A stretch of 64,000 bases of DNA from an uncultured Actinomycetes bacterium (GTDB lineage Bacteria > Actinomycetota > UBA4738 > HRBIN12). The translations under genes and the position numbers were made by a program. The stretch is from assembly GCA_963704885.1 (NCBI GenBank), contig CAVPIB010000004.1, positions 250,044-314,043 on the forward strand. Reading direction: 5' to 3'. Below the pieces are notes generated by a model. The model saw only the letters and a program-made list of their open reading frames with translations, was not told where the DNA came from and made no database searches. Positions 1 to 64,000 of the stretch are shown piece by piece. Numbering within the stretch: position 1 is the first letter of the stretch; the number at the start of each line of letters is the position of its first letter.

Positions 1-338
1 TCGTCCTCGCGGCCCAGGAGGCAGCAGTCCAGGCCGTCCGCCCGGGTGTGATGGCTCAAGAGATCGATCGGGTCGCCCGCCTCATCATCGACGACGCCGG
101 GTTCGGCGAGCGATTCTTCCACCGGACCGGTCATGGGATAGGCCTGGAGGTTCATGAGCCGCCCTACATCATCGAGGGGAACGAGACGGTACTCGAGCAG
201 GGGATGACGTTCTCAGTGGAGCCGGGGATCTACCTGGAGGGAACGTTCGGGGTGCGGATCGAGGACATCGTGGTGGTGACGGCCGACGGTGTCGAGCGCC
301 TGAACCGCTCGTCTCGGGAGCTCCACGTCGTCGACTGA
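1..338 (+). CDS. M24 family Xaa-Pro dipeptidase/aminopeptidase P, C-terminal part (5' truncated by window edge)
   Basis: HRTGHGIGLEVHEPP, EPGIY and GVRIED metal-binding motifs of the pita-bread fold. Confidence 0.9.
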   Translation, partial: VLAAQEAAVQAVRPGVMAQEIDRVARLIIDDAGFGERFFHRTGHGIGLEVHEPPYIIEGNETVLEQGMTFSVEPGIYLEGTFGVRIEDIVVVTADGVERLNRSSRELHVVD

Positions 339-348
339 CGAGCGGACG

Positions 349-367
349 CTAGTCTGAAGCGGACTAG
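349..367. repeat. Inverted repeat CTAGTC-N7-GACTAG between convergent peptidase and cysS; possible terminator
   Basis: Arms at 349-354 and 362-367; overlaps the cysS TAG stop. Confidence 0.4.
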
Positions 368-1755
368 TCCCGCGGGCGGACCTTTGTTCCCTCGGCGGTG
401 TCCATGACCTCCAACCCCAAGGCCGTGAGCCGATCCCGGATCTGGTCCGATGCCTCGAAATCCTTCACGGCGCGAGCCTTATCGCGTTCGTCCATGAGGG
501 CGCGCAGCTCGCCGTTCGGCTCCCAAAAGGTGGTGGCCTCGCGCTCAAGATCCAGGCCAAGCACCTGGTCCCACGACGCCAACAGCCCGTACTTCTCGGC
601 ATCGGGAACGTCGGGGGAGCGGACCATGTCGTTCACCACGACGACGGCCGCCGGCATGTCCAGGTCGGTAGCGATCGCCGTCCGGAAGCGGTCGTCGGAA
701 CTGGCCGCCGCCTCGCCGAGGTCGGTCGCTCCCGGCGCCCACCCCGCCATACGCCGGCGCAACTGCTTCACGCGATCGTCGGCGTCCTTCATGGCGTCCC
801 ATGTGAAGTCCATCTCGCTGCGGTAGCGCGTCTGGAACGTGAGCCAGCGGAACGACAGGGCATCCATCCCTTGCTCGATCAGATCAGGCACGCGCACGAC
901 GTTTCCGGTTGACTTCGCGATCTTCTGACCCGACAGCCGGAGGTGACCGCCGTGAACCCACACCGAGATGACCTGATGTCCCACCGCGCCCTCGGACTGC
1001 GCGATCTCGTCCTCGTGATGGGGGAAGCGCAGGTCGCTGCCCCCGGTGTGGATGTCGAAACGATCGCCGAGGTACTTCATGGACATGGCCGAGCACTCGA
1101 TGTGCCACCCGGGGAACCCGTCTCCCCAGGGAGAGGCCCACTTCATCACGCGTCCGGGCCCGGCCGACTTCCAGAGCGCGAAATCGGCATCGTTGCGCTT
1201 GCGCGGATCGGTCTCGAGGTCTCGGTGTCCCGCCTTCAGGTTGTCGAGGGTGTTGCCCGAGAGTTTGCCGTAGCCCTGGAACGACGTCACGTCGAAGTAG
1301 ACCGATCCCGTGTCGACGACGTACGCATGGCCGCGCTCGATCAGTCGCTCGGTCATCGCGATCATCTCCGGGATGTGCTCGGTTGCCTTGGGCAGGACGG
1401 TGGGCACGCGTATGCCCAGCGCGGCCATGTCCTCCAGCGCGGCCTTCGTGTACTTCGCGGCGATCTCCAGCGGCTGCAACCCTTCGTCCTCCATCGCCAG
1501 GAGCATCTTGTCGACCGCCTCGGCGGAGGATTCGTCGGTCATGTGGCCAACGTCGGTGATGTTCATGACCTGCGTGACGTCGTAGCCTTCGAACTCCAGG
1601 CCGCGCACGATCAGGTCGCCCAGCATGAACGTGCGGAGGTTGCCCAGGTGGACGAAGCGGTACACGGTTGGACCGCAGGAGTACATGCGGACGTGTCGAT
1701 CGTCGACCGGAACGACCTCGTCCACCTGACGCGTGAGGGTGTTGTACAGCCGCAT
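364..1755 (-). CDS. cysS: Cysteine--tRNA ligase
   Basis: MRLYNTLTR start; MYSCGPTVY, HLGN, GFPGWHIECSAM and DIHTGGSDLRFPHHE motifs; KMSKS variant KIAKS. The ORF-track extension to 2058 is spurious. Confidence 0.97.
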   Translation of the reverse strand: MRLYNTLTRQVDEVVPVDDRHVRMYSCGPTVYRFVHLGNLRTFMLGDLIVRGLEFEGYDVTQVMNITDVGHMTDESSAEAVDKMLLAMEDEGLQPLEIAAKYTKAALEDMAALGIRVPTVLPKATEHIPEMIAMTERLIERGHAYVVDTGSVYFDVTSFQGYGKLSGNTLDNLKAGHRDLETDPRKRNDADFALWKSAGPGRVMKWASPWGDGFPGWHIECSAMSMKYLGDRFDIHTGGSDLRFPHHEDEIAQSEGAVGHQVISVWVHGGHLRLSGQKIAKSTGNVVRVPDLIEQGMDALSFRWLTFQTRYRSEMDFTWDAMKDADDRVKQLRRRMAGWAPGATDLGEAAASSDDRFRTAIATDLDMPAAVVVVNDMVRSPDVPDAEKYGLLASWDQVLGLDLEREATTFWEPNGELRALMDERDKARAVKDFEASDQIRDRLTALGLEVMDTAEGTKVRPRD

Positions 1756-1763
1756 AAGCGGCC

Positions 1764-1769
1764 AGGATA
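1764..1769 (-). promoter_or_regulatory. -10 box (TATCCT) of probable leaderless cysS transcript
   Basis: TANNNT hexamer 8 nt before the ATG, no SD. Confidence 0.5.
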
Positions 1770-1792
1770 CCCCGGAGCCTGAGGTAGCTCCC

Positions 1793-1921
1793 CTACTCCT
1801 TGTCCATGTCCGGCCGCACGGGTGTGTCGGCCAGATGTTGTGGTGATGGCGCTGCGGTGGGCGGCATCGCGGAGTCCGCCGGGTTCGGCGGGATAGGCAC
1901 CGCGATCCCTCGACGCGACAC
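1793..1921 (-). CDS. Possible 42-aa Pro-rich small protein
   Basis: AAGGAG 7 nt before GTG at 1921; reads (M)SRRGIAVPIPPNPADSAMPPTAAPSPQHLADTPVRPDMDKE*; no recognisable family. Confidence 0.25.
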   Translation of the reverse strand: MSRRGIAVPIPPNPADSAMPPTAAPSPQHLADTPVRPDMDKE

Positions 1922-1959
1922 CGCCGTGCTCCTTGTGAGCCCGCAGCGCGGCGGTGTTG
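1916..1959. other. 15-bp stem-loop between lrp and cysS
   Basis: CGACACCGCCGTGCT-N14-AGCGCGGCGGTGTTG; fully paired on + with two G-U pairs. Confidence 0.6.
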
Positions 1960-1981
1960 AGTTCTCGAGACCAGGAACGCT

Positions 1982-2425
1982 CTAGGTGGGCAGGGGGCGG
2001 CCCTCGAACGGGATCGAGAGCGCGATCGTGGTGCGGGTGGCCACCCCTGCCTTCTCACGCAGCCTGCGGATCAGATCCTCCAGATCGCCGGTCGTCTTCG
2101 TCCGCACCTTGAGTATGTAGCTGGCCTCACCGGCCACGCTCAGGCAGTCCTCCACCTCCGGGAACTCCGCTACCCGCTCGGGCAGGTCGTCGGGTTGCTG
2201 TGGGTCGAGCGGAGTTGCCGCGATGAGTGCGGTGACGAAGAGCCCCAAGGCATGTGGGTCGACCTCGGCCCGGTAGCTGCGGATGACACCGGACTGCTCC
2301 AGCTTGCGCACTCGCTCGTGAACGGCGGATGTCGACATACCCACGCGCGCCGCGACATCTGCATAGGTCGCCCGGGCGTCCATCTGGAGCGCCGCGATGA
2401 TGTCCAGGTCGCGCTCATCCAGCAC
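1982..2425 (-). CDS. Lrp/AsnC family transcriptional regulator
   Basis: LDERDLDIIAALQMDARATYADVAARVGMS HTH; C-terminal GEASYILKV RAM domain; GTG 6 nt after TATGAT. Confidence 0.95.
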   Translation of the reverse strand: MLDERDLDIIAALQMDARATYADVAARVGMSTSAVHERVRKLEQSGVIRSYRAEVDPHALGLFVTALIAATPLDPQQPDDLPERVAEFPEVEDCLSVAGEASYILKVRTKTTGDLEDLIRRLREKAGVATRTTIALSIPFEGRPLPT

Positions 2426-2431
2426 GCCGTC

Positions 2432-2437
2432 ATCATA
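2432..2437 (-). promoter_or_regulatory. -10 box (TATGAT) of leaderless lrp transcript
   Basis: Hexamer 6 nt before GTG 2425. Confidence 0.55.
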
Positions 2438-2500
2438 GGGGAGTCGTCGGTGGCGGCCGGGGGACACGCGCGGGGGACGATCGTGGCTCGGGTCGGCCGA

Positions 2501-2530
2501 TTGTGCCCGGCGCCCCTCTGCCGTTAGCGT
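2501..2530 (+). promoter_or_regulatory. Putative sigma-A type promoter of the RT gene
   Basis: TTGTGC (2501-2506) - N18 - TAGCGT (2525-2530). Confidence 0.45.
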
Positions 2531-2543
2531 GCGCTTCCTCGAG

Positions 2544-2573
2544 CCTCCCTCTTAAGACGCACGACGAGGGAGG
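2544..2573 (+). promoter_or_regulatory. Leader hairpin sequestering the RT ribosome-binding site
   Basis: CCTCCCTC (2544-2551) pairs perfectly with GAGGGAGG (2566-2573), which is the SD of ATG 2578; 14-nt loop. Confidence 0.6.
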
Positions 2574-2577
2574 GTTG

Positions 2578-3315
2578 ATGTCGCTTCGACCAGGCCCCAC
2601 GCGACCAGCGCTGCGTGGTCCGATCCGGTGGGGATCCGCGCCCAGACCGCGAGGGGGAACCAGGGCACTCGCGCGGTTGACGACCGAGGATGCCTTACGG
2701 TTCACCGGCACGGTCGCCCAGGCGGTTCCGTTCGTGGAGCGAGCGCGTGGATGGGAGGCCGTCGCCAACCGGGTGTATGGATCGGACCCGCGGTGCGGCT
2801 TCTTGTCCCTGGAGCCGTGGGCGAAGGCTCGCGAGCGCTGGAACCGGGGGCTCCGTAGGCTCGAACGAACGGCCCGGGTCATCGCCATCACCGACGTCAG
2901 GGAGTGCTACGCGTCCATAGGCCCTTCGGTCGTCCAGGACCAACTGGCGTCCCTGGGAACACCCTCTGGTATCGCGAGTGAGGTGGGGCGCTGGCTCGAG
3001 CTCCTCGGCGATGCGGGGGTGGTTGGCCTGCCGATCGGCCCCGAGGCCTCCGTGGTGCTCGCCGACGCCGTACTCCTGGCAGGCGATATCGCCCTTCGTA
3101 CGTCAGGGATCGCGCATCTGCGCTGGGTCGACGACGTCGTCATCGCCTCGCCTGATGCGCGGAGCGCGGTTCGGGCCCTGGATCGGCTGCGCCGGGCGTG
3201 GTCGACCGTTGGCCTGGAGATCAACGACGCCAAGACCCAGATGCTGGATCGGGATGGTTTCGGTGCCCTTCGCGCCCGATCGAATTCGCCCACGGGTGCT
3301 GCCTCGCTGCGATAA
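2578..3315 (+). CDS. Stand-alone minimal reverse transcriptase (RNA-directed DNA polymerase domain, 245 aa)
   Basis: PRPRGGTRALARLT (fingers), TDVRECYASI (motif A, Asp codon 2893), GLPIGPEAS..LADAVL (motif B, 3025), RWVDDVVI (motif C, 3121-3144), GLEINDAKT; ends about 25 aa later. Confidence 0.9.
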   Translation: MSLRPGPTRPALRGPIRWGSAPRPRGGTRALARLTTEDALRFTGTVAQAVPFVERARGWEAVANRVYGSDPRCGFLSLEPWAKARERWNRGLRRLERTARVIAITDVRECYASIGPSVVQDQLASLGTPSGIASEVGRWLELLGDAGVVGLPIGPEASVVLADAVLLAGDIALRTSGIAHLRWVDDVVIASPDARSAVRALDRLRRAWSTVGLEINDAKTQMLDRDGFGALRARSNSPTGAASLR

Positions 3316-3324
3316 TCGCCTCCG

Positions 3325-4839
3325 GTGAAGACCCTCCTGCGCGCGGCTCGGGTTCACACGCTCGCCTTCCCGGAGACCGGCGAGTGGGTCCTGGTGGACG
3401 GCAGGCACATCCAGCGGGTGGGGAGCGGGGCGCCGCCGGTGGCCGACCGCGTCGTGGACCTTCCAGGTGCGACGATCCTGCCGGGCTTCATCGACACCCA
3501 CGTGCACCTCACGGCGACCGGGCTGGCCCTCACGAACCGCGATACGGAGCAGGCGGCTTCGGCCTCGGAACTACTAGACCTTGCCCGGGCCCGCGCCTCG
3601 GGAGGTGACGGACCGATCTTCCTCCGAGGGTTCGACGAGACTCGATGGGACGACCCCAGACACCCGTCCATGGAGGATCTGGACTCCGTGACCGCCCGGC
3701 CACTGGTTCTGCAGCGGGCCGACGGTCACCTCGCGCTCGCGAACTCCGCGGCCCTTCACGCTGCCGGCCTGGCCGACGATGAGGAGGGCGTGGATCGCGA
3801 TGCGTCGGGCCGCCCGACGGGAAGGGTCACGCGGGAAGCGCTTCACCGCTTGGGTCGGTGGACGGCTGGGTCGCTCGACGACCACGCGATCCAGGAGCTC
3901 CAGCTCCAGGCGGCGGCGCTCGGCGCGTCTCGCGGCGTCACCGCGGTGCACGAGATGTCCATGCCTCACTGGTTCGGCCTGCGCGACCTCCAGGTGTTCC
4001 TGGGTCATCGAGAGCGGCTGCCGCTCGACGCCGAGCCGATCGTTGCCACCATGGACATCCCTCAGATCATGGATCTGGGACTGCCGGCTATCGGCGGCGA
4101 CCTACCCTTGGACGGATCGATCGGAGCTCGGACGGCAGCGGTCATGGCGCCCTACGCGGACGAGGCAGGCGCCGGAGCCTCCTACCACACCGATGACGAG
4201 CTGGCCGCGTTCTTCCAGGGCGGTCACGTCGCTGGACTCCAGGTCGGAGTCCACGCGATCGGGGATCGCGCCATCGAGCAGGTCTTATCGGTGTGGGAGC
4301 GCGTGTATCACGCGCTCGACTCCAGGGAACGACGACACTTCCGCGCGCGCCGCCACAGGGTGGAGCACTTCGAGATGGCCACCACGTCGCAGGTGGAACG
4401 CGCGGCCATGCTGGGTCTCGCGGTCTCGGTGCAGCCGACGTTCGACCGGTTGTGGGGCCAACAGGGCGGCCTCTACCAAGCGGCGCTTGGGTGGGACCGG
4501 GCGAGCTTGATGAACCCGTTCCGAACCATGGTCGAACGGGGGATCGAGCTCGGGGCCGGTTCGGATACGCCCGTGACGCCGTTCGACCCCATGATGTCGA
4601 TCGCTGCGTGTGAGTCGCATCACGCACCGGGGCAACGGCTCTCGAGGTTCGAGGCGGTCCGTCTCCACACAGTGGGAAGCGCGCGCATCGGACACCAGGA
4701 GGAGAAGAAGGGGGCGCTCGGCCCCGGAATGCACGCGGACCTGGTGGCGTTCGAGGAAGACCCCATGACCGCCACCTCAGTCGAGGATCTACGCCCGATC
4801 CTCACTCTCTCGCTGGGCCGGGAGGTCTTCGCGCGATGA
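3325..4839 (+). CDS. Amidohydrolase_3 / YtcJ-like metal-dependent amidohydrolase
   Basis: PGFIDTHVH, HAIGDRA, RHRVEH and GSDTPV motifs. Confidence 0.92.
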   Translation: MKTLLRAARVHTLAFPETGEWVLVDGRHIQRVGSGAPPVADRVVDLPGATILPGFIDTHVHLTATGLALTNRDTEQAASASELLDLARARASGGDGPIFLRGFDETRWDDPRHPSMEDLDSVTARPLVLQRADGHLALANSAALHAAGLADDEEGVDRDASGRPTGRVTREALHRLGRWTAGSLDDHAIQELQLQAAALGASRGVTAVHEMSMPHWFGLRDLQVFLGHRERLPLDAEPIVATMDIPQIMDLGLPAIGGDLPLDGSIGARTAAVMAPYADEAGAGASYHTDDELAAFFQGGHVAGLQVGVHAIGDRAIEQVLSVWERVYHALDSRERRHFRARRHRVEHFEMATTSQVERAAMLGLAVSVQPTFDRLWGQQGGLYQAALGWDRASLMNPFRTMVERGIELGAGSDTPVTPFDPMMSIAACESHHAPGQRLSRFEAVRLHTVGSARIGHQEEKKGALGPGMHADLVAFEEDPMTATSVEDLRPILTLSLGREVFAR

Positions 4840-4875
4840 GATGGTCGCTTTGTCACTCTTTGTTGGCCGCTCAGC

Positions 4876-4905
4876 TTGACGCTTCGGACATACGCGGCGT
4901 ACCTT
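4876..4905 (+). promoter_or_regulatory. Sigma-A type promoter driving an intergenic transcript
   Basis: TTGACG (4876-4881) - N18 - TACCTT (4900-4905). Confidence 0.6.
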
Positions 4906-4911
4906 TCGCGT

Positions 4912-5080
4912 CGCGTCACCGCCCCGGCGGAGGCGCACGGTAGGACCCAAGAGGCTGAGTAGAGAACGCGGCGCCCCGGCGTCGCGGCCCCAAAGGTCTC
5001 TTGGGTCCTTACCTGTTCTTGGCCCTTCCTCGCTCCTCGGGGAATGGATGGAGGCCCCGCGGTGTTGTGCCCGCGGCATC
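4912..5080 (+). ncRNA. Candidate structured small RNA, 6S-like architecture (or long structured leader)
   Basis: 15-bp stem 4939-4953/4998-5013 with one bulge; 14x12 internal loop; apical stem 4968-4985; hairpin 5026-5044; possible closing stem 4912-4922/5059-5069; flanked by two promoters. Confidence 0.5.
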
Positions 5081-5081
5081 G

Positions 5082-5110
5082 TTTGCAGCGTCATTCGACG
5101 GCAGTACAAT
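5082..5110 (+). promoter_or_regulatory. Promoter of DUF4193-lnt/ppm1
   Basis: TTTGCA (5082-5087) - N17 - TACAAT (5105-5110). Confidence 0.6.
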
Positions 5111-5165
5111 CCGCGCGCGACCGAGGCGGTCGAAGCTTGGAACTCCGAAGACATCGAAGGACCGG

Positions 5166-5543
5166 ATGACTGACATCGATGGATCCGTGGAGGACGACGA
5201 AGTGGCCGGCTCCGATGAGCCGGACGACGCCGAGCCCTCCGAGGCCGATCTACAAGGCGCCGCGGTGCCGGCCGAGCCCGTGGACCCCGCCGATCCGGTG
5301 AACGCCGAGGTGGAGTCGATCCAAGACCTCTTGGTGAAGCAGGAGGCGAGGGCCGAAGAGGAAGAGGCCGAAGACGAGGACGAGCCCGTGGTCGCCCTCA
5401 CGAAGGACGAGCGTCTCGAACCCGTGGAGACCCGCGTAGAGCCGATCCAGTCGACCGAGTTCGTATGCAAGAGGTGCTTCCTGGTCAAGCACAGGAGCCA
5501 GCTGGCAGACAAGAAGAGGATGCTCTGCCGAGACTGCGCCTGA
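5166..5543 (+). CDS. DUF4193 family protein (acidic, C-terminal Cys4 zinc finger)
   Basis: EFVCKRCFLVKHRSQLA...CRDCA C-terminus; GAAGGA SD before ATG 5166. Confidence 0.88.
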   Translation: MTDIDGSVEDDEVAGSDEPDDAEPSEADLQGAAVPAEPVDPADPVNAEVESIQDLLVKQEARAEEEEAEDEDEPVVALTKDERLEPVETRVEPIQSTEFVCKRCFLVKHRSQLADKKRMLCRDCA

Positions 5544-5545
5544 AG

Positions 5546-7786
5546 GTGCGTCCGCCGCTCTCCCTTTCCCTGCCGGTCGCGTTGGCGAGTGGGATCGTGC
5601 TGTCGACGGCCTTCCCTCCGATCGGCTGGTGGCCGGTGGCGTTCGTGGCGGTGGCGCCCCTGCTGTGGTTGCTCTCCTCGACCGGGCCTCGCCGCGGCGC
5701 CCTGCTGGGACTCGCGTTCGGCCTGGGTTTCTACGGCGTCACCCTCTACTGGATCCTGCGCTTCGGCGAGCTCGCGTTCGTAGGGCTCGTGTTGCTCTGC
5801 ATGCTCTCCACGGCACTGTTCGGATCGGTGGCCCCAGCGGTCTTCCGGCGCGAACGGCCGTTGATGACGGCGCTCGGCCTGGCCGCGCTTTGGACCCTGG
5901 TCGACTGGGTCCGCGGATCGTGGCCTCTCGGAGGGTTCACGTGGGGATCGCTCGGCGTGTCCCAGGTCGACAATCGTCTCACCGTTCGTCTGGCCACCGT
6001 TGCGGGCGTCTGGGGTGTGACGTTCGTGGTCGTGCTCGTGAACGCCCTCGTGTTGCAGGCGGTCCTCGGTGGTGGGGGAGGGGTGCGGAGGCTCGCCCGC
6101 GTCGGCATCGCCCTCATCTTGGTCGCCGTCCCCGTGCTGATCCCGTTCTCGGTTCCCCTTGGATCGGACCTGGACGTCGCGGCCCTGCAGGTGGATGTGC
6201 GTCTAGCCGCCCAGGGCTCGACCACCGACGAGGACCTAGGCGTCGCCAACCTGCACATGGCGCTCCACGCAACCCTGGCTGAGGATCCGCCGGACCTGGC
6301 CCTGTGGGGCGAGGGCGCGCTCGACCCGGGAGCCGCCAACGATCCCGGGACCCTGGACGCCGTCGGCCGCACGATAGCTGAGGTGGGTTCACCGACCATC
6401 GTCGGCTCCGTGCCGGATGACCCCGACGGGAGTCAGCACACGAGCGTCCTGGTCTTCGACGCCTCAGGGATGCAGGTCGACCGCTACGACAAGGTCCATC
6501 TGGTCCCGTTCGGGGAGTACGTGCCGTGGCGGGGATCCCTGGACTGGATGTCCGCGCTCGAGCAGATCCCCGTGGATCGAACACCTGGGGAGATGATCCG
6601 CGCGGTCTCCGATGATGGGCTCCCACCCGTCGGCACCCCGATCTGCTTCGAGAACAGCTTCCCCTCGCTCACGAGGCAGTTCGTGCGCGCGGGCGCGGAG
6701 TTCTTGGTCGTCCCCGTGAACAATGCCTCTTACGGGATGACCGCCGCCTCTGCTCAGCACCTCCAGATGAGCCGGATGCGCGCCGTGGAGACCGGCCGAT
6801 GGGTCATCAACGCCGCCGTCTCCGGCATCACGGCGTTCGTGGACCCTTCCGGGAGAGTGGTGGCCGAGGCCGGCCTGTTCGAGTCGGCCATCGTACGCCA
6901 CACCATCCGAACATCGAAGAGCACCACGCCGTACGTCGGCCTGGGGGATTGGTTGCCGTGGCTGTGCCTGGCCTTCGTGGTCGGCTCGATCCTCGTTCCG
7001 CGAACACGGGCGTCTGCACGGGGTGCGCCGGCTCCCCTCTCGCCTGATCACCGGAGAACGCTGGTGATCTTGCCGACCTACGACGAGCGGGACACCATCG
7101 AATGGGTCCTGGCGCGGCTCCTGGCGCTCCCGGAGCATGTCGACATCCTGGTGGTCGACGACTCCTCGCCCGACGGCACCGGCGAGTTGGCACAGGCCGT
7201 GGCCGCGACCGAACCACGCGTTCGACTCCGCTCGCGTCCAACCAAGTCCGGCCTGGGCAGCGCGTACCTGGCCGGTTTCAAGGTCGCCATCGATGGCGGA
7301 TACGACCTGATCGTGGAGATGGACTCCGACCTCTCGCACCAGCCGGAGGAGCTCCCTGCCCTCCTACGAGCCGCAGGCGATTCGCACGACCTCACGGTAG
7401 GCAGTCGTTACATACCCGGCGGTTCGGTTACCGACTGGAGCGCCCTCAGGGTTGGCTTGTCCCGTGCGGGCAACCGCTATGCGAGGTTCATGTTGGCGCT
7501 GCCCGCGCACGACGCCACCAGCGGGTTCCGGGTCTACCGGCGCGCCCTGCTCCAGGAGCTGGCCTCTCTGCCCCTGCACTCCGAGGGGTACGGCTTCCAG
7601 ATCGAGCTGGTGATGCGTGCCTGGCATGCCGGATGGGATATCGGCGAAGTCCCGATCACGTTCCGCGAGCGCGAGCACGGTCGCTCGAAGATCTCCCGGA
7701 GGATCGTGGCCGAGGCGCTTTGGCTCGTGACGGTCTGGGGTCTCAAGGCTCGGTTCCGTGGCTCTCCCCGCGTTCAGCAGGCCTAA
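5546..7786 (+). CDS. lnt: Fused apolipoprotein N-acyltransferase / polyprenol-phosphate mannose synthase (Lnt-Ppm1)
   Basis: Multi-TM N-terminus; nitrilase triad WGEGA, YDKVHLVPFGEYVP, ICFE; GT2 domain ILPTYDER, VVDDSSPDG, EMDSDLSH. Confidence 0.93.
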   Translation: MRPPLSLSLPVALASGIVLSTAFPPIGWWPVAFVAVAPLLWLLSSTGPRRGALLGLAFGLGFYGVTLYWILRFGELAFVGLVLLCMLSTALFGSVAPAVFRRERPLMTALGLAALWTLVDWVRGSWPLGGFTWGSLGVSQVDNRLTVRLATVAGVWGVTFVVVLVNALVLQAVLGGGGGVRRLARVGIALILVAVPVLIPFSVPLGSDLDVAALQVDVRLAAQGSTTDEDLGVANLHMALHATLAEDPPDLALWGEGALDPGAANDPGTLDAVGRTIAEVGSPTIVGSVPDDPDGSQHTSVLVFDASGMQVDRYDKVHLVPFGEYVPWRGSLDWMSALEQIPVDRTPGEMIRAVSDDGLPPVGTPICFENSFPSLTRQFVRAGAEFLVVPVNNASYGMTAASAQHLQMSRMRAVETGRWVINAAVSGITAFVDPSGRVVAEAGLFESAIVRHTIRTSKSTTPYVGLGDWLPWLCLAFVVGSILVPRTRASARGAPAPLSPDHRRTLVILPTYDERDTIEWVLARLLALPEHVDILVVDDSSPDGTGELAQAVAATEPRVRLRSRPTKSGLGSAYLAGFKVAIDGGYDLIVEMDSDLSHQPEELPALLRAAGDSHDLTVGSRYIPGGSVTDWSALRVGLSRAGNRYARFMLALPAHDATSGFRVYRRALLQELASLPLHSEGYGFQIELVMRAWHAGWDIGEVPITFREREHGRSKISRRIVAEALWLVTVWGLKARFRGSPRVQQA

Positions 7787-7812
7787 CGCCCATAATGGAT
7801 ATTATGTCACCT
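7785..7812. other. Chromosome dimer resolution site dif (XerC/XerD target)
   Basis: AACGCCCATAA-TGGATA-TTATGTCACCT vs E. coli dif GGTGCGCATAA-TGTATA-TTATGTTAAAT; AT-rich, between convergent genes at the gene-orientation switch. Confidence 0.75.
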
Positions 7813-7826
7813 TGAACAGAGAGGAC

Positions 7827-8051
7827 TCACCGTTCGTTGCCGTGGCGGTAGTCACCTGTGGCGCGGGCCAGGAGTTGCTGAACCCCCTCCGTGTCGGCCG
7901 AGCGGAGCTTCGCGGCGAGAGCCTCGGCCGCACGGCCGGCCACCGTTGTGACGGTGCGCCCGCCGCGATCGATCAGGATCCGACCGTCCTTGGTCGTGCG
8001 ATACGCGAAAGGATCCTCCGAGAGCCGCCTTGACGATCCCGATCGGCTCAT
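7827..8051 (-). CDS. Conserved-looking hypothetical protein (74 aa)
   Basis: ATGA overlap with the gcvPB stop; PFAYRTTKDGRILI...LLARATGDYRHGNER looks like a real small-protein family. Confidence 0.7.
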   Translation of the reverse strand: MSRSGSSRRLSEDPFAYRTTKDGRILIDRGGRTVTTVAGRAAEALAAKLRSADTEGVQQLLARATGDYRHGNER

Positions 8052-9550
8052 CGCGAGGCGCCGTGGCCGTCCGCGCTCCAACGCAACTTGAGGTGTCGGG
8101 CGGCCCTGGCTTCATCGAGGCGACGGACCGGTGTCGTGGTCGGAGCCTCGTGGAGCAGATCCGGATCTGTCCGCGCTTCCCAGGCAGCCTGACGGAGCGC
8201 CGCGCCGAAGGCCTCCAACGTCTCCTTCGTCTCGGTCTCGGTGGGCTCGATCATCATCGCCTCATCCACCACGAGCGGGAAGTAGACGGTAGACGGGTGG
8301 TAACCGAGGTCGATCAGGCGTTTGGCCACGTCCATCGCCCGGATGTCGGTCGTCTCCTTCAGGAGGCTCGCCGTCGCCACGAACTCGTGCATGGGACGCC
8401 CGTCGGGGAACGCGAGCGGGAACTCTTCGGCGATGAGAGCTGCCAGGTAGTTCGCGTTCAGGGCCGCAAGCTCGCTGACCGCCTTCAGGCCGTCGGCCCC
8501 GTGCAGGAACACGTAGGCGTAGGCCCGAACCAACACCGCGATGTTGCCGTTGAAGCCGTGGAGCCGTCCGATCGAGCGCGGTCGCTCGTGATCCCATCCG
8601 AACTCACCCGTCACCTCGTCCTGCTCCACGAGGGGTGAGGGAAGGAACGGGACCAGCTCCTCGACCACACCCACGGGACCGGCGCCCGGCCCTCCCCCGC
8701 CGTGAGGCGTCGCGAAGGTCTTGTGGGTATTGATGTGCACGATGTCGAACCCCATGTCGCCAGGGCGGCAGCGGCCCAAGATCGCGTTCAGGTTCGCTCC
8801 GTCGTAGTACACGAGTCCGCCAGCGGCGTGCACGAGCCGCGCGATCTCCTCGATCTCCTGCTCGAACAGCCCGAGCGTGTTCGGATTGGTGAGCATGAGT
8901 CCCGCCACCTCGTCGTCAACCAGCTTCGCGAGCGCCCGCACGTCGACCAGACCCCTGGCATCCGACGGCACCGGCAGGGCTTCGAACCCGGCCAAACGCA
9001 CACTCGCGGGGTTGGTCCCATGCGCAGAGTCGGGGATGATCACCTTCGTCCGTCCACCGCCATGCTCGGCGTGGAAGGCCCGCATGATCAACAGACCTGT
9101 CATCTCGCCGCAGGCGCCCGCCGGCGGTTGCAGCGTCGCCCGCGCCATCCCCGTGATCTCGCAGAGCGCATGCTCCAGGCGCCACAGCAGCTCCAGCGCA
9201 CCTTGAGCCGTGTGGTCGGGCTGGAGTGGATGCAGACGCTGGAACCCTGGGAGCGCCGCCACCGTCTCGGCGACCTTGGGGTTGTACTTCATGGTGCACG
9301 AGCCCAACGGATAGAACCCGGTGTCGAGTCCGTGGTTCATCTGCGACAGACGGGTGTAGTGGCGAACCAGGTCGACCTCGGACACCTCGGGGAGGCCGGG
9401 TGCGACCCGGCGTCGATCGCCCTGCGGGACGGGGATGTCGGGGACATCGAGCGGAGGAAAGCTGTAGGCCGTTCGCCCCGGCCGGGAGCGATCGGCGATC
9501 GTGCCGACCCCCTCGGCCGGTCCCTGTCGACGGATCGGCGCTCCTATCAC
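8048..9550 (-). CDS. gcvPB: Glycine dehydrogenase (decarboxylating) subunit 2
   Basis: YPLGSCTMKYNP, SAHGTNPAS, HINTHKTFATPHGGGGPG (PLP lysine), MIEPTETE. Confidence 0.96.
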   Translation of the reverse strand: MIGAPIRRQGPAEGVGTIADRSRPGRTAYSFPPLDVPDIPVPQGDRRRVAPGLPEVSEVDLVRHYTRLSQMNHGLDTGFYPLGSCTMKYNPKVAETVAALPGFQRLHPLQPDHTAQGALELLWRLEHALCEITGMARATLQPPAGACGEMTGLLIMRAFHAEHGGGRTKVIIPDSAHGTNPASVRLAGFEALPVPSDARGLVDVRALAKLVDDEVAGLMLTNPNTLGLFEQEIEEIARLVHAAGGLVYYDGANLNAILGRCRPGDMGFDIVHINTHKTFATPHGGGGPGAGPVGVVEELVPFLPSPLVEQDEVTGEFGWDHERPRSIGRLHGFNGNIAVLVRAYAYVFLHGADGLKAVSELAALNANYLAALIAEEFPLAFPDGRPMHEFVATASLLKETTDIRAMDVAKRLIDLGYHPSTVYFPLVVDEAMMIEPTETETKETLEAFGAALRQAAWEARTDPDLLHEAPTTTPVRRLDEARAARHLKLRWSADGHGASR

Positions 9551-10869
9551 GACAACACCAGTTCGAGCGCCTCGCAGAATCGGTCGATCTCGCCCTTGGA
9601 ACGGCGCTCCGTGACGGCGATCGACATCGCGTGTCCGCCAGCGTCCGCCATGGGCACGCCGCCCAGGAAGCCGTGCTCGAGCAACGCGTCGCGGACGTCG
9701 ATGGCCTTACGAGGCAGCGTGACCGTGAATTCCTTGAAGAAGGGGGCTGCCGGGAACAAGAGGTCGATGCCGTCGATCTCGGTCAGGCGCGCCGCCGCGT
9801 AGGCGGTCTTCGACGCGCACTGCCTCCCTAGCTCCGAGAGTCCGCCGGGCCCGAGCCATCCCAGGTAGATGGTTGCAGCGACCGCCATGAGCGTCTGGTT
9901 CGTGCAGATGTTCGAGTTGGCCTTCTCTCGGCGGATGTGCTGTTCGCGGGCCTGGAGGGTGAGCACGTAGCCGGTCGTGCCGTCCACGTCGATCGTCTCG
10001 CCGACGATGCGGCCAGGCATCCTCCGAACATCGTCCATCCGGGCCGCGATCAGGCCGAGGTAGGGACCACCGTAGTTGAGATGGTTGCCCAGGCCCTGAC
10101 CCTCGGCCACAGCGATGTCTGCCCCCAGCTCCCCCGGCGGGGCGAGGATCCCCAGCGAGAGCGGGTCGAACACTTGGACCGCCCGCGCTCCCCCGTCGTG
10201 CGCCAGGCCGAACAGTTCACGGACGGGCTCCAGCACCCCGTAGACGTTCGGGTGCTGGACGACCACCGCGGCCACGTCCGGCCCCACCTCAGGTGCTCCT
10301 CCCCGACCCTGCACCAACGGGAAGACCTCGGGCTCATACCCCGCTCCCCTGCCATAGGACCGGAGGGTCTCGAGCAGCCGCTGATCGACCCCTGCCGAGA
10401 CCAACACCCGTCCTCGTCCGTGTCCCCGCGCCATGTTCACGGCCTCCACCAGGGCGGTAGCCCCGTCGTAGAGCGAAGCGTTGGACACCTCGAGCGCCGT
10501 CAGCTCGCAGATCATCGATTGGAACTCGAACAGGGTCTGGAGGACGCCCTGCGAAAGCTCCGGTTGGTAAGGGGTATACGAGGTATAGAACTCCGATCGC
10601 CCCGTCAGCGCCCAAACGATGCTGGGCACGTAGTGGTCGTAAGCGCCACCTCCCGCGAAGCACACGAGGTCGTCCATGCTCCGGTCGTTGGCCGCCAGCA
10701 CGCCCATGTCGGCCACGAGCTCCATCTCGGAGATCCCGGGCTCGAGCGCGAGCGGCCGATCGAGCCGAACCCCGGCCGGGATGTCGGAGAACAACTCGTC
10801 CATGCTCACGATCCCGAGCGTGGCGAGCATCTCCCGGACGTCGTCGTCGGTGTGCGGGGTGAACCTCAC
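9547..10869 (-). CDS. gcvPA: Glycine dehydrogenase (decarboxylating) subunit 1
   Basis: FTPHTDDDVREML, YTSYTPYQPELSQG, LQAREQHIRREKANSNICTNQ; TAATAT 7 nt before GTG 10869. Confidence 0.96.
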   Translation of the reverse strand: MRFTPHTDDDVREMLATLGIVSMDELFSDIPAGVRLDRPLALEPGISEMELVADMGVLAANDRSMDDLVCFAGGGAYDHYVPSIVWALTGRSEFYTSYTPYQPELSQGVLQTLFEFQSMICELTALEVSNASLYDGATALVEAVNMARGHGRGRVLVSAGVDQRLLETLRSYGRGAGYEPEVFPLVQGRGGAPEVGPDVAAVVVQHPNVYGVLEPVRELFGLAHDGGARAVQVFDPLSLGILAPPGELGADIAVAEGQGLGNHLNYGGPYLGLIAARMDDVRRMPGRIVGETIDVDGTTGYVLTLQAREQHIRREKANSNICTNQTLMAVAATIYLGWLGPGGLSELGRQCASKTAYAAARLTEIDGIDLLFPAAPFFKEFTVTLPRKAIDVRDALLEHGFLGGVPMADAGGHAMSIAVTERRSKGEIDRFCEALELVLS

Positions 10870-10909
10870 GCCCGGAATATTACGGTCGCGGGTGCCCGGC
10901 GGCCGTTGG

Positions 10910-11281
10910 TCAGCCCGACTCGTCCTCCAGCCCGTACTTCGTGACCAAAGAGAGGTAGTCGCGCTGATAGAAGACCTTGCACCGGATCTCGGGGTAGCGC
11001 TCACGCAGTCGGCGCACCTTGCGGTTCTTCTTGGTAACGAGCTTCTGGTTGAGCGTGGTTATCTCGATGTAGAGGTCGTACGTAGGAAGATAGAAGTCGG
11101 GCGTGAACCGCTGCAGGACGTTGCCGTTCGTGTCCCAGTCGATGTCGAACGACGTCGGCTCGTACTCCCACTCGATCTCGTAGAAGTCCAGCAACTGCGC
11201 GAATTGACGTTCGCTCGCGTGGGCGAATGGGGTGCTGTCGCTCTTGCCGAGTTCGTCGGGAGCGGCGGGCTGAGCGCTCAC
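10910..11281 (-). CDS. Hypothetical protein with PD-(D/E)XK nuclease-like motif
   Basis: FAHASERQFAQLLDFYEIEWEYEP...FTPDFYLP..DLYIEITT; GTGA overlap with the upstream MerR stop; GGAGG SD. Confidence 0.7.
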   Translation of the reverse strand: MSAQPAAPDELGKSDSTPFAHASERQFAQLLDFYEIEWEYEPTSFDIDWDTNGNVLQRFTPDFYLPTYDLYIEITTLNQKLVTKKNRKVRRLRERYPEIRCKVFYQRDYLSLVTKYGLEDESG

Positions 11282-11739
11282 GACCCTCCGGCTGCCGAAC
11301 GCCCGGTCTTCCGCGTTGCCAGGGCCCCCTCGAGGTCGTCCCACACCTTGTCCAATGCGATAGCGAACACGCCCTGCCCCTTGTTGAGGAGGTCGATCAC
11401 CGCCTCAGGCGAGTGTGCCTCGTAGACCCCCTTGCCGTCGGACATCAGCGTCACCCCGTGGGTCGGGCGGTCCATCTCTTGGAGGTATTCGATCGCCTTG
11501 CGCACGCGCTGGAGCGAGATCCCGGTATCGAGCAGGTTCTTGATGACCCGCAACGAGACCAGGTCCTGGAAGGAGTACAGGCGCTGGGTCCCCGATCCGT
11601 GGGCGTCGCGGACGGATGGGGTTACCAGATCCGTTCTGGCCCAGTAATCCAACTGGCGGTAGGTGATGCCGACTATCCGGCAGACATCCGGAACGCGATA
11701 ACCCTGATCTCCGGCGACTCGGTAGCCCTGTTCGCTCAT
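11278..11739 (-). CDS. MerR family regulator (Rv1830-like)
   Basis: GYRVPDVCRIVGITYRQLDYWART...GSGTQRLYSFQDL. Confidence 0.93.
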   Translation of the reverse strand: MSEQGYRVAGDQGYRVPDVCRIVGITYRQLDYWARTDLVTPSVRDAHGSGTQRLYSFQDLVSLRVIKNLLDTGISLQRVRKAIEYLQEMDRPTHGVTLMSDGKGVYEAHSPEAVIDLLNKGQGVFAIALDKVWDDLEGALATRKTGRSAAGGS

Positions 11740-11771
11740 CACAGCTCCGTAATTACGTGGGTGTGGCGCTG

Positions 11772-11800
11772 AGCTTAGGTGGGCTCCCGGGGCCTGTCAA
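11772..11800 (-). promoter_or_regulatory. Near-consensus promoter of the Rv1830-like MerR gene
   Basis: TTGACA (11800-11795) - N17 - TAAGCT (11777-11772). Confidence 0.7.
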
Positions 11801-11904
11801 CGGGGGGACACGACCTTCCCCCGTTCGGGGCTCAAGGAGGCCATGGGAGCCGCCGATGGTCCCTAGACAGGAAGGACCACACCCGGATGTGCATAAGGGG
11901 CGAC

Positions 11905-12411
11905 ATGGGCAGCGAGCGCATACGAGATCGGCTCCATCCACGATCGGCGGTCGTCGCGACCGCGATCGCCGTCACGGTGCTCGTGGGCCTCATCCCCTCA
12001 CCCGTTCGGGCGACCCCCCGACCTGCCCCCGTCGACACGCGGAGCGAAGTCGGAGCGGAGGCCTGGCAGCTCTTCCGTGCAACCAATGCGAGCCGTGGAC
12101 GTTTCGATGTCCCCAAACTCAGACTGAACCGCGAGATGTCCCAGGTGGCACGGCGCCACAGCCTGGCGATGGCCCGTGGAGGCGAGCTGTTCCACTCCGG
12201 CGACGTAGATGTCTACCTGAACGGGATCTCGTGGCACACCTGGGGCGAGAACGTCGGCTTCACCCCTGGAGGCGTGAAGAGCATCCAGGACGCCTTCATG
12301 AAGAGCGCACCTCACCGGACCAACGTGCTGAGCCGCGCGTTCCACCGCGTGGCGATCGGGGCGGTCAGGGTGGACGGCGTGTTGTGGGTGACGGTCTTCT
12401 TCTACGGCTGA
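11905..12411 (+). CDS. Secreted CAP/SCP domain protein
   Basis: Hydrophobic signal; ATNASR..., ARRHSLAM, LFHS, WGENVG, FMKSAPHRTNVL motifs. Confidence 0.88.
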   Translation: MGSERIRDRLHPRSAVVATAIAVTVLVGLIPSPVRATPRPAPVDTRSEVGAEAWQLFRATNASRGRFDVPKLRLNREMSQVARRHSLAMARGGELFHSGDVDVYLNGISWHTWGENVGFTPGGVKSIQDAFMKSAPHRTNVLSRAFHRVAIGAVRVDGVLWVTVFFYG

Positions 12412-12438
12412 GAAAGGCCGCGATCCGTCACGCCGAGG

Positions 12439-12912
12439 CTATCCATCGAAGTCCTCCGGCTTGACGTTGTCCAGGAACTCCCTGAACTTCTCCACCTCTT
12501 CATCCTCGTCACCCGGGATCAGGATCGACGCCTCCGCCAACACGTCTTCGTGCGCGAAGATCGGGGCCGACATCCTGACCGCGAGCGCGATCGCGTCCGA
12601 CGGTCGAGATGAGACCTCGAAGCTATCCTCGCCCTTCAGGAGATGGATCGTGGCGAAGTACGTGCTTTCGCGGAGCTCCGTGACCTCGATCCGCTGCACC
12701 TCGACCGTCAGGTCCTCCAGGATCGTCTTCATCAGGTCGTGGGTCATCGGCCGCGGGGTCTGGACCCCTTGCAGCGAGAGCGCGATCGCCGCCGCCTCCG
12801 CGGCTCCGATCCAGATCGGGAGGTAGCGCTCGCCGCCCCGCTCCCGCAGCAGCACGATCGGCTGGTTCGAGGGCAGCTCCACGCGTACACCGGTCAGTTC
12901 CATCTCGATCAT
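12439..12912 (-). CDS. Bifunctional nuclease family protein (DUF151, Rv1829-like)
   Basis: PIVLLRE, LPIWIGAAEA, RPMTHDL, SSRPSDAIALA. Confidence 0.93.
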   Translation of the reverse strand: MIEMELTGVRVELPSNQPIVLLRERGGERYLPIWIGAAEAAAIALSLQGVQTPRPMTHDLMKTILEDLTVEVQRIEVTELRESTYFATIHLLKGEDSFEVSSRPSDAIALAVRMSAPIFAHEDVLAEASILIPGDEDEEVEKFREFLDNVKPEDFDG

Positions 12913-12955
12913 GGGCTCACCCGCACTGTAGAGGCGGCCTCATGGACGGGCAACC

Positions 12956-13532
12956 TCACGGCGATGTGAGCAACGGCGCGAGCACGTCGGGATCCTCACG
13001 GAGCGCTTTGAGGTCGTCGACGGCCAGGATGTCGGCCAGGTTGCGGTACCGCTCCGCGAAGTCCAGTCCGTATCCGACGACGAACCGATCGGGGCAGTCG
13101 AAGCCCGTGTAGCGAACCGAGAGCGGCGCGATACGCCGGACCGACTTGTCGAGCAGCGCACAGACCTCGAGCGAGGCGGGGGCGCGAGCGCGCAGGACCG
13201 ACATGAGGTACGAAAGCGTGAGGCCCGTGTCCACGATGTCTTCGATGAGCAGCACGTCGCGCCCGGCCAGGTCCACGTCGAGATCGAGGAGGATCTGCAC
13301 GCGGCCCAGCGATTCCTCGGCGTCCCCGTAGCGGCTTATGGCCATGAAGTGCACCTCCAGGGGGATGGGCAAGTGCACGGATCAGGTCCGCGAGGAACAC
13401 GGTTCCGCCCTTCAGGACCGAGACGAGGACGGGTTCCCGCTCCGCGTAGTCCCCGGTTATGGCGCGGCCGAGCTCCTCGACGCGGCGGCGGATGTCCTCG
13501 CGTCCGTACAGGACGCTCGCGACCTCCGTCAT
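12956..13532 (-). pseudogene. hpt: Hypoxanthine phosphoribosyltransferase with a 1-nt frameshift near 13370
   Basis: N-half (PVLVSVLKGGTVFLADLIRA) and C-half (PIPLEVHFMAISRYG, VLLIEDIVDTGLTL, FVVGYGLD) are in different frames; span 577 nt = 3n+1. Confidence 0.85.
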
Positions 13533-13583
13533 CGGCCCGGAGCCTAGCAGTCCCGACCCCAAGGATCCGGGAACCACAGCGGA

Positions 13584-14861
13584 TCAGGCCGCGACGGCGC
13601 GGAACGCGGACGTGAGCGCGTCGGCTACAGCGCCCGCGGCTCGCTCCCACCAAGGAGCATCCTCGATCGGAGGAGGAGGAGGCACCGACGACACCACGAG
13701 AGGCACACGCCCCACGGTGAGACCGGGGATGGTCACCTTGAGCGCCGCTACGCGCTCCCCCGGCGTCGGCGGGTAGGCGACGCCGGGCCGCACGATGATC
13801 TGCAGTCTCGTGGCCCCGACCGAGGCGGTGGGCACGAGCGCCTCCAGATCGCCCCCGGTCTCGACAGGGACGCTTCCTCCGGGGAGCGTCACCACGCCGG
13901 CCGGCTCGCCGGCCGACACGAACGTGTGCCGCGTGAACGCGGAGAACCCGTGGTTGAGGAGCGCGGCGGCGTCGGAGAATGCGTCGTTCGGAGCGCCGAG
14001 CACGACCGCGACCAGTCTCCGGCCGTCCCGTTCCGCGGAGGCGACGACACAGAAACCCGCTCGCGACGTGAACCCGGTCTTCACTCCCGTCGCACCCGGG
14101 TAGAGCCACAGCAGCGCGTCCCGGTTCTGGATCTGGCGATCGATGCCGTCGGGGCCTGGGATCGTGTGGAACCGTGAGGCGGCGACGGCCGAGAACCCGG
14201 CGGTCCTCATCGCGGCTCGGGTAAGGATCGCCAGGTCGCGGGCGGTGGAGAGGCCGCGGTCGTCCAGTCCGTTCGGCGAGAAGAAGCGAGTGTGACGCAT
14301 GCCCAGCCGGAGGGCGCGTGCGTTCATCCTCTTCACGAAGCGAGCTACCGATCCGTCGACGTGATCGGCGAGTGCGACGGCGGCGTCGTTGGCCGACTGG
14401 AGCAGGAGCGCGTAGAGGAGGTCTCGGACCGAGATCTGCTCCCCCTCGCGGAGCCCGAGCGCCGATATGCCCGATAGGTCGTCCTCTGCGATGACGGCGT
14501 CAGTGGCGACGGTCACGATGTCGGTCAGGTCGGCGCGCTCCAACACCAGGACCGCGGTCATGATCTTCGTGAGGCTTGCGATCGCGCGCTCGGCATCTGG
14601 GTTCTCGACGAACAACACTTGGCCGCTGTCTTGGTCTATGAGGATCGCGGACGCCGCGGAGAGCTCGGGCGTGGACAGAGCGTCGGTGGGCGTGTGCAGG
14701 ACCTGTGGGAACGGGGACAGTGAGCCGTCGGGCGGGACCGGCGTAGGCGGTGGACCGGCGGCGAGCTGCGCCCCCGCCCAGCCGCTCAGCGCGGACATCA
14801 CCGCCAGGGTGAGTAACACCATCAGGGCGGTGCGGCCCACCCTCGGCCGGCGGGGTATCAC
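13584..14861 (-). CDS. dacA: D-alanyl-D-alanine carboxypeptidase (peptidase S11)
   Basis: ASLTK (SxxK), SAND (SxN) and KTG motifs; signal peptide. Confidence 0.92.
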   Translation of the reverse strand: MIPRRPRVGRTALMVLLTLAVMSALSGWAGAQLAAGPPPTPVPPDGSLSPFPQVLHTPTDALSTPELSAASAILIDQDSGQVLFVENPDAERAIASLTKIMTAVLVLERADLTDIVTVATDAVIAEDDLSGISALGLREGEQISVRDLLYALLLQSANDAAVALADHVDGSVARFVKRMNARALRLGMRHTRFFSPNGLDDRGLSTARDLAILTRAAMRTAGFSAVAASRFHTIPGPDGIDRQIQNRDALLWLYPGATGVKTGFTSRAGFCVVASAERDGRRLVAVVLGAPNDAFSDAAALLNHGFSAFTRHTFVSAGEPAGVVTLPGGSVPVETGGDLEALVPTASVGATRLQIIVRPGVAYPPTPGERVAALKVTIPGLTVGRVPLVVSSVPPPPPIEDAPWWERAAGAVADALTSAFRAVAA

Positions 14862-15586
14862 GCGCTGTGGAGGTGACCCCGCAGGTTCGCTCGCAGGAGC
14901 GCCTGCTTGAACTTCCGGGACGTCACCGCCAGATCGCCGAGCGCCTGAGAGGCGGCGCGGCGGGCGTCGGGGTTCTTCTGTCGAAGCGTCGGCGCAACGA
15001 TCGTCTGGAAGAAGTCCGATTCCCGTTCCTCGAAATGCTTGTACATCGTCAGGTGACGCGGTTCCACCCCGAACCGGAAGAAGTCCTTAACGATCGAGAG
15101 CACGATGTAGTCGTCTCCGTCGTAGTAGCGGGCTCCGTCGGGGCCGTGCGAGCACACGATGCCGAAGGATTCGAGCTCCTTGATCCGATCGCGCTCGACA
15201 CCGGTGGCGGCCGACATCTCCTCGAGCGACATCTGCAACCCGGTCGGCGCCTCCGCCAGCTCTTCGCTGGGCGCACCGTCGCCGCCCGACCCGCCGTCCG
15301 ATCCGGCACCGTCCTCATCGAGTCCGTCTCCGTCGCCCCCCTGACTGAGGAGGCGCTCCTTGATCACCTTCAGCGGCAGGTACTCATCGCGCTGCATCCG
15401 CAGGATCGACTTCAGGCGATCGACGTCGTCCACGTAGAACTTCCGGTACCCCGACGGCGTGCGCTCCGGTTCGATCAACCCCTCGGCTTCCAAGAACCGG
15501 ATCTTCGAGATGGTGATGTCGGGGAACTCGGTCTTCACCGACACCAACACCTCCCCGATCGACTGGTAGTTGCGTGTGCCCGCCAT
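14858..15586 (-). CDS. MerR family regulator (Rv1828/FtsR-like)
   Basis: SIGEVL...EFPDITISKIRFLEAEGLIEPERTPSGYRKF...LPLKVIKE; directly downstream of the FHA gene. Confidence 0.92.
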   Translation of the reverse strand: MAGTRNYQSIGEVLVSVKTEFPDITISKIRFLEAEGLIEPERTPSGYRKFYVDDVDRLKSILRMQRDEYLPLKVIKERLLSQGGDGDGLDEDGAGSDGGSGGDGAPSEELAEAPTGLQMSLEEMSAATGVERDRIKELESFGIVCSHGPDGARYYDGDDYIVLSIVKDFFRFGVEPRHLTMYKHFEERESDFFQTIVAPTLRQKNPDARRAASQALGDLAVTSRKFKQALLRANLRGHLHSA

Positions 15587-15593
15587 CGTCACA

Positions 15594-16055
15594 TCACTCC
15601 CCCGCAACGAAGAACACCAGCTTGAACATCCCGATCTGCACCTCATCACCCGATGCGAGCTTCGTCTCCTCGACCTGCTCGCCGTTCACGTACGTCCCGT
15701 TCAGGCTGCCGGAGTCTCGAACGAAGAACGAGCCATCCTCGTGCCGAAGGATCGACGCATGGGCGCGCGACACGGTGATGTCGTCCAGGAAGACATGGCT
15801 ATCCGTGTTGCGACCTACCGATGTCTCGTCGCGTTCGATCAGGAACGTCGACCCTGCGTTCGGACCACGCTTCACCAGAAGGAGACCCTGCCCTGCTTCC
15901 AGCTCGTCATGAGGGAACGGGAAGTCACCCTGACCCTCATCGTCGCTCTCGACTGGGGTGAGAGTGACCGTCGGGTCATCCTTCAGGGGACGACCACACT
16001 CCGCGCAGAAACGCGCGTCGTCGCGATTGGGATGTCCACAGTGGGTGCAGAACAC
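15594..16055 (-). CDS. Zinc-ribbon + FHA domain protein (GarA/OdhI-like)
   Basis: CTHC...CAEC; VKRGPNAGSTF, GRNTDSHVFLDDITVSRAHA, DSGSLNGTYVN. Confidence 0.93.
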   Translation of the reverse strand: MFCTHCGHPNRDDARFCAECGRPLKDDPTVTLTPVESDDEGQGDFPFPHDELEAGQGLLLVKRGPNAGSTFLIERDETSVGRNTDSHVFLDDITVSRAHASILRHEDGSFFVRDSGSLNGTYVNGEQVEETKLASGDEVQIGMFKLVFFVAGE

Positions 16056-16132
16056 CGTCAGGTCTCCCTCGAACCCGGCCTCATGCGAAGGATAGAGGTT
16101 GGGGAAGACCCTCGACCCTGTACCGCGCGTGG

Positions 16133-16161
16133 ACGTTATCGCAGCACATCCAGAGGGTCAA
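16133..16161 (-). promoter_or_regulatory. Promoter of FHA-MerR-dacA operon
   Basis: TTGACC (16161-16156) - N17 - TAACGT (16138-16133). Confidence 0.6.
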
Positions 16162-16224
16162 CCGTGCCTAGGGGCAACCCTCGACCCTCGACGACCCCAA
16201 CGCTCCACCATGGGTGGACGACCT

Positions 16225-16608
16225 CTACGCCCCTTCGACGAAGGCTCTATACGCATCGGCTTCCATCAGTCCGTCGAACGCCGCGGGGTCGGCCGGGTCC
16301 ACGAGGACGAGCCATCCGTCCCCGTAGGGTTGCTCGTTCACGAGCTCGGGATGCTCGTCCAGCAGCGGGTTCCGCTCGACGATGGCTCCATCGACGGGGC
16401 AGAAGACGTCGGACACGGACTTCGTTGACTCCACCTCACCGAAGGTTCGGTGAGCCTGAACGGTAGCGCCGACCTCGGGGAGATCTACGTAAACCACATC
16501 GCCCAAAGCGTCCTGGGCATAGTCCGTGATCCCGACGCGGATCCGGTCACCCTCGGCCCGTGCCCACTCGTGCTCTTCGGTGTAGCGGAGTTCCTGCGGG
16601 TATTCCAC
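16225..16608 (-). CDS. gcvH: Glycine cleavage system H protein
   Basis: YTEEHEW, GITDYAQDALGDVVYV, EVESTKSVSD (lipoyl Lys); GAAGGAG SD. Confidence 0.97.
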   Translation of the reverse strand: MEYPQELRYTEEHEWARAEGDRIRVGITDYAQDALGDVVYVDLPEVGATVQAHRTFGEVESTKSVSDVFCPVDGAIVERNPLLDEHPELVNEQPYGDGWLVLVDPADPAAFDGLMEADAYRAFVEGA

Positions 16609-16673
16609 GTGGCTCTCCTTCTGTGCGTGAGGTCGACGGCGGCAACGATAGCTCCTGGCGCCCCCCGGGTGTC

Positions 16674-17261
16674 CTAGCGCTGCTTCGCGAGAGTTCTGCG
16701 GATGTCGCCGACGTACATGCCTGCCGCCACGTAGGACTCCGTGATGCCCACCGCGAACGCCCCCCACCCGAGCACTAGGAGCGCAGGGCCGAGAGGGAGC
16801 TCGAGGTTGCCCCAGGCGATACTGGGGATGGCGCACATCAGCGTGAAGGTCGCCACCTTGCCGATCGTCCGAACCTCGATCCTCAGATGGTGTCTGGTCA
16901 GGAGCACCGCACCAACCAGGAGGATCGCCGCGTCCCTGGCCAGGACCAGGAGCGCCGCCCACAGCGGGAACACGCCGCGCACCACGAGGGCGATCGAACC
17001 CGCCGCGATCGCCAGACGGTCTGCCGTTGGGTCCAGGACCTTGCCCAGCTCGGAGACCTGTCCGGTCCGCCTGGCAACCCATCCATCGACCCAGTCGGTC
17101 GCCATGACGGCGGCGAACAGGACCAACCCCCAGGTCGTGGTCGACGGGCGGACGATCAGGATCACGAACGCCGGTATGAGCAGGATGCGCAAGGACGACA
17201 CGAGGTTCGGGATGGTGAACACGTCCGACGACGCCCGGTCGGAGTCGTTCGTCCCCTTCAT
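16674..17261 (-). CDS. CDP-alcohol phosphatidyltransferase (PgsA2-like)
   Basis: TIPNLVSSLR and TDWVDGWVARRTGQVSELGKVLDPTADR signature. Confidence 0.92.
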   Translation of the reverse strand: MKGTNDSDRASSDVFTIPNLVSSLRILLIPAFVILIVRPSTTTWGLVLFAAVMATDWVDGWVARRTGQVSELGKVLDPTADRLAIAAGSIALVVRGVFPLWAALLVLARDAAILLVGAVLLTRHHLRIEVRTIGKVATFTLMCAIPSIAWGNLELPLGPALLVLGWGAFAVGITESYVAAGMYVGDIRRTLAKQR

Positions 17262-17264
17262 CGG

Positions 17265-17338
17265 TCGGGACGGCGGGACTTGAACCCGCGACCCCTGGTC
17301 CCCCAGACCAGTGCGCTACCAGACTGCGCCACGTCCCG
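17265..17338 (-). tRNA. tRNA-Pro(GGG), CCA not fully encoded
   Basis: CGGGACG acceptor stem, TGGCGCAG-TGGTAGCGC D arm, CTGGT-CTGGGGG-ACCAG anticodon arm, GGTTCAAGTCC T arm; TACGAT -10 at 17352-17347. Confidence 0.97.
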
Positions 17339-17397
17339 AAGGCGCCATCGTATCAAGGTGGAGCCCACGGACCCTGCAGTGACCAGCGAGGACGCCA

Positions 17398-17416
17398 CTA
17401 GTCCGTCCCAGACTAG
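17398..17416. repeat. Second CTAGTC-N7-GACTAG inverted repeat, overlapping the der stop
   Basis: Arms at 17398-17403 and 17411-17416. Confidence 0.4.
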
Positions 17417-18726
17417 CCGCGCCTCGATCCTCCGCCGCGCTTACGCGGACGGAACGTCAGCCGGATCGGTATGCCGTTCCACCCGAACGTACGTCTCAAG
17501 AGATTCTCCAGGTAGCGCTGGTACCCGGGGTCCGGCTCACGTGCACCTCCGAAGATCACGAAGCTCGGCGGACCGGCCGAGACCTGGGTGGCGTAGTGGA
17601 GAGAACCGGCGTTCCGCGCGGTGGGACGGCGAGCCTGCGCGTCCTGGAGGACCTCGTTCACCTTGGCGGTCGGAACGCGGCGGCTCCATCGTCCATGCAG
17701 GTCCAGCAGGATCGGAGGCAGGCGGTGGACGCCCTGACCCTTCGTGGCGGAGGTCCGGATCGCCTCGGCCGCGGCGAAGAGGCCGACGTCTTCCTGCAGA
17801 CGCTTGAACGTTCGGTCCTTCTCCTCGACCAGATCCCACTTGTTCGCGGCCACGAGCAGGCCTCGACCAGCCTCCATCACTCGGACGGCGATCTTCTTGT
17901 CCTCAGACGTGAACCCCTCAGGAGCCTCGATCACCAGGACGGCCACGTGTGCCCGATCGATAGCGCGAGTTGCCCGCACGAAGCTGTAGAACTCCAAGCC
18001 CCGCACCTTGGTCTGGCGACGCATGCCGGCGGTGTCGACGAACCGCACCGGCCCGTCCGGCCACTCGAGGACCGCATCGACGCTGTCTCGGGTGGTCCCG
18101 GCTTCTTCGAAGACCACCGAACGCTCCTGTCCCACCAGGGAGTTGAAGATGGACGACTTGCCCACGTTCGGCCTGCCGACGAGCGCGAACCGTGGCTCCT
18201 CGGCAGGTTCATCGATCGGCTCCGGGGTGTGGGGTAAGAGCTGGATCATCCGATCCAGGAGGTCGCCCGCTCCCCGCCCGTGCATCGCTGACACGGGCAT
18301 CGGCTCGCCGAGTCCCAAGGAGTACAGAGCCGAAGCGTCGGCCTCGTCCCGATCCGAATCGACCTTGTTCGCTACCAGGAGTACCGGGGTGGTGGCTCGC
18401 CGCAGCCGGCGAGCCAGGCTGGCGTCCTCGCTCGTGGCGCCCGCTTGCGCATCCACGACCAGCAGGACGACGTCCGCCTCGGTTGCGGCTCGTTCGGCCT
18501 GTCCGGCGACGAGCGACTCGATCCCCCTCGCGGCGTGCGTGTACCCGCCGGTGTCGACCAATATGAACCGCCGGCCGCGCCAGGAAGCCTCCATCTCCAC
18601 CCGGTCGCGCGTTACCCCGGGGGTCTCGTGTGCGATCGTCTCACGCCGACCGAACAGTCGGTTCACCAAGGTGGACTTCCCGACGTTCTGGCGACCGACT
18701 ACCGCCACCTTGGGAAGGCGCGTCAT
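17413..18726 (-). CDS. der: Ribosome biogenesis GTPase Der
   Basis: Two G domains (GRQNVGKS/DTGG/NKVD and GRPNVGKS/DTAG/NKWD) plus KH-like C-terminus. Confidence 0.97.
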   Translation of the reverse strand: MTRLPKVAVVGRQNVGKSTLVNRLFGRRETIAHETPGVTRDRVEMEASWRGRRFILVDTGGYTHAARGIESLVAGQAERAATEADVVLLVVDAQAGATSEDASLARRLRRATTPVLLVANKVDSDRDEADASALYSLGLGEPMPVSAMHGRGAGDLLDRMIQLLPHTPEPIDEPAEEPRFALVGRPNVGKSSIFNSLVGQERSVVFEEAGTTRDSVDAVLEWPDGPVRFVDTAGMRRQTKVRGLEFYSFVRATRAIDRAHVAVLVIEAPEGFTSEDKKIAVRVMEAGRGLLVAANKWDLVEEKDRTFKRLQEDVGLFAAAEAIRTSATKGQGVHRLPPILLDLHGRWSRRVPTAKVNEVLQDAQARRPTARNAGSLHYATQVSAGPPSFVIFGGAREPDPGYQRYLENLLRRTFGWNGIPIRLTFRPRKRGGGSRRG

Positions 18727-19382
18727 CGGGCGACCTCCGGTAGCCGCGTGAACACGACGGCCAGCGCGGCTTCCAGGGTCTCGCTCACGGTCTTATCGCC
18801 GGTGTCCAGGACCTCAGCACCCGGTGCCGGCTCGAACGGATTCACGACGGAGTCCCTAGCGTCGCGCTGGTGCAACGCTGACCCGACCGCGGGATCCGCC
18901 GCGCCGCGCTCTGCCGCGCGTCGCTCGATCCGCGTGTCGGCGGATGCTGTCAGGAACAGCTTCACCGGAGCGTCGGGGAACACGATCGTGCCGATGTCTC
19001 GGCCTTCGACCACCGCATCAGGAGACCCGAGCGCACGCTGCGCCCGGCGCATGAGCTCCCGGACCTGCGGATGCCTCGCGACCTGCGAAACGTGCTCTTC
19101 AACCCGATCGCTCTCCAGGGCCGACGAAGGGGGGGAACCCTCGACCTCGAGCTCGGGAGACGCACCAGCTCCCAGGCTGAACCTCAACTCTCGCGTGAGC
19201 TCCGCGAGAGCGTCGCCGTTGCCTGGATCCACCCCCGCCTCGATCGCGGCGAGCGTCAGCGCTCGATACATGACGCCCGTGTTCACGTACGGCACACGGA
19301 GTTCACGTGCGAGGCCGCGAGCGAGCGTACTCTTGCCCGATCCGGCCGAGCCGTCGATCGCTATCACGCGGAGGTCGGTCAT
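18723..19382 (-). CDS. cmk: Cytidylate kinase
   Basis: IAIDGSAGSGKST, NTGVMYRA, VEGRDIGTIVFPDA. Confidence 0.96.
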   Translation of the reverse strand: MTDLRVIAIDGSAGSGKSTLARGLARELRVPYVNTGVMYRALTLAAIEAGVDPGNGDALAELTRELRFSLGAGASPELEVEGSPPSSALESDRVEEHVSQVARHPQVRELMRRAQRALGSPDAVVEGRDIGTIVFPDAPVKLFLTASADTRIERRAAERGAADPAVGSALHQRDARDSVVNPFEPAPGAEVLDTGDKTVSETLEAALAVVFTRLPEVAR

Positions 19383-20752
19383 GACACCGGCTCCGCCGTC
19401 GCACCCAGCCCTCGGACGACAGCCAGGAACCCTGGGAACGACACATCGGCGGCCTCCATGCCCGACACCTCGCACGGTGCGTCTGCGCGAAGGGCCGCCA
19501 CCGCGAACGCCATGGCCAGGCGATGATCCCCTAGGGGATCCGCGACCCCACCTCGCAATCCTATCCCGGAGACGACCAGGTCCTGGTTCTCGACCCCCGC
19601 GTGGCCACCCAATGCCACGATCCCACGAGCGATGCCGGCCAGCCGGTCACTCTCCTTGACGCGGAGCTCCCCCACCTCCGCGAACCAGGTCTCCCCTCGG
19701 CAGTGGGCTGCAAGTAGCGCGAGGACGGGGACCTCATCGATGATCAGGGGTAGTTCGTCGGCGCCGACCTCGGTGCCTACCAGCTCGGCGTTTGGGCCGA
19801 CCCATAACTCGCCGATCGGCTCACCCAGCTCATGCCGCTCCACGGTGATCCGGGTTCTGACCCCCATCCGAGATAGGACCTGTAGGTAGTGCAGGCGACT
19901 CGGGTTGAGGCCGACCCCCGCGATCGAGAGCTCGGCGCCGGATAGAGCGGCAGCGGCCACCAGGAAGGCGGCCGATGAGGGATCCCCCGGCAGTGTGGCC
20001 GCGAAGGCCTCGTGTTCAGATCCCCCTCGAACGGAGATGGTGGAGCCCTCGACGCTCACAGGAAGGCCCAGGGCAGCGAACGCACGCTCCGTGTGATCGC
20101 GGGTGGGGGCGGGCTCGGTCACGGCGGTCGTGTCCTCGGCGCCCAAACCTGCGAACAGGATGGCGCCCTTCACCTGGGCCGAAGGAAGTGCAAGCACGCT
20201 CGCGACGCCATGAAGATGCCGGCCTTCGACCGTGATCGGTGCGTGTCCGTCGGTGGTGCGAACGACCGCACCCATCTCTCGAAGCGGTACGGCGACGCGT
20301 TCCATCGGGCGGGCGGAGAGGCTCCGGTCACCGGTCAGTGTCGACCTGAACGGCGCCGTCGCGAGCGCTCCCACCATCAACCGCATCGCAGTGCCGGAAT
20401 TGCCGCAGTCAAGATCGGTGGGAGGCTCGACCAAGCCGGACCACCCCTCACCCTCGACCTCAAGGACCTGCTCGGAGGGATCGGGGTCGTAGGGGTTCCA
20501 CGTGGAACCGTGACCCTCGGCGGCTCCCCCAACGTTCCCGGCCCAAGCCTCGAGTGCACGTCTAGCCCGGCCCGACACCTTCGCCAGACATGCGGCGGTC
20601 GACCGAACGTCGAGCGACGGTGGAAGGCCCACTAGACGGCTGGTGCCGCGAGCCGTGGCGGCCAGGATCAACCAGCGGTGCGCGATGGACTTGTCCCCGG
20701 GCACGCGCACGTTCCTCGATGTGATGGGTCCCGGCGTGACGCGAACGCGCAT
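19379..20752 (-). CDS. aroA: 3-phosphoshikimate 1-carboxyvinyltransferase (EPSP synthase) with an insertion of about 27 aa
   Basis: PGDKSIAHR, DCGNSGT, SAQVK, RDHTER, LRVKESDRL, DHRLAMAF. Confidence 0.96.
   Translation of the reverse strand: MRVRVTPGPITSRNVRVPGDKSIAHRWLILAATARGTSRLVGLPPSLDVRSTAACLAKVSGRARRALEAWAGNVGGAAEGHGSTWNPYDPDPSEQVLEVEGEGWSGLVEPPTDLDCGNSGTAMRLMVGALATAPFRSTLTGDRSLSARPMERVAVPLREMGAVVRTTDGHAPITVEGRHLHGVASVLALPSAQVKGAILFAGLGAEDTTAVTEPAPTRDHTERAFAALGLPVSVEGSTISVRGGSEHEAFAATLPGDPSSAAFLVAAAALSGAELSIAGVGLNPSRLHYLQVLSRMGVRTRITVERHELGEPIGELWVGPNAELVGTEVGADELPLIIDEVPVLALLAAHCRGETWFAEVGELRVKESDRLAGIARGIVALGGHAGVENQDLVVSGIGLRGGVADPLGDHRLAMAFAVAALRADAPCEVSGMEAADVSFPGFLAVVRGLGATAEPVS
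20494..20509. promoter_or_regulatory. parS-like ParB-binding palindrome
   Basis: Perfect 16-bp palindrome GGTTCCACGTGGAACC; the inner 14 bp match the parS core GTTCCACGTGGAAC. Confidence 0.6.
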
Positions 20753-20762
20753 CGTCAACCTC

Positions 20763-21863
20763 TCAAGCCAGGCGGACGGGATCGAAGGACCGCGACGCCA
20801 GCACGTGGAGGGCGACATCTGCTGAAAGAGCCGCGACCGTGAGATGCACCGTGCCGCGCCCGCCCTCGGGCGAGTGCACGATCTGCAGGTCCTCGATGTT
20901 CACCTGGCCCTCCGCGAGTGCCGATGTGAGCTCGGCGAGCGCGCCGGGACGGTCCGGGATCGGGACCTGGAGCACCGCCACCCCCGCCCGGATCTGCGGC
21001 TTGGCGGCCAATCTCAGGCGCGCCCGCTTGGCACTGTCGAACGTCTCCTCGATCGAGTCGGCTTGTCCCTGAAGGACCTGATCGCGGAGGTCCTGCAACC
21101 TGGCGGAGAACAGGTCGATCGCCTCGGCGATGGCCTCACGGTTGGCGAGGAGGATCTGGCTCCAGAGCGCGGGGTTGGACGAGGCCAGTCGGGTGAGGTC
21201 GCGGAACCCCCCCGCAGCCAGAAGGAGGATCTCTGGCTCGTCGGCCTCTTCGGTCGCGGCGAGCGCCATCAGGGCCGTCGAGGCCACCTGGGGCAGGTGG
21301 CTCACGAACGCCACCAACCGGTCGTGGCGAGTCGGGGACATCCGAACCGGGCGTCCGCCGATCCGCTCGATCCAGGCCTCCAGCCCCTCGATAGAGGAGG
21401 CGTCCACATCTTCGTCGGGAGTGAGCACCCACACGATGCCGTCGACCACCGAGGGCGACGCATGCTCGGGCCCCGATCGTTCGGATCCGCCCATCGGGTG
21501 GCCGCCGATGTACCGTTCCGCGGCCGCCTTCCCCTGCGTCCGTCCGACCTCGCGCACCAGGTGCCCCTTGATGCTTCCAACGTCGGTGACGATCGCCGTC
21601 GGCTCCGCCTGTAGCGCCCTAGTCACGAGCTCCGGCGTGGCCGGGATCGGGGCGCATACGACCACGATGTCGGCGTCGCGCACCGCCTCCGCGAAGGTCG
21701 GGGCGATCTGCATGTCGGTACGTTCGGCCGCACGGGCCGCGGTCTGGACGTCGGCATCCCAGCCGCTCACCCTGCACCCCACGCGCGCCGAGGCCATGGC
21801 GATCGACGTCCCCATCAGGCCGGTGCCGATGACGGCGATCCGCTCAGCGGGGGTCGAGGTCAT
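20763..21863 (-). CDS. tyrA: Prephenate dehydrogenase with C-terminal ACT domain
   Basis: GTGLMG Rossmann motif, TDVGSIK, GHPMGGSE, VSHLPQ, RDLTRLA, IPDRPGALA (ACT). Confidence 0.93.
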   Translation of the reverse strand: MTSTPAERIAVIGTGLMGTSIAMASARVGCRVSGWDADVQTAARAAERTDMQIAPTFAEAVRDADIVVVCAPIPATPELVTRALQAEPTAIVTDVGSIKGHLVREVGRTQGKAAAERYIGGHPMGGSERSGPEHASPSVVDGIVWVLTPDEDVDASSIEGLEAWIERIGGRPVRMSPTRHDRLVAFVSHLPQVASTALMALAATEEADEPEILLLAAGGFRDLTRLASSNPALWSQILLANREAIAEAIDLFSARLQDLRDQVLQGQADSIEETFDSAKRARLRLAAKPQIRAGVAVLQVPIPDRPGALAELTSALAEGQVNIEDLQIVHSPEGGRGTVHLTVAALSADVALHVLASRSFDPVRLA

Positions 21864-22209
21864 CGCGCAGCGACTCCGCGCCGTCGAGGTAGACGTGGAC
21901 TATGTCGTCGAGGGCGCGCTCTGAGTGGAAGTGGGCCAAGACGCGCACGACCGAGGGCATCGAACCCTCGACCGGGATCTCCCGGGCACACATGAGCGGG
22001 ACGAGACCCAGACCCATCCCGCGGGCAGCCTCGGCCGGGAACCCCGAGCGAAGATCGTCCGTGACCGTGAACAGGATGCTGATCAGTTCAGCGTGATCCA
22101 CGTCGTTGCGCTCGAGCAATGCCTGCAGGAGCCGTCCCGTGGCGGCGAGCAGCGTATCTGCGTCGTCTCGAGCGACGACGATGGCCCCGCGGGCCGCGCG
22201 AACACGCAT
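21844..22209 (-). CDS. aroH: AroH-type chorismate mutase
   Basis: VRAARGA, SILFTVTDDL...FPA, VPLMCAREIPV, HVYLDGAESLRDDL. Confidence 0.93.
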   Translation of the reverse strand: MRVRAARGAIVVARDDADTLLAATGRLLQALLERNDVDHAELISILFTVTDDLRSGFPAEAARGMGLGLVPLMCAREIPVEGSMPSVVRVLAHFHSERALDDIVHVYLDGAESLRDDLDPR

Positions 22210-22251
22210 CTGGGCGTCCCTCCCCAAGGCGGTCGCCTCGGAGCGACAAGG

Positions 22252-22974
22252 CTACATGCCGGCGGCGCGCCAGAGCCCGCGGACCTCCTCGAGCGTGAGC
22301 TCTCGGATCGCCCCCGGCGCTAGCCGTCCCAGCCGCACCGGTCCTATCCTCAGTCGCACGAGCCGCGTGACCGGGAGGTCGACCGCAGCCAGAAGCCGCC
22401 GGACCTCGCGCTTGCGGCCTTCGGTCATGACGAGACGGACGGCACCGCGCCCGCCACTCGCGGCCACGATCCTCGCCGACTTGGGGGTGGCCGGCCCGTC
22501 ATCAAGCTCAACGCCACGCCTCAGTCGTGCGATCTGGCGCTCGGAGGGCGTACCGTCGACCTCGGCCAGGTACTCCTTCTCGATCGCGTAGCGTGGGTGC
22601 AGGAGTCGATTGCCCAGCTCTCCGTCGTTGGTCAGCAGGAGCAGCCCTTCCGAGTCGCGGTCGAGCCTCCCGACCGGAAACACACGAGGTCCGTCCGTGG
22701 GCAAGAGGCCCCGCATGTCGGGACGACCTTGAGGATCGCGCATGGTCGTGACGACCCCAGTGGGTTTGTGGAGCGCGTAGTACCTCACGTTCGGGTCGAG
22801 GTTCACGGTCACTCCGTCAACGGCGACCAGATCCGTCTCGGCCTCGACGCGATCCCCGAGCGTTGCGACCGTCCCGTTCACGCTGACCCGGCCCTGCGCG
22901 ATCAGCTCCTCACAGGCCCGGCGGGAGCCGAAGCCGGCACGCGCCAGTGCGCGCTGCACGCGCTCTTCGGGCAT
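22252..22974 (-). CDS. rluB: 23S rRNA pseudouridine synthase (RluB/RsuA family)
   Basis: S4 domain ERVQRALARAG.GSRR; PVGRLDRDSEGLLLLTNDG; EGRKREVRR. Confidence 0.93.
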   Translation of the reverse strand: MPEERVQRALARAGFGSRRACEELIAQGRVSVNGTVATLGDRVEAETDLVAVDGVTVNLDPNVRYYALHKPTGVVTTMRDPQGRPDMRGLLPTDGPRVFPVGRLDRDSEGLLLLTNDGELGNRLLHPRYAIEKEYLAEVDGTPSERQIARLRRGVELDDGPATPKSARIVAASGGRGAVRLVMTEGRKREVRRLLAAVDLPVTRLVRLRIGPVRLGRLAPGAIRELTLEEVRGLWRAAGM

Positions 22975-22978
22975 GGAC

Positions 22979-23626
22979 TCAGGCCGGTTCGTCGCCGCTG
23001 GGAGCGGAGACGTCGCCGACCTCGCCGCCGCCTTCGTCGTCCTCGGGCACATCCGATGGGGCCGCGATCCCCTCGACCGCGGATGATGCGTCGTCCAGGT
23101 CGGCTCCAAGCAGGGGTGCCAGCGACGGCAGCGACGCCAGCGACGGCAGCCCGAGCCGCTCCAGGAAGCCTGGCGTGGTGCCGAACAGGACGGGGCGGCC
23201 CGGCGTCTCCTCTCGGCCCGCCTCCTCGACCAGCCCTCGATCCACCAGCGCTCGCAGGACGCCGTCGGAGTTCACGCCACGGATCGCAGATACCTGGTGC
23301 CGAGTGACCGGTTGCTTGTACGCGACGATCCCGAGCGTCTCCAGCGCCGCCTTCGTGAGACGAGCCTGGCGCGACGACAAGACGAACTGCTCCACCACCG
23401 GAGCCGTATCAGGGTGGGTGAACAGGCGCCAACCACCCGCGACGTTGCGCAGGACCAAGCCGGACCCTCGCTCCTCCAGGTCCCGGGCCAACTGATCACA
23501 CAGACCCTCGGCCGTGCGGCGGTCTACCTCGAGCGCCTGCGCCAGCACCGACGCGGTGAGGGGCTCGTCCGAGACGAAGAACAGAGCCTCTATGGCTCTG
23601 GTGTCCAAGGCCGCCACATCGCTCAT
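22979..23626 (-). CDS. scpB: SMC-Scp complex subunit ScpB
   Basis: IEALFFVS, LTKAALETLGIVAYKQPVTR..RGV, PGRPVLFGTT. Confidence 0.95.
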   Translation of the reverse strand: MSDVAALDTRAIEALFFVSDEPLTASVLAQALEVDRRTAEGLCDQLARDLEERGSGLVLRNVAGGWRLFTHPDTAPVVEQFVLSSRQARLTKAALETLGIVAYKQPVTRHQVSAIRGVNSDGVLRALVDRGLVEEAGREETPGRPVLFGTTPGFLERLGLPSLASLPSLAPLLGADLDDASSAVEGIAAPSDVPEDDEGGGEVGDVSAPSGDEPA

Positions 23627-23627
23627 C

Positions 23628-24377
23628 TCAGGACTTCCACTCGACCTCGATCTCCCCGAACGTCGGCCCCTGCTGGAGCTCGACCTTCCCTTCACGGTAC
23701 AGCTCGAGTATGGCGAGGAAGCGCACCACGACGTGGATACGATCGGGGCAGTCGGCCACGAGATCCCGGAAAGACGCGGGTCGCCCGAACCCCACCATGC
23801 GCTCCTGCACCGCGCTCATGGCGTCCTCGACCGAGTACCGGATCGGCGTCACGTGGGAGAGATCGAGGGTGGGCGGAGGACGGAGCAGTTGGGCGGCCAC
23901 GCGTGCGAGGTCGACGGGTACCGTGCCCACCAGTGGGTCCGGGTACAGGTGCGAGTACTCGGGCCCCGGTCCAACGTCGCGCGCGAAGTAGCCGGCCTCG
24001 TCCTCCAGACGTCGGGCCAACTCCACCGCCACCCGGCGGAACGCCGCTAGCTCCAGGCTCCTCGCGTATGCGAGGTCGGGAGAACCGCCAAGCAGATCGT
24101 CCTCGTCGGGCTCGCGGTGCCGGGGCATCAGCCTGCCGACCTTCAGCTCCAGAAGCATCGCGCAGATCGCTAAGAACCAGGTCGCCTCCTCCAGGTTCCA
24201 GCCCTCCGCCTCCTTCGCGTGGGCGAGGTAGCTGTCGGTCACGGTCGCGACGGGTACGTCGCACACATCGACCTTCTGCTCCAAGATGAGCTCCGCCAGC
24301 AACCGGAAAGGTCCAGTGAAGATGGGCAGTTCCACCGCGAAGCTTCCGGTCGGCGGAGCGTCCGTGTCCTTGCTCAT
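23628..24377 (-). CDS. scpA: Segregation and condensation protein ScpA
   Basis: FTGPFRLL..LI, A..FL...A.LLELK, VVRFLAILEL. Confidence 0.93.
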   Translation of the reverse strand: MSKDTDAPPTGSFAVELPIFTGPFRLLAELILEQKVDVCDVPVATVTDSYLAHAKEAEGWNLEEATWFLAICAMLLELKVGRLMPRHREPDEDDLLGGSPDLAYARSLELAAFRRVAVELARRLEDEAGYFARDVGPGPEYSHLYPDPLVGTVPVDLARVAAQLLRPPPTLDLSHVTPIRYSVEDAMSAVQERMVGFGRPASFRDLVADCPDRIHVVVRFLAILELYREGKVELQQGPTFGEIEVEWKS

Positions 24378-25387
24378 GTGAGATGCATACCGGCGCGAAC
24401 GGCCGCCATGGTGTCGGAGACGACAGGACGGACGCGTTCCACGCCCCCGGCAAGCGCCTGCTCTACGAGCTCGGGGGCAGAAGCCATCTCTGCGCGCCGC
24501 TCGCGGAACGGTCGGAGCTCCTCGACGATCCGGTCAGCCAGGTTGGTCTTGCAATCGACACAGCCGAGCTCGCCGGTGCGGCAATGCTCGTCCGTCCACT
24601 CCAAGATGTCCTGAGAGAACTTACGGTGCAACGCGAATACCGGGCAGATCTCCGGACGACCCGGATCGCCTTTACGGAGCTTCTGCGGGTCGGTGATGAA
24701 GGAACGGACCTTGGCGCGGATCGCGTCGGGCTCATCCATGAGGTCGATCGTGTTGTCCAGCGACTTGGACATCTTGCGTCCGTCTGAGCCGGCGATCAGC
24801 GGCGTCTCTGACAGGAGCGGTTGAGGCTCTACCAAGACATCGCCGTACAACCGGTTGAAGCGCCGCACGATCTCCCGCGAGATCTCCAGGTGCGACACCT
24901 GATCCTCCCCCACGGGCACCAGCTCGCCTCGCACGATCGTGATGTCCACCGTCTGCAGCACCGGGTACCCCAGCAGGCCGAGGTTCGCGATGTCGCGCTC
25001 CGCCATGTCGCGCAAACGCTCCTTGAACGTCGGGACGCGCTCCAGCCAGCCGAGCGGCGTGATCATACCGAGGAGGAGCGCCATCTCCGCCACTTCCGGT
25101 AGGTCGGACTGCCGGTAGATCACCGATCGCTCCGGGTCGATCCCGGCAGCCAGAAGGTCGAGGACCAACGCCTCGACGGCCGAAGGGAGGGTGTCGGTCC
25201 GATCATAGTGCGTCGTCAGCATGTGCCAGTCGGCGACGAAGTAGAAGCACTCGTAGCCCTCGCTCTGCAGACGAACCGCGTTCCCGACGTTGCCCGCCCA
25301 ATGGCCGACATGCAGAGGCCCGGTCGGTCGGAACCCTGTCAGCACACGTGGGCTGCGGGCGGATGAGGTGGGGGTGGATCGGTCGAT
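24374..25387 (-). CDS. trpS: Tryptophan--tRNA ligase (first canonical start GTG 25345; probable true start ATC 25387)
   Basis: RVLTGFRPTGPLHVGH, GYPVLQTVDI, VPVGEDQ, KMSKS. Confidence 0.95.
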   Translation of the reverse strand: MDRSTPTSSARSPRVLTGFRPTGPLHVGHWAGNVGNAVRLQSEGYECFYFVADWHMLTTHYDRTDTLPSAVEALVLDLLAAGIDPERSVIYRQSDLPEVAEMALLLGMITPLGWLERVPTFKERLRDMAERDIANLGLLGYPVLQTVDITIVRGELVPVGEDQVSHLEISREIVRRFNRLYGDVLVEPQPLLSETPLIAGSDGRKMSKSLDNTIDLMDEPDAIRAKVRSFITDPQKLRKGDPGRPEICPVFALHRKFSQDILEWTDEHCRTGELGCVDCKTNLADRIVEELRPFRERRAEMASAPELVEQALAGGVERVRPVVSDTMAAVRAGMHLT

Positions 25388-25430
25388 GTGGGCAAGGATA
25401 GCGCGGCCTCGCGGTCGGACCGTGGAGGCG

Positions 25431-26081
25431 CTAGACGCTGATGCAACCCGAGCCCGCGAGGAGCCGGCAGAGCGAGTTCACGAGGGAGTACACGATCGAC
25501 GTGAGCGGTCCGGCGAAGAGGAAGAGCAGGACCAGCGCGAACAGGGCGAGGTACTGATCCGCGTTGCGGTACATCTCTCGTGCTTTCGGAGGAAGCGCCA
25601 GCGCCACCAGGCGCGCGCCGTCGAGCCCCGGGAGCGGGAGCAGGTGGAACACAGCCACGCAGAGGTTCGCGAAGAGAAGCGCCCGCAGCATTAGGCCGAC
25701 CTCACCCCCGAGTCCCGCGCGGACGAGCATGGCGACGGCGGCGGCGACCACGACGTTCGCCGCCGAGCCGGCGAACGCGGTGATCACCGTGTCGCGCGTC
25801 CGGTTACGGAAGTAGTTCGGATCGATCGGGGCGGGTTTCGCGTACGCCACGGGGGGAGGCAGGAACGACGATGCCGTCGCCCAGAGCAGGAGGATGAGCC
25901 CCGGGAGGACGCCGCTGCCGAACGGCTCGAACCATACCTTCGGGTTGAGGGACAGCCGGCCCCACAACCGGGGCGTGGGATCACCCAGACGCGATGCCGT
26001 GGAGGCTCGAGCGTACTCCCGCGCATCCATCGCGACGAGCAGAGAGACCGCGAGGTAGCCCGCGAAGCGAAGGGCCGTCAT
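25431..26081 (-). CDS. Site-2 protease (M50) homolog with degenerate zinc motif
   Basis: LGDPTPRLWGRLSLNP, YAKPAPIDP, AGSAAN, HLLPLPGLDG; HExxH is replaced by REYAR. Confidence 0.85.
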   Translation of the reverse strand: MTALRFAGYLAVSLLVAMDAREYARASTASRLGDPTPRLWGRLSLNPKVWFEPFGSGVLPGLILLLWATASSFLPPPVAYAKPAPIDPNYFRNRTRDTVITAFAGSAANVVVAAAVAMLVRAGLGGEVGLMLRALLFANLCVAVFHLLPLPGLDGARLVALALPPKAREMYRNADQYLALFALVLLFLFAGPLTSIVYSLVNSLCRLLAGSGCISV

Positions 26082-27406
26082 GAAGCGTCGCCCACGCTCA
26101 GCCAACGATGGATCAAGTCGGGCGGTTGCACGGGGCCGTCCACGAAGCCGAGAGCCGCCAGACTGTGGCGGATCGCCCCCTCCGCATCGTCCGGCGTCCG
26201 CGCGTGAACCTCACCCAGGTGCTCGCCCGCCGTGACCAGGTCACCGATCTTGGGGCGCAACACGATACCGACGGCCGGATCGATCGGGTCGCCCTTACGC
26301 ATGCGGCCGGCGCCGAGCGCGCCGCTGGCCAGCCCGATCGCCTCGGCGTCCACGGCAGCGAGAGTACCCGCTCGATCGGCAACGATGGGCACCACGATCG
26401 GCGCGCGCGGCAGGAGTCCGACAGGGTCGTCGACCACATGCGGGTCCCCACCCTGGGCTTCGACCATCCGGCGGAAGCGCTCCAGCGCCTCGCCCCCGTC
26501 GAGAGCGCGCTCGGCGCGTTCGATGGCCTCGACGTGCTCCACGGCCTCAGTCGCCTCCAGGGCTCGGGCCGCGAACCACACCGCGAGCTCGCGGAGGCGC
26601 CCGCGGAACTCCCCGCGGAGCAGCGCCACGGCCTCCACGACGTCGAGGGCGTTGCCCACGGCATCACCGAGAGGCTGCGACATATCCGTTACCGCCGCCC
26701 CGGCCCGTCTCCCCCATCCTAGAGCCAGCGACAGGCACACCTCGGCCAACGCCCGCGCGTCCTCAGGCGACTTCATGAACGCCCCCGAGCCCGCCTTCAC
26801 GTCCAGCAGGATCAGATCCGTCTGGACCACCAACTTCTTCGACATCACGCTCGCCGCTATCAACGGGATCGAGGGCACGGTGGCGGTGGCGTCGCGCAGG
26901 GCGTAGAGCGCCCCGTCAGCTGGAACCAGGTTCGGTGACTGAGCTGCGACCGCGCATCCGACCTCGGCGACCTGGCGGGCCATCGCCTCAGGGTCCAGGT
27001 CTGTCCGCAGGCCCGGGATCGACTCGAGCTTGTCGAGCGTTCCTCCGGTGTACGCCAGACCGCGGCCCGATAGCTTCGCGACCGCCAGGCCGAGCGCCGC
27101 GGCCAGCGGTGCGAACACCAACGTGACGCCGTCAGCGACCCCTCCCGTGGAATGCTTGTCCACAGCGGGTCTCCCGAGCTCTCCGAACGAAACCCGATCT
27201 CCCGAGTCGACCATGGTGCGTGTGAGCGCCAGGGTCTCGGCATCGTCCATGCCCCGCAACAGGCATGCCATCAAGAAGGCCGCCGCGAGGGCGTCCGTGA
27301 CTTCCCCCCGCGTATAGGCTCCGACGAACTCCTCGATCTCTTGGGGATCAAGCGTCTCGCCGTCGCGCTTGCGGGCGACGACGAGACGGGGGTCATCGAG
27401 TGTCAC
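26078..27406 (-). CDS. pdp: Pyrimidine-nucleoside/thymidine phosphorylase
   Basis: DKHSTGGV, KLSGRGL..TGGTLDKLESIPG, LYALRDATAT, SVMSKK. Confidence 0.95.
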   Translation of the reverse strand: MTLDDPRLVVARKRDGETLDPQEIEEFVGAYTRGEVTDALAAAFLMACLLRGMDDAETLALTRTMVDSGDRVSFGELGRPAVDKHSTGGVADGVTLVFAPLAAALGLAVAKLSGRGLAYTGGTLDKLESIPGLRTDLDPEAMARQVAEVGCAVAAQSPNLVPADGALYALRDATATVPSIPLIAASVMSKKLVVQTDLILLDVKAGSGAFMKSPEDARALAEVCLSLALGWGRRAGAAVTDMSQPLGDAVGNALDVVEAVALLRGEFRGRLRELAVWFAARALEATEAVEHVEAIERAERALDGGEALERFRRMVEAQGGDPHVVDDPVGLLPRAPIVVPIVADRAGTLAAVDAEAIGLASGALGAGRMRKGDPIDPAVGIVLRPKIGDLVTAGEHLGEVHARTPDDAEGAIRHSLAALGFVDGPVQPPDLIHRWLSVGDAS

Positions 27407-27469
27407 GCGAGACCTCCCGTCCGCATGGAGACCAGATGGAGATCATCCTCCGACGAAGGCTAGACCGCT

Positions 27470-28654
27470 TCATACATCGAACCCGATAAGGTCGGTGAAG
27501 CTCGAACCCTCCAGACCTTGTACGTCTACACCCAACAGCGCCGCGATCGTATGGCCCAGGTCGCCGAACGATCCCCTGGTGCCGATCTCGTACGGTCCCC
27601 CATCGAGACCGGCCGCGAGGAGTGGGGTGCGCTCGCGAGAGTGATCGGTAGGCGGAGTGGTGGGATCACATCCGTGGTCGCCGGTGATGAACATGATCCC
27701 GCCGTCGAGAGCGTCCACCAGCTCCGGAAGGCGAGCGTCGAAGGCCTCCGCCGCCACCGCATATCCCCGCGGATCGTTGCGGTGCCCGTACTTCGAGTCG
27801 AAGTCGACCAGGTTCGTGAACACGAACGTATGCCCTGGACGCCGGAGATACTCGAGCGTCAGATCCACGCCGTGGTCGTTGGAGTCCGAGTACCTACCCT
27901 CGGTGATCCCCTGGCCGCAGAAGATGTCGCGGATCTTGCCGACGCCCAAGACCGTCACGCCCGCCTCTTCCAGGTGGTCCAGGATGGTTCGGGACGGAGG
28001 CGGAAGCGAGAAGTCCCTGCGCTCGGGGCTCCGCACGAAGCGACCGGGCTCTCCGTCGAACGGCCTTGCGATCACCCGCCCGACAGAGTGTTCGCCCGTG
28101 AGCAACCGGCGCGCCACGCGACACCACTCGTACAGCATGGAGAGAGGAACGATCCCCTTGTGGCACGCGACCTGGAAGACGGAGTCGCCGCTGGTGTAGA
28201 CGATAGGCTGCCCCGTCCGCAGATGCTCCTCTCCGAGCTCCTCGATGATCTGCGTACCCGACGCCCGCACGTTGCCCAAGATCTCTCGCCCTACGGTCTC
28301 CTCGAACTGGTGGACTATCTCGGGCGGGAACCCGTCCGGATAGAGCGGGAACGGATGATCCAGCCTGACGCCCATCATCTCCCAGTGCCCCGTGGTGGTG
28401 TCCTTGCCGGCCGAGCGCTCGGTCGCTCTTCCGTAGGCGCTCCCAACCTGCGCGCGGGGCGCGACCCCTTCGATCGCCGTCAGGTGGCCCAGCCCCAGCG
28501 CTTCGAGGTTGGGCAGCCGCAGTCCCCCCACGGCGCGGGAGGTGTTCCCCAGGGTGTCGGAGCCGTCGTCGCCGTAGGCTGAAGCGTCGGGAGCATCGCC
28601 CACTCCCCACGAGTCGCAGATGACCAGCAGGACACGGGGAACGCGAACCTGCAT
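27470..28654 (-). CDS. deoB: Phosphopentomutase
   Basis: CDSWGVG, GKDTTTGHWE, NLVDFDSKYGHRND, TGDHGCDP, DHSRE. Confidence 0.96.
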   Translation of the reverse strand: MQVRVPRVLLVICDSWGVGDAPDASAYGDDGSDTLGNTSRAVGGLRLPNLEALGLGHLTAIEGVAPRAQVGSAYGRATERSAGKDTTTGHWEMMGVRLDHPFPLYPDGFPPEIVHQFEETVGREILGNVRASGTQIIEELGEEHLRTGQPIVYTSGDSVFQVACHKGIVPLSMLYEWCRVARRLLTGEHSVGRVIARPFDGEPGRFVRSPERRDFSLPPPSRTILDHLEEAGVTVLGVGKIRDIFCGQGITEGRYSDSNDHGVDLTLEYLRRPGHTFVFTNLVDFDSKYGHRNDPRGYAVAAEAFDARLPELVDALDGGIMFITGDHGCDPTTPPTDHSRERTPLLAAGLDGGPYEIGTRGSFGDLGHTIAALLGVDVQGLEGSSFTDLIGFDV

Positions 28655-29010
28655 CACGCCGAGACACTCTTGTGCTTGCAGTCGATGCACAGCAGGGCCG
28701 CCGGCAGCGTCTCCAGGCGCTCACGCCCGATCGGGTTACCGCACCGCTCGCACGAGCCGTAGGCTCCGCCGTCGAGCTTCACCAGTGCGCGTTCGACGTC
28801 GCGGAGGTTCGAGCGGAGCGCCTCAACCACCGAGATCAAGCGCGATCGCTCCTCGGTGCTGTGCGAGCGATCCGCGAACCCCGAATCGTCGACGAAGGCG
28901 ACCTCGTCGGAATCGGGATCGGCTCCCCGTTCTGAGATCTCACTACGCAGCTGATGGCGCTGCTCTTCGAGCTGGGCCCGCAGGCCCGCGAAGGACGCCG
29001 GGTCCGCCAT
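28654..29010 (-). CDS. DksA/TraR C4-type zinc finger protein
   Basis: Coiled coil then ALVKLDGGAYGSCERC...RERLETLPAALLCIDC. Confidence 0.9.
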   Translation of the reverse strand: MADPASFAGLRAQLEEQRHQLRSEISERGADPDSDEVAFVDDSGFADRSHSTEERSRLISVVEALRSNLRDVERALVKLDGGAYGSCERCGNPIGRERLETLPAALLCIDCKHKSVSA

Positions 29011-29011
29011 G

Positions 29012-29956
29012 TCATCTCCCTCCGTTCGGCCCGCGACGCGCGCGGGGATGCGACGAGTAGTACACCTCACGCAGGTGCTCCTTGGTCACCAACGTGTATA
29101 TCTGCGTGGTCGCGACACTTGCATGGCCGAGGAGCTCCTGCACAACTCGAACGTCCGCTCCACCCTCCAAGAGGTGCGTCGCGAACGAATGCCGCAACGT
29201 ATGAAGCGTAACGCGCCGACCGATGCCCGCGGCCGTCACATGGGTCGAGAGCAGTCGCGCGCAGCTCTGCCGGGTCAGACGCCCGCCCCTTGTGTTCAGG
29301 AACAAGGCCGCGCGGCTCGCGCGTGACGCGAATTCCGGCCGGGAACGGCTGAGGTAGGCACCCACCGCCTCCCGAGCCATCTTGCCTACGGGGACCTCGC
29401 GCTCCTTTCCGCCCTTTCCCAAGACGCGGACGGAGCCCTCCTCCAGATCGATGTCGTCCACATCCAGCCCGACGAGCTCTGAGATCCGGAGCCCCGCTCC
29501 GTAGAGGAGCTCCAGGATCGCCCGGTCGCGAAGGCCGGCTGAAGTCCGGGGATGTGGTGACTCGAGCAGGCGGATGATCTCACCCAGCGGGAGGGGATGC
29601 GGCAACGACCGGGGCAGCTTGGGCTGCGTCACCGCCGAGGCAGGATCGCGATCTGCCCCGCCCTCTCGCAGGATGAAGCGATGGAACGACCGAACCGAGG
29701 ATGAGGCTCGGGCGACCGAACGGGCGCTGTAGGGACGCTCATCCTTCCCCCAGGTCGAGGCTGAGACCGAGGCGACGAACGAACGAACCGTCGACGGCTC
29801 GACCTCACCGGGCGTACGCACCTCGCGGGCGGTGCAGAACGCCACGTACCGACGCAGGTCCCTGCGATAGGCGGCGAGCGTGTTCGGAGACAAGCCCCGC
29901 TCCACCGTGAGGTGATCCAGGTACCGATCGAGCCACGTCGCCAAAGGATCCGCCAT
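29012..29956 (-). CDS. xerD: Tyrosine recombinase XerD
   Basis: [66 protein letters not shown]; synteny with pyrG-NUDIX. Confidence 0.93.
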
Positions 29957-29975
29957 GGCTCCGCCCCGCCGACGG

Positions 29976-31100
29976 TCAGCCGAGCCCGTCGACCAGCGTG
30001 GCGAGCGAGGTGAACGGAAGCCCGTGAGCCTGGGCGACCGGAGCGTTCGTCACGTGCCCGCCGTAGGCGTTCACGCCCAAGGCGAGCGCCGCGTCCGCAC
30101 GGATGGCATCCTCCAGACCCAGGTTCGCGATCTCTATCGCGTATGGGGTCGTCACGTTCGTGAGCGCGTATGTCGAGGTCCTTGGCACAGCTCCCGGCAT
30201 GTTGCCGACGCAGTAGTGGACGACGTCGTGACGTACGAACGTGGGATCGGAGTGGGTGGTCACGTGCGAGGTCTCGAAGCACCCGCCTTGATCGATCGAG
30301 ATATCCACGACCACCGAACCGGCGGGCATCGCGGCGACCATCGCCTCCGTCACCAAGTGAGGCGCCTTGGCACCCGGAACCAGGACCGCTCCGATCACCA
30401 GGTCCGCGCTCGTGATCAACTGCTCCACGGCCAGGCGGCTGGACATCACGGTGAGTATCCGTCCGCGCCAGATCTGATCCACGAAGCGCAGCCGTTCCAC
30501 GTTCTTGTCCACGATGGCGACCTCGGCTTCCATCCCCGCCGCGATCCACGCCGCGTTGGTGCCGGCCATGCCGGCCCCCAGGACCACGACACGTGCAGGG
30601 GCCACGCCGGACGCCCCGCCCATCAACACGCCACGTCCTCCCTTCGGCCGTTCCAGGTTGGTGGCCCCACAGTGAGGGGCCATACGCCCGGCGATCTCAG
30701 ACATGGGCGCGAGGAGCGGTAGGCGGCCGTCGCCGGTCTGGACCGTCTCGTATGCCACGGCCGCGATCCGGCGATCGAGCAGGAATCGGGTCAGCACCTC
30801 GTCGGCGGCGAGATGCAGGTAGGTGAACAGGGTCTGACCCTCTCGTAAGCGGTCGTACTCGGCGGGCTGCGGTTCTTTGACCTTCATGATCATGTCCGCC
30901 GCCGCGAAGACCGCGTCTGCGTCGGCCAGGATCTCGGCGCCTGCGGAGGCGAACTCCCCGTCCGATAGGGAGGAGCCTTCGCCGGCGCCGGATTCCACCA
31001 CCACCCGATGGCCGGCGTGCACCAGCTCGCGAACACCCTCCGGGGTGGCTGCCACCCGGTTCTCGTTGTCCTTGACCTCGGTCGGGATCCCTACGATCAT
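29976..31100 (-). CDS. ald: Alanine dehydrogenase
   Basis: [51 protein letters not shown]. Confidence 0.97.
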
Positions 31101-31156
31101 CCGTGCCCCTTGCGCTCCTGGGGAAGCCTACCCGAGCCTCATTCGAGCCCTGTCGC

Positions 31157-31672
31157 TCACGGGAGCGCAGGCCGTCCGTCGGCCAGTAGAAGGGCGAGGG
31201 CGGTCTTGGCGTCACGGACTCGACCGGCTCGCGCCGAGGAGACCATCTGGCCGAACGGCACCCGGCTCACCTCGATCCCCTGCTCCGCGGGGGCATCCGG
31301 TTCCGCGTTCGTCCGCGCCCAGAACAGGTGTACGTACTCATCGGTGAAGCCTGCCGACGAGTAGTAGCCACCAAGGAACTCGATGGTTCGATGCCTGAAT
31401 CCGGTCTCCTCGAAGAGCTCTCGACCGGCGCAGGTGAGTGCGTCTTCTCCGTCGACGTCCAGCAGCCCCGCGGGGATCTCGGTCAGCGGCTGACGGATCG
31501 CGGGCCGGAACTGCTTCACCAAGAGTACGTCGTCATCCGGCGTGATCGGCAGAACCGCGGCTGCTCCCGGGTGATGGACGACCTCGTACGGAGGATGTCC
31601 TTCCCAGTCCTCGACGTCCAAACGAACGACTCTCCCCCGGAACGCCGACTGGCTCCCTCGGGGCTCGGCCAT
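31157..31672 (-). CDS. NUDIX hydrolase (ADP-ribose pyrophosphatase-like)
   Basis: HPGAAAVL, QFRPAI, EIPAGLLD...RELFEETG Nudix box. Confidence 0.92.
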   Translation of the reverse strand: MAEPRGSQSAFRGRVVRLDVEDWEGHPPYEVVHHPGAAAVLPITPDDDVLLVKQFRPAIRQPLTEIPAGLLDVDGEDALTCAGRELFEETGFRHRTIEFLGGYYSSAGFTDEYVHLFWARTNAEPDAPAEQGIEVSRVPFGQMVSSARAGRVRDAKTALALLLADGRPALP

Positions 31673-31684
31673 CGGCGCTACGAC

Positions 31685-33361
<1,677 letters not shown>

Positions 33362-33400
33362 CTAGATCGAGTCGCGAACTTCCCTTCCTGCTCAGTTCGT

Positions 33401-34141
33401 TCAATCCGGGAGCCTTCCCAGCCGGTCGAACCATCGCAGCGCCGACACCGCGTCGATGGGGCGGGACAGCGTCAGCGTGTCCGCCAAGACGTTGAGCGTG
33501 ACCGCCGCCAACGCCGCGACCACCAGCCACGCGCCCGTGAGCACCGCAAACAGGCCGAGCCCGATGCTGAAGCCAAGGAGGTTGGCACCGCCGTCTCCCA
33601 GCATCGCGCGCTCGCGAAGGTCGGGCCACAGAGCGAGCAGGGACCCGGCCGCCATACCTGGCAGGGTGGGTATCAGCCAGATCGGGGCAGATGCGACGCC
33701 CAGCATGGCGACGAGCCCAAACTTGAGCGCCCGGCCCGGACGCACGTCGAGCCCGTTCCAAAGGTTCGCACAGCCGGCCACGAGGATGACGCCGGCGATA
33801 CCGCCCACTCCCTTCGTTCCACCCAGGAGCGTCACCGAAACGATCGCGGCCGCGGCCACCACGACGAGCTTCGCGATGCCGGTCGTCACGCGTCCTGACA
33901 ACAGGGCCGAGAGATGGTTACGAACACCTCTGGTCGCATCCGGAGACAGGTCGTCCACGAGGCCGGCGCAGAAGACCGCTAGAGATGCGGCAGCTACTCC
34001 CCATCCTGCGCGACCAACGGCTGGGGTCGCGGTGATGGCGGCGACCGCGACGGAGGCCGCCGCGCAGGCCACCAAGAGGATCCCGAGCGTGCGAGGCACC
34101 ATGGCGCCTCGATGGTTCGCGACCGACAGCCGGATCCTCAC
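33401..34141 (-). CDS. MraY/WecA-like glycosyltransferase family 4 membrane protein
   Basis: GLVDD, NLWNGLDVRPGR, MLGDGGAN motifs; multiple TM segments. Confidence 0.8.
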   Translation of the reverse strand: MRIRLSVANHRGAMVPRTLGILLVACAAASVAVAAITATPAVGRAGWGVAAASLAVFCAGLVDDLSPDATRGVRNHLSALLSGRVTTGIAKLVVVAAAAIVSVTLLGGTKGVGGIAGVILVAGCANLWNGLDVRPGRALKFGLVAMLGVASAPIWLIPTLPGMAAGSLLALWPDLRERAMLGDGGANLLGFSIGLGLFAVLTGAWLVVAALAAVTLNVLADTLTLSRPIDAVSALRWFDRLGRLPD

Positions 34142-34824
34142 CGTGGTCGCGCCACGCGGACCAGGGCAGCTCGGGCGATCTGCACACCCTGGCTACCTCG
34201 ATGCAAGAAGCCCCTCAGGGTCCGCCGGGTCGCCCGGTGCGTGAGTCCCGGCACCGGTACCTCGACAACGCGGAAGCCCGCCCGCACCGCATCGATCGTC
34301 ATGGCCGTCTCGACGCCGAAACCGCCAGCCAGCGGTCGGACGGCGGCAAGGCAGGCCGCTGTGATCGCCCTTTGACCCGACAGCGGTTGCTCTGCTTCGA
34401 ACCCCGACAACCGGTAGATCGCCAAGGCTGCTGCGCGTTTGACCGTGCCGAGGCCGCCCCCTCCTTGCGGGGGGAGCAACGCCACGGCCAGATCGGCACG
34501 CCCGTCCTTGACCACTTCGACGACGACACGAAGACCCTCCGCGCTCCCTCCGAGGTCGGCGTCGGCGAACAGCCAAACGTCTGCCGGAGGGAGCCGCCGC
34601 AGGGCTCCCTCCATGGCTCCCCCTTTGCCGATGCCACCCGGGATCCGTAGCACGCTAGCCCCAGCAGCGAGCGCCTCCGCCGCGGTGTTGTCCGACGATC
34701 CGTCATCGACCACCACGATCTCGGCCGGCCCCCAACGGGCGATGGCCAGGACGGTTCGCCGGATGGTGGCCTCCTCGTCGCGGGCCGCGATCAACGCGAC
34801 GACCCTCGGTCCCTCCGATGTCAT
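34138..34824 (-). CDS. Glycosyltransferase family 2
   Basis: ALIAARDEE, VVDDGSSD, GKGGA, FADAD, LSGQRA, FGVET. Confidence 0.88.
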   Translation of the reverse strand: MTSEGPRVVALIAARDEEATIRRTVLAIARWGPAEIVVVDDGSSDNTAAEALAAGASVLRIPGGIGKGGAMEGALRRLPPADVWLFADADLGGSAEGLRVVVEVVKDGRADLAVALLPPQGGGGLGTVKRAAALAIYRLSGFEAEQPLSGQRAITAACLAAVRPLAGGFGVETAMTIDAVRAGFRVVEVPVPGLTHRATRRTLRGFLHRGSQGVQIARAALVRVARPR

Positions 34825-35753
34825 ATCGGCTGCGGCAGCAGGCGCGTGGCACCCGGCTTCACGCCGTAGTCGCCTCCCGTCCCTAGCACGATCGCCGAAC
34901 GCAATCCGAGCGCCATGGCCGAGGCGCCGACCGGCCGGTCGACGTTGTCGACGGTCACGATCGGATCCGACGAAGCATCGAGCACCGAGCGGACCGCCAA
35001 CATGAAGCCGTCGTCCGCGTCCAGGCTCTCGCCGACGCCCTCGACGACCTCGAGAGCGGCTAGTTCCTCCACCAGCGGCACCATGAAGTCGATCGAAGCC
35101 GGGGACAGCTCGCCGCTCGCTCCGCCGACCACCACGACCAACTGACCCCGCCCTCCGATCTCGCCGAGCGTTGCGTCCCTTATCTCGGGAGCCGACGCCG
35201 TGAGGAACCCCTGCGAAAGCATCTCGCCCAACAGGTCCACCCCGCTGGGATCAAGGGCCGGATCGGTCGCCAGCCGGCCCGCCAGCGCACCTCCGGCCGC
35301 GGCCGTCAGGGCTTGAGCAGGGGTGTCGTCCGGTAGCGACAGGATGGCCGCCAGGTCACGTTCGGCACTCGGCGTCTGGGCGGCCATGGTGGGCTGCACG
35401 GTGAGGGTCGTGATCACGTTCGCCCCGGCCAGGTCCAACGCCATCCGGGTCTCCGCGGAAGCGCCGCCGTCCACTCCCTCCTGAGTGACCACGATCACTT
35501 GGACGCCGATCAGCGTCGAATCGACCAGGTACGGCATCGCCTGCTCCGCGAAAGCGTTCATCCTCGCGAGCTCATCCTGATGCTCCTGATCGGCACCACG
35601 CAGCTCGTCAAGACGCGCAGTTAGGTCCGTCGTCTGCGACCTCAAACTGCGCACGAGGTTGTCGTTGAGCACCGTGGTGCCGGTCAGCACGCCCAGGCCG
35701 AAGGCCAAGAACACGGCGACGATCGAGATCAGGTGGTAGCGCCACGAGATCAC
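34821..35753 (-). CDS. SteB/MctB (DUF3186) family protein
   Basis: ISWRYHLISIVAVFLAFGLGVLTG N-terminus, VTVDNVD...G, YGVKPGA..LLP; follows steA. Confidence 0.88.
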   Translation of the reverse strand: MISWRYHLISIVAVFLAFGLGVLTGTTVLNDNLVRSLRSQTTDLTARLDELRGADQEHQDELARMNAFAEQAMPYLVDSTLIGVQVIVVTQEGVDGGASAETRMALDLAGANVITTLTVQPTMAAQTPSAERDLAAILSLPDDTPAQALTAAAGGALAGRLATDPALDPSGVDLLGEMLSQGFLTASAPEIRDATLGEIGGRGQLVVVVGGASGELSPASIDFMVPLVEELAALEVVEGVGESLDADDGFMLAVRSVLDASSDPIVTVDNVDRPVGASAMALGLRSAIVLGTGGDYGVKPGATRLLPQPI

Positions 35754-36967
35754 AGCAGTTCCTTGACGTGGAACAGCCATTGCCGTACCTGTTCCACGAG
35801 CAGATCCCAGTAGAGCCGCAGCGACGGTGAGAACCACACCACCACGAACATCGCGAACAGCGCCGAGCCAACCAGCAGGAGGGTATCGAGGGCCCGGAAA
35901 CCGCGCCCCTGATAGATGCGCGACACACCTTTGGCATCGACGAGCGTCTCTCCCACACGCAGACGCACCAGGAAGGTGCTCGCCATGCCGCCTCTGCCCT
36001 TGTCGAGGAACTCGCGAAGGTTCCCGTGGGTGCCTACGGCCACGATCAGATCTGCCCGCTTCTCGTGCGCCAACAGGAAGGCCACATCCTCGCTCGTGCC
36101 CGCCGACCTCACCACCACGAACGGAACGCCCAGGGTCTCCAGTCGCTCAGCTCCCGGGGCACGCCCGTCCGAGTAGGCGTGAACGATGAGCTCGGTCGGT
36201 TGGCGTCGACGTCTTGACCTCAAGGCCAACTCCAGAGCCCGGTCCGACACGCTGTCCATATCACCCAAGATCAGATCGGGGGTGTACCCCTCGTCAAGGA
36301 GGGCGTCGGCGCCTCCATCGACCCCCAACAGAACCGGGCGTACATCGCCTATATAGCCGCGCAGTGCGGCCAGGTCCTCCCGATAGCTGTACCCACGAAC
36401 CACGACCAACACCGGACGGCCCGCCATCGTGTGGCGGATGTCTGGGAGTCCCGATCCCCCGAAGAGCATGTCCCGCTCCTCGTGCATGTAGGTCAGGGTG
36501 TTGCGCGCGAAGCTCGCGAAGCTCTCTTCGACCGCCTCGTCGGCATCCTCCATGGCTTGCAGGATGGACGCCTCGGTCTGGCGAACGCCCACGGCGACCA
36601 GACCATCCCCGACGTAGATACGGTCACCATCCAGTCGCAGGACGTCGCCTTCGCGAACCTTGTCCAGCAGCAATGGCCCGACCCTGTCGATCAAGGGGAT
36701 CCCCGCTTCGCCCAGGATCAACGGCCCCAGATTGGGGTATCGCCCACTGATGGAGGCGGCCGCATTCAGGACGGCCGAGACCCCAGCGTCCACCAGTGCC
36801 TCCGCGGCGACGCGATCCAGATCCTCGTGGTCGATCACCGCCACGTCCCCCGGCCCTGCACGCGGGACCAGATCCTTCGTTCGCCGATCCACCCGTGCGA
36901 TGCCGGCCGTCTGGCGCCCTCGGCGCGATGGACGTCGTCGCAGACCTCGAGTCCTGGGCGTTGACGT
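35750..36967 (-). CDS. steA: SteA family cytokinesis protein (thiamine pyrophosphokinase-like domain); canonical GTG at 36892, probable ACG start at 36967
   Basis: ARVDRRTKDL, GDVAVIDHEDLD, SISGRYPNLGP, LGVDGGADAL, GDMDSV, LREFLDKGR.GMASTFLVRL. Confidence 0.88.
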   Translation of the reverse strand, partial: TSTPRTRGLRRRPSRRGRQTAGIARVDRRTKDLVPRAGPGDVAVIDHEDLDRVAAEALVDAGVSAVLNAAASISGRYPNLGPLILGEAGIPLIDRVGPLLLDKVREGDVLRLDGDRIYVGDGLVAVGVRQTEASILQAMEDADEAVEESFASFARNTLTYMHEERDMLFGGSGLPDIRHTMAGRPVLVVVRGYSYREDLAALRGYIGDVRPVLLGVDGGADALLDEGYTPDLILGDMDSVSDRALELALRSRRRRQPTELIVHAYSDGRAPGAERLETLGVPFVVVRSAGTSEDVAFLLAHEKRADLIVAVGTHGNLREFLDKGRGGMASTFLVRLRVGETLVDAKGVSRIYQGRGFRALDTLLLVGSALFAMFVVVWFSPSLRLYWDLLVEQVRQWLFHVKELL

Positions 36968-37076
36968 GTGCGGTCCCTCCTCGGCGGGTTCAGCTGGCGA
37001 TCCCGCCCGCCGCGGGTCACCACGCAGGGTAGCCGACCTTCAACCGAATCGCCTGGAGGGCTCAGGGAGGTCCAGC

Positions 37077-38723
37077 TCAGATAGGTCCGGCCCTGGAGGA
37101 CGAGGCTGCCGCCAACAGCTCCTCCGCGTGCGTGACGGCTCCCTCGCTCCCCGTGAGCCCGGCGAGCATCCTCGACAGCTCCTGGACGCGCTCGTCGTCT
37201 GACAGGACGCGCAGGTGAGCCTTGCCAGCCTGTTTGGCCACCACGATGTGCCTGTCGGCGAAGCAAGCGATCTGCGGTAGATGCGTCACGACCAGGACCT
37301 GGCGCCCACAGGCCAGACGCGCCAGCCGGCGGCCGACCGCCAGCCCCGCTTCGCCTCCGATCCCCGCGTCCACCTCGTCGAAGACGAGCGTCGGCACCTC
37401 ATCCACGTCGGCCAGGACGCTCCGGCACGCGAGCATGGTCCTGGACAACTCGCCCCCGGAGGCGGCCTTCGCCAGCGGCGCGAGTCGCTGTCCCGTCGAG
37501 GGCGCCAGTCGGAGCTCGACCCGTTCCTCGCCGGCGGGTCCCGGGTCGGTCGTCTCCAGCCACACTTCGACCACTGCGCCGGGCATCCCGAGCTCGTGCA
37601 ACTCCCGCTCCAGGGCTTCCGCCAATCCTGGCGCCGCCCTCGTGCGCCCAGCCGTGACCGCCGATGCGCGATCCTCGAGCTCGTTCGTGAGGTGATCGAC
37701 CTCGCTGGTCAACTCCGCCAGTCGTTCGTCCGCCGTCGCGAGCGTCGCGAGTCGCTCTGACGCGAGGCCGAGGAAGGCCCGCACTTCGTCGTCGGTGGCC
37801 CCGTACTTGCGTTGGAGACCCTTCAGGGCGGCCAGGCGTTCGCGAACCCCCTGGAGTGCGTCCGGATCGACGACCAGCGACTCGCGATAGGCCCGCACGT
37901 CACGGGCTAGCTCGGAGAGCTCAGCCGCGGATCCACGAGCGCGTCCCCCCAGAGGCGAGGCCTCCCGATCATGCCGGGCGGCATCCTCCAGGAGCGCCGC
38001 GGCCGCGGCCGCCTCGTCGGCGGGCGACGTCTCCCCGGTCAGGATCTGCTCTGCGGCGGCGGCCCGCTCCAGCAGTCGCTCGACATGCGCCAGGCGTGAT
38101 TCCTCGCCGGTGAGATCCTCCGTTTCGCCCGACCGTGGCCCGACGGCTTCGATCTCCCGAACCTGGTAGTCGAGCAGCCCGATCTCTCGTTCGCGTTCGC
38201 GGGCAGCCTCCGTGAGCTCCTTCAGAGCCGCGTTCGCAGACCGCCATCCGTCCCACGTTTGCCGGTACCTCGCCAAAGCCACCACGTGCGCGTCGCCTGC
38301 GAACCGATCGAGGAACTCGGTCTGGATCGACGCCGAGAGCAGCCCTTGAGCCTGACCCTGTCCATGGACCTCTACCAGCGAGGCGCCCAGCGAGCTCAGG
38401 ACCGAAGCCGTAGCCATCTGTCCTCCTACCCTCGCTGAGCTCTTCCCGTCGGCACCGATCGATCGCGCCAGCACGAGTTCGCCGTCCTCGGCCCACTCCT
38501 CGGTCCCCTCGGGCGCGTCGAACCTGACCTGGACGCGTGCGGCACCGGCGCCGTCACGCACGAGAGATCCGGTTGCCCTGGCCCCCAGGGCGAGAGAGAG
38601 CCCCACCGTCACCATGGTCTTTCCGGCCCCGGTCTCGCCGGTGAGAACGTTCAGGCCGGGGTGCAGCTCAAGATCGAGGTCGTCGAAGACCCCCAGACCC
38701 GTGATGTGCAGCTCCCGCAGCAC
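37077..38723 (-). CDS. recN: DNA repair protein RecN
   Basis: LTGETGAGKT, ASGGELSR, LVFDEVDAGIGG, QVLVVTHLPQIA. Confidence 0.97.
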   Translation of the reverse strand: MLRELHITGLGVFDDLDLELHPGLNVLTGETGAGKTMVTVGLSLALGARATGSLVRDGAGAARVQVRFDAPEGTEEWAEDGELVLARSIGADGKSSARVGGQMATASVLSSLGASLVEVHGQGQAQGLLSASIQTEFLDRFAGDAHVVALARYRQTWDGWRSANAALKELTEAAREREREIGLLDYQVREIEAVGPRSGETEDLTGEESRLAHVERLLERAAAAEQILTGETSPADEAAAAAALLEDAARHDREASPLGGRARGSAAELSELARDVRAYRESLVVDPDALQGVRERLAALKGLQRKYGATDDEVRAFLGLASERLATLATADERLAELTSEVDHLTNELEDRASAVTAGRTRAAPGLAEALERELHELGMPGAVVEVWLETTDPGPAGEERVELRLAPSTGQRLAPLAKAASGGELSRTMLACRSVLADVDEVPTLVFDEVDAGIGGEAGLAVGRRLARLACGRQVLVVTHLPQIACFADRHIVVAKQAGKAHLRVLSDDERVQELSRMLAGLTGSEGAVTHAEELLAAASSSRAGPI

Positions 38724-38729
38724 TCTCGG

Positions 38730-38751
38730 ATCCTAGTCCGCGGTACCGACA
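38730..38751 (-). promoter_or_regulatory. PafBC-type (RecA-NDp) DNA-damage promoter of recN
   Basis: TGTCGG (38751-38746) - N10 - TAGGAT (38735-38730), 6 nt before GTG. Confidence 0.7.
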
Positions 38752-39587
38752 TCGCCGGCGTATCCCGCGCCGCCGCCCGGATCACCCGGCAGCTCGAACT
38801 TCTCGCGAACCCGCGTGAGGAAGGCCGGGGCGCCGCGCCGCCGCACCAGGCGCGCGGGCCTATCCGCCGCCCGGATCAGGACCCTGCTGCCCACGGGGAT
38901 CTCCACGCTTTGTCTACCATCGGCAGTGATCAACCCCGGCTCGTCGCCGACCACCTCCAGGACCACTCGCTGTTCCGCACCCAACACGAACGAGCGGTCG
39001 AACACCATGTGAGCCGCGACCGGGGTGAGGACCAAGCACGGCACGTCGGGGCTAACGATCGGGCCGCGGGTCGAGAAGGAGTACGCGGTGGAACCGGTGG
39101 GCGTCGCAACGACGACGCCGTCCGCCGAGAAGGTCGTTACGTAGGCACCATCCACCTCGACCGCTAAGCGAACCAGCCGATGCCGGGCTCGCTTCTCCAC
39201 CATGATCTCGTTCAACGCCCATTGCGCTTGGAACTCGACGCCCCCTGCCGGCTCCGCGGTCGCGGCCAGTCGCTCCTCGATGGCGGCGTCGCCGTCAAGG
39301 GCTCTAGAGATCAGATCGAACGCCTCACCCGGCTCCACCTCCGTCAGGAACCCGAGCCGCCCGACCTTAACCCCCAAGACCGGACAGCCCGCCTGAGCGG
39401 CGACGTGAGCCCCTCGCAGGAACGTCCCGTCCCCACCGACAGAAACCACCAGGTCCAGCGCCTCCTCCCCTGCTCCCGCCGCCTTGACGACGACCGCGCC
39501 CTCGGATGCGAGCTCCGAGCTGAGGACGTCGGCCGCGGCCATGGCCGCCTCGCGCCCCTCGTGCACGACGAGCCCGACCACTCTCAT
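38733..39587 (-). CDS. ppnK: NAD kinase
   Basis: SVGGDGTFL, GRLGFLTE, ALNE, ADGVVVATPTGSTAYSFS. Confidence 0.96.
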   Translation of the reverse strand: MRVVGLVVHEGREAAMAAADVLSSELASEGAVVVKAAGAGEEALDLVVSVGGDGTFLRGAHVAAQAGCPVLGVKVGRLGFLTEVEPGEAFDLISRALDGDAAIEERLAATAEPAGGVEFQAQWALNEIMVEKRARHRLVRLAVEVDGAYVTTFSADGVVVATPTGSTAYSFSTRGPIVSPDVPCLVLTPVAAHMVFDRSFVLGAEQRVVLEVVGDEPGLITADGRQSVEIPVGSRVLIRAADRPARLVRRRGAPAFLTRVREKFELPGDPGGGAGYAGDVGTAD

Positions 39588-40381
39588 CGACGGAGCCTCT
39601 CACCCTCACCGATCGCCTGATCGAGGTCCACGACGCCTTCCGGCGCCCCCTTTCGACCGCGCATGAGGAACTCCACGTTGCCCGCCGGTCCCACGAGCGG
39701 AGAGACCATGACACCTACGACGCCCATCCCGTTGACGAGGCAGGCATCCGTCACCTCGCCCAGCACGCGTCGCCAAACGAGCGGGTCCCTGACCACGCCT
39801 CCCCGGCCCACGTGGTCCGGACCGGCCTCGAACTGGGGCTTCACCAGGAGCACCAGATCGGCGGCCGGCGCGGCCACGCGCGAGAGCGCCGGCAGGACAG
39901 CTCTCAGGGAGATGAACGAGAGGTCGGCGACGATCAGCTCGGGAGCGAACGCCAGGTGGGTGGGGTCTAGGTTGCGGGCGTTCGTTCGCTCCATGACGAG
40001 GACCCGAGGATCCGTCCTCAGCTCCCAGGCTAGCTGCCCGTACCCGACGTCGACGGCGATGACCCTTCCCGCGCCCGCCCGGAGCAAGCAATCGGTGAAC
40101 CCTCCCGTCGACGCCCCGGCATCGAGGCAATCGCGACCGCTCGGATCGATGCCGAAACGGTCGAGCGCCGCCTGGAGCTTGTCTCCACCTCTGGACACGA
40201 ACCGTCGAGGGGACGCCGTCATATGGAGCGGCTCGTCGTCTGAGACGAGCGACGCCGGCTTCGTCGCGGGGTGGCCGCTCACCATCACCAGGCCTGCGTC
40301 GACCGCTGCCTGGGCCTCGGTGCGACTCGTCACCAACCCCCGGCGAACTAGCTCCGCGTCGAGACGCCGCCGAGCCGCCAT
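39584..40381 (-). CDS. tlyA: TlyA rRNA 2'-O-methyltransferase / hemolysin
   Basis: RRLDAELVRRGL, FVSRGGDKL, DAGASTGGFTDCLL, DVGYGQL, DLSFISL, LVKPQFE. Confidence 0.96.
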   Translation of the reverse strand: MAARRRLDAELVRRGLVTSRTEAQAAVDAGLVMVSGHPATKPASLVSDDEPLHMTASPRRFVSRGGDKLQAALDRFGIDPSGRDCLDAGASTGGFTDCLLRAGAGRVIAVDVGYGQLAWELRTDPRVLVMERTNARNLDPTHLAFAPELIVADLSFISLRAVLPALSRVAAPAADLVLLVKPQFEAGPDHVGRGGVVRDPLVWRRVLGEVTDACLVNGMGVVGVMVSPLVGPAGNVEFLMRGRKGAPEGVVDLDQAIGEGERLRR

Positions 40382-40388
40382 CGGCCGC

Positions 40389-40766
40389 TCAGGCGTTGCC
40401 AGTGGCCGCCGGCTTCTTAGCCGCGGGCCTGCGGGCGGCGGGCTTCTTGGCACCCGACTTCCGCCCGGAGGCGGTCATCCCCGCGCGCCGTTCCAGCTCG
40501 CGAACCCGCTTCTTCAACGCGTCAACCTCGGGTCGCGATGCCACACCCATCGACGTCAACTGGTTGGAGATCTCGCGCCCGATGAAGTCGCGTAGCCGGT
40601 CGCGGTAGCGCTGGGACCACTCCAGCATGTCGGCGGCCAACCTCGCCACCTGCTCCTTCGCGGTTCCCGGGTCGGACAGGCTCTTCGCGAGCTCCTGGGC
40701 CTTGGCCGGCGTCAGGTTGCCTATCGTCGCCTCGATGCTCTTGCGGACTTCGTCGAGAGTGGTCAT
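40389..40766 (-). CDS. Phasin-like coiled-coil protein with AAKKP histone-like tail
   Basis: GVASRPEVDALKKRVRELE followed by AKKPAARRPAAKKPAA; AAGGAG SD. Confidence 0.6.
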   Translation of the reverse strand: MTTLDEVRKSIEATIGNLTPAKAQELAKSLSDPGTAKEQVARLAADMLEWSQRYRDRLRDFIGREISNQLTSMGVASRPEVDALKKRVRELERRAGMTASGRKSGAKKPAARRPAAKKPAATGNA

Positions 40767-40822
40767 AGCATCTCCTTGAGTAAGCGAGCACCGCGGTCGT
40801 TCCTCAGCATACCGCCGCCCTA

Positions 40823-41620
40823 TCAGGGCTCATCCGGCCTGGCGTCGAAGAGCGCCGAGAGATCGGCGCCGACGAAGGTCGGGAGGAAGGGCGATCCGGC
40901 CAGATCGTCGCGCCGGGTGACACCGGTGAGGACGAGCAGTGAATCCCATCCGAGCGCGGCCGCGCCTGCGATGTCGGTCTCGAGTCGATCGCCGATCAAG
41001 AGCGGCTGTCCCCCGCCCGCCCTGGCCAGAGCCGACCGCAGGATCGGCGGATGCGGCTTCCCCACGATCTCCGCTCTGATCCCGGTCGTCGTCTCGATGG
41101 CGGCCAGGAGGGCACCCGCCCCTGGCCACCGTCCATCGGGCGCCGGGTAGGAGGCGTCCGCGTTCGTCGCCACCAGCCATGACCCGCGCTCCACGAGCAG
41201 GGAGGCCCTCCGCAGCTTGTCGTAGTTCGCCTGCCGATCCCACCCCACGACGACGCTATCCGAGCGCTCCGCGTCCGCGGCGGCCAGCGCGATCCCGACG
41301 CTCGTGAGCGCCTGTCGGACACCCTCCTCTCCGATCACGAACGCGTCGGTCACTCCACGGGCTACCAGGAGTTCGGCGGTCGCGAGCGCCGAAGTCTCGA
41401 CCTCGTCGGCTCTGGCCTGGACACCGACCGCGATGAGCGCCGCCGCCACCGCCTGGGCCGTGCGGCTCGAGTTGTTCGTCACGAACGCGACCCGCCTGCC
41501 GAGGGCGCGGAGCCGATCGATCGCTTCAGCGGCGCCCGGGATCGGGTCGGACCCCCTATAGAGAACCCCGTCCAGATCGAACAGGAACGCCTCGTACCTG
41601 TCGGCCAGGATGGCCATCAT
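40823..41620 (-). CDS. HAD-IIA family hydrolase (NagD-like)
   Basis: FDLDGVLY, VTNNSSR, ATNAD, VGKP, IGDRLETDI. Confidence 0.93.
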   Translation of the reverse strand: MMAILADRYEAFLFDLDGVLYRGSDPIPGAAEAIDRLRALGRRVAFVTNNSSRTAQAVAAALIAVGVQARADEVETSALATAELLVARGVTDAFVIGEEGVRQALTSVGIALAAADAERSDSVVVGWDRQANYDKLRRASLLVERGSWLVATNADASYPAPDGRWPGAGALLAAIETTTGIRAEIVGKPHPPILRSALARAGGGQPLLIGDRLETDIAGAAALGWDSLLVLTGVTRRDDLAGSPFLPTFVGADLSALFDARPDEP

Positions 41621-41745
41621 GTCGTCGATCGCCCGAGCGCGAGGTGCTCGTAGTCATCGCTCGGATCAAGGATGACGGCTTTCGCGAACTCACTCCGAAC
41701 CAGGCGGTCGCGGCCGGTCATGCGCGACGCCCGGCCGCGCGCGTG
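41617..41745 (-). pseudogene. Probable TPR gene remnant (34-aa ORF from ATG 41721)
   Basis: ARGRASRMTGRDRLVRSEFAKAVILDPSDDYEHLALGRS resembles one TPR; TGA overlaps the HAD ATG. Confidence 0.4.
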
Positions 41746-41792
41746 CGGGCCGAAGACCTCCTGCTTTGGGTCGTCGCTGTTATACAGGGGGT

Positions 41793-42965
41793 GTGCCTCG
41801 CGTCTTCCCGTTCCCTTCGTTGGTCTACGATCCCGCCGTCGCCGGTCCGCTCGACCGCGTGACCGCGCCGCCGTACGACGTTATCAGCGAGGCCCGCCGG
41901 CGAGAACTCCAGACGGAGCCGCGGAACATCGCTCAGATCGACCTGGCCATCGGGCCGGGCTCAGAGGGAGACCGCTACCGGGCGGCGGCAGAGCTGCTCC
42001 ATCGATGGACGGCGGAAGGTGTGCTTCGGCGTGAGGAGCCGGCGTTCCACGCCTATGAGATGCGGGTCGGGCGCGACGCCGCGATGTGCCGGGTCCGCGG
42101 TGTCTTCGCGGCGATGGAGCTCGAAGAGTGGGGCGGGAACGTCCTACCCCACGAGGAGACGATGCCGGGACCGATCGAGGACCGTCTCCGCCTGCTCCGA
42201 GCCGCGCGGACGCATCTGTCGGCCGTGTACGGCATCGTGACCGGCCCGTGTCCTCCCCTCGTGGATCTCCTGGACCGAACCGTGCGAGAACCACCCTCAG
42301 GCGAAGCTGTCGATGAGCAGGGCGTACGCCATCGCCGCTGGCGCATCATTGAGGAGCAGCCGGTCTCGGCATGGCTCGAGAACCAGACCCTCCTGATCGC
42401 CGATGGCCATCATCGCTACGCAACGGCGCTCGCGTACCGGGACGAGATGCGAGCCGCCTCCGGTCCCGGTCCGTGGGATCGCCTCCTCACCTTCATCGTC
42501 GACGCTGGTTCTGAGCATCTAACGGTGGCTCCGTTCCATCGAGTGCAACTCTCGGGCGCGCCGATGGCGGTGGGTGCCCCTGTTGGCTCGCTCGAAGAGG
42601 CGCTCGCCGCGTGCTCTGACGACGACACCGTGGTGGGCTTAGTCGTACCCACGGAGGACGACATCGAGGTCCGGGTGGTGAACCTGAGCGGCGAACCACC
42701 CGCGGTTCGGGCTCTACATGCGGAGCTGATCGATCCAGCACTGCCGCCCACAGCGTTCCGGTACACACCGGATGCCGAAGAGGCGGCGGCGGCGGTGCGA
42801 GGCGGGATCGCTACCGCGGCCTACCTCCTGCCACCGACCACACCGGACCGCGTTCGGGAGGTCGTGCAGCGGGGCGAGCGACTGCCGCAGAAGTCCACAT
42901 ACTTCTGGCCCAAACCTCGAACCGGGATGGTCCTCATGCCGCTCGAGTCCCTCACCCCGGTCTAG
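41793..42965 (+). CDS. DUF1015 family protein
   Basis: VTAPPYDVIS, VLPHEET, LIADGHHRYATA, LPQKSTYFWPKPRTG. Confidence 0.92.
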   Translation: MPRVFPFPSLVYDPAVAGPLDRVTAPPYDVISEARRRELQTEPRNIAQIDLAIGPGSEGDRYRAAAELLHRWTAEGVLRREEPAFHAYEMRVGRDAAMCRVRGVFAAMELEEWGGNVLPHEETMPGPIEDRLRLLRAARTHLSAVYGIVTGPCPPLVDLLDRTVREPPSGEAVDEQGVRHRRWRIIEEQPVSAWLENQTLLIADGHHRYATALAYRDEMRAASGPGPWDRLLTFIVDAGSEHLTVAPFHRVQLSGAPMAVGAPVGSLEEALAACSDDDTVVGLVVPTEDDIEVRVVNLSGEPPAVRALHAELIDPALPPTAFRYTPDAEEAAAAVRGGIATAAYLLPPTTPDRVREVVQRGERLPQKSTYFWPKPRTGMVLMPLESLTPV

Positions 42966-43282
42966 GGGTCTCCCACCGCTGCCTCGAGCTTCTTGATCCC
43001 CGTCGCGACCACCTCCGTGAGGCTCCGCGCTCCAGCCCCGCTCCGGTAGAACCGGCGAGCGAGTGTGCCATACACCAGCACATCATCACCCTTTCCGATC
43101 CCCTTCAGCGCCCGTTTGCCGACCGCCGTGTGCCACACGGCCACCGGGAGGGGGAGGAGGCGCTTGCCCGCCTCCGGAACGGAGAGCCGGAGCTCGGTTA
43201 CCTCATCGCCCGACGGCATCCGGCGCTCGACCGGCTCTGCCGCCACGGTCCCCGCGAGGACGACGACGTTCACCGTCACCAT
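42962..43282 (-). CDS. Single-stranded DNA-binding protein paralog (SsbB-like, no acidic tail)
   Basis: NVVVLAGTV..EP..R.MPSGDEV..LRL OB fold; G.LARRFYR; 106 aa, no DDDIPF-type end. Confidence 0.85.
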   Translation of the reverse strand: MVTVNVVVLAGTVAAEPVERRMPSGDEVTELRLSVPEAGKRLLPLPVAVWHTAVGKRALKGIGKGDDVLVYGTLARRFYRSGAGARSLTEVVATGIKKLEAAVGDP

Positions 43283-43304
43283 GGCTCCTCCTCATCCGAC
43301 GGAC

Positions 43305-43326
43305 ACGCTAGCAGCGGGTACCGACA
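43305..43326 (-). promoter_or_regulatory. PafBC-type (RecA-NDp) promoter of the ssb paralog
   Basis: TGTCGG (43326-43321) - N10 - TAGCGT (43310-43305). Confidence 0.7.
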
Positions 43327-43349
43327 CGACCGGCCGTAGACTCGCGACC

Positions 43350-44300
43350 GTGGGGATCGTCACGTTCGTCGTCGCGCCTGGCATCACCGCTATCGACACG
43401 TTCATGGGGGGACGCGAGCGCTACACGGCCGCCTATCTGCTGAACGCGACCGAGCCCGCGCTGGTCGAGACCGGTCCCGGCACGTCCGTCGAGCCCGTGA
43501 CGCGAGCGCTCGACGCGCTCGGGATCGGGTCGGACGCGCTAGCCCACGTCGTACTCACGCACATCCACCTGGATCATGCGGGAGGCGTCGGCGCCCTCGC
43601 CGCCGCGTTCCCGCGGGCGACCATCTGGGTCCACGGACGCGGGGCACGCCACCTTGCCGAGCCGGCTCGGCTTGTCGCGAGCGCCACCCGCGTCTACGGA
43701 GCGGACCGTATGGCCACCCTGTTCGGACCCGTGGAACCCGTTCCGGCAGACCGCATCCAGGTCTTCGATGGCGGCGCGTCACTGGATCTTGGCGGGCGAT
43801 CGCTCACTGCCCTCGATACCCCGGGACACGCCTCGCATCACCTGGCGATCGTCGATTCCGCAACCGGCGTCGTCTTCACCGGCGATGCCCTCGGCATCCA
43901 CGTTCCGGCTCTGCCCATCCTCCGGCCGGCCACGCCCCCACCGGACTTCGATCTCGACCTGGCGATCGCTAGCATCGAGCGCATCCGGTCGGTCGACCCA
44001 TCGACCCTGCTCTTCGCCCACTTCGGTCCTATCGCGGACGTCGAGAGGACCTGCGACCTCGCCGTCAGGAAACTACGTACCTGGACGACGACGGTGGAGC
44101 GCGCGATGGAGCGCACCAGCGACGTCGACGAGATCGTCGAAGTGCTAGCCCGCGAGGCGGCCGCCGAGATCGTGACCGGAGCCGAAGCCCAGCTTGACCT
44201 GGATCGCCTGGAGACGCTCGCCGGGATCCGCATGAACGCGCTTGGGATCATGCGGTATCTAGCGCAGCGTGCCGAGCTGGAGCGTCGTCAGCCCAACTGA
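43350..44300 (+). CDS. Metallo-beta-lactamase fold hydrolase
   Basis: THIHLDHAGG, TPGHASHH, FTGDA, HFG; TAGACT 7 nt before GTG 43350. Confidence 0.92.
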   Translation: MGIVTFVVAPGITAIDTFMGGRERYTAAYLLNATEPALVETGPGTSVEPVTRALDALGIGSDALAHVVLTHIHLDHAGGVGALAAAFPRATIWVHGRGARHLAEPARLVASATRVYGADRMATLFGPVEPVPADRIQVFDGGASLDLGGRSLTALDTPGHASHHLAIVDSATGVVFTGDALGIHVPALPILRPATPPPDFDLDLAIASIERIRSVDPSTLLFAHFGPIADVERTCDLAVRKLRTWTTTVERAMERTSDVDEIVEVLAREAAAEIVTGAEAQLDLDRLETLAGIRMNALGIMRYLAQRAELERRQPN

Positions 44301-44977
44301 GCCAGCCGTTCGGCGGCGTCGAAGGCGCTCGTGTCGTGGCGCATGACCTTGCGGAACTCCTCGGCAGCCTCCGCCTTGCGTCCGGCGCGAGCCAAGATGT
44401 CGCCCCGCACGTACCAGAGCCTGAGCGTGTACGTCTCCGAGATGTCATCCCGGGTCTTAGCTCGCCCCAGGAAGGCCAGCGCCTCCGCGAAACGTTTCTG
44501 GTCGGCCAACGCAGACGCCGCCACTATCACTGCCTCCGCTTTGGCATCGTTGGGGGCCGTGCCCCGCAGCTCCTCCTCGGCCAACGGAACGGCGTCCGCT
44601 GGACGTCCCAGGCCGCGGAGGCAGTCGGCGATCAGGTGGTTCTGGTCGACCCGCCCCGTGATCCGCTTGTAGGCCTTCAACTCCGTCATGGCCTCACTCC
44701 ATCGCTCCTGGCCGTACAACGCCAGGCCGAGCACCTCTCGCACAGCGGCCGACCGGGGGGCGAACCTCTTGGCCTTCTCCGCCTCCGCCGCCGAACCCCC
44801 CGCATCCCCTCGCTCGAGAAGCTCGATAGCTCGCGACAGCCGAGCGATGGCGTTCTGCTGATCCGATGGACGCGCCGTGCTGCGGACCTCTTCGAGGATG
44901 TCTCGCGGAAGCTGACTGTTGGTCGGACCGGGACGGCGTTGGCCCCCGCCAGAGCGGGGGCGAAGTGGTTTGGGCAT
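44288..44977 (-). CDS. Tetratricopeptide repeat protein (Rv1691-like)
   Basis: REVLGLALY...W.EA..EL, IADCLRGLGRP, LWYVRGDIL TPR patterns; conserved position after the rRNA operon. Confidence 0.85.
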   Translation of the reverse strand: MPKPLRPRSGGGQRRPGPTNSQLPRDILEEVRSTARPSDQQNAIARLSRAIELLERGDAGGSAAEAEKAKRFAPRSAAVREVLGLALYGQERWSEAMTELKAYKRITGRVDQNHLIADCLRGLGRPADAVPLAEEELRGTAPNDAKAEAVIVAASALADQKRFAEALAFLGRAKTRDDISETYTLRLWYVRGDILARAGRKAEAAEEFRKVMRHDTSAFDAAERLAQLG

Positions 44978-45000
44978 CGATGCTCCAGGGTACGAGAAAC

Positions 45001-45032
45001 GGAACGGGCCACCCTTCCGGGTAGCCCGTTCC
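45001..45032 (-). terminator. rRNA operon terminator hairpin
   Basis: 14-bp stem GGAACGGGCTACCC/GGGTGGCCCGTTCC with GGAA loop, followed by GTTTCT. Confidence 0.8.
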
Positions 45033-45040
45033 TAACGATG

Positions 45041-45159
45041 TTCCGGCGACGACCTACTCTCCCACCCAGTCGCCCAGGCAGTACCATCGGCGCTGGAGGG
45101 CTTAACTTCCGGGTTCGGGATGGGACCGGGTGTTTCCCCTCCGCCATAGCCACCGAAAC
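45041..45159 (-). rRNA. rrf: 5S rRNA (ends approximate)
   Basis: GTTTCGGTGGCTATGGCGGAGGGGAAACACCCGGTCCCATCCCGAACCCGGAAGTTAAG...GTAGGTCGTCGCCGGAA. Confidence 0.97.
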
Positions 45160-45247
45160 GGTGTCTCGGATCCGCTCCTCGGATCCGACGAAGTTGAGGG
45201 TGTGGCCCTCGAGCAGAGCTCGGGAACCGATAGCGAGCGCGAGCGAA

Positions 45248-48351
<3,104 letters not shown>

Positions 48352-48575
48352 TATAGATGCTCGCGCTCGCTATCGAGTTCTCAAGGTGCTCGAGGGCTCG
48401 CACCCTCAAAGCTGAACAGTGTGTCCACAGGGCGGCCCCGACGTGCAGCCCGGTCGCTCGCGAACGAGCTACTGAGGTTGGCGGCCGGAGGGCCACATGA
48501 ATAGCCAGTGAATCGACCTGGAGTCTTGCCGGGTTACCGGAGCCCGAGCGGGCTCCCCCGGAAGTGCCAAAGGCT

Positions 48576-50108
<1,533 letters not shown>

Positions 50109-50394
50109 AGATCCGAAGACCCCGAGCCCGAAGGACCGGGGGTTCGTTTCCATGTTGGAGTCGGTCGCTTCCGGATGACACTCCATGGCGACCGGTTCAG
50201 CTGATCCCGCCCGATTGTCCGGACGGTTTCAGTACTACTCGTCTGCTGTACGTCGAAGGCACGGCGGAACCGCGCCTCCCAGCTGACGGGTTGGCACTGG
50301 CTTTTGACACACTGTTCAGTTCTCAAGGTGCGAGGAGACGCGGAGTCCCGCCTTGAAGTGCAGGAAGCACTCTGGCGGGGCGCGCCGGATAGGT

Positions 50395-50422
50395 ATGGTA
50401 ACAGCACTGGCGAAGCCGTCAA
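50395..50422 (-). promoter_or_regulatory. rRNA operon promoter
   Basis: TTGACG (50422-50417) - N16 - TACCAT (50400-50395) with TGn extension. Confidence 0.75.
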
Positions 50423-50429
50423 CCGCCGA

Positions 50430-51638
50430 CTAGCAGAGGCGGCCGAACCAACGGCGTCCCACCTGCAACACCTTCCCCAGGTACTCATCCCGAGGGGCCT
50501 CGAAATCGGGATCCGTCACGGCTTCGGAATCCAATCGGACCCCGCCCTGCTGGAGCATCCTGCGGGCTTCGGAGTTGGATGAGGCGCGGCCCAGCGCCAC
50601 TAACAACCTGGGCAGCCACACCACGTCGTTATCGTCCGCCGCCTCGGCTGGGATGGGGGTGTCCTCAACCGTCTCGGGGAGTGCGTGGTCTCGGTGGACC
50701 CGGTTGAACGCCCCCTCGGCGTGCGGGCCAGCTTCCGGCCCGTGGTACAGATCCACCACCAAGCGTGCCATGATGCGCTTCAGGTCGGCGGGGAGCCTCG
50801 ATCCGTCCGCCAAGCCACGCTCAAGCGCATCGACCTCATCAGGTGGCACCGGCGTGCAGAGCCGGAGGTACTTGCCGATCAGCTCATCCGGGATACGCAT
50901 GAGTTTGCCGAACATCTCCGCAGGCTCGTCCGTGATCCCCACGTAGTTCCCAAGCGACTGGCTCATCTTCTGGATGCCGTCCAGTCCTTCGAGCAGCGGC
51001 ACTGTCATGACGAGTTGCGGCTCCTGCCCCCACGAACGCTGCAGCTCGCGTCCAACTAGGAGGTTGAACAACTGGTCGTTCCCACCCAGCTCGACATCAG
51101 CCTCGACGGCGATCGAGTCGTACCCCTGGAACAACGGGTACATGAACTCCGTGATGGAGATCGGCCGCCCGGCCGCGTACCGGTTGGCGAAGTCCTCCCG
51201 TTCCAGCATCCGAGCCACCGTGTAGGACGACGTGAGCCGGAGGACGCCCTCCATATCGATCGGCTCGAGCCATTCGGCGTTGTACCGGATCTCTAAGCGT
51301 TCCTTCGACAGGATCATCGAGAACTGGTCCAGCAGGCGATCGGCGAACGACCGGACGACCTCCTTGTCCAGACGTGGCCGGGTCTCAGACCTCCCTGAAG
51401 GATCGCCGACCCGGGCCGTGAAGTCGCCCACGATCAACACCGCGGTGTGCCCGGCATCCTGGAACTGGCGGAGTTTTCGGAGGACCACCGCCCATCCCAG
51501 GGTCACGTCTGACGCCGTGGGATCGAGGCCGAGCTTCACGCGGAGCGGTCGGCCAAGCCCGAGCTTCTCCTCGAGGCCACCTTCGGGAACGACCTCCGCG
51601 GTCCCGTCCCTCAGCAGGGCGAGGATATCCGGAGCCAT
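50430..51638 (-). CDS. tyrS: Tyrosine--tRNA ligase
   Basis: LRVKLGLDPTA, GDFTARVGDPSGR, FMYPLFQGYD, GGNDQLFN, KMSQS, C-terminal S4. Confidence 0.96.
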   Translation of the reverse strand: MAPDILALLRDGTAEVVPEGGLEEKLGLGRPLRVKLGLDPTASDVTLGWAVVLRKLRQFQDAGHTAVLIVGDFTARVGDPSGRSETRPRLDKEVVRSFADRLLDQFSMILSKERLEIRYNAEWLEPIDMEGVLRLTSSYTVARMLEREDFANRYAAGRPISITEFMYPLFQGYDSIAVEADVELGGNDQLFNLLVGRELQRSWGQEPQLVMTVPLLEGLDGIQKMSQSLGNYVGITDEPAEMFGKLMRIPDELIGKYLRLCTPVPPDEVDALERGLADGSRLPADLKRIMARLVVDLYHGPEAGPHAEGAFNRVHRDHALPETVEDTPIPAEAADDNDVVWLPRLLVALGRASSNSEARRMLQQGGVRLDSEAVTDPDFEAPRDEYLGKVLQVGRRWFGRLC

Positions 51639-51688
51639 GGGAACCGGATGCTACCAGCGCACCCGAGGGCCAAGGGTAGACTCGCTCG

Positions 51689-53932
51689 ATGAGGAGGAGC
51701 CGGGGACTCACCCTCGTCATCGCCATGCTCGCGCTCGTCGCGTCCGCCTGTGGGTCGCTGCCGCGGTTGTCCGACTACCGCGAACGATCGATCCCGCTCG
51801 CGCAGACCTCGTTCCTGTTCGCCTCCGACGGCAGCCTGATCACCGAGCTCCACGCGGGCGAAGATCGTGTGGTGCTCTCCCGCGCCCAGATACCGCAGGC
51901 TGTCCGCGATGCGGCGATCGCGGTGGAGGACAAGCGATTCTTCTACCACCACGGGTTCGACCTGCGGGCGATCATCCGAGCCGCCTACGCCGACGTCTCG
52001 GCCGGGGAGATCGTCGAGGGAGGCTCCACGATCACGCAGCAGCTCGTGAAGCAGCTCTACGTGGGCGACGACGAGACCTTCCGCCGGAAGACCGACGAGG
52101 CCATCCTGGCGTGGCAGCTGGAGGATCGCCTCACGAAGGACCAGATCCTGACGAAGTACCTGAACACCGTGTACTTCGGTCAGGGTGCGTATGGGATCCA
52201 GGCCGCCGCACGCTCATACTTCGCGGTCGACGCGAAGGATCTGACCCTCGCGCAGAGCGCACTGTTGGCCGGCTTGATCCGCGCGCCCAACGACTTCGAC
52301 CCCTTCGTACATCCCGTGCACGGTCGTATCCGTCGCAATCAGGCTCTCAAGGCCATGTTCGACCAGGGGTTGATCTCCCAAGCCCAGCACGACGCGGCCG
52401 TCACGGAGCCGATCGAGCTCCATCCGTCCACCTCCGAGGAGCGCTATCCGTATCCGTACTTCGTCGACTACTTCAAGCAGTGGTTCCTGTCTAACCCTGC
52501 TTTCGGTGAGACGCGGGAGGATCGCTACAGGCTCCTGTTCACCGGGGGATTGAGGATCACCACCACGCTCGACCCGCGGATGCAGTCCGCAGCACAGACT
52601 GCCGTTCGCTCGATCCTGTCGTACCCGGGCGATCCAGCCGGAGCCATGACGGTGATAGATCCTCGGACGGGATACGTGCGGGCGATGGTCGGGGGGAAGG
52701 ACAACGACTACTGGGACGCCGAGTCCGGAGACGGCCGCGTGAACCTGGCCACGGGTGGCAGCACCGGACGACAAGCAGGGTCGTCGTTCAAACCGTTCGC
52801 GCTGGTGGCCGCGCTCGAGAACGGGATCTCCCCTGACACAGCGTTCCCCGCGCCATCCTCTATCCAGATCCCCTTGGACAACGGACAGGTTTGGGATGTC
52901 ACGAACGCGGAAGCCAGCGCCTACGGAAGCCTGACGCTCGAGCAGGCCACGATCTCGTCCGTGAACACGGTGTACGCCCAGCTGATCGAGTTCCTGGGCC
53001 CGCAGACAGTGGTCGACACCGCGAGGCGGATGGGTATCCGCTGCTGCCTGCGGGCTACCCAGCCCAAGCGTCCGCTCCTCCCCTACCTGTCGGCGGTGCT
53101 CGGGACCAACGAGGTCAACACGCTCGAGATGACCTCCGCCTACGGGACCTTGGCGACGGGGGGTCAGCATGTGAACCCCGTCCCGGTGATCAGCATCACC
53201 GACTCGCAGGGAGGCCTGCTCTGGCAGGCGAGCCCGAAGCCGCTCCAGGTGATCGACCCGGCCGTCGCGTCAGCCGCCGATCAGATCCTTCAGAAGGTCG
53301 TGCTCTATGGGACCGGGGCTGCGGCCAACATCGGCCGGCCCCAGATCGGTAAGACCGGGACCGCTCAGAACTACCACGACGCGTGGTTCGTAGGCGCCAT
53401 CCCTCAGCTCGTGGCGGCGGTCTGGGTCGGTTTCCCGCAGGGGCAGATCTCTATGGCTCCTCCCACCACGCGTATCACCGTCTTCGGCGGAACCTGGCCC
53501 GCACAGATCTGGCGCAACTTCATGCTGAAGGCGGCGCTTACCTTCGAGGTTCGCGAGTTCCCGACGCCTGAGGTGAACTATGTCGCGGTGGCAGTCGATG
53601 TGACCCAGGAGCCGTACTGCCTGCCGAACCAGTACACGTTGCCTCAGAACATCCAGATCCTGGAGTTCATCGGAGGCACCGAACCCACTCAGACCTGCAC
53701 CACGCCGACGTCGCTCCAGGCGGTCAACGTGCCGTCGGTCGTGGGTCTCTCACAGGCGGCGGCCATGACGCTCCTGGGCGACGCTGGGTTCTACGTTCAC
53801 GTCCTGGTCGAAACATCCACCCAGCCCCCGGGGACCGTGATCTCACAGAGCCCAGCCGCCGGGGTGAGCGCCTATCAAACGAGCGCCGTTACCATCACCG
53901 TCTCGATAGACCTGACGACGCCGAGCACTTAG
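51689..53932 (+). CDS. Class A penicillin-binding protein (transglycosylase/transpeptidase) with C-terminal PASTA-like domain
   Basis: EDKRFFYHHG, GGSTITQQLVK, RK..EA; GSSFKP, SVN, KTGT; VPSVVG; N-terminal lipobox-like VASAC. Confidence 0.95.
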   Translation: MRRSRGLTLVIAMLALVASACGSLPRLSDYRERSIPLAQTSFLFASDGSLITELHAGEDRVVLSRAQIPQAVRDAAIAVEDKRFFYHHGFDLRAIIRAAYADVSAGEIVEGGSTITQQLVKQLYVGDDETFRRKTDEAILAWQLEDRLTKDQILTKYLNTVYFGQGAYGIQAAARSYFAVDAKDLTLAQSALLAGLIRAPNDFDPFVHPVHGRIRRNQALKAMFDQGLISQAQHDAAVTEPIELHPSTSEERYPYPYFVDYFKQWFLSNPAFGETREDRYRLLFTGGLRITTTLDPRMQSAAQTAVRSILSYPGDPAGAMTVIDPRTGYVRAMVGGKDNDYWDAESGDGRVNLATGGSTGRQAGSSFKPFALVAALENGISPDTAFPAPSSIQIPLDNGQVWDVTNAEASAYGSLTLEQATISSVNTVYAQLIEFLGPQTVVDTARRMGIRCCLRATQPKRPLLPYLSAVLGTNEVNTLEMTSAYGTLATGGQHVNPVPVISITDSQGGLLWQASPKPLQVIDPAVASAADQILQKVVLYGTGAAANIGRPQIGKTGTAQNYHDAWFVGAIPQLVAAVWVGFPQGQISMAPPTTRITVFGGTWPAQIWRNFMLKAALTFEVREFPTPEVNYVAVAVDVTQEPYCLPNQYTLPQNIQILEFIGGTEPTQTCTTPTSLQAVNVPSVVGLSQAAAMTLLGDAGFYVHVLVETSTQPPGTVISQSPAAGVSAYQTSAVTITVSIDLTTPST

Positions 53933-54515
53933 GGGATGCGGGTCGCTTCAACGATACGTACGGGTCGTCGCGGATCGAGTAGCGCCACTGGCGTTCGACG
54001 CCGACGCGGATCCCTACTCGCGGCCCGGTAGCGATCGCATCCCTTGGGACGGGCGCTCCCTCCTCGATCCACACGTCGCCCCCTTCGACGAGGTCCATAC
54101 CGTCGAGGGTGCGATCGACGCCGAACGCCTGGCACAGTCGAGCTGGTCCAGAACAGAGCTCGCGTACCCGCTCGCGCCCCCGCCTTGCCCGCATCTCGTC
54201 GTGGCCTTCCAGCGGCTCCGCAGCCCGGAGGAGGACGGCCGTACCCTCCCCTTCGCGACCCACGACCACGTTCATGCACTGATGTATGCCATAGACGAAG
54301 TAGACGTACAGGCACCCAGGCGGCCCGAACATGACGGCGTTCCTTGCGGTGGGCCCGCGGAAGGAATGACTGGCTGGGTCGTCGGAAGTGTAGGCCTCGG
54401 TCTCCACGATCCGAGCCGCGAGACGAGTGCCCTTGGGACCCGCCCTGACCAGGGTTCGGCCCAGAAGATCGGGCGCGACCTCAGTGGCCACTCGGCCGTA
54501 GAAGCTCCTGGGCAA
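53895..54515 (-). CDS. mpg: DNA-3-methyladenine glycosylase (start approximate)
   Basis: RIVETEAY, ASHSFRG, MFGPPG.LYVYFVYG.H.CMNVV, VLLRAAEP, GPARLCQA, GPRVGI. Confidence 0.93.
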   Translation of the reverse strand: MPRSFYGRVATEVAPDLLGRTLVRAGPKGTRLAARIVETEAYTSDDPASHSFRGPTARNAVMFGPPGCLYVYFVYGIHQCMNVVVGREGEGTAVLLRAAEPLEGHDEMRARRGRERVRELCSGPARLCQAFGVDRTLDGMDLVEGGDVWIEEGAPVPRDAIATGPRVGIRVGVERQWRYSIRDDPYVSLKRPASPKCSASSGLSRR

Positions 54516-54529
54516 TCGGCGACCCCCGC

Positions 54530-56254
54530 TCAGGCCGGGCGCTCCTTTCGGAGGAACCGACGGAGCTTCGCGAGAGGCCACGTGTTGATGACGTCGTCAT
54601 CGGTGAGCCAGCCGCGCTGGGCGGTGGCTACGCCGTAACGCATGAGCGGAAGATGAACGGCAGCGTGGGAGTCCGTGTTCACCGCGAACTTCACGCCGTA
54701 GCGCCTGGCCCACAGGATGTGCTCGTCCTTCAGATCGAGGCGCTCCGGGAACGAGTTGACCTCGAGGGCGGTGCCTGTTCTGGCGGCGGCCTCGAACACC
54801 GCTTCGAGGTCCACGTCGATAGGCGGGCGCTTGCCGATGAGCCGTCCCGTCAGATGACCGATCACGTTCACGAACGGGTTCTCCATCGCGCGGATCACAC
54901 GCCGAGTCATCTCGTCGCGCGGTTGGGTGAAGTGAGAATGGACGGAGGCGACCGTCACATCGAACCCTGCGAGGAACGCATCGGGCCAATCGACGCTCCC
55001 GTCCGCGTCGATGTTCAGCTCTGCGCCGTGGAGCAGCGTCATGTCGAACGCCGGCTGGAGCGCCTGGATCCTGGCTCGCTGCGCGAGGATCTTCTCGTCG
55101 GTCATGCGCTGCATGGCGAGGTTCGGCGCATGATCGGTGACGGCGAAGTAGGCGTACCTCAGCGCCTTCGCGGCGTCGAGCATCTCTTCCAGCGATGCCA
55201 GGCCATCCGTCAGGTTGGTGTGCGTGTGGAGGTCGCCGCGGATCCGACGCTGCTGTATCACCTTCGGGAGCTCGCCGGCGAGCGCCGCCTCGACCTCGCC
55301 TCGATCCTCTCGGAGCGTCGGCTCGATGTAGGGAAGCCCGAGCCGCTCATACACCTGCTCCTCGGTCTCGGCGGCGAGCAGCTCCCCACTCTTCGCGTCG
55401 AACAGACCGTATTCGTTCAGCTTGAGGCCCTCGCGGACGGCCATCTCTCGGATGCGGACGTTATGGGCCTTGGATCCGGTGAAGTAGATCATGGCCGCCC
55501 CCCAGACCTCGGGCGCCACCACGCGCAGATCCACCTGCAACCCGCGATCGGTCACGATCGATGACTTCGTGTCGCCCTGAGCGAGAATCTGCTTGACCGA
55601 GGGAAGCACCACGAACGTCTCCATGATCGGCACCGGGTCCGTGCTCGCCACCAGGAGGTCGACGTCGCCGATGGTCTCCCTCATGCGCCGGAGCGACCCG
55701 GCGAAGGCGGCTCGACGTACCTGCTTCATCGCGGTGAGCTGCGCGAGCATGGCCTCAGCCACACCGATGGCGACGCTCACCAGAACCCGGCCGCCCGAAG
55801 CCGAGAGTTGCTGGAGGCCGCTCAGGATGTTGTCCTGAGTGCGCTTGCCGAACCCCTTGAGTCCTGCGACCCGATCGTCGTCGATGGCTCGTATGAGCCC
55901 CTCCACCGAGTCGACGCCGAGCTCTCGGTGAAGCACCATGGCCTTCTTCGGCCCCAGACCGGGGATGGACATCAGCTCGCGGACGCCCGAAGGGATCTGG
56001 GCTCGCAGCTCCTCCAGATCGGCGAAGGTCCCCGTCTTGAGGATCTCGAGCACCTTCTCCCCGATCGACTTACCCACGCTCGGGATCTCCAGGATCGCCT
56101 TGAGATCCAGTCCCGACACGTCCTCGTGGAACCCGCCGACGGCCCGGGCGGCCTTCTCATACGCGCGCGGTTTGAAGCGATCCTCCGACAGGATCGAGAG
56201 GAGGTCCGCGAATTCGAGGAGAGCTTGTTCGACGTCGTCGTTGGCCCGGGCCAC
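54530..56254 (-). CDS. polX: DNA polymerase X / PHP exonuclease
   Basis: AGSLRR...GDVDLL, QVDLR, YFTGSKAHN, LNEYGL; PHP GDLHTHT..TDG, TDH, TDSH. Confidence 0.95.
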   Translation of the reverse strand: MARANDDVEQALLEFADLLSILSEDRFKPRAYEKAARAVGGFHEDVSGLDLKAILEIPSVGKSIGEKVLEILKTGTFADLEELRAQIPSGVRELMSIPGLGPKKAMVLHRELGVDSVEGLIRAIDDDRVAGLKGFGKRTQDNILSGLQQLSASGGRVLVSVAIGVAEAMLAQLTAMKQVRRAAFAGSLRRMRETIGDVDLLVASTDPVPIMETFVVLPSVKQILAQGDTKSSIVTDRGLQVDLRVVAPEVWGAAMIYFTGSKAHNVRIREMAVREGLKLNEYGLFDAKSGELLAAETEEQVYERLGLPYIEPTLREDRGEVEAALAGELPKVIQQRRIRGDLHTHTNLTDGLASLEEMLDAAKALRYAYFAVTDHAPNLAMQRMTDEKILAQRARIQALQPAFDMTLLHGAELNIDADGSVDWPDAFLAGFDVTVASVHSHFTQPRDEMTRRVIRAMENPFVNVIGHLTGRLIGKRPPIDVDLEAVFEAAARTGTALEVNSFPERLDLKDEHILWARRYGVKFAVNTDSHAAVHLPLMRYGVATAQRGWLTDDDVINTWPLAKLRRFLRKERPA

Positions 56255-56264
56255 GGTCGACGCC

Positions 56265-57185
56265 TCAAGCCAGGTCGAAGAGGAAGAGCAGGAGTGCCTT
56301 CTGCGTGTGCAAGCGGTTCTCGGCCTGATCCCACACGGCTGAGCGAGGGCCGTCGATCACCTCGTCCGTTATCTCCATGCCACGATGGGCCGGGAGGCAG
56401 TGCAGGACCACGACCTCGGGAGAGGCCGTGCCCACGAGCTTCTCGTCGATCTGATAGCCGCGGAACACCAGCTCCCGCTCGTCTGTCTCGGCCTCCTGAC
56501 CCATGCTTGCCCAGACGTCCGTGTACAGAACATCGGCATCGCGGGCCGCGTCCATGGGATCGTGAAGCACCTCGACGGCCCCACCGGTCTCCGAGGCGAT
56601 CTCCGCGGCCCGGTTGACCACTTGTGGGATGGGCTCGAAGCCCGGAGGCACTGCCACCCGCACCCGCATGCCTACCTTCGCGCCCGCCAGCAGGAGCGAG
56701 TGGGCCACGTTGTTCCCATCGCCTAGATAGCTGAGCGTTCGACCATCCAGGCCACCCAGACGCTCCCGAACGGTGAACAGGTCTGCGAGCGCCTGGCAGG
56801 GATGTTCGAAGTCGGAAAGGGAATTGATCACGGGGATAGTCGCCGCCGAAGCCAGCAGCTCGAGTCGCTCCTGCTCGAAGGTCCGCAGGACGATGGCGTC
56901 GACGTATCGGCTGAAGACGCGGCCTGTGTCCTCGATCGTTTCGCCGCGACCGAGTTGCAGGTCGGAGGAGGAGATCACGAGCGGATGGGCACCCAACTCC
57001 GCCACGCCCACCTCGAAGGACACGCGGGTCCTCGTAGAGGGCTTCTCGAAGACGAGCGCTACGGAGCGACCCCGCAGCCGGTCGGCGTATGCGGCCGGAT
57101 CCGCCTTGACACGTTCGCCCAGGTCCAGGATCGCGATGAGCTCCGAGGGAGACAGATCGTCGACCGACAGGTAGTTGCGTGCCAT
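56265..57185 (-). CDS. argF: Ornithine carbamoyltransferase
   Basis: FEKPSTRTRVSF, HPCQALAD, GDGNNVA, YTDVWASMG, HCLP. Confidence 0.96.
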   Translation of the reverse strand: MARNYLSVDDLSPSELIAILDLGERVKADPAAYADRLRGRSVALVFEKPSTRTRVSFEVGVAELGAHPLVISSSDLQLGRGETIEDTGRVFSRYVDAIVLRTFEQERLELLASAATIPVINSLSDFEHPCQALADLFTVRERLGGLDGRTLSYLGDGNNVAHSLLLAGAKVGMRVRVAVPPGFEPIPQVVNRAAEIASETGGAVEVLHDPMDAARDADVLYTDVWASMGQEAETDERELVFRGYQIDEKLVGTASPEVVVLHCLPAHRGMEITDEVIDGPRSAVWDQAENRLHTQKALLLFLFDLA

Positions 57186-57196
57186 CGGCGGCGAGT

Positions 57197-59572
57197 CTAT
57201 ACCGACGCCGACCTGATCTCTCCGCCGAACCGTTCGCGTATCTGCGACACGATCCGCTCCACCGCTTCATCCGCTTCTTGACTCTCCAGCGTGCGCTCGG
57301 ATGCACGCAGATCCAGCGCGAAGCTCAGGCTCTTCTTCCCTGCTTCGAGTGGCGGACCCGACCAGACGTCGAAGAGCTCACAGGCTGCCAAGAGATCGCC
57401 ACCCGCCTTGCGGATGGCGCGCAGGACCTCGCCGGACGCCACCTCTTCATCGAGCGCGAAGCTCAGGTCCCTGCGGACGGGGGGGAACCGGGGGACATCG
57501 CGAACCGCGATGGTCGACGGAGCGCTGCCGAGCAGCGCGGCCAACTCGACCTCGCCCATGGCGATGCGGCCGGGGACATCAAGGGAGTGCGCAACCCTCG
57601 GGTGGATCTCGCCGACGACCCCGGCCCGCTCACCGCCAACCATGACGAACGCGGACCGGCTTGGATGCAGAGGGGAACCTACCGGCTCCCCCAGCGACCA
57701 CTCGACGCCGAGGTCGCGCATGAGAGCCTCCACGACCCCCTTCGCGTCGAAGAAGTCGTACTCCCGTCGGCCCGTCCATCCCACCTCTGCCATCCCGGTC
57801 ATCGCGAACGCCACCTTCGAGCGCTCCTCAGGCACACCCCCAACGAGGCGGAAGACGGTCCCGACCTCGAACAAGGCCGCGCTCCTCACTTGCCGGTAGA
57901 CGTTCCGACGGAGCGCTTTCAGCAGTCCCTGAGTGAGGCGGGTCCGCAGCCACCTCTCCTCGGCCTGCAAGGGATTCGCTATGGCGATGGCATCGGCATC
58001 ACCGGTGAGCTCCAGGTCCTGGTCGGAAGCGAACGGGAACGAGCGGATCTCCCTCAGGCCGGCACGCATGAGCGACCCTTGAACGCGCTCTCGGAACGCG
58101 TAGTCACGGGGCGTCCCGCCCGCCTGACGCACCGCCGGAGTGGTGGAACCGACGCGCTCGTACCCCTGGACCCGAACGACCTCTTCGATCAGGTCGACCT
58201 CTCGCTCGATGTCGACGCGGTATCCAGGAACCTCCACAGTGACCTCGTCTCCGTGGGTCTCGGACGGCATCATCAGCCGGTTGAAGACCGCCACGGCGTC
58301 CGTCGCCGCGACGTCGTAGCCGATCAGCGAGGACGCGCGGCTCGCACGCATCGTGACGCGACGCCGCTCGGGGGCGGCCCCCACGTCGATCGTGCCCGCG
58401 AGCACCTGCGCTCCGCACCACTCGGCGATCAGGCGGGATGCTCTGTCAGCGCCGACGGTCACCCCCTCTGGGTCGACTCCGCGCTCGAACCGCATCGAGG
58501 CCTCTGTCGACAACGCGATCCGCCGGCGCGTCCGTTGGATGCCACCACGTTCGAACGCCGCGGCCTCCAGCAGGATGTCCGTGGTGCCGTCGGAGACCTC
58601 CGCGAGGGCACCTCCCATCACCCCCGCGACCCCCAGCGGGCGCTCGGTGTCGCAGATCAGGAGATCATCGGGTGTGAAGGTCCTTTCGACGTCGTCGAGC
58701 GTCACCATCCGCTCCCCATCGGTCGCCCGACGCACGACGATCCCCGGTCCCTTCAGGAGGGCCAGATCGAACGGGTGGAGCGGTTGCCCGATCTCGATCA
58801 TCGCGTAGTTCGTGGCGTCCACGGCCGCCGATATCGGGCGCATCCCCGCGGCGGTCAGACGTGCTTGGATACGGATGGGAGACGCCGTGTGCTGGACGTT
58901 CCTTAGGATCCGCGCGGTGTAGCGAGGACACCCGAAGCTGTCGAGGACCTCTACGGTAGCGACGTCTTCGGTCCGCTCGTCGCCCTCACGCACATCGATA
59001 TCAGGCGACGTATACGGGACACCTGTCGCCGCAGCAACCTCCCGCGCCACGCCGATCACGGACAGGAAGTCCGGTCGGTTGGGGGTAACCTCGATATCAA
59101 GCACCGCGTCGTCCAGTCCGAGGGACGACTTGAGATCGTCACCGGGCGTCATGTCCGCCGGCAGCAAGAGGATGCCCTCGTGCGTCGGGGCGATCCCCAG
59201 CTCCATCGGCGAACAGAGCATGCCTTCGGATATGACTCCCCGGATCTCTCGTGCAGCAAGCGGGGCGGGCAACGCGGGCACGCGCGCGCCCGGACCGGCG
59301 AGTGGGACCAGGTCGCCGGGCCGCATGTTCCGGACGCCCACGACCACCTCTCGCTCGGACGATCGCGTGGAGACCCGCGCAAGACATAGCTTGTCTGAAC
59401 CTGGATGGTCGCGGACCTCCAGGACCGTGGCGACCACGACTCCTTCCAACCCGTCCCAGGGCCGATCGATCCGCTCTACCTCCGCGCCCTTCGCGGTAAG
59501 GATCTCGGCCAGCTCCTCGGCCGACAGCTCCGTCGGGCAGAACTCGCGCAACCACGACAGGACGACTTTCAC
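57197..59572 (-). CDS. pheT: Phenylalanine--tRNA ligase beta subunit
   Basis: MKVVLSWLREF, SEGMLCS, EVTPNRPD, RFERGVD, DLIEEVVR, FDX-ACB end. Confidence 0.96.
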   Translation of the reverse strand: MKVVLSWLREFCPTELSAEELAEILTAKGAEVERIDRPWDGLEGVVVATVLEVRDHPGSDKLCLARVSTRSSEREVVVGVRNMRPGDLVPLAGPGARVPALPAPLAAREIRGVISEGMLCSPMELGIAPTHEGILLLPADMTPGDDLKSSLGLDDAVLDIEVTPNRPDFLSVIGVAREVAAATGVPYTSPDIDVREGDERTEDVATVEVLDSFGCPRYTARILRNVQHTASPIRIQARLTAAGMRPISAAVDATNYAMIEIGQPLHPFDLALLKGPGIVVRRATDGERMVTLDDVERTFTPDDLLICDTERPLGVAGVMGGALAEVSDGTTDILLEAAAFERGGIQRTRRRIALSTEASMRFERGVDPEGVTVGADRASRLIAEWCGAQVLAGTIDVGAAPERRRVTMRASRASSLIGYDVAATDAVAVFNRLMMPSETHGDEVTVEVPGYRVDIEREVDLIEEVVRVQGYERVGSTTPAVRQAGGTPRDYAFRERVQGSLMRAGLREIRSFPFASDQDLELTGDADAIAIANPLQAEERWLRTRLTQGLLKALRRNVYRQVRSAALFEVGTVFRLVGGVPEERSKVAFAMTGMAEVGWTGRREYDFFDAKGVVEALMRDLGVEWSLGEPVGSPLHPSRSAFVMVGGERAGVVGEIHPRVAHSLDVPGRIAMGEVELAALLGSAPSTIAVRDVPRFPPVRRDLSFALDEEVASGEVLRAIRKAGGDLLAACELFDVWSGPPLEAGKKSLSFALDLRASERTLESQEADEAVERIVSQIRERFGGEIRSASV

Positions 59573-60615
59573 GCCACGCCCTCGAACTGCTCCAGGAAGC
59601 GGACGTCCCCTTCGACGAAGAGACGCATGTCGGGTACGCCGTACCGGATCATGGCCACCCTTTCGATCCCCAACCCGAACGCGAATCCTGTGTAACGCTC
59701 GCTGTCGTATCCGCAGTTCTCGAGGACCTTCGGGTGGACCATGCCGGCGCCGAGTAGCTCGATCCAGCCGTTGCCGCACGTCCGGCATCCCGCGCCGTCG
59801 CAGACGAAGCACGACACCGCCACCTGCGCGCCCGGCTCGACGAACGGGAAGTAGTCGGGGTTGAGCCGAACACGTCGGTCTGCGCCGAACATCTCGCGCG
59901 CGAACGCCTCGAGCGTGCCCTTCAGATCGGCGAACGAGATCCCCTCATCGACCGCCAGGCACTCCACCTGATGGAATACCGGCAGGTGCGTGGCATCCGG
60001 CGTCTCCTGGCGGAACACGCGTCCGGGACACACGATGTGGATGGGGGGGCCCTCGGCCTCCATCGTTCTGATCTGAGCTGCCGACGTCTCGGTGCGGAGC
60101 AGCATCCCCGGCAGGTCGATGTAGAGCGAATCCTTCATGGTTCGGGCCGGGTGGTCGGGCGGGATGTTCAACGCCTCGAAGTTGTGCCAGTCATCCTCGA
60201 TCTCAGGGCCCTCGACGACCCGGTAGCCCATCCGCGTGAAGACCTCGACGATGCGTCGTTCGACGATGGCAAGAGGATGGAGCGAGCCGTTGGGCGGTCG
60301 CCTGCCGGGGAGAGAAACGTCCACAGCATCTGCCTCGAGCAGATGAGCTTCCGCGCTGATCTCGAGATCGGTGCCGCGTCGCTCGATCGCGGTGTGCAAC
60401 GCATCACGAGTCTCATTCGCCAGTGCGCCCAGTGCCTTGCGGTCGTCATGGTCGAAGCTCCCCAGCGCCCTCTGTACCTCGGAGAACCGCGTCTTACGCC
60501 CGAGCACGGCGACCCTCGCCGCGTCGAGCTCATCACGCGTGCCCGCAGCGGCCACGGCCGCCAAGCCTCGTGTTCGTTCTTCCTCAAGGATCGAGCGTGC
60601 CTGCTGAGGGTCCAT
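59569..60615 (-). CDS. pheS: Phenylalanine--tRNA ligase alpha subunit
   Basis: HPL, NFEALNIPPDHPAR, LRTETS, FHQVE, YFPFVEP, GFAFGLGIER. Confidence 0.97.
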   Translation of the reverse strand: MDPQQARSILEEERTRGLAAVAAAGTRDELDAARVAVLGRKTRFSEVQRALGSFDHDDRKALGALANETRDALHTAIERRGTDLEISAEAHLLEADAVDVSLPGRRPPNGSLHPLAIVERRIVEVFTRMGYRVVEGPEIEDDWHNFEALNIPPDHPARTMKDSLYIDLPGMLLRTETSAAQIRTMEAEGPPIHIVCPGRVFRQETPDATHLPVFHQVECLAVDEGISFADLKGTLEAFAREMFGADRRVRLNPDYFPFVEPGAQVAVSCFVCDGAGCRTCGNGWIELLGAGMVHPKVLENCGYDSERYTGFAFGLGIERVAMIRYGVPDMRLFVEGDVRFLEQFEGVA

Positions 60616-60645
60616 CAGGCCGCCGAGTCTAACAAGGCACCCTGT

Positions 60646-62076
60646 TCAGCCTGCCTGCGGTAGAGGCAGCTCGAGATGGAACGACAGTCGCCCCCCGTCG
60701 ACCTCCCCCCACGCGCGCCCTCCCTGTGCCCGCGCGACCCCTCGGGCGACGAACAGGCCTATCTTGCTGCCCGATCCCGTCCCCGGGCGACGCGCCACGA
60801 ACAGCCCCTCCACGTCGTCGGGCGTGAGGTCGGTCCCGTCGCGCCAGACGCGGAGCCGCAGGACGTCGCCATCGCGCTCCCCGTCGATCGCGATCGGCCC
60901 CTCGCGTCCCCACCACACGAGCGCCTCAACGAACGAGAGCAGCGCCGACTTCAGCCGCGCGGGATCCACCACCAACGACCCGCCGGTTCCCAGCCACCGG
61001 ATCTCCGGGTGCTCGGGGTCTCGACGCTGCGACTCGATGATGGTCTCGGCGAGGTCGGAGAGTTCGACCCGCTCGGGGAACATCTCCAGCGTGCCGGCCG
61101 CCACCCGGCCCGCATCGACCAGTAACCGGAGGATCGTGTCCATCCGATCAGCATCGAACACGATACCCTGCAGCATCAGCGAACGCTGCTCGGGGGTCAT
61201 CGACTCCCATCGCTTCTCCAGGGCGTACCCGAACCCCTTCATGGCGGTCAGCGGCGAACGGATATCGTGAGCGGCCGCCGCGACGATGGTCTCTAGCGGG
61301 ACGGCGCCGCTGCGGTGTTGGCGTGCCCATTCGAACAGACACACAGTGGCGGCGGCCGCGAGGTTCAACGACTCGGCCTTACCGCGGTGTGGGATGCGAA
61401 CGGTCCCGTCGACGGCCTTCAAGACCTCGGACGGCAGTCCATGAGCCTCGTTGCCGAAGACGAGGGCCAAGGGGCCACCCAGATCTGTTGCGTACAGATC
61501 GTCGGCTCCCCTGGCATCCATCGCGAGGATCCGCCGACCTTGCTCATGAGCCAGCTCCAGCACCTCCAGGGTGGGAACGGCCCTAGCGATCGGCAGATGG
61601 AAGACGGATCCGGCCGAGGAACGCACCGTCTTGGGGTTGTAGACGTCTACCGAGCTCGAGGTGAAAACGATCCCGGACGCGCCGGCGGCGTCGCAGGAGC
61701 GCAGGACCGTCCCCGCGTTGCCCGGGTCACGCACCTCGTGGAGGACAACGAGACAACCGTCGGTCGGCAGAGTCTCCAAGGCGGTGTCGACGAATGCCGC
61801 GATCCCGACGATCCCTTGAGGCGTTACCGTCGACGTCAGCTTGGCCATGACGTCGGCACTGACCGCGTGGACCTCTACTCCTTGTTGCCGCGCCCGGATA
61901 GCGAGGGGATCCGACGCGTCGCCGACGAAGAGCTCTCTGAGATGGCCGGGTTGTTCGAGCGCCTCGCCGACGCCCTGAGCGCCCTCGACCAGGAAGCGGC
62001 GATCCTCCTCGCGGAACGCACGCTTCTTCAGGCGAACGGCGGCGGCGACCTTCGGGTTCTTTGCGGACGTCAGCAC
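60646..62076 (-). CDS. TrmH/SpoU RNA methyltransferase fused to HisKA + degenerate HATPase domain
   Basis: VRDPGNAGTVLRS, VFGNEAHGL, ESLNLAAAA; then AHDIRSPLTAMKGF (H box) and GSKIGLFVARG (G2-like), with no stop between them. Confidence 0.88.
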   Translation of the reverse strand: MLTSAKNPKVAAAVRLKKRAFREEDRRFLVEGAQGVGEALEQPGHLRELFVGDASDPLAIRARQQGVEVHAVSADVMAKLTSTVTPQGIVGIAAFVDTALETLPTDGCLVVLHEVRDPGNAGTVLRSCDAAGASGIVFTSSSVDVYNPKTVRSSAGSVFHLPIARAVPTLEVLELAHEQGRRILAMDARGADDLYATDLGGPLALVFGNEAHGLPSEVLKAVDGTVRIPHRGKAESLNLAAAATVCLFEWARQHRSGAVPLETIVAAAAHDIRSPLTAMKGFGYALEKRWESMTPEQRSLMLQGIVFDADRMDTILRLLVDAGRVAAGTLEMFPERVELSDLAETIIESQRRDPEHPEIRWLGTGGSLVVDPARLKSALLSFVEALVWWGREGPIAIDGERDGDVLRLRVWRDGTDLTPDDVEGLFVARRPGTGSGSKIGLFVARGVARAQGGRAWGEVDGGRLSFHLELPLPQAG

Positions 62077-62158
62077 GGCATCCCATCGGGCTCGAGACGC
62101 CCGCAGTCTACGGCTGCAGCCGAGATGGAGGTGTGGGAAGCCCCGCCCGCGGGCGAGA

Positions 62159-62524
62159 TCAGCCGGCCGCTGGAAGGGCGGACTTGGCCGTTTCGACCAG
62201 CGAGGCGAACGCTGTCGGATCATTGACTGCGAGATCGGCGAGGATCTTCCGGTCCACCTCGACCCCTGCGACCTTCAGCCCGTTCATGAACCGCGAGTAC
62301 GGGATCCCGTGCGGGCGAACCGCCGCGTTGATCCGGGCGATCCACAGTCTGCGGAACTGCGCCTTGCGGTCGCGTCGATCACGATAGGCGTAGTTGCCGG
62401 AGTGCATGACCTGTTCCTTGGCCACGCGGTAGCGCGTCCGACGACTCCCCGTGTAGCCCTTCGCTTTGGCCAGGACCTCACGGCGTTTCTTCTTCGCATG
62501 GACCGATCGTTTCACCCGTGCCAT
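62159..62524 (-). CDS. rplT: 50S ribosomal protein L20
   Basis: [27 protein letters not shown]. Confidence 0.98.
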
Positions 62525-62528
62525 CAGC

Positions 62529-62720
62529 TCACGCTCCCAGGAGGCGCTTGATCTTCTTGCGCTCGCCCTTCACCTCGGACATCCCTTCGACCCGGCGTCG
62601 CCGGCTCGAACTCTTCTTGGTCAGCATGTGGTTGCCTGTGGCCTTGCGATGGAGCACCTTGCCGTTGCGGGTGATCCGGAACCGCTTGGCGGCCGAGCGA
62701 TTCGTCTTCATCTTCGGCAT
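62529..62720 (-). CDS. rpmI: 50S ribosomal protein L35
   Basis: [17 protein letters not shown]. Confidence 0.97.
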
Positions 62721-62725
62721 CATCG

Positions 62726-63280
62726 TTACCCTTCGTCGGACGCGGCCTCGGTGGAGCGGGGCTCGAGGTGCTTCTTGCTGGGCCCGATCACCATGACCAT
62801 GTTCCGCCCTTCCTGCTTCGGCATCGAATCCACGACGATGCTTTCCCCAAGCTCCTGGATCAACCGGTCCAAGATCTTGCGACCGAGATCCGTGTGCGCC
62901 ATCTCGCGCCCCCGGAACATGATCGTGATCTTGACCTTGGCGCCGGCCCGCAGGAACCGCTCGACGTGGCCCTTCTTCGTGTCGTAATCGTGTCGGTCGA
63001 TCTTCGGACGGAACTTGATCTCTTTGACTTCGACCCGCGACTGCTTCTTACGGGCCTCTTTCTGGCGGATGTCGCGTTCGTACTTGTACTTCCCGTAATC
63101 CATGATGCGGCACACCGGCGGATCGGCCTGCGGCGCAACCTCCACTAGATCCAGGTCCAGGTCTTTCGCCTGACGCAGCGCATCTTGGGTGGATACCACT
63201 CCGATCTGCGCGCCGTCGGCCCCCACCAGACGAACCTGTGGAGACCTGATCCGGTCGTTGATCCTCGGATCAGTCGAGAC
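62726..63280 (-). CDS. infC: Translation initiation factor IF-3 (non-canonical start, most likely GTC 63280)
   Basis: PRINDRIR...VRLVG, LDLVEVAP, PPVCRIMDYGKYKYE, KEIKFRPKI; in-frame TGA at 63289-63287 rules out an upstream canonical start. Confidence 0.95.
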   Translation of the reverse strand, partial: VSTDPRINDRIRSPQVRLVGADGAQIGVVSTQDALRQAKDLDLDLVEVAPQADPPVCRIMDYGKYKYERDIRQKEARKKQSRVEVKEIKFRPKIDRHDYDTKKGHVERFLRAGAKVKITIMFRGREMAHTDLGRKILDRLIQELGESIVVDSMPKQEGRNMVMVIGPSKKHLEPRSTEAASDEG

Positions 63281-63297
63281 CCCGCATCACCTCTTTC

Positions 63298-63325
63298 AGA
63301 AAACAAGCACCGGTCGAGCCGGTGC
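63298..63325 (-). terminator. Intrinsic terminator/attenuator in the infC leader
   Basis: GCACCGG-CTCGA-CCGGTGC followed by TTGTTTTCT, between the -10 box and the infC SD. Confidence 0.65.
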
Positions 63326-63359
63326 GCGAAAGCGACAAGTCCTGCACTGCTGACCAGGA

Positions 63360-63365
63360 AGTATA
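63360..63365 (-). promoter_or_regulatory. -10 box (TATACT) of infC-rpmI-rplT
   Basis: Near-consensus hexamer about 80 nt upstream of infC. Confidence 0.6.
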
Positions 63366-63406
63366 GGCGTCGCCCCGGCTCCGTGTCGACGCCGGCCGAG
63401 CGGCCG

Positions 63407-63757
63407 TCACCAATCGGCCTCGAGCGGGCGCCCGTATGCATCTTCGAGCCGCTGCGAATCGTCCTCGGTGGTGTAGCCGTAGGCGATCTCGAGGACCCGG
63501 CCACGCGTCACTCCCACGCACCGGATCCGATGCGTTTCCTCCGCGGCGACCATGAATTCCTCACCGGGCTGAGCTTCCACTATCCGGTTGCCGATCTCGA
63601 TGGTAAGCCCCGCATCCAGCACCACCCACATCTCGTCGCGCATCCGGTGGTAGTGCACGCTCGTTTCCTGCCCCGGCTCGACGGTTATCACGCGCACGGA
63701 GGCCGGTTGGTTGAGGGCATGGGTCGCAACCTTGCCCCACGGTTTGTCGACTATCAT
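63407..63757 (-). CDS. Cupin, mannose-6-phosphate isomerase type II C-terminal-like
   Basis: KPWG, SVHYHRMRDEMW, HRI..., LEIAYG...EDD..RLEDAYGR; ATGA overlap with ribH. Confidence 0.85.
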   Translation of the reverse strand: MIVDKPWGKVATHALNQPASVRVITVEPGQETSVHYHRMRDEMWVVLDAGLTIEIGNRIVEAQPGEEFMVAAEETHRIRCVGVTRGRVLEIAYGYTTEDDSQRLEDAYGRPLEADW

Positions 63758-64000
63758 CCGGCCTCCTGAGGTTCGGGCAGGTCGCTCATGAGCGAGACCA
63801 TGGTGAGCACGGCGTCCGCCGCCTCCCATCCTTTGTTCCCGTGACGACCACCGGCTCGATCCTCGGCTTGAGCCATCGTTTCGACCGCAAGCACCTCGAA
63901 GATCACCGGAAGGCCTGTATCGCGTGCCACGTCGGCGATCCCCCGCGCGGCTTCGTTCGCCACGAGCTCGAAGTGCGCCGTCTCACCGCGAACGATCGCC
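63754..64000 (-). CDS. ribH: 6,7-dimethyl-8-ribityllumazine synthase, C-terminal part (5' truncated by window edge)
   Basis: IVRGETAHFELVA, PVIFEVL, QA..RAGG..GNKGWEAA. Confidence 0.92.
   Translation of the reverse strand, partial: AIVRGETAHFELVANEAARGIADVARDTGLPVIFEVLAVETMAQAEDRAGGRHGNKGWEAADAVLTMVSLMSDLPEPQEAG

Follow-up and report, generated by a model that had tools for sequence, protein, structure and literature searches.

What does the 327-nt gap between the Amidohydro_3 gene (3325-4839) and the DUF4193 gene (5166-5543) encode? In the initial annotation of the window, by which we mean the whole 64,000-nt stretch of DNA analyzed, this gap carried a structured RNA of about 170 nt with its own promoter. 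It was read as a 6S/Ms1-like RNA, as a new small RNA (sRNA), or as the RNA partner of a reverse transcriptase (RT) encoded upstream. The gap houses an RNA gene that consists, from 5' to 3', of a promoter, a small hairpin, a long hairpin with an internal loop and a GC hairpin, and a pyrimidine-rich tail (Table 1). Judged by comparative sequence analysis, the RNA is a member of a real and strongly conserved small-RNA family that has no match in Rfam 15. The reading as a new sRNA is the one supported, by conservation of the promoter, covariation of the helices, G-U pairs specific to one strand, and a terminator-like tail.

Table 1. Features of the RNA gene and of the DUF4193 gene that follows it (positions in the window)
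Feature	Position	Strand	Basis
-35 element TTGACG of the RNA's own promoter	4876..4881	+	sequence and conservation
-10 element TACCTT (TAnnnT type)	4900..4905	+	sequence and conservation
Predicted transcript	4912..5025	+	start and end both inferred
P1, small 5' hairpin (GCGUC/GGCGC and CCGC/GCGG, loop CCCG), variable domain	4913..4936	+	MFE fold and RNAalifold
P2, 5' arm AGGACCCAAGAGGCU	4942..4956	+	15 consecutive pairs
Internal loop, 5' strand GAGUAGAGAA, consensus GAGUAGA-N-AA	4957..4966	+	invariant or nearly invariant in all lineages
P3, GC hairpin CGCGGCGC-CCCG-GCGUCGCG	4967..4986	+	covariation
Internal loop, 3' strand GCCCCAAA, consensus G-NN-CCAAA	4987..4994	+	CCAAA invariant or nearly so
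P2, 3' arm GGUCUCUUGGGUCCU, partner of 4942-4956	4995..5009	+	pairing, G-U cells
Pyrimidine/U-rich tail, probable intrinsic terminator together with P2-P3	5010..5025	+	T content, T-runs
ECF-type promoter motif GGAAT-N18-GTT, outside the RNA, presumably for DUF4193	5041..5066	+	conservation
Sigma-A-type promoter TTTGCA-17-TACAAT of DUF4193, outside the RNA	5082..5110	+	promoter scan and conservation
DUF4193 gene, 125 aa	5166..5543	+	Pfam PF13834, E = 1.2e-11

The promoter of the RNA is of the sigma-A type with an 18-nt spacer (TTGACG-N18-TACCTT, 4876-4905). It had already been proposed from the letters of the window and is borne out by conservation. The pattern TTGACN-N16-19-TAnnnT is found upstream of the RNA in 57 of 58 loci from the order to which the genome belongs, compared with 24 of 1180 control segments (2%). 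Across the order the -35 consensus is TTGAC(A/G/C), and the TAnnnT -10 element is positioned 44-54 nt 5' of the AGTAGA motif of the internal loop (57/58 loci). Other lineages have comparable -35/-10 pairs 5' of the RNA core.

At the center of the RNA is an evolutionarily supported helix of 15 bp, P2, in which AGGACCCAAGAGGCT (4942-4956) pairs with GGTCTCTTGGGTCCT (4995-5009). The long stem of the initial annotation therefore exists and is conserved, and its apical GC stem is likewise supported, at 4967-4986. Between the two, the internal loop given there as 14x12 is corrected to an asymmetric loop of 10x8 nt (GAGUAGAGAA / GCCCCAAA). Its sequence and its closing pairs hardly change over several deep lineages of Actinomycetota. 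Only position 8 is free in the 5' strand of this loop, and in the 3' strand the two bases ahead of CCAAA vary. Among 111 distinct sequences, P2 has several standard pair types at 13 positions, and the C-G and G-C pairs at the base of P3 are invariant (111/111). The inner pairs of P3 covary and its apical part depends on the subtype of the RNA. The pairs of the small 5' hairpin, P1, also covary, with both-sided changes in RNAalifold, and other lineages lack P1 or have a replacement for it.

For the covariation test, the 111 distinct sequences were drawn from all lineages and anchored on the invariant loop. Standard pairs account for 94.6% of the pair cells, versus 28-48% when the partner strand is shifted by 1-3 positions. 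The alignment scores 0.648 for covariation, compared with 0.24 in column shuffles; none of 500 shuffles reaches 0.648, and both-sided changes are present at 17 of the 22 pairs. A check with RNAalifold on related loci, as had been suggested with the initial annotation, also found strong helix covariation; in an alignment of 57 sequences there are compensatory changes at 15 of 27 consensus pairs. There are 264 G-U cells versus 35 A-C cells in the 111 sequences, and therefore the plus strand is the RNA. Compared with shuffled sequences the core folds with a z of -5.4, and with values between -3.7 and -5.7 in five lineages. For a 181-nt stretch the folding z is -2.7 on the plus strand and -0.9 on the minus strand.

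The same data bear on the reading that the hairpin is a mere terminator of the amidohydrolase gene or a protein-bound DNA palindrome. A GC-rich hairpin with a T-rich tail does lie 3' of a gene. However, a conserved promoter separates the stop codon from the hairpin, the loop letters are invariant as the stem covaries, the G-U pairs are confined to one strand, and each genome has one copy or two paralogous copies. We regard this reading as extremely improbable.

We compared the internal loop by eye with known RNA modules. A K-turn, an 11-nt tetraloop receptor, and a canonical sarcin-ricin loop (AGUA/GAA) did not fit it cleanly, and an S-turn-like arrangement with AGUA opposite AAA is possible. 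A pseudoknot between the apical GGGG of one subtype, type B, and CCCC of the loop was also considered; the loop positions vary without matching changes in GGGG, again by eye. None of the known protein-binding motifs was matched in the RNA.

Where does the RNA end? The initial annotation had extended it over a 3' hairpin (5026-5044) and a closing stem (4912-4922/5059-5069) to an end near GTTT. Neither structure is conserved, not even among members of the genus, in which the spacer past the long hairpin ranges from 60 to 143 nt, and both overlap the promoter motif at 5041-5066. The 5' half of the proposed closing stem falls instead in the covarying hairpin at 4913-4936, and GTTT is part of the DUF4193 promoter, in its -35 element. 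Because the 3' hairpin and closing stem are unconserved and two DUF4193 promoters occupy that DNA, the RNA is most likely about 105-115 nt long, with its 3' end just past 5009, in place of the ~170 nt first proposed. The start of the transcript was placed 6-8 nt past the -10 element, and its end was placed from the T-rich tail past the long hairpin and from the ECF-type promoter that begins at 5041.

The tail itself has the composition of a terminator. Past P2 the T content is 33% versus a background of 15.5%, and T-runs of at least 3 occur in 64 of 150 loci versus 2.4% of controls. In the lower-GC lineages clear U-tracts are found 3' of the long hairpin. With a promoter of its own, a conserved structure on one strand, a predicted intrinsic terminator, and non-coding character, the locus has what is expected, at the level of sequence, of a stand-alone bacterial sRNA gene.

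A search of Rfam 15 (gathering cut-offs and E <= 10) had also been suggested with the initial annotation. When run on the window and 35 related loci, it matched no family, including at the locus itself. A reading as 6C RNA was rejected; the 6C model (RF01066) has no match at the locus, and among 18 genomes its best hits fall at other places and score below cut-off. A reading as the small SRP RNA (4.5S, RF00169) was rejected because the SRP RNA was found at another place in 13 of 13 genomes (in the genome of the window at contig C1:333612-333711, 73 bits). In the papers searched we found no description of the RNA family, and a full-text search with the loop sequences gave irrelevant papers.

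To determine how widely the RNA is distributed, we surveyed related genomes by sequence and by covariance model. A DNA search found the stretch in all of 60 related genomes. The counterpart of 4942-5009 is 84-99% identical at the DNA level across eight families and 45 genera, compared with 40-80% for the flanking proteins. A first covariance model (R1) detected the RNA in 192 of the 201 genomes from the order, including 107 of the 109 high-quality ones. A more general model (R2) found it in 96 of 401 high-quality genomes of the phylum and in 68 of 253 sampled genera. The E-values from these custom models are rough, and the class-level sample comprised one order. An exact-pattern scan of named genomes gave at least 120 matches. 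Among the matches listed, the carriers include the cultured genera Actinomadura, Spirillospora, Microbispora, Microtetraspora, Nonomuraea, Serinicoccus, and Ornithinimicrobium, as well as 'Ca. Solincola' and many soil metagenome-assembled genomes. A repeat or mobile element was rejected on the copy number in the genome and on a single match in 2.9 million viral contigs. That sole exact-pattern viral match (an IMG/VR contig, locus L288:9229-9275) may be a host fragment or the flank of a prophage.

The family consists of two paralogues, type A and type B, which share identical conserved segments. In type A, to which this locus belongs, P3 is short and ends in a CCCC loop, and DUF4193-lnt follows the RNA in the order and in family f9. 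The type B RNA, of 79 nt, has a GGGGAAGG apical loop, and its neighborhood is made up of polA, a 4HBT thioesterase, DUF554, a DUF4352-lipoprotein, and an ABC-ATPase. Most families of the order encode both subtypes, 70-110 kb apart. The genome of the window has one canonical copy of the RNA and one degenerate type B copy. A pattern search found no second full copy in this genome; the degenerate one was detected by the model with filters off (27.9 bits) and lies outside the window on the minus strand of contig C4 (178047-178125, locus L319:2548-2626). It is about 1.6 kb from polA; the helix and the GGGGAAGG apical loop are retained, and the internal loop has diverged. Canonical type B copies in other families of the order score 78-86 bits.

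In a third group, of lower GC content and made up of family f31 and its relatives, dapA and an FAD oxidoreductase flank the core, and the 5' domain is larger. In seven lower-GC loci (L148, L150, L153, L122, L169, L174, and L185), a conserved 5' domain of ~70 nt is closed by CGUUCCGG / CCGGAACG; the RNA in these loci is probably ~170 nt long.

The distribution also settles the proposed link to the RT. The initial annotation had speculated that the RNA is the partner of the small RT at 2578-3312, which would make it a template, a primer, or a retron-like ncRNA. The gene order RT, amidohydrolase, RNA is conserved in family f1, as this reading would have it. However, several families with the RNA have no RT, namely f7 (none of 5 genomes), f31, f23, f68, f18, f14, f11, and f9, and in families f8 and f5 the two are 10-24 kb apart. 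The RNA is also present in Streptosporangiales and Micrococcales, has its own promoter, and is separated from the RT by the amidohydrolase gene. Since many lineages with the RNA lack the RT or encode it far away, a partnership of the two fails, and we give it hardly any credence; the RNA is independent of the RT. The RNA was also rejected as a retron or other RT-associated ncRNA, for which linkage to an RT is obligate. As a comparison of the window with genomes G040, G043, G049, and G059 showed, the RT adjoins the amidohydrolase gene in some families only.

The constant neighbor of type A is DUF4193, which follows the RNA at each of the 58 loci of the order whose flank is long enough. A gene for an Lnt-GT2 (Ppm1-like) fusion comes next. 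In the DUF4193 protein of the window, the N-terminal half is long and acidic, and the C-terminal part contains CxxC...CxxC. The spacer between RNA and DUF4193 ranges from 40 to 325 nt across loci and contains two promoters. The pattern GGAAY-N17-19-GTT is present between the two genes at 50 of the order's 58 loci versus 22 of 590 control segments, and by its sequence the motif at 5041-5066 may be an ECF promoter of the sigma-H/R/E type. The second promoter, whose TACAAT the initial annotation had assigned to the next gene, is recovered by a promoter scan and kept across genera as TTGCA-N17-gcaGTACAATcc. DUF4193 thus seems to be expressed from tandem stress and housekeeping promoters. At 5082-5128 the conservation of the DUF4193 promoter goes beyond the hexamers in many genera (TTGCA-N17-ggcaGTACAATccgcgcg), which suggests an extended -10 element or an overlapping regulator site.

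Given its constant position upstream in the order and in family f9, the RNA could possibly regulate the DUF4193-lnt operon by read-through. That the RNA is in essence a cis leader or attenuator, either riboswitch-like or a protein-controlled terminator, which gates read-through into DUF4193-lnt, is improbable. This reading would account for an RNA that is always 5' of DUF4193-lnt and on the same strand in the order and family f9, and for the conserved loop being placed in a terminator-like hairpin. It does not account for the two conserved promoters between the RNA and the start codon, of which the RNA is independent, for the range of spacer lengths, or for the same core being found near polA, the thioesterase, and DUF554, or beside dapA and the FAD oxidoreductase. 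No conserved alternative anti-terminator pairing was found. At loci L129 and L131 the gene downstream of the RNA is convergent, which excludes a 5' leader at these two loci. The separate promoters, the heterogeneous contexts, and the convergent genes speak against a riboswitch or other cis-leader class.

If the RNA acts in trans, it could do so by base pairing. Type A C-rich loops resemble the loops of base-pairing sRNAs in high-GC bacteria. An sRNA of the 6C or RsaE kind would use C-rich single strands, here the P1 loop CCCG, the P3 loop CCCC, and the internal-loop CCCC, to pair with the G-rich ribosome-binding regions of several mRNAs. Consistent with this, type A loops contain three C4 runs, conserved segments are identical between the paralogues, as is common among sibling sRNAs, the layout runs from promoter through conserved segments to terminator, and 6C itself was not detected above cut-off in these lineages. 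Against it, the conserved letters lie on both strands of the internal loop between invariant closing pairs and leave no open seed, the apical loops differ by subtype (CCCC in type A, GGGGAAGG in type B), and RF01066 does not match at the locus. A whole-genome scan for sites complementary to either strand of the loop found three 12-mers with ~2.5 expected, which is the chance level. The scan was for perfect matches, and its result is compatible with short or imperfect base pairing. One 12-nt site, complementary to GGCUGAGUAGAG, is ~30 nt upstream of an ATG in the genome of the window (contig C1:412072-412083) and is within chance. We consider base pairing as the mode of action unlikely, if still worth keeping in view.

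The helices covary, the closing pairs are invariant, and the two invariant loop strands face each other with defined free positions, which argues for a folded recognition module and not for a linear antisense seed. This signature together with the lack of targets beyond chance favors a stand-alone RNA that acts in trans by docking a protein, a reading to which we give an even chance. Transcription would start near 4912 from the strong sigma-A-type promoter. The RNA would fold into the variable 5' hairpin and the long irregular hairpin, and the latter with the U-rich tail would end the transcript ahead of both DUF4193 promoters. It would presumably be stable, abundant, and active in trans, and a conserved protein would dock on its folded internal loop, with the RNA as decoy, scaffold, or regulator. 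The transcription machinery, RNA polymerase and/or DUF4193, would be the leading candidate for the partner.

RNA polymerase or DUF4193 is a candidate partner of the internal loop in view of what has been reported for the DUF4193 protein. The homologue ML1026/Rv2699c is essential and its depletion sensitizes cells to rifampicin (bioRxiv 10.64898/2026.07.15.738315). The same study predicts DUF4193 on the beta' jaw, its N-terminus reaching into the downstream DNA channel of the polymerase (bioRxiv 10.64898/2026.07.15.738315). Gene neighborhood is the sole basis of the link between polymerase, DUF4193, and the RNA, and concerns type A only.

A more specific proposal would make the RNA a miniature 6S/Ms1-type RNA, a polymerase-associated 'mini-6S' of ~80-110 nt. 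Its helix, bubble, and helix, with the 15-bp helix P2, would lie in the nucleic-acid channel of the polymerase (core or sigma-A holoenzyme), possibly with or against DUF4193, and would replace the missing 6S. Such an RNA would sequester or tune the polymerase and perhaps template short product RNAs. The rod with its central bubble and the strong sigma-A promoter are consistent with this proposal, as is the position of the RNA, which in the order and in family f9 always adjoins the gene of a predicted polymerase binder. The 6S model (RF00013, gathering cut-off 46.4 bits) has no match above cut-off in any of 21 genomes of the order (G000-G012, G037-G044). Precedent comes from scr0792, an ~85-nt polymerase-bound RNA of Streptomyces coelicolor (PMC11077062), though its probe sequences have nothing of the motif.

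The other evidence speaks against membership in either family, and this more specific proposal is doubtful. The RNA has no sequence or structure match to 6S; RF00013 does not match at the locus at E <= 10, nor in the versions from Actinomadura and Geothermincolia-like genomes. As a rod it is also a poor 6S. The conserved unit is 68-79 nt with a variable 5' hairpin, compared with ~160 nt for the shortest known 6S, the closing stem is not conserved, and the bubble is 10x8. Canonical 6S (RF00013, 58-82 bits) is encoded at other loci in 8 of 8 genomes of families f31, f23, and f68 that carry the RNA, and because the two coexist there the RNA is not a 6S orthologue. Type B and the Geothermincolia-like copies also lie away from DUF4193. 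Ms1 is ~230-300 nt long and syntenic with a HAD-IB hydrolase and an oxidoreductase, and it is predicted in Actinomadura, Microbispora, Nonomuraea, and Spirillospora (PMC9130861). These four genera also carry the RNA described here, at a locus type other than that of Ms1. Both the size and the neighbors (amidohydrolase and DUF4193; for type B polA, 4HBT thioesterase, and DUF554) set it apart. The 6S/Ms1-like assignment of the initial annotation therefore fails on model match, size, closing stem, coexistence with 6S, and synteny with Ms1.

Few bacterial RNAs are widely conserved with invariant folded motifs, and several of these (6S, SRP RNA, tmRNA, riboswitches) act on core machinery. The RNA described here is nearly universal in a large uncultured order of soil bacteria and is also found in cultured genera, so its function is directly testable. 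With DUF4193 adjacent to it, the locus makes the question of polymerase-regulating RNAs in Actinomycetota without 6S open to experiment. The family could enter RNA databases, which would lead to a correct annotation of the gap of ~330 nt in many metagenome-assembled genomes.

Of the known systems, 6S RNA (ssrS, RF00013) also has its own promoter, is a mostly helical rod with a central bubble, and is present once or twice per genome, conserved like a housekeeping gene. Unlike 6S, the RNA here is about half the size, matches no model, and does not conserve a closing stem. Ms1 (MTS2823, scr3559), which binds the polymerase core, is likewise a non-coding RNA confined to Actinomycetota and has been proposed for lineages that lack a standard 6S; in contrast it has several hairpins, is much longer, and is linked to the HAD-IB hydrolase and oxidoreductase, and in the same genera the RNA here is encoded elsewhere. 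Like scr0792, the RNA is a short actinobacterial RNA, and scr0792 is a precedent for association with polymerase far below the size of 6S. However, GAGUAGA and CCAAAGG are absent from the 50 nt under its two published probes, and on those two sequences, which share no motif with the RNA, homology was rejected.

6C RNA (RF01066; B11 in M. tuberculosis) is an actinobacterial sRNA of <110 nt with C-rich hairpin loops and a terminator hairpin, all of which recall the RNA here. Unlike in 6C, conservation centers on the two strands of an internal loop, the 6C model finds no match, and C-rich loops are found in type A only, the apical loop of type B being G-rich. The raiA motif RNA is an orphan conserved structured RNA found by comparative genomics. 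Similar to such orphan RNAs, this family combines covariation with invariant loop letters, is widespread, and has no known function. It differs from them in sequence and structure, in its two paralogues, and in the layout of an sRNA gene that runs from promoter to terminator.

Follow-up and report, generated by a model that had tools for sequence, protein, structure and literature searches.

A conserved parS-like palindrome in a lineage-specific insertion of AroA from a clade of uncultured Actinomycetota

We examined a 64-kb stretch of DNA (called the window throughout), which has a G+C content of 67% and carries nearly all of its genes on the minus strand. The neighbourhood follows the order infC-pheST-tyrS-rrn-recN-pyrG-xerD-scpAB-aroA-cmk-der, and the window genes can be set out in these groups:

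infC, rplT, pheS, pheT, argF, PolX and tyrS
recN, nadK, pyrG, ald, xerD, deoB, deoA and trpS
scpA, scpB, rluB, a type I chorismate mutase gene, tyrA, aroA, cmk, der and pgsA

The features described here lie in aroA:

19379-20752, minus strand: aroA, the host gene, class II EPSP synthase of 457 aa (assigned from PF00275, 3RMT, homolog lengths and the AlphaFold2 model)
20477-20566, minus strand: lineage-specific in-frame insertion, residues 63-92 (lacking a counterpart in solved EPSPS; AlphaFold2 model)
20555-20566, minus strand: block A, codons 63-66, a second hot spot of synonymous constraint (from codon counts)
20494-20509, no strand assigned: parS-like palindrome GGTTCCACGTGGAACC, a perfect 16-bp palindrome within the aroA insertion
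20495-20508: conserved 14-bp core GTTCCACGTGGAAC of the parS-like palindrome, exact in the window and in orthologous loci
20450-20464, minus strand: block C, codons 97-101 (CTT GAG GTC GAG GGT), at the far edge of the insertion, where the excess of codon conservation is weaker

The aroA product matched PF00275 in Pfam with E = 4e-84, as a full-length EPSP_synthase domain with the catalytic core, and the PDB entry 3RMT at 1e-88. The AlphaFold2 model (built on a 33-sequence alignment) was a confident EPSPS fold, with a mean pLDDT of 91 and a pTM of 0.90. The closest AroA proteins came from MAGs labelled Actinomycetota or Actinomycetes. The mechanically called ORF starts at an ATG at 20818 and overlaps the end of tyrA. 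Among the 120 homologs listed, however, AroA is mostly 455-457 aa long and starts with MRVRV (some calls are truncated or longer). Since the homologs are about 457 aa long and begin in this way, the true start is, judging from their sequences, the MRVRV at 20752, which lies 11 nt past the tyrA stop.

In this protein, 42 residues separate STAACL from VEGEG. Residues 63-92 were unmatched in the solved class II EPSPS structures 3RMT and 3TR1, whose chains have about 3 residues there, so the insertion measures 27-30 residues, or about 27 net relative to these structures. It is kept in all full-length members among the 120 closest homologs (60-84% identity), and is absent or shorter in the loci L019, L020, L022, L078, L099 and L103. 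The AlphaFold2 model predicts a helix at residues 64-79, followed by a low-confidence loop at 78-92 with pLDDT below 50. Within this loop segment falls the peptide G-S-T-W-N, which is nearly invariant across the 120 closest homologs while the residues on both of its sides drift freely. The model thus leaves the best-conserved peptide in the loop without a structural role.

The palindrome is what encodes this peptide. The first-pass annotation had described a 27-aa insertion in AroA holding a perfect palindrome at 20494-20509 that is read as GSTWN, had called it the only such site in the window, and had likened it to parS. Each of these statements held up on analysis. In the aroA frame the palindrome reads GGT TCC ACG TGG AAC C, that is G82-S83-T84-W85-N86. 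It is the sole exact match in the window to GTTNCACGTGNAAC (0 of 100 shuffles of the window gave any match), and also the sole site within two mismatches of TGTTNCACGTGNAACA. The core is identical to those of the published sites of Pseudomonas aeruginosa and Myxococcus xanthus, which we compare below.

A perfect 16-bp palindrome is by itself not rare, as the window has 5 of them against about 2.2 expected; it is the match to parS, together with the conservation, that exceeds chance. Across the 1.92 Mb of sequence that we fetched, 38 sites were within one mismatch of the core, and 36 of these 38 were at the same position of aroA. Besides the window, 29 of the orthologous loci that we fetched, some near-duplicates included, had the exact core. 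No second parS-like site was found in the window or in any orthologous locus, and the aroA site is thus solitary. A control was offered by GATCCCCTAGGGGATC at 19525-19540, which is also a perfect 16-bp palindrome in aroA (read as D-P-L-G-D, with the rare codon CTA). This control palindrome was conserved in none of the orthologs. The remaining perfect 16-bp palindromes are GGCTGGGCGCCCAGCC and CCGGCCGATCGGCCGG, at 32007-32022 and 32657-32672 (both in pyrG), and GCCGAGCCGGCTCGGC at 43656-43671.

Against the consensus TGTTNCACGTGNAACA, the aroA site forms the inverted repeat with a core match of 14/14, the differences being limited to positions 1 and 16 at its outer ends, which are weakly conserved. 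In P. aeruginosa, parS1 and parS4 have the sequence TGTTCCACGTGGAACC, while parS2 and parS3 have TGTTCCACGTGGAACA; with the M. xanthus consensus TGTTCCACGTGGAACG, ParB gives a shift in EMSA. According to a review, which gives the same consensus for these two species, the half-sites GTTCCAC and GTTTCAC are likewise bound by several ParBs, that of P. aeruginosa among them. The 14-bp core of the aroA site is identical to that of P. aeruginosa parS1-4 (TGTTCCACGTGGAAC[A/C]) and of M. xanthus TGTTCCACGTGGAACG, and 15 of its 16 bases match parS1/parS4, both being palindromes of two GTTCCAC half-sites. The P. aeruginosa and M. xanthus sites differ from it in being bound by ParB and in clustering near oriC and parAB, whereas the aroA site is solitary, is known from its sequence, and has no oriC or parAB in reach of the scanned region. 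A literature search found no paper that links parS to aroA. Other motifs were compared with the palindrome using their consensus sequences: a DnaA box was mismatched at 3 of its 8 specified positions, dif, NBS and matS were unrelated, and HAIR was a poor fit.

Intragenic parS is already known as a kind; in Bacillus subtilis, for instance, parS lies inside spo0J. In P. aeruginosa, 9 of the 10 parS sites are intragenic, and in the actinobacterium Corynebacterium glutamicum parS1 is inside trpCF. As in these P. aeruginosa and C. glutamicum sites, the sequence in aroA is both protein code and candidate DNA signal. It differs from other intragenic parS in three respects: it sits in a lineage-specific insertion, in a loop predicted to be disordered; its translation is the sole strongly conserved peptide of that loop; and its orthologous position is kept down to about 52% protein identity.

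We further estimated the constraint on silent sites using orthologous DNA from one scan of species-representative genomes and one of metagenome contigs. After removal of near-duplicates, the codon set held 38 insertion-bearing orthologs with 52-84% protein identity. The identity at four-fold third positions averaged 0.42 (first 19 orthologs), which is close to the value predicted from base composition alone, and silent sites are therefore near saturation. The palindrome codons, in contrast, were fixed in the non-redundant orthologs: GGT in 30/31, TCC in 31/31 and ACG in 38/38, while their usage is 0.17 (Gly), 0.26 (Ser) and 0.51 (Thr), respectively. A scan of the whole gene in five-codon windows showed that excess synonymous identity was highest at codons 80-86, with a value of 0.52 (windows starting at codons 80-82 scored 0.51-0.52) compared to a gene mean of 0.06 and an sd of 0.13.

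The few changes in the palindrome are also informative. The Gly to Arg replacement seen in orthologs is GGT to CGT, which alters position 1 of the palindrome alone. The Ser to Phe replacement is TCC to TTC; it falls at the N position of the consensus and turns GTTCCAC into the canonical half-site GTTTCAC. In these sequences, the changes in the palindrome follow the parS consensus and not the protein. Sequence maintenance independent of coding needs is a mark of parS, and was observed here as fixed synonymous positions in 30-38 orthologs. Since the letters of the palindrome are identical while adjacent silent positions are randomised, it is the DNA rather than the protein that is selected, and purifying selection at the nucleotide level on the 14-bp core is near certain. 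The GSTWN peptide is therefore a passenger in a tolerant loop. The earlier proposal of dual coding, which predicted silent sites conserved in the palindrome amid drifting flanks, is upheld by these counts: the flanks do drift, and the selected object is the DNA sequence and not the peptide.

The states of the site across the orthologs are listed below.

Exact core: the window's group and the group of L011-L014, L017, L097, L098 and L100
Left half and central CG kept (GTTYCACG), with the right half GCGAAC, ACGAAC, TTCAAC, TCCAAC, TGGGAC or TGGGAT: several intermediate lineages
Site lost: L093
parS-like site absent, the insertion being missing, shorter or different: L022, L078, L099 and L103

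The clade that carries the site is one deep group of uncultured Actinomycetota. On a rough neighbour-joining tree of the orthologs, calculated with the insertion masked, the exact core occurs in two groups with a deep split between them. In several lineages the left half-site has remained fixed but the right one has decayed, and the natural degenerate variants include GTTCCACGGCGAAC and GTTTCACGTTCAAC. The left-half variants are exactly GTTCCAC and GTTTCAC, as in half-parS sites, and are kept where the right half has decayed. Half-parS sites, however, number in the hundreds per genome and positional conservation is not known for them, unlike for the aroA site. To judge from the sequences, the decay of the right half fits half-site binding but would also fit a non-palindromic recognition element.

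The strongest silent-site constraint besides the palindrome was at block A, which was absent from the first-pass annotation. Block A lies about 19 codons (57 nt) upstream of the palindrome and is about equally strongly constrained; together with codons 80-86 it gives the top five-codon windows of excess synonymous identity, and L001-L018 and L081-L117 have it at the equivalent place. Across the clade its consensus reads GCT CGA CCT GCA (duplex sequence GCTCGACCTGCACTCGAG), in which all four codons are rare, and the window has a diverged form, GCT AGA CGT GCA. In the orthologs we counted GCT in 29/29, CGA in 30/32 and CCT in 28/29. The third positions T, A and T are fixed despite changes of residue (A/S/G/V, R/G/E and P/A/D/G/R). 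As block A is retained in L093, where the parS-like site is lost, the two elements seem to be independent. Block C showed CTT in 19/33 (usage 0.08) and GGT in 26/32 (usage 0.17).

The 8-mer CTCGACCT and its complement were enriched 17-fold in the insertion (about 20440-20590, in 38 orthologs) relative to the surrounding loci. Its copies are at non-homologous positions and in both orientations, with tandem CTCGACC in L011-L017, and in the L015 group copies of this type form an 18-bp perfect palindrome, CTCGACCTCGAGGTCGAG. We also considered a frame-shifted duplication, since the LDVRST codons upstream, read in a different frame, are similar to block A. This origin fails to explain the conservation of block A, because the upstream copy is unconstrained at silent sites. 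The 12-mer of the block A consensus, GCTCGACCTGCA, is complementary with one mismatch to 16S rRNA at about nt 56-67 (UGCAAGUCGAGC; 50043-50054). The complementarity is probably a coincidence, as a rough estimate puts the chance of it in the rRNA operon at about 2%.

What, then, is the palindrome? The best reading, and one that the sequence makes fairly probable, is that it is a candidate chromosomal parS site at which ParB loads. A site for ParB nucleation and loading in a tolerant loop is the best-supported mechanism because the core matches parS sites known to be bound and because there are intragenic precedents. A parS-type site would, on this reading, have become fixed in one deep clade of uncultured Actinomycetota, within a surface loop of AroA that is disordered. 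A dimer of the clade's ParB would recognise the two GTTCCAC half-sites, and ParB-CTP would close as a clamp and then spread. Through ParB, ParA and/or SMC-ScpAB would act on the aroA locus. Lineages with GTTYCACG, which keep the left half and the central CG, would retain a weaker binding of the half-parS type. Some observations count against the parS reading: block A, at a distance of 57 nt, is without a role in known parS function, and the site is solitary, with no origin genes among the scanned ORFs.

These same observations lend something to the view that the palindrome only looks like parS and is bound through GTTYCACG by another sequence-specific DNA-binding protein, be it a transcription factor, a nucleoid-associated protein or a paralogue of ParB. 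Selection at the nucleotide level is compatible with any binding partner, and the full dyad is less well conserved than its left half and central CG. The locus shows no visible sign of lying near the origin, the site has no second copy, and the nearby block A suggests a composite element. For such a protein, however, a 14/14 match to experimentally bound parS cores, obtained in 0 of 100 shuffles, would be a remarkable coincidence, and no other known motif that we considered fits as well. An operator located 1.1 kb inside a housekeeping ORF would also have no obvious target. We regard this alternative as unlikely, though deserving of attention.

The selected object could instead be a hairpin in the aroA mRNA (GGUUCC-ACGU-GGAACC), possibly enlarged by blocks A and C, which would act in stability, processing or ribosome pausing. 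The palindrome RNA could form a 6-bp stem with an ACGU loop. One-sided changes C to U, A to G and C to U (in L006, L018 and L113, which are one lineage) keep G-U pairs on the sense strand, and the constrained codons cluster in about 120 nt. Block A (CTCGACCT) is complementary to block C (AGGTCGAG), and some lineages have extra GGTCGAG copies. The changes in block A are, however, uncompensated in block C, and one group has direct copies only, so a long stem between the two blocks was rejected. RNAalifold (16 orthologs) gave -6.1 kcal/mol with a covariation term of -0.06, and predicted only a 4-bp outer stem between block A and block C. Double-sided changes occurred at the outermost pair alone and were no different from shuffles. 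Of 36 sequences, 9 and 4 had the inner pairs disrupted, yet the synonymous positions of the left arm were kept. The bases of the would-be loop are invariant, including the central G of ACG, which is at the centre of CACGTG. The window region folded no better than shuffles (z = +0.90), and there was no Rfam match even at E = 10. Thus per-sequence MFE folds, RNAalifold, pair counts, the shuffle z-score and Rfam all gave no support to a conserved RNA structure, and we consider the hairpin distinctly unlikely.

It is very improbable that the conservation stems from protein-level selection on GSTWN, from an overlapping reading frame or from chance, and the codon counts have largely refuted this reading. 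In its favour, the GSTWN peptide hardly varies, the GC-rich aroA contains long antisense and shifted ORFs, and the +1 frame of block A reads a conservative L/V-D/E-L/V. Peptide selection, however, cannot fix GGT, TCC and ACG in 30-38 sequences whose silent sites are saturated, and AlphaFold2 finds GSTWN unstructured. Stop codons interrupt the antisense frame both in the window and in L018. In at least 7 lineages the +1 frame meets stops a short way upstream of block A, and this frame has no conserved start. The constraint is confined to two short blocks and is not ORF-wide.

The candidate parS site may also be compared with the Rickettsia palindromic elements (RPEs), selfish repeats of about 100-150 bp present in many copies, which Ogata et al. 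reportedly described in 2000 as in-frame insertions in protein genes. As with RPEs, the palindromic DNA of aroA is translated as part of a peptide inserted in frame where the surface of a housekeeping protein tolerates it; unlike RPEs, the aroA element is single-copy in each examined locus and under purifying selection. A selfish repeat of the RPE kind was ruled out, since there is one copy per locus (the 64-kb window and about 544 kb of clade DNA).

As to the position on the chromosome, no dnaA, parA or parB was found among the Pfam-scanned ORFs of the window, which extend 20 kb to one side of the site and 43 kb to the other. A search for ParB motifs, run on the window and on every fetched locus, gave no hit in the actinobacterial loci within 10 kb on either side of aroA; the sole ParB was in L050, an unrelated Anaerolineae locus. 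The total GC skew of the window tracks gene orientation and the GC3 skew is noise, and these place neither ori nor ter. Functional parS sites usually form clusters close to oriC and parAB, and the block from infC to der is far from oriC in Mycobacterium, Corynebacterium and Streptomyces. If the locus were far from oriC, aroA would hold a conserved parS distal to the origin, and this would call for an explanation, because ectopic parS sites are known to perturb segregation and to load SMC.

A bolder version of the parS reading, which we put forward only tentatively and think doubtful, is that the aroA site serves as the principal centromere of the clade, or else as a conserved and solitary place of ParB/SMC loading away from the origin, with the AroA loop retained to house it, and that it forms with block A a composite cis-element that organises this region of the chromosome. 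The site is 3-9 kb from scpA-scpB and xerD. If this were true, the sequence of a protein would have been shaped over the long term by a signal of chromosome architecture.

What is new here, relative to intragenic parS in general, is the clade-wide fixation in a lineage-specific protein loop, the apparent isolation from origin genes, and the companion block A. If ParB binds, the locus would be an exceptionally clear example from nature of protein sequence dictated by a DNA segregation signal, and the sole invariant peptide of a disordered enzyme loop would be a translated centromere site. A single 16-bp site would also offer a tractable handle on chromosome organisation in an uncultured actinobacterial clade. 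More generally, scans for silent-site conservation can reveal chromosome-architecture signals that are hidden in genes.

Some further observations were made in the window. A complete rRNA operon (16S-23S-5S) is at 45041-50109 on the minus strand, 25 kb from the site, and its 23S gene exceeds the Rfam model in length by about 180 nt. A tRNA gene lies just downstream of der (17265-17338, minus strand). Two ORFs on the minus strand, at 33401-34141 (246 aa) and 10910-11344 (144 aa), have coding-like GC3 and no Pfam match. At 60646-62223 on the minus strand, one ORF of 525 aa encodes both a SpoU/TrmH-type rRNA methyltransferase (residues 56-297) and the domains HisKA and HATPase_c (312-522), and this is either an unusual fusion of a methyltransferase and a histidine kinase or two genes merged through an assembly error.
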